Assembly: GCF_964204865.1 (NCBI RefSeq)
Contig: NC_135251.1
Span: 14,818,001 to 14,882,000 of the forward strand
DNA from: Styela clava
Lineage: Eukaryota
Direction: 5' to 3'
DNA: 64,000 bases
In this document: positions 1-64,000 of the stretch, piece after piece
Position numbering within the stretch: the stretch's first letter is position 1
How the letters are laid out: every line of letters starts with the position of its first letter
Position numbers and translations under genes: made by a program
Notes under the pieces: generated by a model
Seen by the model: the letters and a program-made list of their open reading frames with translations, nothing else
Databases searched by the model: none
Told to the model about the DNA's origin: nothing

Positions 1-123
1 GTATACTGGAAGCAGACATGATGGAAAAGATAAAGTAAGATGGATGAATTATAATGATTGCAAAATGGATAAATACTTAAAAGTTTGAAATGATATATAT
101 GTATGCCAATTCATCGTTTAGAT

Positions 124-1012
124 CAGGGGTGTCAAACTCGTGGGTTTTCGAGGGCCGCATAGTATTTTGGGAATTGCGCCAAGGGTCGCGAACAGTTTTT
201 GATATATTTTGATAATGTATACCTTGGGCATATTTTAAGATAGATGTAGTTTGTGACATATATTGTAATGTAATTAAACAGCCGAATAAAGTTTTATTAT
301 GTTCTTAAATTTCAAATGCCGTTCACATATTAATTTCTTGCATTTTACTATTATTGCAATTTACTGTATTTATTACAAAAAATCAAAAAAAATTTTGTAC
401 AACTATCCAAAACATTTTTGAACAAATATTGATAAGGAAAGAATATTACATACACTAAAATGACCTAATCTAAATGTATAAACCTTAAATTTTACAAAAT
501 ACAGAATAAACTCAATGTTATTCATTACATTTGCCCTGACGTTTGGCATCTCTATTGCGCCAACAGCTTGCTAATATCAGGCTGAAATGATTTTACAGCA
601 CCAACTCTAATTAACGAGGTCACATGATCATCGGTTAATTTAGATTTTAGATCATTTTGAAATGCAGAAATATTGCAACACCCATTTTTATTCAAAAATG
701 CCACATTTTTCATGACTCTGCGTTTCATTTAATCACTGAAGTGTTTTCGTCAAGTATTTTTTGCTAGCTTGAGGTGTATTCATCATAATTGAATCAAAAT
801 GTGAACAAAAAACTGTAATTTTCCAAAACTACTTTCAGTAAATTGTCGTATTCTGTGTGAATAATCAATTTCACTTTGAAAGGGTTGAAAATGTATTACC
901 TTTAAATAAAAAACCTTACAAAATATTACAATTATTGTTAATCGTTCGAGGGCCGCATTGGAAGTCCTCTGGGGCCGTATGCGGCCGGCGGGCCGCGAGT
1001 TTGACACCACTG
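124..1012. mobile_element. Non-autonomous hAT (Charlie/Buster-like) MITE in a CYP26 intron
   Basis: TIRs CAGGGGTGTCAAACTC (124) and GAGTTTGACACCACTG (ends 1012); perfect 8-bp TSD GTTTAGAT at 116-123 and 1013-1020; subterminal GGGCCGC motifs. Confidence 0.9.
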
Positions 1013-1198
1013 GTTTAGATATTCAAATAAAGCAATGTCGGAAAATTTTTATAACAATAAACAGAATAAAAGTTCCAAAATTAATATCAATCTCTTGAAC
1101 GCGAAGAACAAGTATTGTCTAATACTTCGACTCATAAATAAATCAAAAATGTTTTTCATTGTTCCAACTTGGTGGTAATTAGTATTGCTATATTTCAG

Positions 1199-2926
1199 AT
1201 CAAACGGGTCGGAAGAAGAATCTGAAAACGGGTACAAACGACATAAGAAATGTGGATTCAGTATCGATGAGCTGAAGCAAAACGCTGTCGAACTTATGTT
1301 TGCTGGATTTAAAACAACAGCAAGTGGTATTTCATCACTTATTATACAGTTGACAAAATATCCAGATGTCAGAAAAAGGATTGAAGGAGAGTTGAAAGAA
1401 AATGGCCTACTCGCTGAGGGTTCTGTTGTGACGAGCTTGGAACAAATTCAAAAATTAACCTATCTCGAGCAAGTTGTGAAAGAGACTTTGAGAATAATGC
1501 CGCCAATCACGGGTGGATTTAGAAAGGCACGGAAAACATTTCGAATTGGGGTGAGAGATTCAAAACAGATAATCATATAAATTGCGTTATATTATTCTAA
1601 TTTTATATTTCCAATTGCGGTATATCATGTAATATCTTCTGTCACTCATATTTGCATCTTCACTGTTCACAATGAGGAGTGACCAGAAGTACGAGAATGA
1701 TATAAAATGACTTCTGGTTATTTTCTCACAATTTGACTTGAACAAAAATAATTTGAGAATTAAAGTTTTTGGACACGAAATTTACATATGGATCGTTTTG
1801 TTAATATTATTATGTTATTGTTGTTTGTTAATGTTTTAATTCTTCTTCTTGTTTTTCTCATTAACTATACTGGACCAATTGCTTCGAAAATTTCAGTGGG
1901 TAAATATTTCATTTTCCGCTAAAATGATATTACTTTTATTCATTCCTGTGGGCTTCGTTATTTATCTCTATGGGATTAGTTTGTTACGTGCGATGACGTC
2001 ACCAAAATTTAAAATTGCGCGTATTGTGGCAGTTTCATGCTAGCTGCGATCTGGTTGTCAGGCAAATTTGTGAAGACTGCGGTTCCTGGAGTCTACTGTG
2101 AGAGTACTACTTAATTTTGGCTTTTGTGTCCGTATATTTAAGCATCACTCTCTTGCTTAAATTTAGGATCCCAGAATGGAGTTTAACATTTTTCGGAAGG
2201 GCTGACAAAGAAATGAAAAAATCAGATTTTCTATTTTATTTGCTATACCACCGCAACACCAAAGTGTATTGGATCAAGTAACTAATTAAATATATTTTTC
2301 AACAGAATTATCGAATTCCAAAAGCCTGGACAGTGATTTATGACATCAGAGGCACTCACAAAAACGAATTTGAAAACAGCGATGTGTTTGACCCTGACAG
2401 ATTCTCTCGTGAAAACTGGACGAAAAACAAAGACAATAGATTCCGGTAATCCTTTTCACAAACGAATACTTGCAATTGTTATTGGACACGTATTGGACCG
2501 ATGTATCGCTGTTGTTGTTAATATTACCCGTGTAGTTATTGTTGTAAAAAATACCGTGTTGGGCGGGCAAACTGCTCCAAGTAAAATCTGGCGAAGACCA
2601 TATTCAACCATCCTAATAAACATCTCTTCAATTATCCTTACCTGTGATTTTCTGTTCCTAAAAGTAATGAAGTCTGCTAGTTTCGGTTGACAATCTTATA
2701 TTCTTTTTTTAGTTGGATACCCTTTGGAGGTGGACCGAGAATATGCCCGGGCAACCATTTCGCCAAACTTGTGATCAAGCTAACGGTCATAGAAATGATA
2801 GCACACTTTAAAGACTGGAAATTTTCCGGTGACGAGGAACCGTCTATGTCTGCTATTCCTATATTACAACCTCGCAACGGTCTTTGTATGAGACTGAAAT
2901 CTCGCCGTGCTCATAATCACGGATAG
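1199..2926 (+). CDS. CYP26: Cytochrome P450, CYP26 (retinoic acid hydroxylase) family-like; 3' part only, exons 1199-1550, 2306-2445, 2713-2926
   Basis: I-helix LKQNAVELMFAGFKTTAS, K-helix KETLR, YRIPKAWTVIYDIRGTH, FDPDRF and haem motif PFGGGPRICPG. All GT-AG junctions keep frame. Motifs resemble CYP26 (ELLFAAFFTTAS, YQIPKGWSVMYSIRDTH). 5' exons lie upstream of the window. Confidence 0.85.
1767..2030 (+). repeat. Dispersed repeat family copy (GGACACG ... ACTGGACCAATTGCTTYGAAATTTTCAG), possibly Helitron/DINE-like
   Basis: Shares long motifs with 8726-8950 (+) and 46060-46230 (-); ends approximate. Confidence 0.6.
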
Positions 2927-3044
2927 AAGATACAAGTATTTGGCAAATACAACCAAAGAAACTTTGACAAATATATATCCAACTTTTATTCATTTCAGCA
3001 TATAATCCTCAATCTGTAATCTAGGGGGATTTGGTGATCTATGG

Positions 3045-3359
3045 CAGGGCTACTCAACTATTTTTACCGAAGATTCGCATACAACTTCAAAATTATTTCG
3101 GTCCAGTCTTTCCAGAATTCATATATCGGCATCCTTAAAAACGCACACTTCCTCGACCGGCTAATGATTATTATTCAATCAAAATTGCTTATTATGGTGT
3201 TATAGTTCTTTTCATATATATTCAAAACTACAAGAGTCATTTTATAAAAGGAAACTTTAAAAGTGGGGCTAATGTTCTAAAATAAAGAATTAGGTGCGGT
3301 CCGAATCAAATACTCGAAGGTCCAGATTCGGACCGCGGTCCGCCAGTTGAGTAGCCCTG
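3045..3359. mobile_element. hAT MITE downstream of the CYP26 stop, probably in the 3' UTR
   Basis: TIRs CAGGGCTACTCAACT / AGTTGAGTAGCCCTG; 8-bp TSD ATCTATGG at 3037-3044 and 3360-3367; AATAAA follows at 3462. Confidence 0.92.
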
Positions 3360-4295
3360 ATCTATGGTATTTCCGACATCCTATAAATTCTGTAATTAGT
3401 CGGTTGTTTGAGTTTTTATATATTGTTTCATGTTTGATTGTTAACTACTGGTTGGATGATGAATAAACAATTATCTATCCATCATTCACAAAATATATCC
3501 ATCATTCAAGTATCCTACTTAAATTGTTGTTGTAGAATGACTTGTCTTTTTACCACTTGATACTTGGGGATTCGCCTCTTTTTTTACGCAAAATTAACCT
3601 CAGGCGAACCTGCCATTTTTGCCCTTTCATTATTTCATCGCTGGCACAATGAACCAAATTACTTTCGTGTTTGCCTGCATCAATATACGACGTGATGAAT
3701 GTTCGAATGATAAATTATGGGCACCATGTAAAGCATTTTGATCTTCGTCGAATATGAATACTGACAACATACTACTAACATCTTCTTTAAACATTTTGTG
3801 ATTTGTGCAAATACATATAATAATTAAAATACTTAGTTATGTGTAAAATAATCTTCATATTTAAGTCTTAAGCCATAGAAAATCACGACGCCGATTCGAA
3901 GGTGTTTTGAATGTTTTTGTAAATGTTTATATTACCATGTTGCCTAGAAAGGATTTTGTAACACGAAAATTCGACTCACCTTTACAAACTATATTAATTA
4001 ACAAACGCCCAGCCATTTTTGTGTTCAGCTATTAGGCATATTTTGATGCGTTTTAGGTATTTCCCCGTCACGAAAATAGTACGGCCATGTTGTATCACAC
4101 CACAATTATTTGATGCCATATATCTGCTATAATTCAATTAACCTATCCCTGTCATACAGGCCTTGTCTGCTCAAAGTTGCGTTCAACATGTTCATACCAA
4201 TTATAATGGTATACATTAGTCCGGTATTATACCTTGTTTACATTTAGAAATAAAGTAACTCCGTCACCCACGACATTTAACAAACCATCGCTACG

Positions 4296-4321
4296 CTATA
4301 TATATATATATATATATATAT
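4296..4321. repeat. (TA)n microsatellite
   Basis: About 13 TA units seen directly. Confidence 0.9.
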
Positions 4322-4898
4322 GAATAAAAATGAATATAAAAATGCATCGGCGTCCTTGCTTACTTCTGTAACATTGCTAATTAGTAAGACATCAACGGCG
4401 ACGTAACAATTAAAATTTCAGCAGTCGCTTCTTTCACTCGGAGAGATTTTTCTGGGGCGGTGGTAAACAAAAGTCAAGTTCTCTCGACATCACACACGAT
4501 CGACCGACCACTAAAGCTGCGACGAATCAGGTGTTGTCCACCTCTGCCCTCGAGTGACAAACGCATACAGAAGGGGAGACGCTTATTATCAGTCGTTCTG
4601 TCTGTCTTTCTAGATGTAGCGTCCAAACGGCTTGATCAATCTGGATGAAATTCTTCACGTGGGTTTTCCTGTCACTATAGTAATGTGCGTTTCATAGAAG
4701 ATCCGGATTGTTTCGTTTTCATTACAACAACAAAAAACGCGCCAATCGCCGATTTTTCCACAATTTATTGTCGCTTTCTCGTCAACCAAGTCAAAAATTG
4801 AAATTTCAAGAACTCTACCTCTTGCAGAAGAAAATACCCCATAACTGGGGAAGTATTAGGGATTTTAGTGAAGATTATTTCAATTATTAACTTCAGCA

Positions 4899-6309
4899 CA
4901 GGGTGATCCAAACTGCGGCCCGCGGGCCGCAGTCTGTGCGGCCCGCCGAATAATTTTAGCGTACACTACTAAACCATTGGAATATATTTGTATTTATTAG
5001 CAGAACAATTTTGATTTATTTTTAAACTATTCCAACTGGGAATAGTTCTTTTCCTAATCCCGATGTCGGGATTGATGTTTGTTAAAATCACGGAATTTCA
5101 TTGTTGTGTTTATAAACGTCAAGACGGTGCCTATATGGCAGTGCTTCTCAACCTGTGGTGAGCGTGCATGAAGAGCGTTGCATTATTGCAACAATTAACT
5201 TTTGAGTTGGTTAAAATATGGCGGCAACGCTTTATCTTACATTTGCTTCCAACGGGTTTATAGCGCTACCAGTTCCTGTCTTAAGATCACCCTCGACCGC
5301 TACTTCCACCTAAACAAAACGATGATTAAAGCTTTTCAGCTCTGACGGCAGACCACACAAATCATCTCGCGATTTTGCATGCAATTACGTTATTACTTTA
5401 TAGTTTATACAATTAATACGTTGAAACTTTGCACAAAGGTCTAAAATGGGTGTAGTGTCATATTAAATACTCCGCGAGTTTCTTTTGCCATTGGTCCCAA
5501 CCCCTGAAGAGAGTTTTGTCGGTGGTACGCGACCAGAGTAAAAAACACAAAAGTGGTACGCATCAGTAAAAGGGTATCAAAAGGTTAAAACTACTGCTAT
5601 ATGGGAATTACGTCTTGTGATCGATAAAAGAGGAATGAATTGTCTTGTGCAGACTGGACCAAGTCGATGAGATGGCTCGCGTCAAGAAACTCCTCATTTG
5701 AAAAAACGTTTTGTGCCTCCTCTATTCACAAGCGTTGGTCACGTGACAGCAGTGACGAACCGCAGAGCTGACTTAGTTCCGCGCAATCCAGTTTTTTTTA
5801 TATTTTTTATCTGGGTGTGAGGTCCCAACTTGGACGGACTTGGTTGTTTTTGATGGGAGCACTGGGCCTGCTCACGCTACAAGTAATAACTTTTTTCAAA
5901 TATAACAATTCATCATACAATGAGTGTAGAAAAAAGGTGACCGAAGTAAACTAAGATGAAACGTATTTCCTACACACAACAACGTTAAGCCACAGTGTCT
6001 GGTGTGTTTTCTAGTAATATCCGTCAAGAAAGAATATAATTTTAAGCGACATTACAAAACCAAACACGAAAAAAGATACCAAAAATATCACGATATTTCT
6101 CGGGATTCGGGAAGCAATTTAAAAAAAAAAACTAAAGGCTTTATATAGGTTCCTTGAAAAACTGATTAGAACGATAAGCGCTCATTCTTAAATAAATTTG
6201 AAGTGAGTAAATGCGCGATGTTTTAATTACTTTTGGGTTTTCTCCGACTGTGGCCCGCGAGACCTCCTCAAAAGGCGGCTCTTCAACCTCGCAACCATGG
6301 ACCACCCTG
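4899..6309. mobile_element. hAT non-autonomous element containing a nested MITE
   Basis: TIRs CAGGGTGATCCA / TGGACCACCCTG; TSD CTTCAGCA (4891-4898) / CTTCAGCG (6310-6317); GCGGCCCGCGGGCC subterminal motifs. Confidence 0.85.
5139..5596. mobile_element. hAT (Charlie-like) MITE nested in the 4899-6309 element
   Basis: Left TIR CAGTGCTTCTCAACCT, degenerate right TIR AGGTTAAAACTACTG; 8-bp TSD CTATATGG at 5131-5138 and 5597-5604. Confidence 0.85.
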
Positions 6310-6316
6310 CTTCAGC

Positions 6317-6521
6317 GGTTCCATTACATTTGAACCCACGTACATTTGAACCCATGACAATTGCACCTGTATGCTATTGCACCTATGGATTTTTTTTTTT
6401 GTTTCACGGATTGTTAAACCCATACTAACCCTAACCCATGGGTTTTAGCATCCGCATATAGATTGAACCCGTGGATATACGCATGGGTTCAAATGTACAT
6501 GGGTACAAATGTACGGTCACC
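6317..6521. mobile_element. Small palindromic MITE with TACATTTGAACCC subrepeats and an internal CTAACCCTAACCC motif
   Basis: Left arm TACATTTGAACCC repeats mirror right arm GGGTTCAAATGTA / GGGTACAAATGTA; no TSD found. Confidence 0.6.
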
Positions 6522-6651
6522 TGTAACCAATTGTAACAATTTATAATTTCGGCTTGTTACGTCACAATGGTTAGAAAGCAATTTTACGTGATCTTATCCC
6601 GATATCGCTCAAAATTATTCACGAATCGAGATAGTACATAATTGCTCTTCT

Positions 6652-8236
6652 GTATGGTGGCCCATCGTTGTCACGCGTAAAATTTAAAAAAAAAATGAAA
6701 AAGCGAAAATAAAAAAATAGTTGTGAAAAAACATAAAAATAATTGNNNNNNNNNNNNNNNNNNNNNNNNNNNNNNNNNNNNNNNNNNNNNNNNNNNNNNN
6801 NNNNNNNNNNNNNNNNNNNNNNNNNNNNNNNNNNNNNNNNNNNNNNNNNNNNNNNNNNNNNNNNNNNNNNNNNTCAAAAGGTTGACAACGATGGTCCGCC
6901 TCGTGGCCCATCGTTGTCACGCGTTTTTATTATCAGAAAATTTGATGCTGCTTGGGACCAACGTTGTCAGGCCTAATCCTACACGCACAAATGTGTTTCC
7001 TGGGTTTCTAACTCACTACTGATTTTCATGAGCAATATTTAATAAATTGAACATGAAAATGTTCTATAAATTCTTCATGCTACAAGTTCAACCACAAGCA
7101 ATACAATTATAATAATGATAAGAGAATATAGAATTGAATACGAAAAATTGTTTTTACGTGTAGAAGGTAATTTAATTGGAAAATGCTGCTTAACTGCTCA
7201 GTTGTCTGGACACTCGTGCGATGCCGGTGCGGTACCGTCTGACCATGCAATCACTCATGAAAGAATGGGAGATACGGATAGTCTCGTAGAAAAAGACTAC
7301 TGAAACACTCTCTGCGCCTGCCCCATACCGTACAGCCGTAACGTACCGATCCAGACAAATGATAAATCGCCCTTGCTCAACCATTTATTTCAATTCATAC
7401 CTCGACTCACTATATTCTACTAGGATCGAGGTATGGATTGAAATAAATGGTTGAGCACGGGCGATTTATCACTTGTCTGGATCGGTACTGTACGGTATGG
7501 GGCAGGCGCAGAGAGTGTCTCAGTAGTCTATATTCTACGAGACTATCCGTATCTCCCATTCTCTCATGAGTGATTGCATGGCTACCGGTACGGTCAGACG
7601 CAGAGGGACTATAACTGACTACCGGTATTTGGTAAGACGGTACGGTACCGGCATCGCGAGTGTCCAGACAACTGAGTAGTTAAGCAGCATTCTCCAATTC
7701 AATTACCTTCTACACGTAAAAACAAATTTTCCGAATTTTCGTATTCAATTCTATATTCTCTTATCCTTATTATAAATATATTACGTCTTGTTGAACTTGT
7801 AGCATGGAGAATTTATAGAACATTTTCATATTGAATATTGCTCAAGAAAATCAGTAGTGAGTTGGAAACCCAGGGAACACATTTGTGCGCGTAGGATTAT
7901 GCCTGACAACGTTGGTCCCAAGCAGAAGCAAATTTTCTAAAAATAAAAACGCGTGACAACGATGGGCCACGAGGCGGACCATCGTTGTCAACCTTTTTAT
8001 TTTCTTTTGATTCAATTTTTTTTTTTTTTTTAATTTTTTTTTTTTCAAATTTTTTTTCCATTCTTTTTTTTTCGTTTTTATTTTCAATTTTTTTTTTTTT
8101 AATTTTAATTTTTTTTATCATTTTTTTTTTCAATTATTTTTATGTTTTTTCACAACTATTTTTTTATTTTCGGTTTTTTATTTTATTTTTTATTTTTATT
8201 TTCAATTTTACGCGTGACAACGATGGGCCACCATAC
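6652..8236. mobile_element. ~1.6-kb foldback (fully palindromic) element
   Basis: Arm 6652-~7405 is the reverse complement of ~7427-8236 (GTATGGTGGCCCATCGTTGTCACGCGTAAAA ... TTTTACGCGTGACAACGATGGGCCACCATAC), with a ~20-nt loop; TTCT flanks both ends (6648-6651, 8237-8240). Confidence 0.9.
6746..6873. other. Assembly gap (128 N)
   Basis: Run of N inside the A-rich part of the left foldback arm. Confidence 0.99.
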
Positions 8237-8725
8237 TTCTGCAAGAGATATGCAGCGTTGTTCGGACATGTGGAAGTATTTTAGAAAACGCGATTTCGTT
8301 ATCCATTTATGTGACAAATTTTTATTGTTCGATGTACAAATTCTACTTCGAGATATTATAAAGTAAAACGGCATCATCTGCGCACTTGTTGGATGCCATT
8401 GAATATACGATTTTGCAAACTGATTCTGAATTTATCATTGTATGTTTTCATATTCATCAATCTTGGTACTTCAATATTTCTTTACATTTATTGAGACCTT
8501 ACCCATACAGTTAGTGATCTTCTTTTGAATCAAACGCCACAGGAGAAAAATTCGCGATGACGTAATCATTTTTGAAGAAATTGTACAGTATAAAAATGAT
8601 TTGTACCTGAGATGTCAGTTAACGGTTAAAATAAATCGTAACCGTTAATCATCTAAAATTAGTCAACCGGTCAACCATTCCGAGGCCTAATGTTAACATA
8701 GCTTATATAGTAGCATACATTAAAT

Positions 8726-8950
8726 ATTGGACACGTTTAGTGGACATAACGATCGTTTCGTTGTTATGTTGTTCTTTACCACGTGTTGAAGTAATCGCTT
8801 TTCTTTTTGATTACTGGACCAATTGCTTTGAAATTTTCAGTGGTTAAAGATAAAAATTTTCTTCAGAAGGCTATTACTTTATTTTTTATTTTGCTATGAC
8901 GTCATCAAAATTATTGCCATTAGGTGGCGCTACGTGTCCATATATTTGAC
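8726..8950 (+). repeat. Dispersed repeat family copy (same family as 1767-2030)
   Basis: TTGGACACG ... TTACTGGACCAATTGCTTTGAAATTTTCAGTGG ... TATTACTTT ... ATGACGTCA is shared. Confidence 0.65.
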
Positions 8951-10185
8951 CATAGCTCTCTTGTTAATAAATGTGGTGTTAAAATTGTTCCTATCGCATA
9001 GTTCTAAGTTAAGCTCCTCATATAGAGCTTTTAGCTGTTTTTCAGATTTCCATTTTGCTGGCCCATTATAGTTGCAGCCGTGCATGAGAATATGAAGCTT
9101 TTCAAATCAAACGCTAGCGGCTGTAGCCCTTATCGTTGAACCTCATTATGCTTGCAGGAAGAAAAATATTCAGATAATTTACTCTCGCCAACGAATGCTA
9201 CATCCTGGAACACGAAAATATCTGGAAAGGTGCATGGACACATAGGAAATGTGACGAAAACTTACACCCAACACCAAACTCTGAGGCCCGAGCCATACAA
9301 ACAATGACTACGGGTTGGGGAAATTTTGACTACAGCTCCGAAACTTCAATAAAATGCAATTTCGGAAACAAAACTTTGGCGTATGCGAGCCTTTTTACAA
9401 GTACTTGAGAATTCTTAGTCAACTCAATGCTTTTCGAGTTTCAGTCGGAAATTCTGACTTCAGGCCTGGCAACAGCTGGTATTTTATATCTTTAGAAAAA
9501 CATCCTACATTGTTCTGACGTCACAATCAATCAACCATTATCAGTCAACAAAAAAACGTCAACAATATTTTAATGACATCTAAAGATTGACGAAAGTCGA
9601 GCTTACTGTTTTTCATGTTTGTGATAATCGCATTGTTTTTTGGGACTTAAAGGTGAGACACGGCGGATGAATATTGGGGAGCTGCTTATAGTGTGTAGAA
9701 TAAGAAGCTGTTTACCTCACACTCGGCGTCGAGAAATAAGTGCCGGTAACGTACTCTGTGTACATATATATTAAAGCGCTGCACTATAATTTCAATATTT
9801 TATATTCACGAAATATCATAGTCCAGTCATAATTAAATTTATTTTAGGTGGATCTATTGATATTTATTTTAGTATTTTATATGCTGATATCTGGGGCGAG
9901 TATTCATTTCCCTGGGTTACTGTTTGAAAAGAGTACAATCATGTAGTGAAGTGAACGAACGGACATCAATGAGACGAGTTCGACAATCGTTTCACTAAAC
10001 TGGTTTAGCGTTTGTGTATTCGTCTATTCCGTACAATTGTTATCATATGAGACAAGTACGGTGGACGCGCTTGAATAACCAGAAATATTTCGATCGTCAT
10101 GTCGTCGACATATCAGTCGGCGGTGGCTCTACAAGAGTAGGCGCACGACAGGTTCAAGTAGAGAGGAAGAGATTATTATAAAAAT

Positions 10186-13100
10186 ATGGCATGCAAATCA
10201 ATGAAGGAAGAATTTTCTTTTAAAAAAATGGGATTTTCATGTAACGACAAAGAAAAAAGATCTTTTTACGTTTCCCAGGTAACGTTGTAATTTACAATAG
10301 TATTTTTGTTTAGCTTTTCATGTTTTACTAATGTAATAAAACAAATTGAAAATTTATGAGCTGGAATCGCAGAAATTATTTTTAAATCTGCACGGCATTG
10401 AAAATACTCGCCGTTTCGTTTTGAAAACTTGGCCAATGTGCATCTTGCATTTAGTCTTTAAACGCCTTTAATATATATTTAAAAAGCCAGTTAGGGTTTG
10501 AATTCCAGCGCAATCTACATCCCAAACTCGAACTGGATAATTACTTATTTTGGGGGGGGGGGGGGGATACTTTCTACAAAAGTTCTTTTTTGAAGAATTT
10601 CCTCCCTCTTAAGATTTGACGTTACCTATTGCAATGTCAGCGTGGAATCGTTTATACTTAAAACGATATTAACTAGTGCTTTTTTCGCAACAATATATTT
10701 AAATGCATAGCTGTTATCTGCCATCGGGTATTTCCAACTCCTGAGTCAAAGCTCATAAATTTGCTTTAATTAATCTATATTTAAAAATAAAAATCGATGG
10801 AATGAATTGAAAACAAATAAGTCGACAGCCAATCTCAACTAGCTGAAGTGTGATTGAACACGCATACTTAGCTTACAATCGGTAATCCACAGCGATTGGG
10901 ATTATTCGGATAGAATAATATTCTAGCTTACCGCTAATGATTAGCCATGTTCATGGTTCGAACTAACAACAAAATTTGTAATGAACATCGAAAACTACTG
11001 GAAATTCGTGTCTCCAATATTTATCATATTTCTATTGTCGAAAGAAAATTTGTATATTCGTGTAATTCAGACTTGACAATAGTTGTTGAAAATATGGTTG
11101 CTAGAATGCATTGTTTCTTATACAGAAATGTAATCGAATTGAGTCAAATAGCACAAATGATAAAATCTGGAGCGCTGTTGCAATATATTGATTTCATATG
11201 CAATCAACAATGATGCTCTTTTCTCTCGTTCACCAAAATTTGGTTTTATATGTCGATGTAACCAATGTATTTATATGTTACAGTGGGGACAAAATCGTGC
11301 AGTTTTCTTCATATATCGTCTGATGATTGCATTGTTATCACTTTCGTGGACCATAAGTTTCTACGTGTATTGGAGTATTCATTGTAAACGGCATGTCGCT
11401 AATGCATATCGATATATTACTTTATGGTCGGATTTCCTCAGAACAACATACTTTACGTCGGCCTTTGTGCTGTGTCTAGTGGGGCTGGCCAACGATAAAC
11501 GGAATATTGCTGAGCAAGGTAATTAAATGTAGGAATGAAAAGTATTTTGAAACATCGGGATGTCAATAGTTCATACCCAAAGTCACGTTCCATCGGTACT
11601 CCGGTACTCAGACAGCAAGAATTTATCTTAGTAGCAATCATTGGATTAACTTTTGCTAAAGTTTGCAAACATATTTCGCAACACTCACTTATCTTGAAAG
11701 ACATCGTGATTGTCACATATTGTATTCTAAAACAGTTCTTCAACTTTTTACTTCGTTTTATACCTTTTTCATTTCTTTTTTACTTCGTATACCCCACAAA
11801 TAATAAAGGTTATTTGATACTATAACGTAGTAAAGAGTTGTTTGGTAAAGTCATTACAGAAGTCTTTCTTTGATCCCAGGATATTACGTAGCCTGAATTA
11901 ACGAAAGACGTAGAAATTGACGTCGATTTTATGACTTTAGCTTGTATTCAGAATTTTCGAATAACCTACACTTAGCACTTTCTGTATATATCTCCGACAC
12001 TATTTTTTGTTGCGTGAATGGGGTCTACTCGCTCCCATAATTCACCTTGCAATTACAGTACTTGCGAAATAGTGAATTGCAATGTCGAACGTTAACTGCA
12101 TCTGTTTCGAAAACAAGAAAATGCCTGCAGAATATATTCGACGTCGAATATAGCTGGGAACTCTAGTACACCATTTGTTTTTGTATATACTCGGGATTTG
12201 ACTTGGTATACACTTGGGATACAGTATACCCGGTTCAATAACACTGGTATAGAACATCTCGGTATGGATGTTAATCCCCATGCCCGCCTCTGTATGTCAA
12301 AGGTTGTTAATGAACTGCCCTCTCTGTGAATATGTATTGCACTGATGCTTTAAAGTCAGTTGAATAAGCATCACGCTCATGCCGTATCACATATGATACG
12401 AATGCGTTTTCCCCTTCGAAAACCACTCCAATATGGTTTTAATTTTGTATATTATATTAAATTACGACAAAATATTTTCCCTCTTTGACAATATTCATCT
12501 GCGCAGGGCTTTTTATATTTTTTAGTTTTTTTGGTTCTTCAGCTCGCAAATTCACAATTCCCTATTGGTTGCTTTTTAGTGTACCTAATTGTTCGAAAGT
12601 AGAGATATGCTATATAGATGAACCACGCATGAACGGCTCTAATTCAGTGCTCGGTCGCGCATGCTTGAAAAAGTATTACTTGTCTTGTCGAAAAAATTAT
12701 ATCAGGAGACGCATCATCCACCAGTACGAACTATACGAAATACGTTTTGAGCAGACAACATGGTATTGTCTCTTGTATAGAAGAGGCTAATCCCCAAATA
12801 TCACGGTCGTGATTTTATCCTTGAATAATTAATTCCTGGATACAATACGTCGTACTACAGGTATGCATTAAAATGTACCGTTAAATAATGTTGAACCTAT
12901 AATTTTGTTTATCGGGTGACGGATGACTTGACATTATCATCGCTAACATATGAATTTAATTGTGAGCAGTTAAACTGCGTTGTAACATTATTTATTTGTT
13001 TTTGACTTTAGATTTTGTCAAATGGCTGCGAGGCATGGCGTGGTACCTCCACACAGTTTCTGTTCTGTCCAACTTTGCAGTTACAACATTTTATTGGACA

Positions 13101-13514
13101 TTTGTTGCACCTACTATGCCCGACGAAGAAGCATTCGGCATATTTAGTATACTGCTACATGCTTGCAACAGCGTTCTCATTATCTTAGACCTTGTCATCG
13201 TAGCATTCCCCGTACGCTTACTCCATTCCATATACGGCATGGCATTGGCGCTATTTTATGGCGTTTTTACTATTCTTCTATGGCGTGTCGGCGACACCTC
13301 GGCAGTATATGAGATTTTGGATTGGGAAGTAAATCCTGGAGTGGCCGCTGCTCTTATTCTGCTATCAGCTTTTGTTGGAAGCCCTCTGGCCCAATTATTG
13401 ACATTTGGGATATATATACTAAAAAATAAAGTTCGAAAACATATTCATAAATATTCAAGCACAGACGAAACAAATTCAATGATTGAAATAAAAACCGAGG
13501 AAGAACAAGCATGA
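10186..13514 (+). CDS. Protein rolling stone-like multi-pass membrane protein, copy 1; exons 10186-10278, 11284-11518, 13012-13514
   Basis: Spliced product has F(Y/V)xSQW, YITLWS, VTTFYW, HACNS, LDLxxxAFPVRLLHxxY and VYEILDW motifs of the rost / FAR-17a-AIG1-like family. Canonical, phase-compatible splice sites; several hydrophobic helices. Confidence 0.85.
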
Positions 13515-15197
13515 GAAGCGGCGTTGAATCAAAGAAGGAATTCTCTTTGCTAAACATATTATGTTTATTGGTTTATTAGCCGGTGGTCAAGCTTGTCGAC
13601 AATTTTCAGGCGGTAAAATGTATCATAACTTTAATCAGCATTGTAGCCCGTACTCCTTCCTACCCAGCAATTGTTCGAGAACAATTACATCAATCGTCGG
13701 AGTTTGAATTATTGTTTGTATAACCGTGATACTGTATTCACCGTTGGGTAAATTGAAAGCTCCAAATGATAAAACGCAACGAGCAATGTCATTTTAGACG
13801 CGTTTGAATATGCGTTGACATTCGCGAACAAATTTGGTTGATAGATGTAACAAACAGCTGTAAGAGGTCGGACATGGCCTTCTCTATAACAAGTGTTTTC
13901 TTCAGTAATGACAACCGCATCACTTAGTAATAATGTCGGCGGAGGTGAGGGTCTGAACCCCCTTTTCAAAATGTAAGAAAAAGTTTTTTTATGTATCATA
14001 CATAGCAATTTTTCGTTGCTTGGAACGCTTTTTAGACCCTCAAGGCTCTTGAAAACCCACTCAGACAGACAGTATGAGTCAGCAATCAATTTGACATAAA
14101 TTTGATATTGTGAGGACACGCGTAAAAACTTTCAATTTGTTTTGTGAGGAAAAGCCCGAAAATACAATTTACAACATTTATTACAACTTATTCAGTCGAT
14201 GTACCACTGAGTTATTTTCCTTTCTCTATTTCGAGTTTCATTTTCAAAACGATAACGGAATATCATGTAGAATTGTAATATTACAAATGCTTTATTGTTT
14301 TTCATTTGGATAAATTGTTGACCTTTTATAGACGAGCCTTTATATATTGATTGAACCAAGCGTCACTGGATTTGACTTGGAATGTCCCAATATTATTTGT
14401 ACATAATACTTTACATAGACAATACTTATTTATTGTTCGAACAGTGACATTCATTATGAGTAATTTTGTCGCATTAAAATATGCGGTCTTTCATAAAATT
14501 TCATTTGCACATAATCTCACTTTCTAGCATTCCTTATCGCGTAAGGCTGTTCCTCCAAATATTTCAATGAAATTGTGCATGTATTGAATATGACCTGTTG
14601 CGTAATCCAGACAATCAAAACGAGGTAATTAATTATATGATTGAGTAAAATACATATTGTCAGGATTTATATTTATATCGAACAGACGCATCCGCAACAG
14701 AACACGTCATAATTCCGTGAAAGGGTAAACCGTCAAGTTTAAATTAATAATCGGGAAGTTTTTCGAATATTAATCAAAGAAAGAACTTTGGGTTTATACA
14801 CGGAGAAGGCAACTTCTATGCCATTCCATTAAAAACGTCAACAGTTCTATTAATAAACCTTGTTGTACGCATGGTAAGCAGGTAATCGGAGGTAGCAGTC
14901 AGGCGGCGCCCAAATTTAAGACCTGGGAGTGGTAACTATACCTAGTTGTTGTGAAAATCGCTGTAGATATTTTCTGTAATATTTAGCGTTTTATTCTAAT
15001 AAACTAAAACTGGTCTGTGGCTGACGCGTGTTCATATTTTGGGCCTCGTGAAACAGGCAAAGAAGAACAACGATATACAATTCGTAAAGGCAAACTTACA
15101 AAATTGGACTTGTGTTCCGAACACAAATAAAAACGTTATTAAAAGATTACTTTTGTGTGAAAAAGTACAAAATATCATAAAAGCGTTTAATAGTATA

Positions 15198-16598
15198 ATG
15201 GCCCATGGATGGTGCCGAAAAAATTTTTCATGCCGATCTTTCGGATTTTCATGTGACGACAAGGAATCAGAATCATTTTATGTGTCCCAGGCAAGTATAA
15301 TATAAATTATTTTATTTTAAGACGGAGTATTTGTAGCAAAAACATAATGTCAAACAAACATTTTTTGGTAAAAAAAGAACAAAGGTTCTGGATATTATAT
15401 ATCCAAGTATATATTAATCTCTTCCCAGCTTAATTTATTAGCAAATAAAATAAAATTTATACTTTGCAGTGGGGAAAAAATCGCGCTGCCTTTACAGTGT
15501 ACAGAGCTATAATGGCATTGAATTCCTTGGGATGGACTATTGCATATTACATATGGTATAGCAGTGTTCAACCATGGCAAATCACACACAGTTATTGGTT
15601 TCTGACGCCGTGGGCTGACTTTCTCCGAACAACGTATTTTATTGCCGTAGCGCTCTTGGTTGTAATCGGGATGCTGAACCAGTTATATATGGTGGAAGAA
15701 CAAGGTGAGACAACAAGAAAAATCAGACAATCTAAAAAAATATTTGATTGAAAAATTTGGTTCGACTTACTTACAGACTGATTCAGATTGAGAGAAGAAT
15801 AACATTTATTGTCTCTTGTTGGTTGTTAAACGTGACTACCTCCTGTATCTTGGCCAATTTAGTTATTGATCCCATATTAATTCTTTTTCCTTCATTTGTC
15901 TTTCTCCCGTGACCAAGGCCAAGATTACTTTTGATAGTTTTTTCAGCCTCATTTTGACTGTTGCATGATATGATTCTCAAATTAGAACAAATATGTAATA
16001 ACTTCCGAGTAGTCAAATATACAATAAATAATACTAGATAATATATTAGAAGGTTTGTGTATTTTATTGTCTAATTTTCATTTCCACAGGAGGCATCAAA
16101 TGGCTTCGTGGCATAACCTGGCTTTTCTTCACGCTTACGGTTGGACCTACTTTCGTGGTAACGATATTATTTTGGAGTTACGTGGCACCAGATCTAGATC
16201 CGGATATAGCATACAGTGTCATCAGCATTTTCCGACATGGAATCAGTTTTGCATTGCTTTTAATTGATTTGTTCGTCTCAGCATTTCCGGTACGAATTGC
16301 GCATGGCGTGTACATGATGGCGCTTGCTGCATTTTATGGCATTTTTACAATCATTTTATGGCGTGCAAAGGTTACTGACGCAGTGTATGGAATATTAGAC
16401 TGGGAAAAATATCCCGAACTTGCTTCCGGAATTATTGTTGCTGTAACTTTAATAGCAGCTCCTTGCATTCACTTGGCATTATTTTTGTTGTATCGTTTAC
16501 GAATGCATGTATACAATAGATATCACATGGAAGAATCGTCTTCGCACCATGCGGAATTGAAAACCTTGGATCAAGTACATGAAGAACAAAATTCGTGA
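15198..16598 (+). CDS. Protein rolling stone-like multi-pass membrane protein, copy 2; exons 15198-15290, 15470-15704, 16090-16598
   Basis: Tandem paralog with identical exon 1 (93 nt) and exon 2 (235 nt) lengths; motifs FYVSQW, FLTPWA, VTILFW, AFPVRIAH, VYGILDW; intron 1 donor is CAG|GCAAGT. Confidence 0.85.
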
Positions 16599-16939
16599 AA
16601 TGCCAACATAAATAACAACATCACGTAAAACGTAACTGATATTTATGTTTGAGACGGAAGTGTTTAAATATTTAATTAAATTATACTTAAATACATAAAA
16701 ATTTGTGTTTGTTGTCTGCTTGACAATTGTTGATACTGTGGTAAACGGTAATAGGATTTCAGCCTTTAATATAAGGAAAAGTCACCTCTCGAAATTAAAT
16801 TTATCTCAAAATACAAAGAAATCGGAGTCATGTCATATTTTGTGTCCATCAAATCAAGTTTGAATCGGGTCCGCCAGTTTGAATTAATAGCAATGTTAAT
16901 CGTTTCATGTGTTTTTTATAAGTACAAATAACAAACGTG

Positions 16940-17051
16940 GGCGCTCCCGTAGTATTCGTACCAAGGTGACGCACAACCTGCTAACCCTAACCTGGTACAC
17001 ATACTATGTTCAGGTTGTGCGCCATCTTGGTTAGAATACTACGGCAGCACC
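16940..17051. mobile_element. Short Merlin-like MITE (GG termini, 8-bp TSD) with internal CTAACCCTAACC
   Basis: Imperfect TIRs GGCGCTCCCGTAGTATT / AATACTACGGCAGCACC; TSD CAAACGTG at 16932-16939 and 17052-17059; related to 34152-34392. Confidence 0.75.
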
Positions 17052-18039
17052 CAAACGTGTATCCTAAGTTTAATGAGAATATATCATCTACCTTACTGAG
17101 AATTGGCGTTGCGTTTGCCCAAACCAACAGCGGTACAAAATTACCACAATGATTACCAAACCAACTACTGCGTTAAAATATTTTCTGTTTTGATTCAAAT
17201 GTATTATGATGTTGACTTTGTTTGTGACATTAAAATCTCACTCTCTTCGCTGATCGGTATTTTAGCTTTTTCGCATCAACCAGGGGTATTTGATTTGTGC
17301 CATCTCGACTTTCCAATATAATGAATCAAGTGATTACAAATATGTGGTATTGCGTAGCAAAGCCATGTCCAACCCAAAAGCCTTCTAGGGCTGTAAATTA
17401 CATTCCGGTTTTTCCGCGGGCCGCACGTAAATCATATGTCACACACGGTGAATTCCAGCTTCATTTTTGTGAATTATATACATATGACGAATGTAAGCAT
17501 AATGAATGGTTGAAAACAGTCCTAACGTGATATCGTCTGGTATCTGTGATACTGCACAAAGTACTTATCCCAACGCCGTAATTTATGTGGAAATCTTGCA
17601 GCTACGAGTACCCAAAATTCGTAGTTTCCTGGAGATTAATGACTTTAAGTTATATTGAAAAGCAGGAATGCATGAAACATGAAAAACTACCTGTCTCAAA
17701 TTAAATTGACATTCCAGACATACATTCCTGCAGCCTTGAGCTAGCAATATGTTTTGGCCGCGTGATTATTGAAAAATTTTGATTGGTTGATGGGATATTA
17801 ATATTTATCATGAGTATACGACAACCATCGCAAAAACGCGAAACCATGGTGCTGAGAATCCGCATAGACTGTTATGAAACATTCAATCTATTTACAGAAC
17901 TTGTTTTTTTAGTAACATTTTTTGTCACTGTGTTATTTTTGCAATGAAATCCAACTACAGCATCACCATTTTACGTCAACGAGTGTTTTTTATTCCATAT
18001 TTTTCTAGGAAAAGCACTGTTGTGATACACATATATACC

Positions 18040-18531
18040 CAGTGGCGTAGCAAGACTCGTGGGCCTCGCCGCAAAATATTTTGTGGAAATGACCCTGAAA
18101 ACTCTCGGACATAAGCTTAATCTAAAACAACGCTTTTTTTCGTCAAAAAGCATAACATGTCGCTATAAAAAGGCAATGGTAACCTAAAATTTGCTGTTTA
18201 ACTTGTTTACTTTAATTTTTTCATACGTTCTTTCTCTTTTGCTCCTTTTCTGCGTTTCTGTGCGTCACTGAGAGGTTTAGCTTTCGACATAATTCTGACA
18301 ACCTTCGTAGTTTTGCCGGTGCGATCAAACCACAAGACGCCGAAAACCGACCGACTCCCTAGCATTGTTACGTAACAAAACGATTTGAGCAGAACTAACA
18401 TCAACGTTATAAGATGTGCATCACCCGGTTTGCAATGTAGCTTTTGGTTTGCGGCTTAAATTTCTAAATTCTAACCGCTTGGGCCTCTTTGCGCTGTGGG
18501 TCCTCCCGCGGGGGTGGATGCTACGCCACTG
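18040..18531. mobile_element. hAT (Tip100-like) MITE
   Basis: TIRs CAGTGGCGTAGCA / TGCTACGCCACTG; 8-bp TSD TATATACC at 18032-18039 and 18532-18539. Confidence 0.92.
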
Positions 18532-18932
18532 TATATACCATAGACATGCATTCCATCCTATCAAAGTGTATTTATTAATTGGGACCTCTCAGTGTTTGAG
18601 TTACACAAGTTTGACGCCCGAACAATACCCGTTCGTGTCTTTGTCTTTTCTATTTTGAATGCATGTTTATGTGTTGAATGTGGGTAAACTGGCGCATGTA
18701 TATTTACATTTAAAAAACATTTATAAAGGTTTTGCCAGTTTCTCCGATTTTCCCAATCTTCTGTGTGTTCATTGTTTGTGTTTTGTGTATGATTTTTTTG
18801 CGGGAAAATAGAAATATACTTATACTATTCATATACTTATTACGGCATTCGTTGACTCTGTTGAGTGTTGATTCGTTGTACAGAACTCTGTGATCCGATG
18901 GTTTCGGTGCGGTGGCGCATTATATGCTATGC

Positions 18933-19769
18933 TAGGCTTACCATACGTCCCGCTTTAGGCGGGACAGTCCCGCTTTTCATCGTTTTGTCCCGCCGTCCCG
19001 ATAAGTCAGCCAAAAGTCCCGCTTCTCCAGCATAATACACAGACATGTTCTCGTTACTGTTGTTTCTGTGTAGCGCAGCACTAGCTAGGATAGGGATAGG
19101 ATTTACATATTTATCCCGGGGGAGAGGAAGGCCGATAAGACGGCTTATCCATATGGCGAACCACGGCCTCTCGTCCGGTTACCATTCCAAGTCGGGTATG
19201 GGATTAGTTTTTACTGTATTGTTTGTTTTCGGAAGCATGGACTTGGTGGTGGAGGAAGCCGTAACCGACCAGCGGTTACGTGAACCACCCAACGACGGCG
19301 AGGAGTCCAGCAATCCTCTCGCACATAACCATCCCTGCATGGGATGCGAACCCACGCAGAGTAATTAGAGGTGTGGTGGCGAGCGTATTCCTAACGCTTA
19401 GCCCGTTGAGCCACACCGCCGCGCCTTACTAAAGGCGAATGCGTTCGTTTCCCGCTGATTCCCATTGATGGCAGACGTATCGCATGTAAAACCAATACTA
19501 ATTAGTATAAATTCGAATTATTTGTACCGGTATCGTTAACGTCAATTCCTTCCTATTTTTCGAACTGAACCCGATATTTGGACAGAGAATATGCGCATGA
19601 AAATTTCGATAACAATATGGTCAATAAAGACAGCCGAGACAGCTTTAAATGTGGGAATGTAGGCCTATATAGTATAATCGGAAAATGTGAAGTTATAAAA
19701 TCACAGCTAAGGGGTCGTGGTCTTTCGAGGCGTCCCGATTTGAAGTCACTAAAATCTGGTTTACCGGTA
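18933..19769. mobile_element. Degenerate hAT (Ac-like) MITE interrupted by a SINE
   Basis: Left end TAGGCTTACCATACGTCCCG with many GTCCCG subrepeats; right end GTCCCGATTT ... CTGGTTTACCGGTA is degenerate; no TSD found. Confidence 0.55.
19087..19425 (-). mobile_element. tRNA-derived SINE, apparently full length
   Basis: On the - strand: A box TGGCTCAACGGG, B box GGTTCGCATCCC, body, and a 3' CCTATC-repeat tail; partial copies at ~23905-24010 (-) and ~24190-24295 (+). Confidence 0.85.
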
Positions 19770-19985
19770 CTTTTAAATAAACAGATGGTTGCATGCGATG
19801 AATCATAATGGTGGTTTAAAACACATACCTCATTTTCCAGGCGTCAACTCGCAAAGCACGTTTGTTTAAGATAGCCCCGAAAATTTGGGAAGTATGGGAA
19901 GAAATTTTCGGGAGTCAAAGGTCGGGGAGCGGTCCATTCCAGATGATAGACATCTATTTGCCCTGTTACCGGTATTAGCCTGCAC

Positions 19986-20956
19986 CAGGGTTGCCATATT
20001 GGCTTTTTTAACGCCAAATTTGCCATTTTTCAAACGCGTTTGGTGTCAGAATTTCCGTTTAGCTTTTTGGCGTTTTTTCCAGTCTATTCTAGTGTCTATT
20101 ATTAAAATCATATGAAATACAATATTTAGTGTGTAACAACTGAACAATAGCCTATTACGGTACGGTACCTGTACTTAGCTACTTAAACATTAGAATTTCC
20201 TGGAGCATCGATTTCCTTGTTTGTTACATTAACTCTTAACCATACCCAATAAGGAATAAGTGCAGTTTCTGCAGCTGCTCAGACAGATTTTCAAGCAGGG
20301 TTGTAAACATTGCCTCGTTTATATAGTTTTGCGTGTTATTTGTCAGTTTACGTTCTGTTTCCAAAAAATAGTTGTATAACTCAATTTTCATTATGCCTGA
20401 TATGGTTTATGTAAGCTTTCAGCTTTAGTTTAATTCTGCAATTGCAGTAACGATGTGATTAATTACGCTAAAATTACTGAATTAGATATCAGTGGTCCAC
20501 CTGTGAGCGGCAGGGGGTTAGATAATTTTTTAATAAAACTGATTTATAAACTGGTTTATAAATTTTAGAAGTGAAAAAAGTTTCAATAGTAAATTACGAT
20601 ATAGGGAGAATTTTATAAGGTGTAGCACAAATTTTTAAGTAGAAACATATTGTAGGTATATTACATACTGACAGACTGAAGCGGCACCCTGTGTTGTATA
20701 TATCTGTATATTGAATGGTAAAATAATGCTGCCCGCTTTATATTTATTTTACTTTCTACAGTTCTATAGGAACTTTACTGTCTATTTGTGTGCCTCACTG
20801 AATGAACTGATGGCTCTTTATCATCATCAGTACGTTGCCAAGGGCTTAAAATCTGACAAATCATGGGGCTTTTGTACTTAGTAAAATTGTTGGCTTTTTC
20901 TTGCTTTTTTATGTCTTGATTTGGCTTTTTTTGATCGCTGGGGTCTGGCAACCCTT
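19986..20956. mobile_element. hAT (Ac-like) MITE immediately upstream of the FANCB-like ORF
   Basis: TIRs CAGGGTTGCCA / TGGCAACCCTT; 8-bp TSD GCCTGCAC at 19978-19985 and 20957-20964; TTGGCTTTTT subterminal repeats. Confidence 0.9.
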
Positions 20957-21158
20957 GCCTGCACAGCCAGACGGTACGGGATAAATGCTACAATAGTACG
21001 GTATGTGGCGTGGATGGTGGATGCATTATTATTTCATCAAGATTTTGTGAATGCATTGTTTTCATGGTTAACCTCGACCAATATCAGTATGGTCTGGCTG
21101 TCCGACGGTTTACTAAGCACTTATTTCTTTCTTATATTTTTTTAGAGAGTTAATTTTA

Positions 21159-23501
21159 ATGGATGAACCTGATGGCAAATCTGAGGCATTTGTTGAAATA
21201 CATGGGAGATTGGCCTATGTTAATGTCACCCCTATTTCGTGCGCGGATACCGGTACTCAGGTGGAAGTTAAATTCTTCATAAAAAATGAAAATAACAAAA
21301 GACTTATTCTCATAAATACTGTAATTAAAGAACTGAAAGGAAAATGGAAATTAATAAATGCAAGCAAATCGTTTTCATGCACTGAAGGTGTGTGTCAGTT
21401 ATGCCTCTTTTTGCTTAGGTTTACTGCTGATTCTGACGGGAAGATTTACATGGAAAGGGCTAGTAGTAATGCTTGCTTGTACATAATAAAAAATCTGAAA
21501 TCCGTTATAACCAACAAGTTTATGTGGAAAATATGTCCTCAGATAAATGTGGGATTTATTAAAGTTTGGATAATAAATGGACCTTCATTATTAATTTGTA
21601 ATTTGAAGAATCGAAAAATGGACTTGATAAGTTTCACAGATTGCAATTTACAGATTTGCCAATCATCAACACATGTTACAAATAACTGTTCTTATGATGC
21701 TGATGATCGCGTCTGGTTGTCTGCTTCCCTTCAATCGTATGATTTTCAAGATTCTAGAATGGAGTACTTTGTTATATTAAAAACATCACTTCCACAACAA
21801 GCTTCTAATAAGACTGACTTCAAATTTTTTCTCATTACTGTATTGATAAACAATGTTGTTTGTCAAAGATGCTACTCGTCTGTTCCAACCAGTATTAGTG
21901 TTCATTTACAATCATCAGAAATGATTCCATCATGTTATAATGGGTGTGCATTATCAGTTCATCAGTCAGGAATAAAGGAGTTTGTTCTTGATCAAAACAG
22001 AAGATTTATTTTGATAACGAAAATAGGTCAAGTGATACACTGCCTAAATGGCAAAGTAAAAGATGTTTGTGACATCCCAAATATTGGACAGTGTGGAATA
22101 TCATGCTGTCAGTGGGAAGACATTCTTTTAGTTTTGCATGATCGAGATTCAAAGACCGCTTTTATTATTAATTTTAAAAAGTTCAAAATTGTTAAAACAG
22201 CTTCAAATATTTCATATGTGATTATTGGGGACTTCTTGCAGTCAGGACAAAGCCAAATACTTTTAATAAAAGAAAAATTTGAATTTGGACAGGAATCAGA
22301 TGATTTTGTGCTGTTGAAATCATATTCGGACCTCCGATGCACATCTTCTCCAACTTCATCTGGTACAAACTCTATTGTTATGTATGAAGAAAGTGATGAT
22401 GCCCTAAGTTCGAATGCAGATATTTTTTCTGGTCCCATGGAGACAGAAACGGCATCTGAAAGTTTTGATTCCTGTATAAAAAGCAGAGTCTGTACGGCAT
22501 TGCAACATAATATTATGGGACAAGTGGCTCTATTGCAAGAACGGAAAGATACTCTACTTTACAAATCCACATCTTTTTCTCAGTTATTGAAATTAATTGT
22601 AAGGTTATCAAACAATACTGATAAATGCTTGGATGATTTTAAAGAGGTTGTACCTGCACTTGTAGACCTTACACCTGCTAATAATGTCAAAGAAGTCACC
22701 GAATTTTGTTCAAACATGGAATGTAATGGATTGAGCATTCTTCAATTGTTTCAGAGATTTCTGAATGATAATGTGCATGTTTGTGCGATGATAAAAAACA
22801 CAACAGCTCGGAACATTTCCCAGTTAGCGATGCATATTTGTGGAGGCTTTGAATCATCACAGTTTCAAATTGACACTTTAAATGTTGCTATAATATACGA
22901 ACCATCTTATTTTGAAAGTCCAAATCCTTGTTCGGCTTTTCAATCTAAAACATGCGTCTTGCCAAATGAAATCGTATGGGTCACAGGAAGATTTAAAATT
23001 TGTTCAAAATTATTATCCAGGGTTATGAGAGGTACTGCATTTCTTGTCAAACTGTCATATGTGATTAGGAATTGTGACACTGATAGAGTGGTTATGAGCA
23101 AAATTGGTGAATTGCCTTTTCATCATACCCTGAATGATTCCAAAGAGATTAATTCTATTTTTACCTCCACTGAATCTAAATTGGTGGAAAGTGCCATAAA
23201 TTTTTTGAATTGTATACATGTTTGCAAATTTAAGCATAGAGTGTATACAAAATGTCACAGTGTGAAGATTCTTGATGATGTTCTCTCGAATAACTTATGT
23301 TTTATTACATTTAATAAAAAAAATATTTGGATTTGTAAAGAACGAGGACCTCTTTTTCTTGTGCGAATTGTCCTTACTTATCAGTCTGAAACCTCAACTT
23401 ATATGGAAATACAATGCGAAAATAAGGAGCAGAATGATAGATTATTATTTGCTTTAAACACCTATCTTCCTGCTGATTTTTTATTTGAACATGAACTTTA
23501 A
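21159..23501 (+). CDS. FANCB: Fanconi anemia group B protein-like (780-aa single coding exon; C-terminus possibly disrupted)
   Basis: VIIGDFLQSGQSQILLI matches the FANCB signature VLIDDFIGSGTEQVLLL; IINGPSLL resembles ILNGPLIL; beta-rich N-terminal half followed by a helical segment. Polypyrimidine-AG acceptor at ~21145 precedes the ATG. Confidence 0.75.
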   Translation: MDEPDGKSEAFVEIHGRLAYVNVTPISCADTGTQVEVKFFIKNENNKRLILINTVIKELKGKWKLINASKSFSCTEGVCQLCLFLLRFTADSDGKIYMERASSNACLYIIKNLKSVITNKFMWKICPQINVGFIKVWIINGPSLLICNLKNRKMDLISFTDCNLQICQSSTHVTNNCSYDADDRVWLSASLQSYDFQDSRMEYFVILKTSLPQQASNKTDFKFFLITVLINNVVCQRCYSSVPTSISVHLQSSEMIPSCYNGCALSVHQSGIKEFVLDQNRRFILITKIGQVIHCLNGKVKDVCDIPNIGQCGISCCQWEDILLVLHDRDSKTAFIINFKKFKIVKTASNISYVIIGDFLQSGQSQILLIKEKFEFGQESDDFVLLKSYSDLRCTSSPTSSGTNSIVMYEESDDALSSNADIFSGPMETETASESFDSCIKSRVCTALQHNIMGQVALLQERKDTLLYKSTSFSQLLKLIVRLSNNTDKCLDDFKEVVPALVDLTPANNVKEVTEFCSNMECNGLSILQLFQRFLNDNVHVCAMIKNTTARNISQLAMHICGGFESSQFQIDTLNVAIIYEPSYFESPNPCSAFQSKTCVLPNEIVWVTGRFKICSKLLSRVMRGTAFLVKLSYVIRNCDTDRVVMSKIGELPFHHTLNDSKEINSIFTSTESKLVESAINFLNCIHVCKFKHRVYTKCHSVKILDDVLSNNLCFITFNKKNIWICKERGPLFLVRIVLTYQSETSTYMEIQCENKEQNDRLLFALNTYLPADFLFEHEL

Positions 23502-23904
23502 TTATAATATTTTGCGTCTGTTTTCGAAAACTGCATATTTACGATTGCAGAAAGATATGCAATTCATGTCTCCAGCTTTTGCAAATTGAAATTTGAATAG
23601 TTGCTCATACGGAAACTTGCATGGTTTAAACCAAATAGATACTGACCATAGTTTTGCTAAAAGTGCCATAGACACCTGTGACCACATTATAATCTTAGAG
23701 TTAGAAAACGCCCAACGATGCTTTGTTGTGCAGGAATTTTGGGAAATTTAAATTCTTTTTGTGAAAAACAACATTACAAGCCAACTTGATTCTTGTAGGT
23801 AAATGCATATTTTAGGCCCAGGCAGAGCCACAGCATTGCGATAAGAAGGAATAGGTTTGGTGCAGTATTTTGATGTGACCGCTTATGTCTGTCATTTAAG
23901 ATCA

Positions 23905-24010
23905 GATTTACATATTTATACCAGGGGAGGGGAAAGCCAGCCTAAACATATGGCGAACCACGGCCTCTCATCCGGTTACCGGTTTATGTCGAGTATGGGG
24001 TTAGTTAGCC
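23905..24010 (-). mobile_element. SINE 3' fragment
   Basis: GATTTACATATTTAT ... CATATGGCGAACCACGGCCTCTC ... CCGGTTACC matches 19100-19210. Confidence 0.8.
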
Positions 24011-24189
24011 AGTCTTTTGCTCCGCATGCATTTATTTAACGTTAATGCACCACTACAATATCTTCTTTTTTTGTAAACGCCACTGATGAAATTTTACCAC
24101 TGCAGGCAGTGGCGTTGAGTAATGTCAGTAAGTATAAAACAAAGTGTCTATAACCCGAGTTTGTTATAGTCAATTGGGTATAAATAAGC

Positions 24190-24295
24190 TCAGCGATGTG
24201 GCGCACCGTGCCAAGCGTGACCGCACCTCTCATTACCCAGCGTGGGTTTGAATTCTGTGGTGGGTAAATATCTGCGAGGGGACCGCTGGACACCT
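24190..24295 (+). mobile_element. SINE 5' (tRNA-like head) fragment
   Basis: GCGATGTGGCGCA ... CACCTCTCATTACCCAGCGTGGGTTTGAATT ... GCGAG ... GCTGGAC matches the head of the 19087-19425 SINE. Confidence 0.65.
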
Positions 24296-27200
24296 TTCTT
24301 TTCGAAGCCGGCTGCTGATCTGGACAAAGGTTCGGGTTGGCCTACAAAGGACCGTTAGGGTACTAGGAAACATTCTACAAATTTCAGAAATACCTTCATG
24401 AACCGGAGAATAAAAAGGAGCATCTGCATGAAGTCGGCAATGGAAGGATGCGATTCGAATAATGTGGAAGTTGAAGAAATGTTGGGAGCGGGTCACAATA
24501 TCACTAAATATACTTTGAATTTTATGTCTGCAGTTGTTGATCCTTGGTCTGCTTGAGAAAAGTGTATTGACCAGTCACTGTAAGTTCCTTTCTTACGTCA
24601 CTCTTGACATCTTGCTTATTAGCCAACGTTACGGAAACAAACATGAAAATCGATGCTCAGGGAAGCATCCATTCCAGGACAGATATTATTTGATTGTGAC
24701 ATCACCATACTATGAATGTTGTAGAGGCCTTGTCAACGACAATGCTTACCGACCATTGAGATGCATATAACCTCAGTGTTACCGACGGACGTTTTTCGAC
24801 GCGTTTACCAGAGCATTTACGAATGGGAGAAGAGTTAATCGCACATCATTTTTATCCATTGCGAATATGTCTTCAAATATTCTATATGCAATCTGAACAT
24901 ATGGATGATGCAGTGATACTGATAGCAACAGTTCCTTTTTTCGACAAGGAAGATATACATTGTTATGAAACAGGTGATGATTCCTGATATCTCTGATCTT
25001 CCGAGAATAATGACATCACAATAGTTGTTGATTCAAATGCCCATTCCAGTAGTAACCATGAATGACACGAGGTCTGGTGTATTTCGTCGTCGTCTTCGGC
25101 GCTTGGACATTGTATCCCCTGCTGGATTGACAAGTTTTCGACTAACGAGCATAGAAATAAACGGGGTAGTGTACTATAAAAATAAATTTAGGTAATCTTT
25201 GTCAGTTGGCCATTAGGATTACGTGAATATGAACTGATTTTGTTTTCAAAATCCGAGTCTTAACGGAATCAACAGGCGGAACGCCAGGAAGATTTCACAA
25301 GGTTGAGGTAACTCGGATTGAAATCATATCCGCCACTTTGGTAAGCACTAGTGTTTTCAATTTTGTAGGGAAGCTATGGAGTCCCAGAAAAGTTTCATTT
25401 GACTCGACCCATTCGAAAAAACAAACCTGATTAACGTTAAGTTGTTAAAATAATTTTGACTCCGATTCGAGGATAGCAAAGATTTTATCACGACTTTGTT
25501 ATGTCATTCTTTGCTCCGGGTGAAAATTTCAAATATGGAGCTAAAAACTCTATAACTTCGATTGCCACTCAGTGGGGTTTCAAAACACGATACCGACTAC
25601 AAAGCCTAGCTTTTAGTGACTAGTCTATTATCTCTTAAAATGGCTAATAATGTGTAATGCAGTTTGTCAAATGGCAACAGGTACTAAACTATCACTGCGA
25701 TTTAAATTAACAACGATTGAGCAAATCATATAACCTATCTAAAATAGTTTAAAGAACATGCTCCGGCGAACAGTGACTTATAACATTTTATTTATTATGG
25801 GTTATAACGTTACATGCTGATAATTTGACAGATATTACTTTATGTTGAAAGGGGCAGATAAAATTAGCCCTTTTAGTCGCGTTTTTAATTTTAGGCGTTT
25901 GATGTTTTTTTTTTGTCTCATTCGTTTACGTACCACAAGTATTAGGTCGTTTAGTCTAGCAATATATTCAAACGTCATCGTTACTCTATCAAATAGTTTA
26001 CTGTTAGCGATTTTAAGATTATATATTATGGACTTCAACAATAATTTTTCGATTAAATTGATGTGACTTGATTTGCTAATGAAAAACTATACATCTACGA
26101 CTGAAAACGGCGCCCTTCCAATGTGGGATGATAGGCGATATTTCGCCATGGATTGGACAGCGGGCTACTTTTGCTCGATACTGCGGGAAATACATTTTAT
26201 CACAAGAGAAATCGGTTACATGTCATTTTGTCTTATTTAGTGGTGGAAAAAAATATAGATTGGACATACTTCTGTCACGGATGCCTTTGAATAGCTATTA
26301 TTGACCATCTATCCATTGCTTTTTGTAATTGAGCACAATATCCCCACGTGTTCTCATCGATATGGATTGAATAATGAATTATTATAATTACCTCTTCTGT
26401 GTATGAAACGATAACAGTGAAGGCTCGGGTAAATCTCCTGATGATATAAAAACAATGGCGTTTATTTTTTCTATCCGAATTTTGTCTTCAGAAAAGTGAA
26501 TTCATTTTTTAAAGAGCATGTTTTTATAAATTTTGCTATATTTGTATAGTTCTAGTGAACTATCCTATCTTTTTATATTTTCGGTGAGAAAAAAAACTTT
26601 ATATTGGAGTGCCTTCAAAACGAAATAATGTATGGACATATGTATATTTTTATTTGGACTTCACTGTACGTAAAAATATAACACACAATTTGATGAAGCA
26701 AATGAAAAACAAACCCGAAAATAAGTAGGGGCTCTTACCGAAGTGCGTCGGATAACCACACTCACGCTAAACGATAGATGTGCATCGTAATGTAAAAGAT
26801 AATGGCAACGTGTGCACCGAGCAGACCAGACTACAGTATGTATATAGTATTAGATCCCCTAATAATAAAGCTGCAGTACACGTGTGAAAAAACACACACG
26901 GCGAGAGTAAATGCTTATTATTCTTTTAGACACATGCATTTTGTTTTGATGTTACTTTATAAAAACTCGACATGATAGCGTTTACAAGTTAATTTTGCAT
27001 AACAGTTTTTTCCCGCCTTGTGTGCACGAATGTTTTCTCCGCAATATCTAGTTAAATATTGGTCATTTGTTTGAGTATTTACTCTTCCTGATGGCTGAAC
27101 CTGATAGAATCTTTCAAGTGATGCGAAGCAATAGCTGGGCACCTTTCCCACTCCCATTCACATTTGGTTGATTAACAACCACCCTCTGCAAAATAGCATA

Positions 27201-28944
27201 CTATATCCATTTAAAAAACAATACTCTTTATTAAATTGACGTTTGAAACTAGAAATTCCTAAGTTGTAATATATCCAAGCTATAAATGTACATGTCGCAT
27301 TCCACAGGCTCATTTACTCACATATATACACACGTTTATTTTATCAAGGACGTTGTAACAGACGACAATTTAAAAAAAAACTAATATCATTGGCGGGAAA
27401 TTTGCAGCGGCCGCGTGCCTACTAATAGAATTTAGTAGTAGTATCATTTCAGCATACCCAAGATCTTAACACAAGACATCTCATCAGCGTACTGTTGTCA
27501 CATTGACAGTGAACTCATGGCTTGTTGTTGTTATATGTTTTATGGCGCTTATGATATCAGTGGTCTATCAGTACTAACGTACTGATATTTATAAATAAAT
27601 AAATATATATACAAATTATTCAATTAAAATAAATAATTAATCCTAAATATTACTGCCCATAACCAAGACAAATTCAATAACAGTTGCAATAATGATAATT
27701 TGTACAAGTCATAAAATATTTATCCTAACTGTCATGTGAAAGAATGCAATCACTTATCATATCAAAGATTCGGATGGTGGGGGGAAAGGACAGTCAGCCA
27801 TTGCTGACTCACCAGTCACGATCAACACAAGGATTCACAAGCGGACTTCATTGCTTGGATCTGCTTCCCATACAACGTGCTGTGCGGGGCCCATATGGGA
27901 CTCTCAGTGGCCCGCCCCTGCTGTTTGATACTGTCACTAAATTCCAAGCCCAAGCTGCTGACTCCCAAACGAACGCCTGTTATCATCTACTTGTAAACAG
28001 TAACAATCAAAATATTCTTTGACAATCTATTTCCTTTTCGACGACTTCGGTTGATCGTCCACTTGTTGACCGATATACTGTGATCACCGCAGTGAAGTCA
28101 CTTTAGTTTCCTTCGATAGAAGCGGACTGACGCAAAATATGTCCATGTGGTTAAACTCCAAGAACTACCGTTTTTTTTTAAATGTAGGGGTGTTTCGTTG
28201 AGAAGACCACAATTTCTCGTCTGTACTTTTAAGGAAGCACACCATTTTGATATTTTCTTCATCTGTTACTCTTGTGGAAGACTTAATAAAATTTGTCTGT
28301 CGAAAGCTAGCGCAACCGATTAATATTTAGGCGACAAACAATTAATTCAGAACATCACAACGAAAAACTGAAATTAGATGCAAATTTCACTCTTTCGAAT
28401 TTGTTTCACTGCTTTCTGGGTAAATTGTATTTTTCATTTATGGCCAGGTAATTTATATCGAGTGTGTATACTCATTCACGTATCTGCGACATGAAATACA
28501 CTTTTTGAGTATTTTAATTAAAGAGTTTCAACTTTTTACACAATGATTTGTCTGAGTATGTTCGCTTGCTGATTTTTTGAATTTTGTGGAGGTTTTCTTT
28601 TTAAAAATTCTTGAAAAATCAGCACTTACTAGATAATATAGTCCTACTCTTGTGTCGTAATAATGAAGATGTAGAGTTTTCCACAAAGTAGACGTGTATT
28701 AGAAAACTTCATAAGGCGATTATCAACATCCAGTACGTATTTGTCAACCATCATGTCAAAAAAATTCGAAAATTGGGGCTCTATTCCATCATAATCCGAG
28801 CGCGTATTTCTTGCGGAATAAACAAAACATAACACTGCTTTTCTTAATTACAGTTTTCTATTTAGTACATATGTTTACGATAAGCATTGTGGCTACGGCT
28901 TGTGAAGTAAAATTGGACTTTGAAGCCCATGCCTGAATTTGACA

Positions 28945-31900
28945 ATGAACGCACAGTGCCTTCCGGCGTCAAAACCAGCTCGCCGAACTAACTTAGTTAG
29001 TAATCCTTCAAGAATCACCACAGCAGTCATCTCATCCTCTGATATATCTGCAATTCAAAGCCGGAACTGTGAATCTTTGGGCACATCAACACCGTGCTCA
29101 GGGAATATACAACGAACTCATAAATCGATAACGTCCAATGTCACATTATCGTCCTTATCACAATGTCACATTTCCCCTGTGTTTAATAGGCCGAACCAAT
29201 CTATGCCTGTCACGTATTGTATGTCAACGTTAAGTTCGGTTTCAGAGACCAGTTCTTTACCTCAATCAATTGTGCAGTATCATCCAAGAGTATACATACC
29301 CGCGATGGATTATCAGCAAAACTTCTTCGTTTTGCCTCAAAACGGCGACTCTGGAGAACATGGCCGATCCTCAAAGAAATCATTAAAATCGTCTCATGGA
29401 AATAGTTCAGCGTGCTGTTTGAAAAATACCTCTGGGTGTTCGTGCAGTTTTCAAAATCGTTACGACGAAATATTAAAGTGAGTTTTACATTTATTTCTCA
29501 AAAATCATAATATAACGTACCGTAATTAACAGATTTTTTCTATCAGTTTCATTATACTAGATATATCATTCATGTCGCAACTTAAATTTCGTTCTAGAAT
29601 TATTCGGCTTTAGGACGATGAACAAAATCATTTGATTTTTTGCAGTGAGCACGATGCATTTGAATCTAAGAAGACATACTCTCGTCCTACAAAGAATACT
29701 TCCACAGCTGTGTCCTCTTGTTTGACTATGGGGCCAAAGAAATCAGACGCTTCGATGGAGGCAATTATAAATAAACAAAGAAAGCTTATTGTGCAGTTAG
29801 TAAAAATCATTGTCAAAGACAGACTTCAAAATAGTTCATCACGCGATGGTGATGTTACTGCCGCGCATGAACCTCAACAAAATAAGAAAGCGCGTAACAG
29901 AGGTCGAATGGCAAAAGAACTTGAACATACACAACTCCTGGAGCAAGTCAAGAGTTTGAAAGTTTTGCAAGACACTGGAAATCGGAAATTCACAACGCCA
30001 AACAACATGGACGATGTAACTGTACATGAATCACTAGAATGGAGACAAGCAACACAAAATCACGCACCTTTTTCAGATATCAGAAACACTGAAGCCGAGT
30101 TGCATTCTTCAGATTATCACATCAATGATAGCACTTCTGCAGATTCACGTGGGCTAGTCACAAAGGTAATATTATCGCCACTCAGCTTGGGTTGATTTGA
30201 ATTCTGTGTATTTTTCTCTTTGAATATATGTTTCGGTAAATATAAATTTTAATTGTACCGAATGTCATTTACATATATTGTATGAATATGTTTATATATA
30301 TTTGTTGTTTGGTAATGTAAACTTACTGAGATTCTCAATGTCGCTCTATCGCTGCTATTAAGGAATCTCTCACCTAAATTTTGCATTCAATTTTTACTTA
30401 GTCGAAAGGTATTGACAAAAAGACTTCCATCTCGGATATTGAATTGTCAGAATTACACAATCGTACAATGGAGTTATGTGCAGAAAATGGAGAAAGCGTC
30501 TTGAGCAGGTATTCCTATTGACAGTCAGTGAGTTCTTTTTTATGTGGTTTTAAAGTTTTCGCGTACAGAAAATCTGAACAATTTTTTGTTTTGCTCATTT
30601 TCAAACTGTTTTACAACGTATTAAAATTTGAATTGAATGTTTTAAAATTGGATTCCCAATGTTTAAACGACTTTATATCAATCGATTTCTGGAGTTTAAT
30701 CCGGACTTTCGTAACTTGTTGTCCATAGTACTATTTAAAATAAATGTGATTTGTATGCTTTATTTGCGGAAAGTTATCTTTCACTTTCTTTACTAATTTT
30801 TACTTTTACTAAGTTAATAACACGTCCATGGTGTAAGGTTTTATTATGTGCAATTATTACGACAAACATTACAATAATATGTGTCAGTCTGATATGTATA
30901 ACATTCATTAAAAACTTCTCCAGATTGAGGTCGGAGTTCAGCAAGCAGTTGTCTTACCTTAAGCAAGAAATTTGTGAAAATGAAACAACCAATTTTCCTA
31001 CGTCGGATACACACGTTGTGGTGAGTGAACTGAGTTCTGATTACATGTTATTTATATTATATTTATATTATGTATCAAAATTATATTTCAGGTGAGTGAC
31101 AAAGAAGATATTTCAATGAATAACCAAATTGTCAATTCTGTTCAAAACGTCACACAAGATGCAAACGATGCCATGCAACAAAATGAATGCCAAGGTATTC
31201 ATGTTCGTATTGCAAGATAAAATTCAGCAAACTCAAATTAGCGATGTTAGAAATAACTATTAATAACATAGAATATATATATAGGAAAAACTTGTATATT
31301 GCTTTGCAAAATTACCCAATTAAAGTTTAAACAAATACTTAGATTTATATACTAAAAATGGCTCCAAAAATTCATTTATTTGTTTAATACAACCCCTAAT
31401 TGTACTGGAGGCTTCGTATAATAAAATATTCCCATATATTATAGAATCTCTATCTCTGATTTCTTCTGATGTTGCAAAAGATGATAATATCGTTGTCGTC
31501 CACGACGTCGATTCTGATAATAAAACATTGTCACACCCCCAACCTTCGAAGGTGTTAGACAAACTACAAGATGATTTAGTTACTGTAAAGTTTGGATCTG
31601 AAAAAAACAAAGAATCTGAGAATGTTGGGAATGGAAAGCGACGAAGAAAGCCATCAGCTAATGTATTTACCTTTTTTACTATTAGCCTATATATATACTT
31701 GAAACGCTTTTACTGATTCAAGTAGAAAGTAGTCTATCTATTTTTAGTCCTCACGAAAGTTCGCTTGTGGAAAATAACTGAAATGGGAAGATCTTCATGT
31801 ACAGTATTTTTGTATAGGATTGAGCGAAAATAGTTTGGTTATATTTGAAGCTCCGTGGTTTCGTCTACAGTTAATGGAAGTTGTATCAATGATTCGAGTT

Positions 31901-34900
31901 TTCATCCATTTTTATTTTTACAAATGTAGACAGATGTTATTTATTCAGGGTAGCGCGGAAATTGTAGTCAAGAAATCGGAGAAAGAAGAGTATTATTTTC
32001 GGTTGGTATTTATTTTGAATTTCCCAATAAAATATATATAAGAATAATATATATGCAAGTGAATAACACGGCATCATAAACTGTTTCCTAGACAGAACTT
32101 TGCCACAATACATACCGGTAATTACCATTTCTCTTTTGACCCTTTAACGAAATTGAAGACTTAAATTAGTCCAGCTACTCCACCATCGTTAATAACACGT
32201 GTCGCAAATAATACGAAACATATCAAATGTTTTGGTTCCTATCCGGAAATATATTAAAGCTAATTATTACTATGTCTCTTGACTTTTGAAACTGGTATCA
32301 TCAAGTTATATATGGCATGATAATAAACCTATATTAAAAGCGCGAGATTTCGAAATAATGACTAATTCATTTGCTATTTGGACATTGTGATTTTTGATAT
32401 ATTCAACCCTATCGCTCAATCATCTGGCTTACTCGCATACTCTAATACATTATAGAATTAGTTCCCATCTTCAAAATTTTATCATTATTTTTTTATGCCT
32501 GAAGTCGATCGCCACGAAAACGTTGCAAAAAAGTCGTAGAAAAGTATGTTCGACGTTCTGCATCAAAGCAGGCTCGAAAGAAAATTATAAATCAGCTTAA
32601 AACGACTGATTCGGAATTTAGTCCGTCATCGAATTCTGAATGTTCCAGTGAAGATGAAGCATCCCACAAGAAGTCTCAGAAAAAATTATTGCCACCTAAA
32701 CTTTGCCAAACATTTGAAAACAGGGTTCAAGATTGTGAGGAATACTACGCCTTAAACGTGAGTTGATTGGTCGTTATTTTTATTTGTAAATCCATGTATG
32801 GAATTAGGAAACTACATAATCATGAATTTGATATTTCTAAATGAAGCATGTACTATTTTTATTCTGTTTCATTTCATGATTTTCCGAATACCAGTTTTTA
32901 ATTTGTAATAATTTTCAACTATGCTTCAATGATCCCTTCATGGTGTTCTTTTCAATATAGGATAATCAACGCGAAAGTATTTCGCAGGACATTGCAGACA
33001 CCCAAGAAGCTGGCAGAAGTGAGGACAACAAAATATTAAGTACGCCTGACATACAGAACGAATATATTGACCAGAATGAGCGTACAACGAGTGGTGCGTT
33101 TGTGGATCTTACAGCTTCTGATTCTAATGATGCATTCACTTGGGTCATTCCTCGTTCAATATCTTCTATGCCCCTCCCTCGTTTCGACCACGATGTATCT
33201 TGTGAAAAAGTTGATTCTTTAGCGACTGTCGGGTCTTCATGTGAGGTTACCAAAGCCTCGGATCTCAATAAACAATTTTGCTGTGAAAACGCTGCGGTAA
33301 TAGTATCGGATGGAGGTGAAGCACTAGATCTCACCTCGCCCCGACTAAATTCAGGAAAGCTAAACTATTGCGAATCCTGCCAAAATTTTTCAACAGTCGT
33401 AAACGATGTAGAATCTATGCCTCTGGATTTATCAATTCGGCGTTTTTCAACAAACTTGAAACATGATGCCAAGGAGCAAATTGTTGCTACTTCTCAACGT
33501 ATCTCCGCACCAGCTTCAAAAACCGACAATTTGAAAAATGTGAGTAACGCGGATCAAGTATTCAAAGAAATTCCGCGACCACACTTGTTACCAGAAAACA
33601 AACCCATATCATTCAACAACGCCAGACATGTCGGGTCATATCACAATCAAAATTTTTCATCTCCTTTGAAAGACTCAGGAAATATATTAAATAAAGAGAA
33701 AATTGTTGAACCGGCTTCGCTTTCTGAAAACTGTGCAGTGGAACAAAAAGCAGAAGAAATAGTTCGAAATGAGTTGGAATATCAACATTTGAATTTTAAC
33801 GATGATGAAGGAAGACAATCTGGTTGTGTACAATCTGACGACTTAACTATTGAACATCACAACTGGAAGTCAGCAGGGGATCACGTAAGGAAATTTGATT
33901 TTTGTTACTAAAGTAATTGGAAAATGTATTTCGTTCTGGTTTTCACTTGGAAGATAACGCTAGACCACCGTTTCTTAACCAGCGGGCCATGACCCACTGC
34001 TGGGCCACATAAACATTATAAGATGAGCCACAAACCTACTAAAAATTGCTAAAGATGTTGATAAATTAGTATCATTTGATTGTTGTAGCAATGAATGATG
34101 ATGCTGTTTTTAGGAACTGAGTGGTAAATTTTTATTTTAATTAAAAATTCGGGTATTCCCAAAGTATGTGAACCAAGATGGCGGACACCGGAACGTAGTA
34201 TGTGTACCAGGTTAAGATTAGGCCATAATTTTATTCCAATTTTTCTTATTTTTGTTCTATTTCGAGTTCGGGGACTACTAGCCAAGTGACTACCGTAGTA
34301 TTTGTACCTGAAATTATGGCCCAACCCTAACCTGGTACACATATGCTATGTTCCGGTGTCCGCCATCTTGGATCATATACTTCGGGAGTACCAAAATTTG
34401 GAGATGTCTATTTTGCTGAAGGATTCTCTTTGTTTTTCTTCTGAAAGTTAATGGTCCACAACAGTGTTCACTATTAGCGCACTTTTTTGCGAAAATTGCG
34501 AAGCACTTTCGCAACTTTTTTTAGGGACTGCGAAATAGCACTTTTTTCCGATTTTGAAGAGAAATAGCACTTTTTTTCGATTTTGAAAGGAATAAAAATT
34601 CAAAGTTGACAAATGTTTTTGTTTGCGTATTAAGTTGACAAATAAGTAACATACTAGTACTTTTGTAACTCAATTCTGCACATCTGTGGTGAAGACATGG
34701 AAGATAAAGCTTTTGCATTAATGGCAAAATTCTTGTTTATAATATGATTATTATACAAGCACACCGATTCCGCTTCGACCGCGAAAACGCTCGGCGGCGT
34801 CTTTGAAACCAGGTGTCCGAATGCAAGGCAGTGCTTTCTCTAAACGAGAGTGGTCATGTGACTGTCAATGACATCGATGAATTGTGACCAAAGTACACGA

Positions 34901-37900
34901 TTTTCTAGTACTGGTTTGACAGGTCTGTGTTCTCTTCTTAGTGAATTTACTGGAGCCATTCAGAAATTTCTGATACTCGACACGACATTGTTTAGTAATG
35001 GAATGTAAACTTGGGCCATTGTTTGTTAAATTAGAAGAAACTTTTAGCAACATCTCACAGATTTGCAAAATCGCCAAATTGACAAAATACATATGTCGTA
35101 TTAACATTTAACATCCATTTTATTGTAACCACGAATGTTAAAAGCAAATGGCGTTTCGCGGAATTTTGCGATATTCAGTATTAGCTAGTCTAGTCATTCA
35201 CGATAAATCAAACTCAGACCAGGGTCAAAAATCAATCTAAACTATTTCCTCATTAATATGCGAGTAGGGGTGGGCAAAATCGAATATTTTTTCGAATTGA
35301 ATATTTTTAACGAATGAGGAATATTTTTTATGCACAGCAGGATTCTAGAACGTCGGTCGAAAAATTAGCAAGGAAGCTTTTCTACTGGTTAATTTCGTTA
35401 TAATAGCTAATTGTTTTTGTCACCGCAATCGTTTTGGCGACTATATCCTGGGTTTGGCAATCCAGGCTTACACGTGCGCTCACATCGGCAACAGCTGTTA
35501 AGGGCATCAACGACAAATTTCAAAACCAAAATAAACATTTGCGTTGACTTGATATTACCTATCAACGTTTGTAAATTTACTGTCCCAATTTTAAGCGAAT
35601 GGTATTATTATTATCGATGCCGGAATGCAAATATTTAATACGATAATTAACTTTTATAATTTTTTTATGGTGTCTGTATTAATTTACAGATAAACCTCGC
35701 AAATCTGAGATTGTGCCAATCCTGAATGTTGATTTAAAATTGTGATAAAATAATTCGGGAATAAAGGCATTTCTGCGTGGCCATAAGACGAGATGACTTT
35801 AATAAACAGCACTTCTTTAAGGATATTTTACATATGCGACTAATGCTAAAAACATTGGGCTCGAGTGCTCTGGTGCCTAATCAGGCGCTAATTGCAACTA
35901 ATTCAACTCAAGTTTCAACGATTTTTTTCATCTTCACGATATGTTATCTTTTTTTATTGGGTACTGATAAATAAAAGATGTGTAATTGTTGATTGCAATT
36001 CCGGAAAACGAACGAATTTAACAGCGGTTAACCGCGCATTGGAAAGCAAAACACAATTTATTAACATTACTTTACAATGAGTTACGGGTAAGAATTAACC
36101 AGACGGCTATCGCTAACATGTAGAAACAATAAATTTGAAACGATTTTGTATAAAGCGTGTCAACATCGTTTTTGTAAATTTAGAAACATCGATAAGTAAG
36201 ACAAGTAAATAATGTATTTTATGGAACTTTCATGAGATATTGGTGAGAAATATTATTTTGACCATGTTGAAATGCCATTATTGCCGATTTATTCATGTGT
36301 TTAGTTACTATCAGTGTTTTAACCCAAAGCTGAGTTACGTAAATACTTAACACTGAGTACTCAAGAGATAACCAATTTGCGGAGTTTTTCAATTATTATT
36401 TAATACGAAAGTAACACAGACACTATCTAAAATTAAAAGCATAGAAATGTCAACTATCTGCTTCACAAATATCGCATCCCGGGGTCAGTAATAATATTAT
36501 TGTTCGCTTAAACTCGGGACGGTAATTTACGAACTGATACAAATCTTACACAGAAGATAAAAATCAGAACAAAATCAATTTTCGTTGTGAATGCGCTCAT
36601 TAATAGTTGTCTTTAAAATCTTCGCGATGTGAATTCACAATTCTATCCGAAATATAAAAACCAAACTACGATGTCCGCCGTTACGTGAGAATTAATATTT
36701 GCTAGTGAATAAAAACATGCTTTAATATAGTTTAACAACACGATCGCAGCGACAAAAAATTTACTGCAGCCTTCGATTATGACAAAATTATGAAATAATC
36801 ATTGAATGACAATAAAAATTTAACTTCATTAACAATAATTTTCAAGTAATAGTTTCACATTTTCATGATTTTGATCGTCGCTACATGCGAGCGTGTTTTT
36901 GTACATATAAACCATGATGACACTACTGACATCTGCGAGTTATAGATCTCTCCAAATTTAATTTTCGTGATTTTTAATGTTTCATTTCTAGATGCGGATG
37001 CCCGCTGACTACGGATAAATGGTCGATGTTTAAAAATAGGACTTCGGACCGTTGGGCAAAGAAAGGCGGGCTATACGTAACTGCGAAATTTCGCCGTGAA
37101 CGACCTTACATTTTAGTTATAAACGCATTACGTCGTCGCGAATTGCAGTTTTGGTGTAATGTTTTAACTTCCCCCTAATCTACCGTTGAAAAAATCCTGG
37201 CTGCGCCCCTGCCCGGTGATAATTCTAGCTAAAATGTTACAATTTTATTTACGGAATTTGCAAATTCACCATTTTGATAATCACGCCTTAATTATTGGTG
37301 CAAAAATACTCAAAATATCACGAATTTAATCATTTCCGATGTTCCTAGGCGGCAATTCATGACGGCGACAGTGTGCGTTGTTACATCAAAATTCACGATT
37401 GATTTTACGTTGTACTGTTGTTCACGATTTCAACACTCCACCCGCCATGCATGGCTGAGTGGAAGGTTCACATTTTCGAAACATTACTTGGCCAAGGATG
37501 GGAGGGATCACTAACGAGCTAATTGAAAGCACAATAAAAGGATTATGAATTGTCATTTTTTTCTGGTTATAGCCTGTACATGTTATACCATGTGTGGGCT
37601 CTCAGAACGTCAATTTAACTTTTAATTTTCGACAATCAATTGTATGTGCGGCTCCTACATGAAACGGCTAATTCATGCTGCCAATATACGGAGTTTGAAA
37701 TCTGGGATATTTATTTCGAATAGTCTATTTATTTTAACTCTTCTAAAATTAGGAAGCTTTGTTGGTGCCTTTTTTGGCGCAAAGTATGAAATTGAAACGA
37801 TACGAATATTTTGCCCAGTCCTATAGGCGAGGTTATGATATTAAAGCAGAGAATATTTGTAAGCATATCACTGGATGGAAATATTTTGCACCAAGACTGT

Positions 37901-40900
37901 TTGCAGAAGTTGATTTATCGAATACACGGAAAGTATTTATTTATCATCTCACTTGCGAACATCGGGGTTTGGGCGGAATTATACGAATATGTTGTTGTTC
38001 TTAAATAATAACTTTTTCGATGAATGTTTATTTTACTTTTGTGTATTAATTATGATATGTTGAGTTTTCGTTTATTTCAAATTCGAAATTGTCCGGAATA
38101 CTCAAACAGGTGTAATAAGTGTAATATTGATAGTATAGTGTAATCGAGTAACCAACTTAGAAGTCTTTAGAGATGTCTAATGAACTTGATGTATTACGGG
38201 TGTCGTAACCCCGGTTTTTTTTTATTAAATTTGATTGTTCTACCTTCCGCTTATAAAACAACATCGTTATACGGTCATCTAAGGTAACTCTCGCGACCAA
38301 ATCTTTTTGTTCTGTATGGCATCACCTTAGCGCCATTTATTACCGACTGAATTTTAATTGTGATTTATGATAAGTTATTTTCTGTTAGTTGGCGCTGATA
38401 ACGTGGCTAATTTCTTTATAAACATTTTTAATATGCTTAATTTTAAAATTTAAATTTTTTTTAAAATATGTTCCTTACGTCTCTGCTATAATTGACAAGC
38501 GATAGCACAAGATTCAGCAACAAATGATAAGCAAAGCTATTTTATAATCATGGGTTGCTTAATAAAGATTTGCAAATTATGGCAGGATATAAAGAACATG
38601 GCCTGAAATATATAATTAACAGAACGATGTTTATTTTTCAGTCGACGAAAACCCTTAATAATAACGATTGCCGAAATCGCGAAAAAAATGAATACGGATT
38701 TTCGATTGTGATCAGATGACTGAGAGGGCACATGTTTTTTTCTCTGTTCAAAGCAGATATAAAACGAATACCATGTTGCCGAAAAGCGGTTACGTGTTAT
38801 CTTTCTTTAGCCAATCAAAATAGTGGTAACGGTATATACAAGAGGTTTCTAAACTTTACAAACTCGGAACGCAATTAATATTAAAATTACAAGTAATGGT
38901 GCATGGAAAAACGAATTTGATTTTATTGAAATTGAAACGCACACACATAAGAGTTTTACATTTCATGCACAACTAACCGATGCTACATGTGAGATTTGTG
39001 CACATGAACGATTATATATCGCGATTATTTATGTGAGAATGCGTACTTCTCTTTCAACTTTAATTTCCGGGATTTCGGCGTTCACGTGGTCGACTAAAAA
39101 AGATTTATCAAATGGATTGGTATTTCGCCTCACACTCAAAATTATTTGGGAACCACTATCATGTCATTCGTTTATTTTTTACATTCATGTTTTTTTCAAG
39201 AATCACCCTGTTGTATTTCCTGTACCTTCGCAAAGGAAAACTCTTTGGTGTCATCATTACTATTAGTGTAATTGAAAGTGGCGTTGAGATGCGAATATTT
39301 CATACTAGGTCTGCAGCATTAGAGAGAGCGTTATTTATAAATGCTGGAAGTACATGGCCTTTCTAAAAAAAAATTGCAAATATATGATGTTTTCTACCCG
39401 ATTTGAACTAACTGGCACGCAAACCAATGCAAGTCGATATTTGAAAATTACACGTCTTAGCGTAATCCGTGAGACAGTATAATATAAATTAGGCCAAGCT
39501 AGCTCATGAAAGGGGTTTCAAAGTGATCTTGCATAATATTTCGGAAAAAAAATCTTCGATAGAAAGTAGGTCACTCTATCTATAAAAACAGCGGTACTTT
39601 CATGGTGATCTTGCGTTATTTCCCAAAGAAAAACTGGCCGGAGAAACATGACGTTAACCAATCTCTTAAAAGGGAAGAGGGCGGACTACTTTCAAGCATA
39701 TTCTTTCGGACGAGGAAGCGTGTTATACTAAAGCGATATTGGTGATGGGTCATGGGGATGTCATTTTGCCCGGGTTTTGTACAAATGATCCCCCTCCCTA
39801 GCTATGGCCGGTAGTAACTAATATCTGCATGTATCAATCGGTGTCTGTTAGATGGAAGAAACAAGTTTGCAAGGCTTGTCTGTTCAGGCGGGAGTGCGCT
39901 TTGTTACTGATGCTAGTGGTTGATTGCACGAAACTTTTATTCCCGACAAGTGTGCTTATCAGGTGTCCTTTGATGAATTCGCTTGTTTTTAACAAGAGTT
40001 TAAACGAAACTCCGTTAACGGAAAGACTTCAATTCACAATATTAACGGAAGGAGCGCTTTTTCGAGTATCTATGCTGTTTGAAATGAGTTTAAACAAAGC
40101 TAGGGCACCTAACTAGTTAAAATCAGAAAAAGCACTTTCGCACTTTTTTTTTCGACTGCGAAGCACTTTCGCACTCATGATTTCCTTAGAGTTAACACTG
40201 GTCCACAATCCACTAAACATTTGCGCAACGAAAGTTGGCGACGAAAGATAAAAGTTGATGACTTCTGCGCTAGACGAAAAGTACTGCCCCTAATGCGGAA
40301 AGACATGAAATGCAAGAAATACCCAAACTCCTAAATTACATCGAACTTTTCTAACACAATACCTTGAAGTAACTTTTTATTTTTTTATCACATCAATACT
40401 TTCTATGTTTATCTATACTATTTTCAGGATTTTCAAGAATTCGACTTCACGGAGAATTCACCGCCAGCAATCAGTCTCAAGTATTGGTTATCAAGGCGAA
40501 AGAAATTTCCCAGTTCCATGTTTTCTTTTGCAAAAGGTAATAGTTGATTTCATTTGTTTTGATCTTTCATCGATTTTCGTCGCACTTTTACATGTATTAT
40601 TTTAATGAATTAAATTTATTTGAAACATTCAATATGCTTCTTTTTTAATTTTGACTCGATTTTGGAACTTTTATGTTATCTCACATTTACTTGGTTTATA
40701 TCCTTAGGATTACATAGTTTTGTTGATTATATAAAAAAAAAAAAAAATTTTCTGGTTGAACAATGCATTTCTTCGTAACATTGTATATGCTCCGTCTACG
40801 AAGTGGTATCATAAGGTTATTATTGCAGGACATGGTGTCGGATTTCTAAGACGTTCGCGTAAACGAGAAATGATCACCGAGGCAAACGTTGGATCCACCA

Positions 40901-43900
40901 TTGATTCTCTTCGAAAAGTTTCTAAAGCGAAAACAATATGGAAGAAATTAGCGAAAGGAGGAAAACTGCGCGAATATGTCGCACCCAGTACCAATACCAG
41001 GTTCGAATTATTCACTGTTCCCGGAAAAATAGTAGCAGCTTGCAATAAAATTACTCCAGTCAACTAATCGAAATTGTCCAATATCATTTCACCGAAAGTT
41101 GACATAGCCGGTGTCAAAGATACAGTATCTCTTTTCAAATATCCATGTGGGCTTTGGTCTAACAACGGCCAGAATATAACATATGCCTATTAGTTCGCAC
41201 ATTTCATGTGCTTTTAAGACTATAGTTATCACAAGTTGGAATATCGTTTTCTTTCGATAATTGATCAAAGGTCTAACACTTTAACACAGATAATTAGTTG
41301 GGTACGAAATTTCTTCGTGGATAATTTATAACAAAATAAGTTTAATCATTTCAATTCATATGATCTTAACAATAAACTACGATGACAATATTTTTGTTTG
41401 TGACCAGAGCTTCGAGAAATAAAATCCACAAGCGAAGAGCAATGTTAACAATTTCATCTTCTATTGAAAACGATAGTTCCCGGCAAGACGAAAGTTCTGA
41501 AGAAATTATCGACAACAAAGTAAAGAAACTACGTAAACGAAGAGGTATCAATTTTGACACATATTGTTATCATACATGATATTTTATTTTAGACTCATCG
41601 TCCAATTGGGTTAAGTAAAAAAACAATAAATTATTTTAAATCAATTTTCGTACGTTCACGAACCTTCGTTTTTCAATATATAAATTCGATTTCGAAGTAC
41701 GGTTTCCGGGAAAATGGTCAAAAGCAAATGATGAATTTCACATGAGTTAAATCTAGAAATATAATAAAACCAATTTCCTTAGTTAAAGACCAAAAGTACA
41801 AATGGGTGATTTTTTTATTATACAATATTTCAACGCCTTCGCTCTAAATGGGGCCCAGCACAAGCAGGCACTGATATGTCGAAAGCTACTTTCTAAGACC
41901 AGAATTTTTTCGATTCCATATTGTTTATCCAATATATTACAACCTGGGGGAGATGGTGGGGTTGGGGTTTGAACCAGAAAACTTCAACATGCAAAGGCAA
42001 CACTGTTAGCACACGCCATAACAAGTGCATATTATTCTGATAATAACATTCTTTCAGATTTCAAACGTTCGTTCCTGGCAAAGCAAGTTTCGAGGGCGCG
42101 TCGTTCATTTATTTCTGGTGATAAGGACACATCTTCTCGTCATGTTGACGACTTTCCATTTGTGGCAAGTACAAGTCAAACAGAAGAATCGAGTGAAATA
42201 GATTGTGTTTCAGAAAGTTCTCCATCCATCTTATTAAAATGTGACGAAAATGACATTTTGACGTCTTTACACATGAATCTGATGTCAAAATACATGAATT
42301 CACCTCTAAAAGGTAAACCTATGAACGCAATTTCAAACGAGAACGGCCATATTTTGCGGACTAACAACTCCTCCGTAAGGCATATGGGCGAGGGATTGCA
42401 ATGTGAACACTTCGACACTGCAATTGATGGAAGTACCAAAAATGTTAACTTACAAAATGGTTCTGGTGATTTTCATGGCGCATTTTCTCCCAATCCTTTG
42501 ATTGATAATACAGAAAATCAAGCGAGAAATCAAACCACCATGAGCTGCAAGAATTATAATAGTGACAGTAAATTGCATTCGAACCATAAAGTGAACGAAG
42601 GATCAAATTGTGATGAAACCGATGGTAATAAAAGTGTTGATATTGGGAATCTACAAGGTGACCTTAATGAAGTAGATCGCCTTTTATTTGAAACGTCCAC
42701 AGGGAAAACTTCAAAGAATGACCTTCTCGAGTCGACCATATTAACACCTCCTCGGAGAAGATCTAAAAAGAATCAAATTTCTAATAAATTTGACATAAAG
42801 GATGAATATATTTTAGATGACAACTCAAGCCCGTATCCGGTATCAGAAATTACGAATAATGCGGACGAGGTAAACTTTCACGACAAACCCCATCCTCTTG
42901 TTTTAAGAGAAGAAGGTTGCAAGACTCATAATATCGCTAACCTGATTAAAAACCTCTCCACCGATTGCGTTGTACCCATATCGCCTATGAAATATCATAA
43001 ATCAGGAAAAAGATGGGTGAAGAACAATCAAATTTTGGAACCGAAAAAAGTGAAATCGCCTTTACGAAAAACATTTTTCAAATGCAAAACGGAAAACGAT
43101 GAAAGTTATCAAGTCAGGGATAGCGAAGATGCTGAAGCACCAATAACAAAGACCAAAACATCGACTAAAAGTAACACAATCAAGCAAATCAATTTTGATA
43201 ACATTGATTCCGAATCGGAGCAAAGACCTGAAGCAAATATTGCCGAATGGACGATGCTACCCAGGAAAGCTTGCAGCAAAGCCAAGGTGAATAATGCTAA
43301 TTGATCTCTCACTGTATTATATTTAATACATTACACAGATTAAATAATGTTATTACTAAACTCAATCTGGATCCTTTATACATTTGCAGCGATTCGTTTC
43401 ATACAACTTTGATAAATTCATTCCCTAAATAGTATCTTTTTTCATATGAATGGGTGCTTTTACACGCCTTGTTTGGAGCAAAATGCGTTAATTTTTTATC
43501 TTTCATTTATATTTATTGTATTATCGCATTCAAGTCCTCATCACAGCCCCACACCAGGGTATATGAAATTGTGTAAGTACACTCGGTACGAACCTTGCTC
43601 TCTAATATAGTCTATTCTGTGTTGGAACAACGCCGTATACAAAATTCTACGAGTCATGATCAGTTATCCTTTCGTTTAAAATATATTATTATCAGTGATG
43701 AAGTGAGCATTAGCGATATTAGTAGCAGTGATCGTGATATAACATCCAACACCCCGTATCTATATTATAAATTTAATTTAGAGTACATACCTACTGTTTT
43801 ATTATAAGATACAAGTTACAAGAACCTCATATAGCTAATGATGCTATTTGTTGTTGTAATATTTGGGTATATATTTCAATTTCACTGAATCATGAAATTC

Positions 43901-44169
43901 TTTCATTGAAATCATTCTTTCATTGTGTGACACTCGTCTCATATTTGCGATGCCACACCTCTTGTTTGGGAATTTCATCATTTTACTTTCTTCTTGTGCA
44001 ACACCGATCGTTTCTTTAACAGCAAAAGATCAGTCAGCTGTCAAAACTGGCGAAAAGACAGAAAAGTTTCACGAAATCATCATCCCAACAATCTAATGAA
44101 AAGAATATTAGAGAAGATGATGACGTCACTGATGAAGAAGATCTTCCAACTGTACCATGGCTGAAATGA
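28945..44169 (+). CDS. Uncharacterised large low-complexity, probably nuclear protein (~1490 codons). Predicted exons 28945-29477, 29598-30165, 30402-30508, 30924-31020, 31092-31194, 31445-31662, 31949-32001, 32505-32757, 32961-33884, 40428-40536, 41410-41544, 42058-43286, 44023-44169
   Basis: Chain of phase-compatible GT-AG exons joining the long ORFs at 28939, 29632, 33102 and 42162; basic NLS-like runs (KRRRK, RRSPRKR, KKLRKRR); PLDLS motif; ends EEDLPTVPWLK*. Two caveats: in-frame TAG at 29611-29613 and a weak acceptor at 41409. Confidence 0.7.
34152..34392. mobile_element. Merlin-like palindromic MITE
   Basis: Long TIRs GGTATTCCCAAAGTATGTGAACCAAGATGGCGGACACCGGAAC and its mirror ending GGGAGTACC; TSD AAAATTCG / AAAATTTG. 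Confidence 0.8.
34462..40200. mobile_element. 5.7-kb degenerate hAT DNA transposon filling most of intron 33885-40427
   Basis: TIRs CAGTGTTCACT / AGTTAACACTG; TGCGAAGCACTTTCGCA subterminal repeats at both ends; perfect 8-bp TSD GTCCACAA at 34454-34461 and 40201-40208; no intact transposase ORF. Confidence 0.88.
41950..42020 (-). repeat. Degenerate tRNA-like (Ala-TGC-like) head, probably a SINE remnant
   Basis: On the - strand ...TTGCCTTTGCATG...CTGGTTCAAACCCC (B-box-like); a full cloverleaf cannot be built. Confidence 0.35.
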
Positions 44170-46059
44170 AATCTCGTTTGGAAGCACTAGTGGTAAATAA
44201 ATATGAATATGGGTAATTTGAAACATAACAGATTCGTTCTGCAGTTACTTTTCAAAAAACCATTTATACAAAACACAATGTCATTTTTGAATTGTGTTTC
44301 TTCATTTCCGATATTCAATCGTCATAGTATTGTAATATTGAGAACTAATACTAGAAACTTTTTGCCACTGACAGTTTTTAGATAAATTTTGCACGTACTA
44401 TGGTATGTATTCATTGTTATTGAACATCAATATATTTCCCGTTTTCTGGTACTTGTAATGTTTTTATACGTTTTGTGCACGTTGCTCCGTATTCATCATA
44501 TATATCGCTTTATTAATCTAATAAAAATATACAGGACCATACTATTTTACTCTCATCTCCGTCTAATATCATATATACTATACTTTAATTCTCACATAAA
44601 CACTTATACCTCGGATATATATGTCTCGTTGTTTTTCTTTTTATTTGGCTATTCATCGACTATATCATCACCAAAAATGTAATTGTTTATTTGACATTGT
44701 TTTCAATACAGTTCAGTTGAATATATGTTTTTTGTTTTTGCTTATTTATCACGGGTTTAGGGAGCTGATAGTGTATTGACATCAGCATATTGAAGGAATT
44801 TTCACGAATTGGAAAGCCAGTACAGATGCAGATTACAGATTCAGTAACACCTTTGGGTACCGTTATCGTTAACTTCGTTGCGGGGATATTTTAATTAGGT
44901 GAACTAAATTATGTCAAGATTCAAACATAGTTTCAGTTGCTCCTATGAAGATATTAAAAAACAAGAGAGCCATGCTCAAATGCACGAAAGCGGAAACGAA
45001 GTAATACGAGTATGCAATCTGTCGCAGTAGATGGGAACCGTACCGCAGCTGACCGCCGGATATCAACTTAAGCGAAAGCGGAACCGCCACAAGAGGCGCA
45101 ATGATTTTGATGGTTTGATCGCACACAAAAAACGAAACGTACGACGTACCAGACTATAGGAATATAGTGTATCCGATACTGCATACATACGGCGCAACCG
45201 GTACTGGTTTTAAGTGTCGGCAATAAAGCATAAGGCACTACCTGATTCATACATTACGCTCACAGCCGATTTTTGACATAAAATGAGGTAAAGTGCGCAT
45301 TATGGTCCGTAAAATATGATAATAAGCGATTTTTTTGTAACAATAAGAAAAAGAATTCTAACAACAACATAATACCGAACGATCCATATGTATATTTCGA
45401 GTCCAACAACAACATAATAATAACAAAATGACCCGTAGGTCTATTTCGTGTCCATGGATACAGAATCCGTTATTGGAAAATTACCGTTAGAAGAGCATAC
45501 GGACCTAGACCATAAACTTAGACCACAAAATAGATCAGCCGAAAATCCACGAGGGGATCCACGCAATTTCCTTGGCTCAGAAAAATGCGGAGTAATACAA
45601 CCACGATGATGAATATAAAATCAACTTTTCCGAAACACTACCATAGTAAAATATAAATATTCAAAAAAAATGGTCGAGAAATTGAAGAAAAAAGATATTT
45701 TATGTCACAACAATCGGAAGACCGATTCATTGCACACTCCGTTTCCAATACGCAGTCTCAGTCATGTATTGAGCCATAATCCGTTAGGTGTACCTGCTGC
45801 GCCAGGGTATCGGTACCCGGACTGTCCTTTCCAAAGTCCTGCTTGTGACAATTGTGATTCATGATTCTTGTCTTAACGTACATTGGAATACCAAATGCTC
45901 CGTGTCAAAACCATAGTCCCTCCCTCCCCCCGCAAAAAAAAAAATTTGCTCAGCACGTGATTCGCTGATATGCGGTCGCGGCACCGCCGCACCGATAGAA
46001 TCAATTTTTAATTTTGTTAACGTCACTACACAAAACGTCGAAAACAAAAAACGAATCCC

Positions 46060-46230
46060 ACAGAACACGCAGGGGTTTTTGGAATAAATACAAGTAATAG
46101 CCTCCTAGCGACTACAGCAATCCCTGAAAAATTCAAAGCAATAGGTCCGATGAGTAATGAGAAAAGCAATTTTCACATGAGGTAGAAAAATACAAAATAA
46201 AAAACGGGTACACTTCGTGTCGAATAATTA
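46060..46230 (-). repeat. Dispersed repeat family copy (reverse orientation relative to 1767 and 8726)
   Basis: AAGTAATAGCCT ... CTGAAAAATTCAAAGCAATAGGTCC ... CTTCGTGTC is the reverse complement of the family motifs; a related stretch lies at ~45350-45460. Confidence 0.6.
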
Positions 46231-49200
46231 ACCCGTGACTTTATATTGATGCCAAAGACGGTTTATAAAGCTATTCATACCACGGTAGATATTGTTTATC
46301 ATAAAAAACATAGCGCCTAGCGCACTTGTCATGACAATTGCGTCGATTTACTACCTCAGATAATTACGTATATCCTGCAGGTATTTGTCTACGGCGTCAG
46401 TTATCGATTCTAAGAAAAATATTCTTGTTTACAGAATAATAAGAACAGATTTATAAGTATTTGGTAATCAAGAGACAATCTATCATCATTATTGATATTT
46501 TATAGCATAAGGTAACTTACAGACTCTTAACCTCAATTCGGCATGAAAAATCATTTCGTAGAGAACATTTGCAAAAGGACAACGTAATTGCGAGTTTGCC
46601 TCACGCATAACGATGAAAGGTTTATATAGTATTCATTATGCCTATTTTTAGGCTATATATAAAAAGTGAAGGAGATTTTCAGAAATGGTCATCTTTTAGC
46701 TCATTTGCCTCACTCGAAGATCCAGTACGATTGTAACTTCTGGAATTTAGGTGAATTAAATAGTACGTTATGGCGTAACATTCTCTCGTATTACATGAGT
46801 GCCAGATACAAATAACTGGGCAAAACTGCACGTTTTTTCAACATAGGCCTTCTAGTAGTTCTAGCGGGCACAAAAGTTTTCAAGCCAAATGTTAGGGCAT
46901 TGTAACGTCATAAACATCTGATATAGGCTTTGCAGCGCAAATGGATTGGAAATATTCGCACGCACCAGGTTAAACTAAATCAAAAACTCGTTTCGGGCGG
47001 GCCGAACACTATTCAATAGTGGCACTCCGCGGGTCGCATAATTTTTTCTTATGAGGCGCAGGTTGCACACCCCTGGCGTACGGCATTGTGCCTTTCTGAG
47101 TAAGGTAACGTGAAGTTATTGCGCGTTCTCCCATCAGAAAGTATATTGCCAACACGCTTTGGATTACGTTATTTTGTTTGTTTGTTACATAGTGTTAATG
47201 ATCGGTTATTCCCTCGATTTAGCGCTATCGTACTGCGAAAACACGGTTCTCCAGGCATACATTCCAAAGGTTTCATACACACATGCTTGTTGCGCGCGGT
47301 ACTAAAACATTGTAATTATACCTACAAAGGATGATAATTACTACTTTGATAACACAACTGTCAAAGCAAACTGTCGCATTTACATCGTTTATATGACGTG
47401 AAATTTTGTTCTTAGCTGTTATACAAGTGTAAATGAGAAGACGTATGTATTGGTAAATTTCAAGTTCGGGCTATTTTAAAAATGATAAGGGCCGATTTTC
47501 TATAGGAGGGCTTTCATTGATTTACTCTTTTACTTTTCGCATAGTATGTGTGATTGTTACATAGAAATAATAGAGTTTCATAGTTCGTTTAGGCAAATTC
47601 ATTCAGGTGAATACTATGCTAATCTGATATATAAATCATTACTCATAATATTTTTTATATATTTGATACTAAAGGATCAACAGACTTCAAATATAGCTTT
47701 TAGAATTCTATTTTTCTCATTTCAAAACATTTCCCACCTTACTAATTGGATTTGTCATGCTCCTGTCATGGATTTATTCGCGTTATATAAAACTGTAGTA
47801 TATGTTGTGTATTCCGACAGATTACTTATATATTTAGTATGGTATTATAGACATACATCCTAATATTCCAAATGTTAGAGAAGTGTTATAAAAGTTACAG
47901 CAATCGTTGAAGATACTGTTCTTTATGTTTTTCGCCTCATATAGCCACAGCTGAGTTTTTTTCTTACACCTAGTAAGTTGCAGGATAAAAGAATTGGGCG
48001 TAGAAAAAACAGAAAACATTATCATGTAATGTTCTCTGTTTTTTCTGCGGCTTAGTAGATAAAACGACTTGGTGATAGGGACACGTTTCCGACATAATGA
48101 TCTAATAGGTAAGTTTCAAACAACAAACATAGATGTTGACAGGGCAGGCTTGAGATTTCCATACTCTAACTTACATTTATCCAAAATGGTGATTTTAGCG
48201 GTGCTAAAAAGGGAATGAAATTCTGAAAACAAAATGACACTTAAAGTTAAAATTCGAGAAAAATATTGTCAACGTTCTGTCTGGCTATTCAAAAAATTGA
48301 TATTGTTTAAATTAGGACAGAAACCTATTATGTTCTCATATTAATTTGTATATCTGTATCCTTTCTACTTTTTTTATTCACTGACGCATTAATGTTCTGA
48401 TACATTTATTCTGAATCTTTGTGTACCGAGTAATGTAGTTTTACTTAGTGGAAACAGTTACCCTAAATCCAATTGTAAGGTATATTCAATTTGCCTACTA
48501 TTGGGATTTTTGTACAGGAGTCAAAACTTGCCTATAAAACAATAATCTCTTGGCAGACAACAGCCTGTTCAAAGCATCGATGCTACACGTTCAAATGCAA
48601 TTATTTAGATGGTGATTTCCAGAAATTTTTATTAATTGTGATATAGCGGTATTGCATATCAATTTTGATTCAATTAATTTCTGGTAATTTCCTGATAAAA
48701 ACACTGATGAAACACAGCTTTTATCCGATATTTTAAAATGAAATATTATGTTGGCAAGGAAGAAATGAACTCGTGCCAAAAGCGTATACCATTAAAAACA
48801 AATAGCTCAAAGCGATATCGCGTCGTCTAATTCAAATATGGAAGTTACGAAGCCACTGGAAAGCAATGAAACGTCACAATTATCTGAATCTAAAAACTAC
48901 GACATGACGCAAGGACCCCAAATATAGCGTAGAATTCGCCGTTTTATTCAATATTGGCTTGACGAGATGTGTGATATTGTGTGTAGACCAGGAAAGCGTC
49001 CTAAGGATTAATCAGCAGGCTGAAATCTTTGACTGTAAAACGATTTCGAAAACGAAGAGAAAGGTATAAATCAGTTATTCTCGGATTCTTATAACCATTA
49101 GGTTTAGACAATTTGAAAGCTATATGAGTTTACGGCATGGTTCCATTCTGCGATATAGAAGTATGCATGAGATAATTCTGTTATAAACTTACATAGACTG

Positions 49201-51617
49201 TAGTAATATGATACTTTAGTTATTTTTCTAGTTTTAAAACATTTTGGCACGAACCTTGTCTTAAAATCAGCAAGGATAAGACAATCGTGGGCTTTTATAG
49301 ACTTCGTGTTTTTATCTTCGATTCGACTCTGAAAAAAATGAATAAAAGAGAAAAATTCAAATCATGTGTTTTATTTAATGCTTTTTATATTAAGGGAAAA
49401 CTATTAATCATTTTAAAAATGTTGAATTTGGAATAAAGATCAGTGATATCTATCAGAATATTCCAGGGTATGCTGTTTAAGAGATTGGATCGAGTTTACA
49501 ACAGGTCGTTTAGACTGAGAAAGGTATAAATAAAATATTCCAGACAGGCTTGGCAAATTTTAACTAACAATGCCAATTGTGTATGTATCAAAATGTTGTA
49601 TTTTATTTTTATTAGTAATATCGTTATATTGGTATAAAATTTGATATTTATATAGTTTTCGTTTTTGTGAAATTTCATATGAAACGAGCATCGATGCATC
49701 TTTCAGAGTTATATATTGAATAGTTTAGTTGTATATTGAGAATTTATTGGACTACTATATATAATTCGCATATAGTTACACACTGCATTTATTAGGGGAA
49801 ATTACCAGTACAACATAATCTTTCCACCAAGTTTGTTTTTCAATCTAATATAAAATTGAATACAATTTTGCCTGTACATAATTGATCACGAATTCAAATC
49901 TGTATGATGATGACAAATAGTCGCCATCTAAATTAGTACGTTTAACCTAATATCAATTTATATTAACAAATAGGCTTAGTGAACTACAAGGTCAATTTTA
50001 ATATTAAAGTACATATATTTATGCAGCGTTATTTGAACATTGCTTTACGCATTGCTTGGGGCAAATAATGAAAATGACTGCTGCGGTAATCGACCAACGT
50101 AGCTAAACCTATAAAGCCGGTTTTCTATCGTTAGAACTTACTTTGAACCTCGTGTTTATATGACGAAACATGTTGTTATATTTTTATAAAAAAGTGAACG
50201 AACAGGAACCTTCGGAACAATATTCAGTTTGATTGTTTGAGAGAGCGTTTGAAGTTAGGTAAAAAAGTAGATTGGCGTATTGTAAAACGTTTTTGGATTC
50301 TGTAAAAAAAGAAAAAAACTACAAATATCCTGTAATTTATAAAATTTTGTAGACATTATTAAGCGCAGTTTTGTAATACATGCGTTATTTTGATCGCATG
50401 ATATAGTACGGCTTAAAATTCCATAGTATACCGCTGAAACTCTTTCGGAAACTGTTTTGAGCAGTTTTTAATTCCAATACTGAGTATTTGACTATAGATT
50501 TAGTAGGAAGATTGTTCTTCCATTATAGTTTAGAATTGATAAAAAGAAAAATCTATCTTAATTTGTACAACGAAATAATAAACTTCTGTCAAATTCAAAT
50601 GAAGCAAAGTTATTCATAATATGGTACATTAAATAAATATTGGAATACCGTCAGGTTATTTTACAATTTGTGGAAATTTTTATTTGTAATACGGTATGGG
50701 GATTTCACAAATATATTAGAAATATAATTTTAAAATCGTAGCGTATTTTTGCTTCATAAATAATTTTAATGTTCCAGAAACATATCAAAAGTATAATTAT
50801 TGATGCGTTTTTTATCTCTTTATTTTGAGTTAGAAAGTTTTACGTTGGAATTATTTCAAGTAAATTGTTTTCAACGTAAAGTATTAACCAACCGTACGTG
50901 GTATTTTCAATGTATGCGTTATCAATACTACATAAAAATACCGAATTCAACGCCAGACAGTGTCACAGTTGACGGATAGAAATTTGGCCTCACTATTTGC
51001 AAAATGTGACCTGACTTATTTATTGATTACCGATTTTGCTAATTTTTGGCATAAATATTTTTTATTTTTTTTTTCTCTCGAAGAAATTATCTATTTGAAT
51101 AAAATTGCACGCCAATATGTATATGATGTATGTACCTGCTGCAATCATGAAGTAGCAATGCATTTATGTTATCTAATAACACAGTGCGAGTTGACAGCCG
51201 CCCGATCCGTGTAATACCTCAATGAATGAGTTCTTTTTGCGTTTTCCCGTCGATAGGGCAAAAATTGAGAACAGTTTGTCGTTTAATTAATGTGTTTGAG
51301 AACTCATGTTGTGTATTTAAATGTCATTGTCTTGCAACCTTCTGAATTCAATGACCTTTATGAAGCTCAGTCATTCCATTTGACTTTTTGTATTTTTTTT
51401 CACACGTCTTTTAGATATAAAGTAGCCGCCACACCTGTACAAATAGTAAAGGCAGTGATTAGCCTGTAATTAGGATAAAATCACAAGCCATTTACCCAAT
51501 GTAGGCTAACTATTTCGTCAAAATAAATCGCACTAACTATTGAAGAAGAAAATCGCATCTTAACATTTTTGGGGAATACCCAGTACATCACATCGGGACA
51601 AGGACCACATCAGGAGT

Positions 51618-54600
51618 ATGTGGATTCGATGGGTGGCTCTAGTGACACTGACATTTGTCACATTGAGCAGGAAGACTGATGCATGCGTAACTCCTGAAAA
51701 AGATGTCAACTTTGATGATTTTGCGCTGAGGTACGTCATTATATTTGTCTCATACATTATAATAGATCCACTACCGTGTTTAATAAGAACTACTGGTTTG
51801 GCGGGTATAGAAAAATTCATTCGAGGCTCGTTGTTTGAAAAATCTCAATTATAAACTCATTAGACGCCAAAACCGTGGGAACAACGAAGGACAGTCGTCA
51901 ACTGCAGGATTTTATTTTCTTGGTTGTTGCTCTGTATATATAATTATCCACTAATCCTCATCGTGGTCTGCAATGTAACAAGAGAATTATGCTATACTTT
52001 CTCGTGTTATTCACCATGCGTCGGGCGGTGACAGTTCCAAGTCTAATTTTAAAGGTTTAGTAGACGCTGTAAACGAATACAATGCTAGGATATAGTAAAG
52101 GTTATTTAATGTGGTTTTTACGCCATCTTGTAAAAAACATCTTACACCTATACATTATTGATTTTAGCACAACAATCTTTTGAATGTAATTTGTTACATG
52201 CACATGTTTGTAAAATAAAACAATGTTATAATGATTGCGATAATTTTGCGTGCTAACAGCCAAGTATAAATGATTTAACGCCATGCTAGATGAGTTGGAC
52301 AAGTAATAAATGTTGGTCATTAGTTATGTCAATTTTCAACTAATATTTTATTATAAAGAAATGAGCACTTCCGTTTGGCAACCGGCGGAAATTTTGTTGT
52401 CACGATTATTTACCATGTTTTGTTTTATTGCAACGCTGATCAGATTCTAATTAGCCATTCACTGAAGAAAACAAACAAAAAGACGAATTAAAGTTATTAT
52501 CTATAATTGGAAGATATTCAAATTGTCGAACGAAATGAAAGACGTAGTACCGGTTTCGATGATCCGTTTTGTAATCAAAATTTGTTAAATTAATAGGAGT
52601 TTTATTATAATTCAAGCCAAATTTGAAAGTGAAGACTTATACAGTGACTCGTAGCCAGACGTGTGGCAACGATCATTGGCACACTTCTAAAAATGTAAAG
52701 CAAATCGAAAATTCAAACATAATACGAACGTATATCACATTACAATATTCTTCATCAGTTTGTATTAAATATAAACAAATCAACCTGAGATATGCGACGT
52801 CCAAACAACAGATGTTGACAATGAAGCCATCTAAAACATGTTACCTAAAATTTTCAATAGATTCTACTTACTAGGTACAAAGTGGATGCATTCACTAAAT
52901 TTATGTTGTTTGTAGACCGAAACCACTTATCTTTTTAAATGGTAGGGCAAATGCTTCCAAACGCTAAGTATTTTGAAATTAAAGATACCCTAAAAAGTTT
53001 CTCCTTTTTTTTTTAAATCTTTCTATAGGCGGCTTTGGCCTTTGACGATTTTTAAACAATGCACAAACTTGAAATAACCGAAATAATACAGCTTTCATGT
53101 AAAATGATATACTCAAGTTAAAAATGTACTAAGATAATAAGATTAGCAGTCTTTGCTATTGAATTCGTTACATCCTGTGTGGGAATCGGGAGTTGGCTAA
53201 TCACTAGATAAATCATCGCACGAACATAAGGTGTCCCGACAATCAAAAAATAAATGATCATAAACAGGGTGCTACTAATTTGATTGAAAGGGCCAAAATA
53301 TTCACGGTTTAGCACATAGATACACAATTTATCGGTTAAACTTTCAATAAATCATCCATTGAATAAATCATTGATAATTATGAACAAGTCATGATGCAAT
53401 ATTTTTGACTTGTACTTTTACAATTGCTAAAAATGCTCATTGAGTTATTTTTCGTATAACCGCATTTTCTATTGGAAGTACGGTTATAACTATATGCCAT
53501 TTTTTAATGAATAGAGCAAAAACATATTCCAGACAGAAGAAGAAGCTAGGGAGGTGGATAATTTAGGGGACAAAAACTCTCTCTCTTGATCCTCATATTT
53601 CCCACCAACAGAGCATATACACACGTTTCACCCTTTTCAGTGATTGTTGAGACTCTCAGTTCAAGTCAAGTCATTTACTTTTGTTATGCACTGAGCGTCA
53701 AAAATCACCTCCGGGCTTTTAGTAATATTGAAGTTATTTATATGAAAACACTATGATTAACCTTATGGTAATGCTATGTACAATATTATTTAGTCTTGAC
53801 AACTTAAACGACACAAACTAAATAATAGTCTGGTACAAGGCATGTCCATATAAATATACTATCTTAAAATTAAATGCGGTTATTCTGAACGGTTTTCTCA
53901 GGTTTTTAATTACTCGAACTTATTAGTCATCGGATGCCATTTGTAACCCAGCATATTAATTCTCTCCAATAATTGTCGGTTTCATTACCCCTAATATGGC
54001 CTTCCGCTACCGTCCATTGAAGTGCTTCCAAATCGGATATGGTATTTTAAATCATTTGTATCATTTCCAAATATTGAAACAATAATTAGGGCAATTTAGG
54101 TAATTTTACTATAATTATATATCAATACATAAAAGTTTTCAATTCTGGTGAGTCTGGCAAAATGCTTGCTATTTCTTACACAATTTATTATAAAATATTA
54201 GTAAATGATAAATAAATCACCCCAAAAATAATCATCAACATTTTTAAACCTTATTTTTTCTAGAGTAGACCCAAAATCGGCAGAAATGTAAAAAATGTAA
54301 TATTGTGACAGAGAATTGAAACCAGTCATTCATACTATTATGGATTCTTGAATATAATAGAATTGTTCGTGCCCATATCCATAGTCTAAATAAAAAATTT
54401 GAGAAAAAAAAAATTATATGATTCCATCCTGGAGAATCAATCGGGGGAAAACCATATTGTTTGGGCTAAAATCGAATTTTCACATATTCCTTATAAACTG
54501 TATACATTTTGAATTAAAACTAGTGGGTTTGATTATGTAATCGAGTTATTGTCAAATATTATCGTTCCACATTGCGTGGTTCACCGGGGAGAATTAACAA

Positions 54601-57600
54601 ATAATCCTAAATCACTTGCAATGTTGTGTCACGTCTAGACATCTTAAATAACCTGTGAAAATATATCGTATCTATTTCAGTATATTAAACCACAGACAAG
54701 CAGAAGCATGATGATATTTTAATTGAACGCGGGTAGAAAGTAATTTTAAATGTCACGTCCATGATAGTAATAGAACAATAGATAACACACTAGCTTTGGC
54801 TATTGATTAAGGTCATGGTCATGGCGTGTTTCGATGTAACGGTAAGCCTTGCCAATTTTTGAACCTATTATAAAAATACTGGTGATATGAAATTATTTTA
54901 ATGATAGCTTTAAAATAAAAATAACGTGAATCAAGTTAAATGTCACTGTCGAATTATCAGCATCCTGTTTTTGAAGTTGATATTTATTTATACAGGATAT
55001 TTTCGAAAATATATGTGACAAATAATTTAATATTTTCAATTAAGTTATACAATTTATGCTAGTCTCAATAGCTTGATTATGATAGTTACATAACCTCAAA
55101 TTTTCACAATTTAAAATAAATTACGATTTTTGTAAAAATGATCGATCGATTTTGTTGAGCCCTTTTTTTGTGAGTCGTTTCACTCTTCCTCTCCGAACAA
55201 GACTCTGTAGAAGCAGCGACCAATCAGAAGCAACCAACCAATAGTAGCTTCTCACAATTCGTTCTATATTAGTGCTGCTTGTATGAGGGCTTTGTTCTGA
55301 GCAAAAGACGTGAATAAATATTGTATTAAAAAAATAATTGATTGTGCATTTTGCAAAAGTGTGTCATTTCTAAACCATTTTTTTCAATGTATAGATTTTG
55401 AATACATTCAAATTATAGTTAATTTTATTTATAGTTTTAAAATGGGATAGAATGCCTTAATCAAGTGAATAAAATGTTGTGTAATCAATCATTTCCTTTT
55501 CAATATTCAAAGTTCGAGTTCAATTTTCTATTTTTATCAATCTTGTTTTCTTTCATCTAAATCTAAATCAACCTAAGGTTAAATGGGGACACTTTCGGTG
55601 CTAAGGTTAACAACGCAATTTTAAATGGTATATAATTATGAATCGTATGACATAATTAAAGTCGAAATTTAATTAGTCTTTCTATATTTATATTCATTAC
55701 AATTCGTGTTTGTCTTAACAGTATTTCCCCGATAAAGGAAACAACGACGTTGTTGCAATTCCTATATTCCTCTGCTAGCACTCCAGGGGTTTCATTCGAC
55801 TTTACTTACAAATATATCGTAGTCATTTATGCTTGCTTAAAGTGATATAACCAGTTTTGAAGTCAAGTGTGTTTATATCTCACTTTACTGTACGTAAATG
55901 CGATGCGTTTCATTGCATTGCTCCAGGCCATAAACTAGGATTGTGAACTATATCGTAGAGCAAAGTCTATAGCTTAGATTTCCGACAAAGCTGATATAAT
56001 ATAATTTATTTAAACCAACACTTGATAGGTTTTATATCATATAATTCACAGCCAAACTGAAATAGCAAAGTCAATTATGCATTCAATCAAACGAGTCTTT
56101 GGGAAAACTTAAAATTGTTTAACGATAGATGGCGCGTTTACGGCTTTTACTTGAAAACAATTTACATCTTCGACTAATTTCTTCCACATTCAGCCGAATA
56201 AACGATTTCTACATTTTTTGAAACGGTTTTTGAATGGGCCGTTTTATTCACAATCATAAATTAGTAAAGTATTTAATAAAATCATGGATTGATTTTGGTT
56301 GGTGCATCAAGTATTTGGAAACCGTTAGTTTCGTGTTAATCTATAGACCAAAACCAACGTTAAACTGGAATTAGAGAAGTCAGTCTTCCAGTCGTTGACC
56401 ATTTTTCTTTATCTGATCTTGTGTTGAGTTTCAGCTTATCCCATTTAATGCTATTTTTGTATAAACTGAACATTATACAATAGGTAATACGATTCGTGCT
56501 CACCAAAGTCGATAAATGTTATATCGAAAGTATCGACAGGAATGATCAACTTACTTTTGACCGCTCCATAATGTAAATTTTTCCCAATATCATCCAATCG
56601 ACTTAGATTTGATTTATTCTAGCTCAAACGTTTGCACATAAAGTGTAGTGAGTTTATCGCCAACTAGCATGCATTTACAATGCTCCAATTGATCGACAAA
56701 CGCCTAGTGACTATTGTTAAAAATGAGTTTTACGTTGTCTTTTTTTTTTCGTGATTATTTGCGTTTTATATATTTGTCGTTACAATTTGCATTGTTGACG
56801 TTGTGTTAACACATTTTTCTTTAAACATTTTTAGATCTGACATTGTTGTAGAAGGGGTTTTGGCAAGAAATGTTGTTAAGAAGAAACCAAAATTTAGTGC
56901 TACGTTTCGAGTCACTACGATTTTTTCTACAAAAGCAGGGAAGCTCAAATTGGGCAATTCTTTCGTGTGAGTTTTATAAATCTATATAGTATAGAAAAAT
57001 ATTTGATAGGTTAATGTATGATATTTATATTTGAAACCAATCTTTTTTGTTTACACTTGTATATACTTTAAGACATGATTTATTCATGATTTACCGAAAT
57101 TATATATAGAATGCTATATCCAGAAATATTTCTGTTGGTCTAAAATATTTTACGGAATTTCTCAATGGATCGACAGAAATGGCATACAAAATTTTCATCA
57201 CGCAAAATTTAATATTTGTTCAAATGCAATAAAAATTTTCAACCATAGGTTTAATTATATTTTTCTTATTTTCAAAAACAGAGTTGGCGACTTCGGTTCT
57301 GCGTCTTCGTGTCTAAAACCCAAGTTTGGCAAGAAATATGTATTTTTCTTGTCTCCAAGTACAGCACCTAGAATACGGGGTCGCCCCCGACGATTCGTCA
57401 ACCGCTATAACCCTGTCGGCTCTTCAAAAAGGAATCTGAAACTTTTTAAAAGTGTTCTGGAAGGTAGGTTGATTGGTTTTGCCGAGTTTTACAGTATACA
57501 AGTTTATACAATGTGATGTTAATGAATGTATTTTCACTAAACTATAATCTCATGTCTCTTGTTCAATATTCGATAACATGTAATGTAATAGCTGTTAATT

Positions 57601-60600
57601 TACGTATAACTACGTTTCAGGTACTTATGAAGGCGAAACGATATTGCGATCTGGATGTAAAAAGATGAGTAAGCCGGATAATGGAGCCGTCTCATGTTCT
57701 CCTGATAAAATGCGATGTGTTACCTCATGTAAAAAAGGATTTTTACTCAACGGCGGACCGAAGTTTAAAGTTTGCCAAACCACAACAGGACTGTGGTATC
57801 CGTTCAAATCAGTATCGTGTGTTCCTGAACCAACAACTACATCAACGACTTCTACTGATGAAATAATATTGGCATCAACACCACAATCTGCAATTTCCAA
57901 TATTAAAAATCCGTTCACTGATACAATAGCCAACAAGGCTACATCCAAAAAGAAGCCAGTAGCCAAAGCAAAGACTGGAAAGAAACGAATCGCAAATAGG
58001 AGAAAAACAAAGCGAGGAAAAAAGAACTCTGGAGGTAAAATGAAAACGGCACCGCGGAAAATTATAAGATTGAAATCTGCTGAAGGGGGAGGGACGACAT
58101 CTATCAGCAGAAGATATCCAAATTTGAAAGGTGCTGATGCACAGAAGGTACTCGTGGATAATCTCAATTCAGAACAAGAAACTTTATCAGGTAATATTCG
58201 TTGCACGTTTGACATCATTTTATCAGGGTGTCTCCAAAATGTCGTGTCCCACTTGTACTGCGTGTCCTACTTGTCCCACGTGTCCCACTGTACCACTTGT
58301 CCCATGTGTCAAGTGGGAAACGTGGTACAAGTGGGACGCGTGGTACACGTGATACAAGTGGTACAAGTGGGACACGTGGGACACGTGGGACACGTGGGAC
58401 AAGTGGGACACGACATTTTGGAGACACGGAATTTTATCATAAAATATTTTAATAGTGGTGAATTCGCAACCAAATGTGAAATAATTATATCAGGCTATTT
58501 CAGACTATTTTAATGATAGGAAACAAAGATAGAGGATTCAGTCGATATGCAGCAAAAAATGTATTTGATTGATGCATTTAGTAGGCCCACATGTAGCAAG
58601 AATAATCTAGTATATATCAATGTGAAATATGTAATTTTCAGATTCCCATGACACCGATTTGAGCATGTTCTCAAACGAAGAAGACAGTACAACTACAACT
58701 TTTGTTAGTTCAACAACTACAATACTCTCTCCTTCGACAACAGAACAAACTCCACCTCCAAGAAGATCAACACCAAGTACGCGGAAAATACCAATTATGC
58801 CAACCGATGAATCGGCTATACCAACAGTATCATCGACAATCTCATCATCACCTCTAACACCAACAGAAATTGAGATACCGCTATTTTTGTCTGAAGAACC
58901 TGATACATCACCCACAGAAAAAGGAGAATCGATTTTGACTTCTAAAGAACCTACAACAACGACTACAAAACCCGTCGCAGTGTCTGAGGAAACAGATAAA
59001 CCAGTTTTAACGACTGGTGTTATAGAACAATCAACGATAACAACAGCAAAAGTTGATTCAATTCCACAAACACCAAATATACCTACGACAAAATCAACTG
59101 TGATAGTTTCTAGTTCCGAAGTACCAATTACTTTAACAACGAATCGGTATGTGGAAACAGAAAATCGTAGTTTAATTTCTGAAGCACCAGATTCATTTGT
59201 GACGGAACCATCCGTAGAATCCAGAAAACCTAACGCAACTTTTGAAATAACAGATGCATTCACAACAGAACAAACCAGAGACACAGCAACTCCAGTCTTT
59301 ATACTTGAAAGCACGACTCCAGCTAAAACGACTGAAGACATCGAGGATCCTGTAACTATGCCTGAAACGGTAAATGCATCAGCGACAGGAGCAAGTATGA
59401 TAACTGACAAGCCAACATATTTCTCTGAAAGACAAAATACAACTACAACAATTCTAATAGATGAAACCGAAGCACCGACTTCTGCGTTTAAAGAGCCTGT
59501 CGAACTTACAAAAGAAACGGCGACAATAGTTTCAGTTACTAGAGAATCGGTGGAATACATAACAGAATCGAGCGCAAAAGCTAATGAGACAGTTTTTATT
59601 GATCCAAACACAACTTCATCGGAACCTATTGTCGACGCAAGTACAGATCCAGTTTCGGGAGTATCAGAGGTATATACAGTAGAGCCAAGCGCAAAACCTA
59701 ATGAGACAGTTTTTATTGATCCAAACGCCACCACAACGGAATCCTTTATCGAAAGTACAGAACCAGTTTCGATCAAATTGAACATATCCTCAACAGACTC
59801 CACTTTGGAGATCAGTGGCACATTGTCTACTATCGAAGATCCAGTCACGTCAGGAATAGAGATAGCAACTCAAACGGCAGAAATGGTTTTAATTTCTGGA
59901 AATATCTCAACAACAAAACCAGTAATGAATATTGATGAAACGTCGACAATGGTTGAAGAACGTGATATGGTCACTTCTAAATCGATGGTAGAATCAACAA
60001 AATCAGTTCCTATTTCTGAAGAATTTGAAACTTCAATAATGGTGACATCTAGTACAAAGACATTGGTTTCTGTAAATACAAGCACAACAAAACCGATAGA
60101 AGAGATTGAATTGTCGGTTCCAACATCTCTGGAACTGAATATATCTACGACGGAATCAACTCAACAAATTGAAACCATTACAAATGAACTTATAAAGGAA
60201 CTAAATATATCCGCAACAGAGACAATCATAACAACTATTTCGTATCAACCAGATCCCACTGCCGCGTCAAATAAGACGGACTCTATTTCTGAAGTACCAG
60301 TTACACCCACGACAGAAACTATAATAGTTTCAGACATATCAACAACGAGTCAAACCGAAGGACCTACTAAACCCATTTCGATTTATACAATACTAAATGG
60401 AACTGATCCAGACTCCACCACAGTAGAACAAACATTTGAGTCAACTGCTGCTCCAAATGAGACAGTTACACCCACGACAGAAACTATAATAGTTTCAGAC
60501 ATATCAACAACGAGTCAAACCGAAGGACCTACTAAACCCATTTCGATTTATACAATACTAAATGGAACTGATCCAGACTCCACCACAGTAGAACAAACAT

Positions 60601-63600
60601 TTGATCCAACTGCTGCTCCAAATGAGACAGATTCAATTTCTGAAGGACCGGTTACACCCGCCACAGAAATAATTTTAGATATAGATACGTCAACAACGGA
60701 TCAAACTGAAGGAACCACCAATCCCGTTTCAATTTCTACACTAGTAAATATAACTGACCCAATTACTGTCACAGTGGAACAAACATTCGATCCAACTGCT
60801 GCTCCAAATGAGACGGATTTGATTTCTAAAGGTCCGGTTACACCCGCTACAGAAATAATTTTAGTTTCAGATGCGTCAACATCGGGTCAAACTGAGGGAA
60901 CTACCAATCCCGTTTCAATTTCTACACGAGAAAATGTAACTGTCACAAGCACCGTCACAGTGGAAAAAACATTTGATTCAACTGCTGCTCCAAATGAGAC
61001 GGATTTGATTTCCAAAGGACCGGTTATACCTAGCACAGAAATTATTTTAATTTCAGATACGTCAACAACGGGTCAATCTGAAGGAACATCAATTTTCAAA
61101 ACTTACCCAAGCACCACCACAGCGGAACCAGCAGCTGCAACCGAACCGTCCACTGCGTACACGACGAAATCTACTGAAGAAACTCAGAAAACTACAACAA
61201 CCACACATCAGCTCACCTCGACTGAGGAGACAACTGTGAAACCAACATTATCAACCAGTCCACCAATTTTGTCAACAAAAGAACTGGACTCGACGATAAA
61301 ACCAAGCATTTTACCTGAAGCATCATCGTCGACGTCAACTGAAAGGCCTGTAACTACAAAAACAATAACTACGACAGCAAAATCAATTTCATCAACTAAA
61401 GAAACTGTTACGCCGACTACACTACTAACGACTGGATTGCCTGTTACGTCGCCAAAAGTTACGCTATCCAAGAAGCCGGTTTCTCCAACCAAGAAGCCGA
61501 CTTCAGTGTCAACTAAAAAGCCATTCGTCGTGTCTAAAAAACCATCACCTAAGAAACCAATTACACCAAGCAAACCCCCAAAAATTCCATCGAAGAAACC
61601 CGAGACGCCGGTTTCTCCAACCATGAAGCCGACTCCAGTGTCAACTAAAAAGCCATTTTTCGTGTCTAAAAAACCATCACCTAAGAAACCAATTACACCA
61701 AGCAAACCCCCAAAAATTCCATCGAAGAAACCCGAGACGCCGGTTTCTCCAACCATGAAGCCGACTCCAGTGTCAACTGAAAAGCCATTTGTCGTGTCTA
61801 AAAAACCATCACCTAAGAAACCAATTACACCAAGCAAACCCCCAAAAATTCCATCGAAGAAACCCAAGAAGCCGGTTTCTCCAACCAAGAAGCCGACTCC
61901 AGTGTCAACTAAAAATCCATTTGTCGTGTCTAAAAAACCATCACCTAAGAAACCAATTACACCAAGCAAACCCCCAAAAATTCCATCGAAGAAACCCGAG
62001 ACGCCGGTTTCTCCAACCATGAAGCCGACTCCAGTGTCAACTAAAAAGCCATTTGTCGCGTCTAAAAAACCATCACCTAAGAAACCAATTACACCAAGCA
62101 AACCCCCAAAAATTCCATCGAAGAAACCCGAGACGCCGGTTTCTCCAACCAAGAAGCCGACTCCAGGGTCAACTAAAAAGCCATTTGTCGTGTCTAAAAA
62201 ACCATCACCTAAGAAACCAATTACACCGAGCAAACCCCCAAAAATTCCATCGAAAAAACCCGAGACGCCGGTTTCTCCAACCATGAAGCCGACTCCAGTG
62301 TCAACTAAAAAGCCATTTGTCGCGTCTAAAAAACCATCACCTAAGAAACCAATTACACCAAGCAAACCCCCAAAAAGTCCATCGAAGAAACCCGAGACGC
62401 CGGTTTCTCCAACCAAGAAGCCGACTCCAGTGTCAATTATAAAGCCATTTGTCGTGTCTAAAAAACCATCACCTAAGAAACCAATTACACCGAGCAAACC
62501 CCCAAAAATTCCATCGAAGAAACCCATTTCTCCGGTTGAAAAACCTAGAAAACCAACAGAAAAGCCAACAAAAAAACCATTATTACCAAGGAAACCATTG
62601 AGAAAACCCGGCGCTGGCAAGAAACCTACATTACGAAGGAAACCTACTGGATCCAGACGAAAACCAGGCGTGGCTCCCAAAAAGCCAGCCACTCCGTCTA
62701 AAGCACCTGCAAAAAAGCCAACCGCTCCAACGAGAGGGCCTCTGAAAAAGCCTGTTACAGGGAAAAGACCTAATTTACGCAGAAGGAAACCATTAGGAGC
62801 TAGAAGGCGACCAGGCGTAGCTCCCAAGAAGCCCATCGGAACTATAAATAGGCCAACCCCAGTAAAACAAAAGCCTGGTGAAACTGCCAAAACACCTAAC
62901 GTTCTGATAAAACCAACTTCTGTGATTGAAAAGCCAGTAACAACAGCCACTGCGACAAAGGAACCAACAAAAGAAATAATTATACAGACCACAGAACCAC
63001 CTACGTCGCCAAAATTGTCTCCCACTACAACAAAAGCAACCGTATCAACAATTCAGCCTAGCACAACCACAAAAGAATTGAAAAAAACAACCGTTGCAAC
63101 CACTATTCCTATTGTGGCGACAAAGATACCAACTGAAACCAAAAAACCAACCATTCCGAGACAAGCTCCTGCAAAAAAGCCAACCGCTCCAAAACGAGGG
63201 CCACTGAAAAAGCCTCTCACAGGAAAGAGACCCAATTTACGCAGAAGGAAACCATTGGGAACTAGAAGACGACCAGGTGTGGCTCCTAAAAAGCCTACCG
63301 GCACTACGAAGCCAGTTCTAACCCGACAAAAGCCTAGTGAAACTGTCAAAAAACCTGAAGTTCCGACGAAACCAACTACTCCAATTCAAAAGTCAACAAC
63401 AACTGCGACAAAGGAACCAACGACAGAAACAATTTTACAAACCACAGAACCACCTACTTCGCCAAAATCAACGACATCATCGACACAGAGATCTGTTTCT
63501 GTCACGGAGAAACCAGCAGTCACTAAAAAAACAGTCACGCCTAGTAAAGCACCTACAAAAAAACCGGTAGTTACAAGAAGGGGACCCCTAAAAAAACCTG

Positions 63601-64000
63601 TTTGGGGAAAAAGGCCAGCTTTATCTAGAAAGAAACCTATTGCTGGTATTAAGAAACCGGGAGAAATTGCAAAGAAGCCCGTGGGTACCAGAAAGAAGCC
63701 AGGTATGGCCAAGAAAAAACCGGGTCTATCTGTCAAGAAGCCAGCGGGTGCCCAAAAGAAACCGTTTGTTGGTAAGAAAAAGCCTGGAATCCAAGGTAAA
63801 AAGCCTGGTTTGGCTCGCAAGAAACCATTACTCGCCAGAAAGAAGCCTGGCTTTGGTAAAAAACAACCTGTTAAAAAGCCGCCAATAAAACGACGACCTG
63901 TACCAACTAAAAAGCCTATTAAAAAACCTTTGCCCGGAAAAGGTAAATTGGGATTAAAACCTGTTGCCAAAGGACGAACCGGACCTAAGCCTGTAGTCGG
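51618..64000 (+). CDS. Large secreted NtA-domain + Sushi-like + mucin-like protein, 3' incomplete; exons 51618-51730, 56835-56966, 57282-57463, 57621-58190, 58642->64000
   Basis: Signal peptide MWIRWVALVTLTFVTLSRKTDA|C. Exons 1-3 splice in frame to C...RSDIVVEG...FSATFRVTTIF...VVGDFGSASSC...GKKYVFFLSP, resembling the agrin NtA / neuregulin N-terminal fold. Exon 4 has CKKMSKPDNGAVSC...C...CKKGFLLNG...C...GLW...C (CCP-like). In the last exon I found no stop in the 58644 frame over ~5.3 kb; it is T/S/P/K-rich. Confidence 0.85.
58226..58430. mobile_element. Palindromic MITE with 9-bp internal repeats and 9-bp TSD (Mutator-like) in a mucin-gene intron
   Basis: GTGTCTCCAAAATGTCGTGTCCCAC / GTGGGACACGACATTTTGGAGACAC arms; (GGGACACGT)n subrepeats; ATTTTATCA at 58217-58225 and 58431-58439. 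Confidence 0.85.
60300..61090 (+). repeat. Coding tandem repeat, ~186-bp (62-aa) acidic Thr-rich unit, ~4.5 copies (first unit 165 bp)
   Basis: GTTAYACC unit starts at 60300, 60465, 60651, 60837, 61023; unit VTPxTExIxxSDxSTTxQTEGxTxPxSIxTxxNxT...TVEQTFDPTAAPNET. Confidence 0.9.
61476..62531 (+). repeat. Coding tandem repeat, 132-bp (44-aa) Lys/Pro-rich unit, 8 copies
   Basis: CCGGTTTCTCC recurs at 61476, 61608, 61740, 61872, 62004, 62136, 62268, 62400; unit PVSPTKKPTPVSTKKPFVVSKKPSPKKPITPSKPPKIPSKKPET. Confidence 0.97.
62703..63690 (+). repeat. Coding dispersed repeat APxKKPxxxxRGPLKKPxxGKRPxLxRxKP, 3 copies separated by Thr-rich spacers
   Basis: Copies start near 62703, 63165 and 63549. 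Confidence 0.85.

Follow-up and report, generated by a model that had tools for sequence, protein, structure and literature searches.

A giant Styela clava mosaic protein with a neuregulin-2-type head, a charge-blocked mucin exon and a probably inactive cellulase domain

The window (the whole 64,000-nucleotide stretch of Styela clava DNA analysed here) ends inside an exceptionally long uninterrupted reading frame, and the question it raises is what kind of protein this frame belongs to and what such a protein may do. The initial annotation, made from the letters alone, had proposed a spliced gene for a giant secreted protein, in which a signal peptide and a small head spread over three exons are followed by a six-cysteine CCP-like module, a Lys/Arg-rich linker and a charge-blocked mucin/polybasic KKP exon of more than 1780 codons. 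All of these parts were recovered on closer analysis, and it was the identity given to the head that had to be replaced.

Gene model and transcript support

Positions 51618-64000 make up the 5' two-thirds of a S. clava gene on the + strand (as are all features below) and hold its first five exons; the product is RefSeq XP_039258678.1 (P0001), a 3032-aa protein automatically named "mucin-2-like". The start codon is the first ATG downstream of an in-frame stop at 51561, and opens the coding part of exon 1 (51618..51730), which carries the signal peptide and the first 15 residues of the head and closes on a phase 2 donor (AG/gtacgt). It is followed by exon 2 (56835..56966; first half of the head), exon 3 (57282..57463; second half, with Cys92 and a basic RIRGRPRR loop), exon 4 (57621..58190; 570 nt, symmetric phase 1-1), which encodes the Sushi-like module and the basic linker, and the in-window part of exon 5 (58642..64000), an open frame matching the RefSeq protein at 100%. 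Introns 1-4 are without exception of the GT..AG type, their phases (2, 2, 1 and 1) are mutually compatible, and the five exons, once joined and translated, yield residues 1-2118 of XP_039258678.1 free of stops.

RNA-type contigs from two studies (runs X3 and X5) join exons 1-2-3-4 by skipping introns 1-3 exactly as modelled (51730 to 56835, 56966 to 57282 and 57463 to 57621), which covers both junctions flanking exon 2 and the acceptor of exon 4, and a contig of run X1 shows the last two of these skips (56966 to 57282 and 57463 to 57621). None of the intron 1-3 skips is present in the DNA run X7. The RNA-type contigs extend 1470 and 2188 letters beyond 57689 and, if collinear, that of run X5 would extend into the mucin exon even were intron 4 retained. 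The RefSeq model, rather than read alignment, supplies the junction between exons 4 and 5 and likewise the connection of exon 5 to the GH9 exons; a search for transcript-derived fragments that used codons 1-600 of exon 5 as query gave none. The gene is real and expressed.

From 58635 the frame runs without a stop for 1788 codons to the end of the window (1785 of them full exon 5 codons), and at a GC content of 38-45% an open frame of more than 1780 codons cannot be due to chance. Exon 5 continues to about 64799 (window-equivalent), which brings it to ~2050 codons and ~6.2 kb in all, and tblastn of the protein against L002 placed residues 1787-2385 at L002:3-1799. The remainder of exon 5 and at least eight further exons lie downstream of the window.

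Domain architecture from the head to the cellulase fold

The signal peptide (residues 1-22; 51618..51683) was read directly from the sequence: a basic n-region and a core of 12 hydrophobic residues come first, and T-D-A stands ahead of the predicted cut, so that Cys23 would be the first mature residue. The head that follows (~120 aa over exons 1-3) had been taken for the laminin-binding NtA domain of agrin, with neuregulin/Vein-type relatedness mentioned only in passing, and it is the latter that the profiles bear out. On the whole protein, Pfam NRG2_N (PF25518) scores 43.4 bits against a gathering cut-off of 27 (E 4e-11; residues 36-112 on model positions 2-79 of 90), and it is retrieved by exon 3 alone (E 9.7e-5) and by exon 2 alone (E 0.04, next to Vein_beta-barrel, PF24700, at E 0.15). 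Smith-Waterman comparison with the heads of the two Styela neuregulin-type loci, both with Ig and EGF downstream, gave z values of 7.2 (L003) and 7.5 (L004), and 0 of 500 shuffles reached the score. By these comparisons the head is of the NRG2_N (neuregulin-2 N-terminal) type, for which we know of no partner, and a Cys23-Cys92 disulfide within it is probable.

The NtA assignment fared differently. Pfam NtA (PF03146) matched neither any exon at E<=10 nor the whole protein at E<=1, whereas the same profile does detect the three NtA exons of Styela agrin; similarity of the head to that agrin NtA stays at chance level (Smith-Waterman z 0.3, a score matched or exceeded by 187 of 500 shuffles), and hhalign assigns the pair a probability of 0.2%. 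A TIMP/NTR/NtA-like (OB-like) fold is hinted at only, by the nearest named Atlas clusters of exon 3 (NTR, TIMP and NtA, at low scores of 0.78-0.82) and by a weak NTR match of a paralogous head (E 0.09). Fold searches with a proxy model of a paralogous head (pLDDT 51) returned nothing, and the profile of A1 found nothing relevant among PDB sequences. When exon 3 was searched by phmmer against 1.84 billion representatives, one real match was obtained (P0005, a 100-aa ENA fragment on a 514-nt contig from another organism, 56% identical); a second match, to a bacterial repeat protein, was rejected as spurious.

The six-Cys module of exon 4 (residues 155-209; 57656..57820) has its cysteines at residues 155, 168, 175, 179, 194 and 209, four of which (Cys155, 179, 194 and 209) are those of the Sushi consensus, with 168/175 as an extra pair. 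It also bears three further hallmarks of Sushi domains: it starts with C-x-x-P-x-NG, G-(F/Y)-x-L-x-G follows Cys2, and a Trp (GLWYP) lies between Cys3 and Cys4. Pfam Sushi (PF00084) aligns over its full model (1-56 of 56), yet at 12.6 bits against a cut-off of 20.7 (E 0.19), while Sushi clusters account for 26 of 30 matches in the Atlas feature search (score 0.91). The AF2 single-sequence model of exon 4 alone was too poor to use (pLDDT 51). The rest of the exon (57821..58190) encodes a short Thr-rich stretch and then the Lys/Arg-rich linker, with a net charge of about +18 over residues 213-333.

Within the window, the frame that contains exon 5 (1788 residues) is composed of 18% T, 15% P, 13% K and 11% S, with 9 Tyr and no Cys, and falls into two blocks of opposite charge. 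The acidic, Ser/Thr-rich and O-glycosylatable mucin block (58650..61289; ~870 aa) has a net charge of about -92 and 22 N-glycosylation sequons, and includes imperfect 165/186-bp (55/62-aa) tandem repeats at 60298..61087; one 55-aa unit is missing from the RefSeq isoforms X2 and X3. The following Lys/Pro(/Arg)-rich polycation (61290..64000 in the window; ~1000 aa), interspersed with Thr-rich stretches, reaches a net charge of about +230 up to residue 2290, and contains eight tandem 132-bp (44-aa) copies of a KKP repeat that are 96% alike (61471..62525).

The initial annotation had called for the model to be extended beyond 64000. C-terminal domains are indeed found there, in the order CBM2-like module, Arg/Ala/Gly/Pro repeat and GH9 domain, and the follistatin, LamG, Ig and EGF domains of the agrin and neuregulin scenarios are absent; NRG2_N and GH9 are the only Pfam domains on the whole protein. 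Exon 5 stays open as far as residue 2385, two-thirds of the way into the CBM2-like module, which places mucin and CBM2-like module in one exon. The match of this module to CBM_2 (PF00553) covers only model positions 5-40 and is below threshold (16.4 bits against a cut-off of 24, E 0.011). The GH9 domain (PF00759; residues 2574-2997) scores 354.9 bits, and aligns to 1ks8 with E 9e-104. Catalysis in GH9 enzymes depends on the Asp pair of the DAGD base motif and on an acid Glu. Where 1ks8 and intact paralog copies have DAGD, the aligned sequence here reads SGAG, so both Asp are absent (the Glu of NEVA is kept), and judged from these residues the domain is probably inactive and non-cutting.

Kinship, proposed function and rival readings

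Four of these modules recur in a Styela clava paralog (P0008, LOC120343078), organised as signal peptide, Sushi, two CBM2-like modules, three GH9 copies and a KKP tail. The two proteins share the same six-Cys Sushi variant (39% identical to the N-terminal module of the paralog, E 4e-4), the same CBM2-like module (31% identity, E 6.6e-6), GH9 domains at ~40% identity, and the 9-mer KKPSPKKPI, common to the polycation and to the Lys/Pro tail of the paralog. They differ in that the paralog has neither NRG2_N head nor mucin, confines KKP to a short C-terminal tail and keeps its last GH9 copy catalytically intact, whereas XP_039258678.1 has a linker of ~2000 residues and a single GH9 lacking both Asp. 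Animal endoglucanases that combine CBM2 and GH9 exist (e.g., abalone HdEG66). Since Sushi, CBM2-like, GH9 and KKP recur in a multi-GH9 paralog, we reason that XP_039258678.1 is a derived, probably non-cutting member of this family, set apart by its neuregulin-type head and by the enormous growth of its linker. A secreted Sushi-CBM2like-GH9 cellulase may have been the ancestor, which would then have acquired the exons of the head, lengthened its linker to a single ~6.2-kb exon and given up catalysis. Searches with the CBM2-like+GH9 region among proteins of 1668-5306 aa retrieved only Styela paralogs and bacterial cellulases, and neither these nor the exon 3 phmmer search found a full-length ortholog outside Styela.

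We found no named family with the same domain order, in line with the initial annotation, and no paper on the protein or its accessions. With neuregulin-2 and Drosophila Vein it shares the NRG2_N head (the Styela neuregulin-type heads likewise begin with Cys after the signal peptide), but in neuregulins Ig, EGF and a transmembrane segment follow (Styela L003 and the C14 gene), and here Sushi, mucin, polycation, CBM2-like module and GH9. Agrin resembles it as a giant secreted matrix protein with a small N-terminal beta-rich head (possibly of a common TIMP-like superfold) and Ser/Thr-rich glycosylated stretches, but differs in its follistatin, EGF, SEA and LamG domains and in the NtA sequence and profile. 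By Pfam, the head is followed by none of the follistatin, LamG, Ig and EGF domains, which makes the protein neither agrin nor a neuregulin, in agreement with the initial annotation. A long Pro/Thr/Ser domain with tandem repeats in a single giant exon recalls gel-forming mucins such as MUC2; however, Pfam finds no VWD, C8, TIL or cystine-knot (CK) domain and half of the central exon is polycation rather than PTS domain, so homology to MUC2 was rejected, and composition is all that the RefSeq name reflects. Glycosidases that have lost catalysis, such as the GH18 chi-lectins (YKL-40, insect IDGFs), serve to bind glycans. They are comparable in keeping a hydrolase fold without its catalytic residues for glycan binding or signalling, and differ in that here the fold is a GH9 (alpha/alpha)6 barrel, the putative ligand is cellulose, and the domain is one module of a giant mosaic.

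The reading we favour, and to which we would give an even chance, is that of a secreted, non-cutting, cellulose-holding organiser of the tunic matrix. The initial suggestion of an "adhesive, tunic or mucus" protein is upheld as far as a secreted mosaic is concerned, and the CBM2-like and GH9 modules narrow it towards cellulose; the tunic as location comes solely from these cellulose-related modules. The CBM2-like module and the dead GH9 cleft would grip cellulose chains, and the stiff polycation would bind polyanions, i.e. sulfated tunic glycans and/or an acidic mucin block (its own or that of a neighbour), with electrostatic cross-links or a coacervate-like packing as the result. Water retention may fall to the glycosylated acidic block, and the neuregulin-type head and the Sushi module could dock the opposite end to a cell-surface or matrix partner. 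A low galactan content has been reported for the tunic of S. clava (PMC7540406), and this makes a sulfated-glycan partner less likely. A bolder version, which we regard as rather unlikely, would make it the first protein identified as a physical link between the epidermal surface of an animal and the cellulose that this animal makes: the pseudo-cellulase and CBM2-like module would clamp microfibrils (nascent or mature), the polycation rod of ~1000 residues and the acidic mucin would set their spacing and bundling electrostatically, and the head, here freed from the Ig-EGF ligand setting in which it usually occurs, would dock to a receptor on the cell surface or in the matrix.

Other settings can be imagined for the same modules. 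The protein could belong to the stomach, the intestine or the pharyngeal mucus net, as a mucin that forms gels and binds cellulose, holding algal cell-wall material or keeping active multi-GH9 cellulases near it; a digestive role is what animal GH9 genes are usually held to have (PMC10334666), its nearest relatives are secreted multi-GH9 proteins with an intact last copy, the paralogs P0007 and P0008 may themselves be gut enzymes, and the architecture is mucin-like. We consider this somewhat unlikely, as known gut mucins feature neither so long a polycation nor a catalytic domain that is dead, and gel-forming domains are missing here; that three S. clava runs of a 2023 study (tissue coded) hold almost none of the gene's words says little. 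Lys-rich polycations and polyanions drive the coacervate cements of other marine animals. This precedent, and the presence of both charge blocks within one chain, would suit an underwater adhesive or cement of larval papillae or adult holdfast that hardens through complex coacervation of its own two blocks and is tied to the tunic by its cellulose-binding end; the absence of any Tyr/DOPA-rich, phosphoserine-rich or Cys-rich curing motif (see the Tyr and Cys counts above) makes it an improbable one.

Less probable still is an agrin-like proteoglycan whose true NtA head would sit on the laminin gamma-1 coiled coil and tether the mucin to the basal lamina. The idea is invited by two NtA-like features, a Cys immediately behind the signal peptide and another in a G-x-x-x-x-C loop that precedes a hydrophobic FFL strand, together with the Atlas and NTR similarities of the heads; against it speak the failed NtA comparisons, the downstream domains, and a separate, true Styela agrin NtA on another contig (C10) with other intron positions than the NRG2_N-type head gene. 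Finally, low-complexity exons invite model errors and the junctions downstream of exon 5 rest on the RefSeq model, so that a head-Sushi-mucin gene might have been misjoined to a downstream CBM2-like+GH9 gene; we hold such a chimera to be very improbable, given the same Sushi, CBM2-like, GH9 and KKP module set in the paralog P0008 and the shared exon of mucin and CBM2-like module.

Implications for the tunicate cellulose matrix

Tunicates are, to our knowledge, the only animals that make cellulose, and we know of essentially no named proteins that bind or arrange it outside the cell. The synthase CesA and a GH6 gene have already been studied (PMC10986139, PMC10334666). The gene described here provides a concrete candidate for an organiser of an animal cellulose matrix: its product starts with a neuregulin-type head and, across a charge-patterned spacer of ~2000 residues, ends with a CBM2-like module and a probably non-cutting cellulase fold. 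Its NRG2_N head occurs apart from any EGF ligand, which is relevant to the role of a poorly understood domain, and the gene offers one instance of a multi-GH9 cellulase family that may have turned structural through linker expansion and catalytic loss. As a natural, putatively cellulose-binding polycation/mucin block copolymer, it may also be of practical interest for biomaterials. Should the coupling of epidermis to cellulose prove true, NRG2_N heads would be general matrix-docking modules, and the assembly of the tunic would have a protein template.

Gene structure and transcript support

The window DNA is AT-rich and eukaryotic, and carries an open frame of 1788 codons that extends from position 58635 to the window end (abundant in Thr, Pro, Lys and Ser, and free of Cys). 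The initial annotation had proposed a spliced, secreted reading frame with small exons leading into one of more than 1780 codons, and this architecture was recovered. Exon 1 (51618-51730, its ATG being the first downstream of an in-frame stop at 51561), exon 2 (56835-56966), exon 3 (57282-57463) and exon 4 (57621-58190; symmetric, phase 1-1) are connected with each other and with exon 5 by GT-AG introns of compatible phases, while exon 5 itself (58642 onwards) continues for ~799 bases beyond the window end and totals ~2050 codons. A database search with exon 5 returned a single protein, P0001 (3032 aa, 100% identical), which clusters with RefSeq XP_039258678.1-680.1, the Styela clava "mucin-2-like" isoforms X1-X3. 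The RefSeq name is automatic, and a literature search found no publications on the protein. The N-terminus of P0001 equals the exon model exactly, and the translation of the five joined exons corresponds, stop-free, to residues 1-2118 (the joined translation served solely for this identity check, and homology searches used unjoined sequence).

Words of exon 5 were present at 79-87% in five RNA-like assembly runs (50-80 Mb of contigs, two studies); four larger runs, all from one sample, resemble DNA. We mapped run contigs to window 51690-57689. The contigs of runs X3 and X5 (run labels, distinct from the isoform names) jump from 51730 to 56835, from 56966 to 57282 and from 57463 to 57621, with GT..AG ends, thus skipping introns 1-3 exactly as predicted. 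Those of run X1 carry the second and third of these skips, and those of the DNA run X7 are collinear with the genome. On account of these exon joints, X3 and X5 come from spliced RNA. The junction between exons 4 and 5 is taken from the RefSeq model; contigs extend 1470 and 2188 letters past 57689, which brings the mucin exon within reach if they are collinear. Intron 4 harbours a palindromic minisatellite (58243-58412), in which ~7.7 copies of CGTGTCCCA run straight into ~11 copies of the reverse-complement unit, GTGGGACAC, an arrangement that could form a long hairpin in pre-mRNA or DNA.

Elsewhere in the window we observed a P450-like open stretch (1179-1577), 128 consecutive N (6746-6873; assembly gap or masked) and, on the + strand, two similar 182-codon open stretches (12966-13511 and 16050-16595) that resemble multi-pass membrane proteins and apparently form a tandem gene pair.

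The N-terminal head and the Sushi module

The head (exons 1-3) had been named an NtA domain. Searched per exon, it gave weak Pfam matches to NRG2_N (E 0.04 and 9.7e-5) and Vein_beta-barrel (E 0.15), and on the whole of P0001 the NRG2_N model scored 43.4 bits (cut-off 27) over residues 36-112. Neither the single exons nor the whole protein matched Pfam NtA, a model that does find the true agrin NtA of Styela on contig C10, where it spans three exons, and also one NtA-like exon on contig C6. The latter (L009:1408-2124; G000:C6, about 12841900-12842620; E 6.6e-4) is split by a ~110-residue Lys/Arg-rich insert and marks a second NtA-like gene in addition to agrin.

Two further NRG2_N heads were found in the Styela genome, both in neuregulin-type genes on the minus strand. 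On contig C18 (L003, G000:C18:16868038-16871286, locus 574-1707) a single 378-aa open frame holds most of the head and runs on into Ig and EGF domains and a transmembrane segment. On contig C14 (L010+L011, G000:C14:17432001-17452000) a signal-peptide exon ending just past a Cys is followed by a single-exon head, Ig exons and an EGF exon. In Smith-Waterman comparisons (500 shuffles) the head reached z values of 7.2 and 7.5 against these two heads and 0.3 against agrin NtA, and hhalign gave the five-row head alignment a probability of 0.2% against the middle NtA exon of agrin. The Pfam scores, z values and hhalign result thus place the head in the NRG2_N family and not in NtA.

A common TIMP/NTR/NtA superfold for NRG2_N heads is weakly suggested. 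The head has NtA-like traits (one Cys immediately behind the signal peptide, another ahead of a hydrophobic FFL strand), the C14 head shows a weak Pfam NTR match (E 0.09), and exon 3 has NTR, TIMP and NtA clusters, all of one Pfam clan, as its Atlas feature neighbours, at low scores (0.78-0.82). The structure predicted for a proxy, a paralogous head, was of low confidence.

The six-Cys, CCP-like module noticed earlier held up. Residues 155-209 contain the four consensus Sushi Cys, one additional Cys pair and the landmarks Pro/Asn-Gly, Gly-Phe-x-Leu-x-Gly and Trp; the Pfam Sushi alignment is end-to-end yet sub-threshold (12.6 bits, E 0.19), 26 of 30 Atlas feature matches are Sushi clusters (score 0.91, 184 shared features), and the N-terminal module of the Styela paralog P0008 shares 39% identity with it (E 4e-4). 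By these sequence criteria we accept it as a divergent Sushi/CCP module. Its exon belongs to the symmetric phase 1-1 class that shuffled extracellular modules typically have. Downstream of it, a short Thr-rich segment leads into a basic linker (net +18).

The giant exon and the modules beyond the window

Exon 5 opens with an acidic block (residues ~334-1215; net -92, Ser+Thr 35%, 22 N-glycosylation sequons) that includes imperfect 55/62-aa repeats (60298-61087). From residue ~1216 the charge reverses: eight 44-aa KKP repeats (61471-62525), 96% alike at the DNA level, precede Pro/Lys/Arg-rich units separated by Thr-rich stretches, and the polycation attains a net charge of about +230 up to residue 2290. 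Of the 31 residues that differ between P0001 and RefSeq X1, 27 fall in exon 5, and residues 1-280 show no difference. Exactly one 55-aa unit of the 165-bp tandem repeat, residues 886-940 (window 60298-60630), is missing from isoforms X2 and X3; variation in repeat number or an artefact of alignment seems likelier here than regulated splicing.

Exon 5 ends within a Cys-flanked module (about residues 2296-2420) with a weak, sub-threshold CBM_2 match (E 0.011), 31% identical (E 6.6e-6) to a module occurring twice in P0008. Behind this module, an Arg/Ala/Gly/Pro repeat leads to a GH9 domain that is complete (Pfam, 355 bits; E 9e-104 to termite endoglucanase 1ks8). Aligned with 1ks8 and the Styela paralogs, the DAGD motif of this domain reads SGAG, and the NEVA Glu is retained. 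The two Asp of DAGD form the GH9 catalytic base pair; since both are missing, hydrolysis should be lost or crippled.

Origin of the modules and proposed function

A region-limited search recovered two long Styela GH9 proteins, P0007 (LOC120329657; four GH9 copies) and P0008 (LOC120343078), encoded on contigs other than that of the studied gene. Behind its signal peptide, P0008 carries the six-Cys Sushi variant of P0001, a pair of CBM2-like modules and GH9 in three copies, and its Lys/Pro tail has the 9-mer KKPSPKKPI in common with the 44-aa repeat of exon 5. The NRG2_N head is absent from both. In each, only the last GH9 copy keeps both DAGD and the catalytic Glu intact; the upstream copies show N, G, A or S within DAGD, and their Glu is replaced by Q or H, so that pseudo-GH9 domains are widespread in this family. 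Given the modules common to P0008, four of the six module types of P0001 derive from a lineage-specific family of secreted cellulases, and the head derives from the neuregulin family. Outside Styela, the searches yielded one fragment, P0005, of 100 aa, which is encoded by an ENA contig of 514 nt and shares 56% identity with exon 3.

P0001 is thus a secreted, expressed mosaic that has its cellulose-related modules near the C-terminus and its neuregulin-type head and Sushi module near the N-terminus. The initial annotation was right about the kind of protein, so that its observation is confirmed and its interpretation partly supported; it erred on the head family and missed the decisive C-terminal modules. 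We infer a structural organiser of the cellulose tunic. In this model, the dead GH9 cleft and CBM2-like module would grip cellulose, and polyanions, either sulfated glycans of the tunic or acidic mucin blocks, would be bound by the polycation. Hydration and spacing of the matrix would fall to the acidic block, and the head and Sushi module would attach to a partner on the cell surface or in the matrix. Which polyanion serves as partner is uncertain, since galactan is reported to be low in S. clava (PMC7540406). As animal GH9 genes are usually digestive (PMC10334666), a role in the gut or feeding mucus is the main rival to a tunic organiser, and an adhesive role is a further one. P0001 belongs to known kinds (modular matrix protein, pseudo-glycosidase); its novelty lies in how the modules are combined, in a linker of ~2000 residues and in the lost catalytic base.
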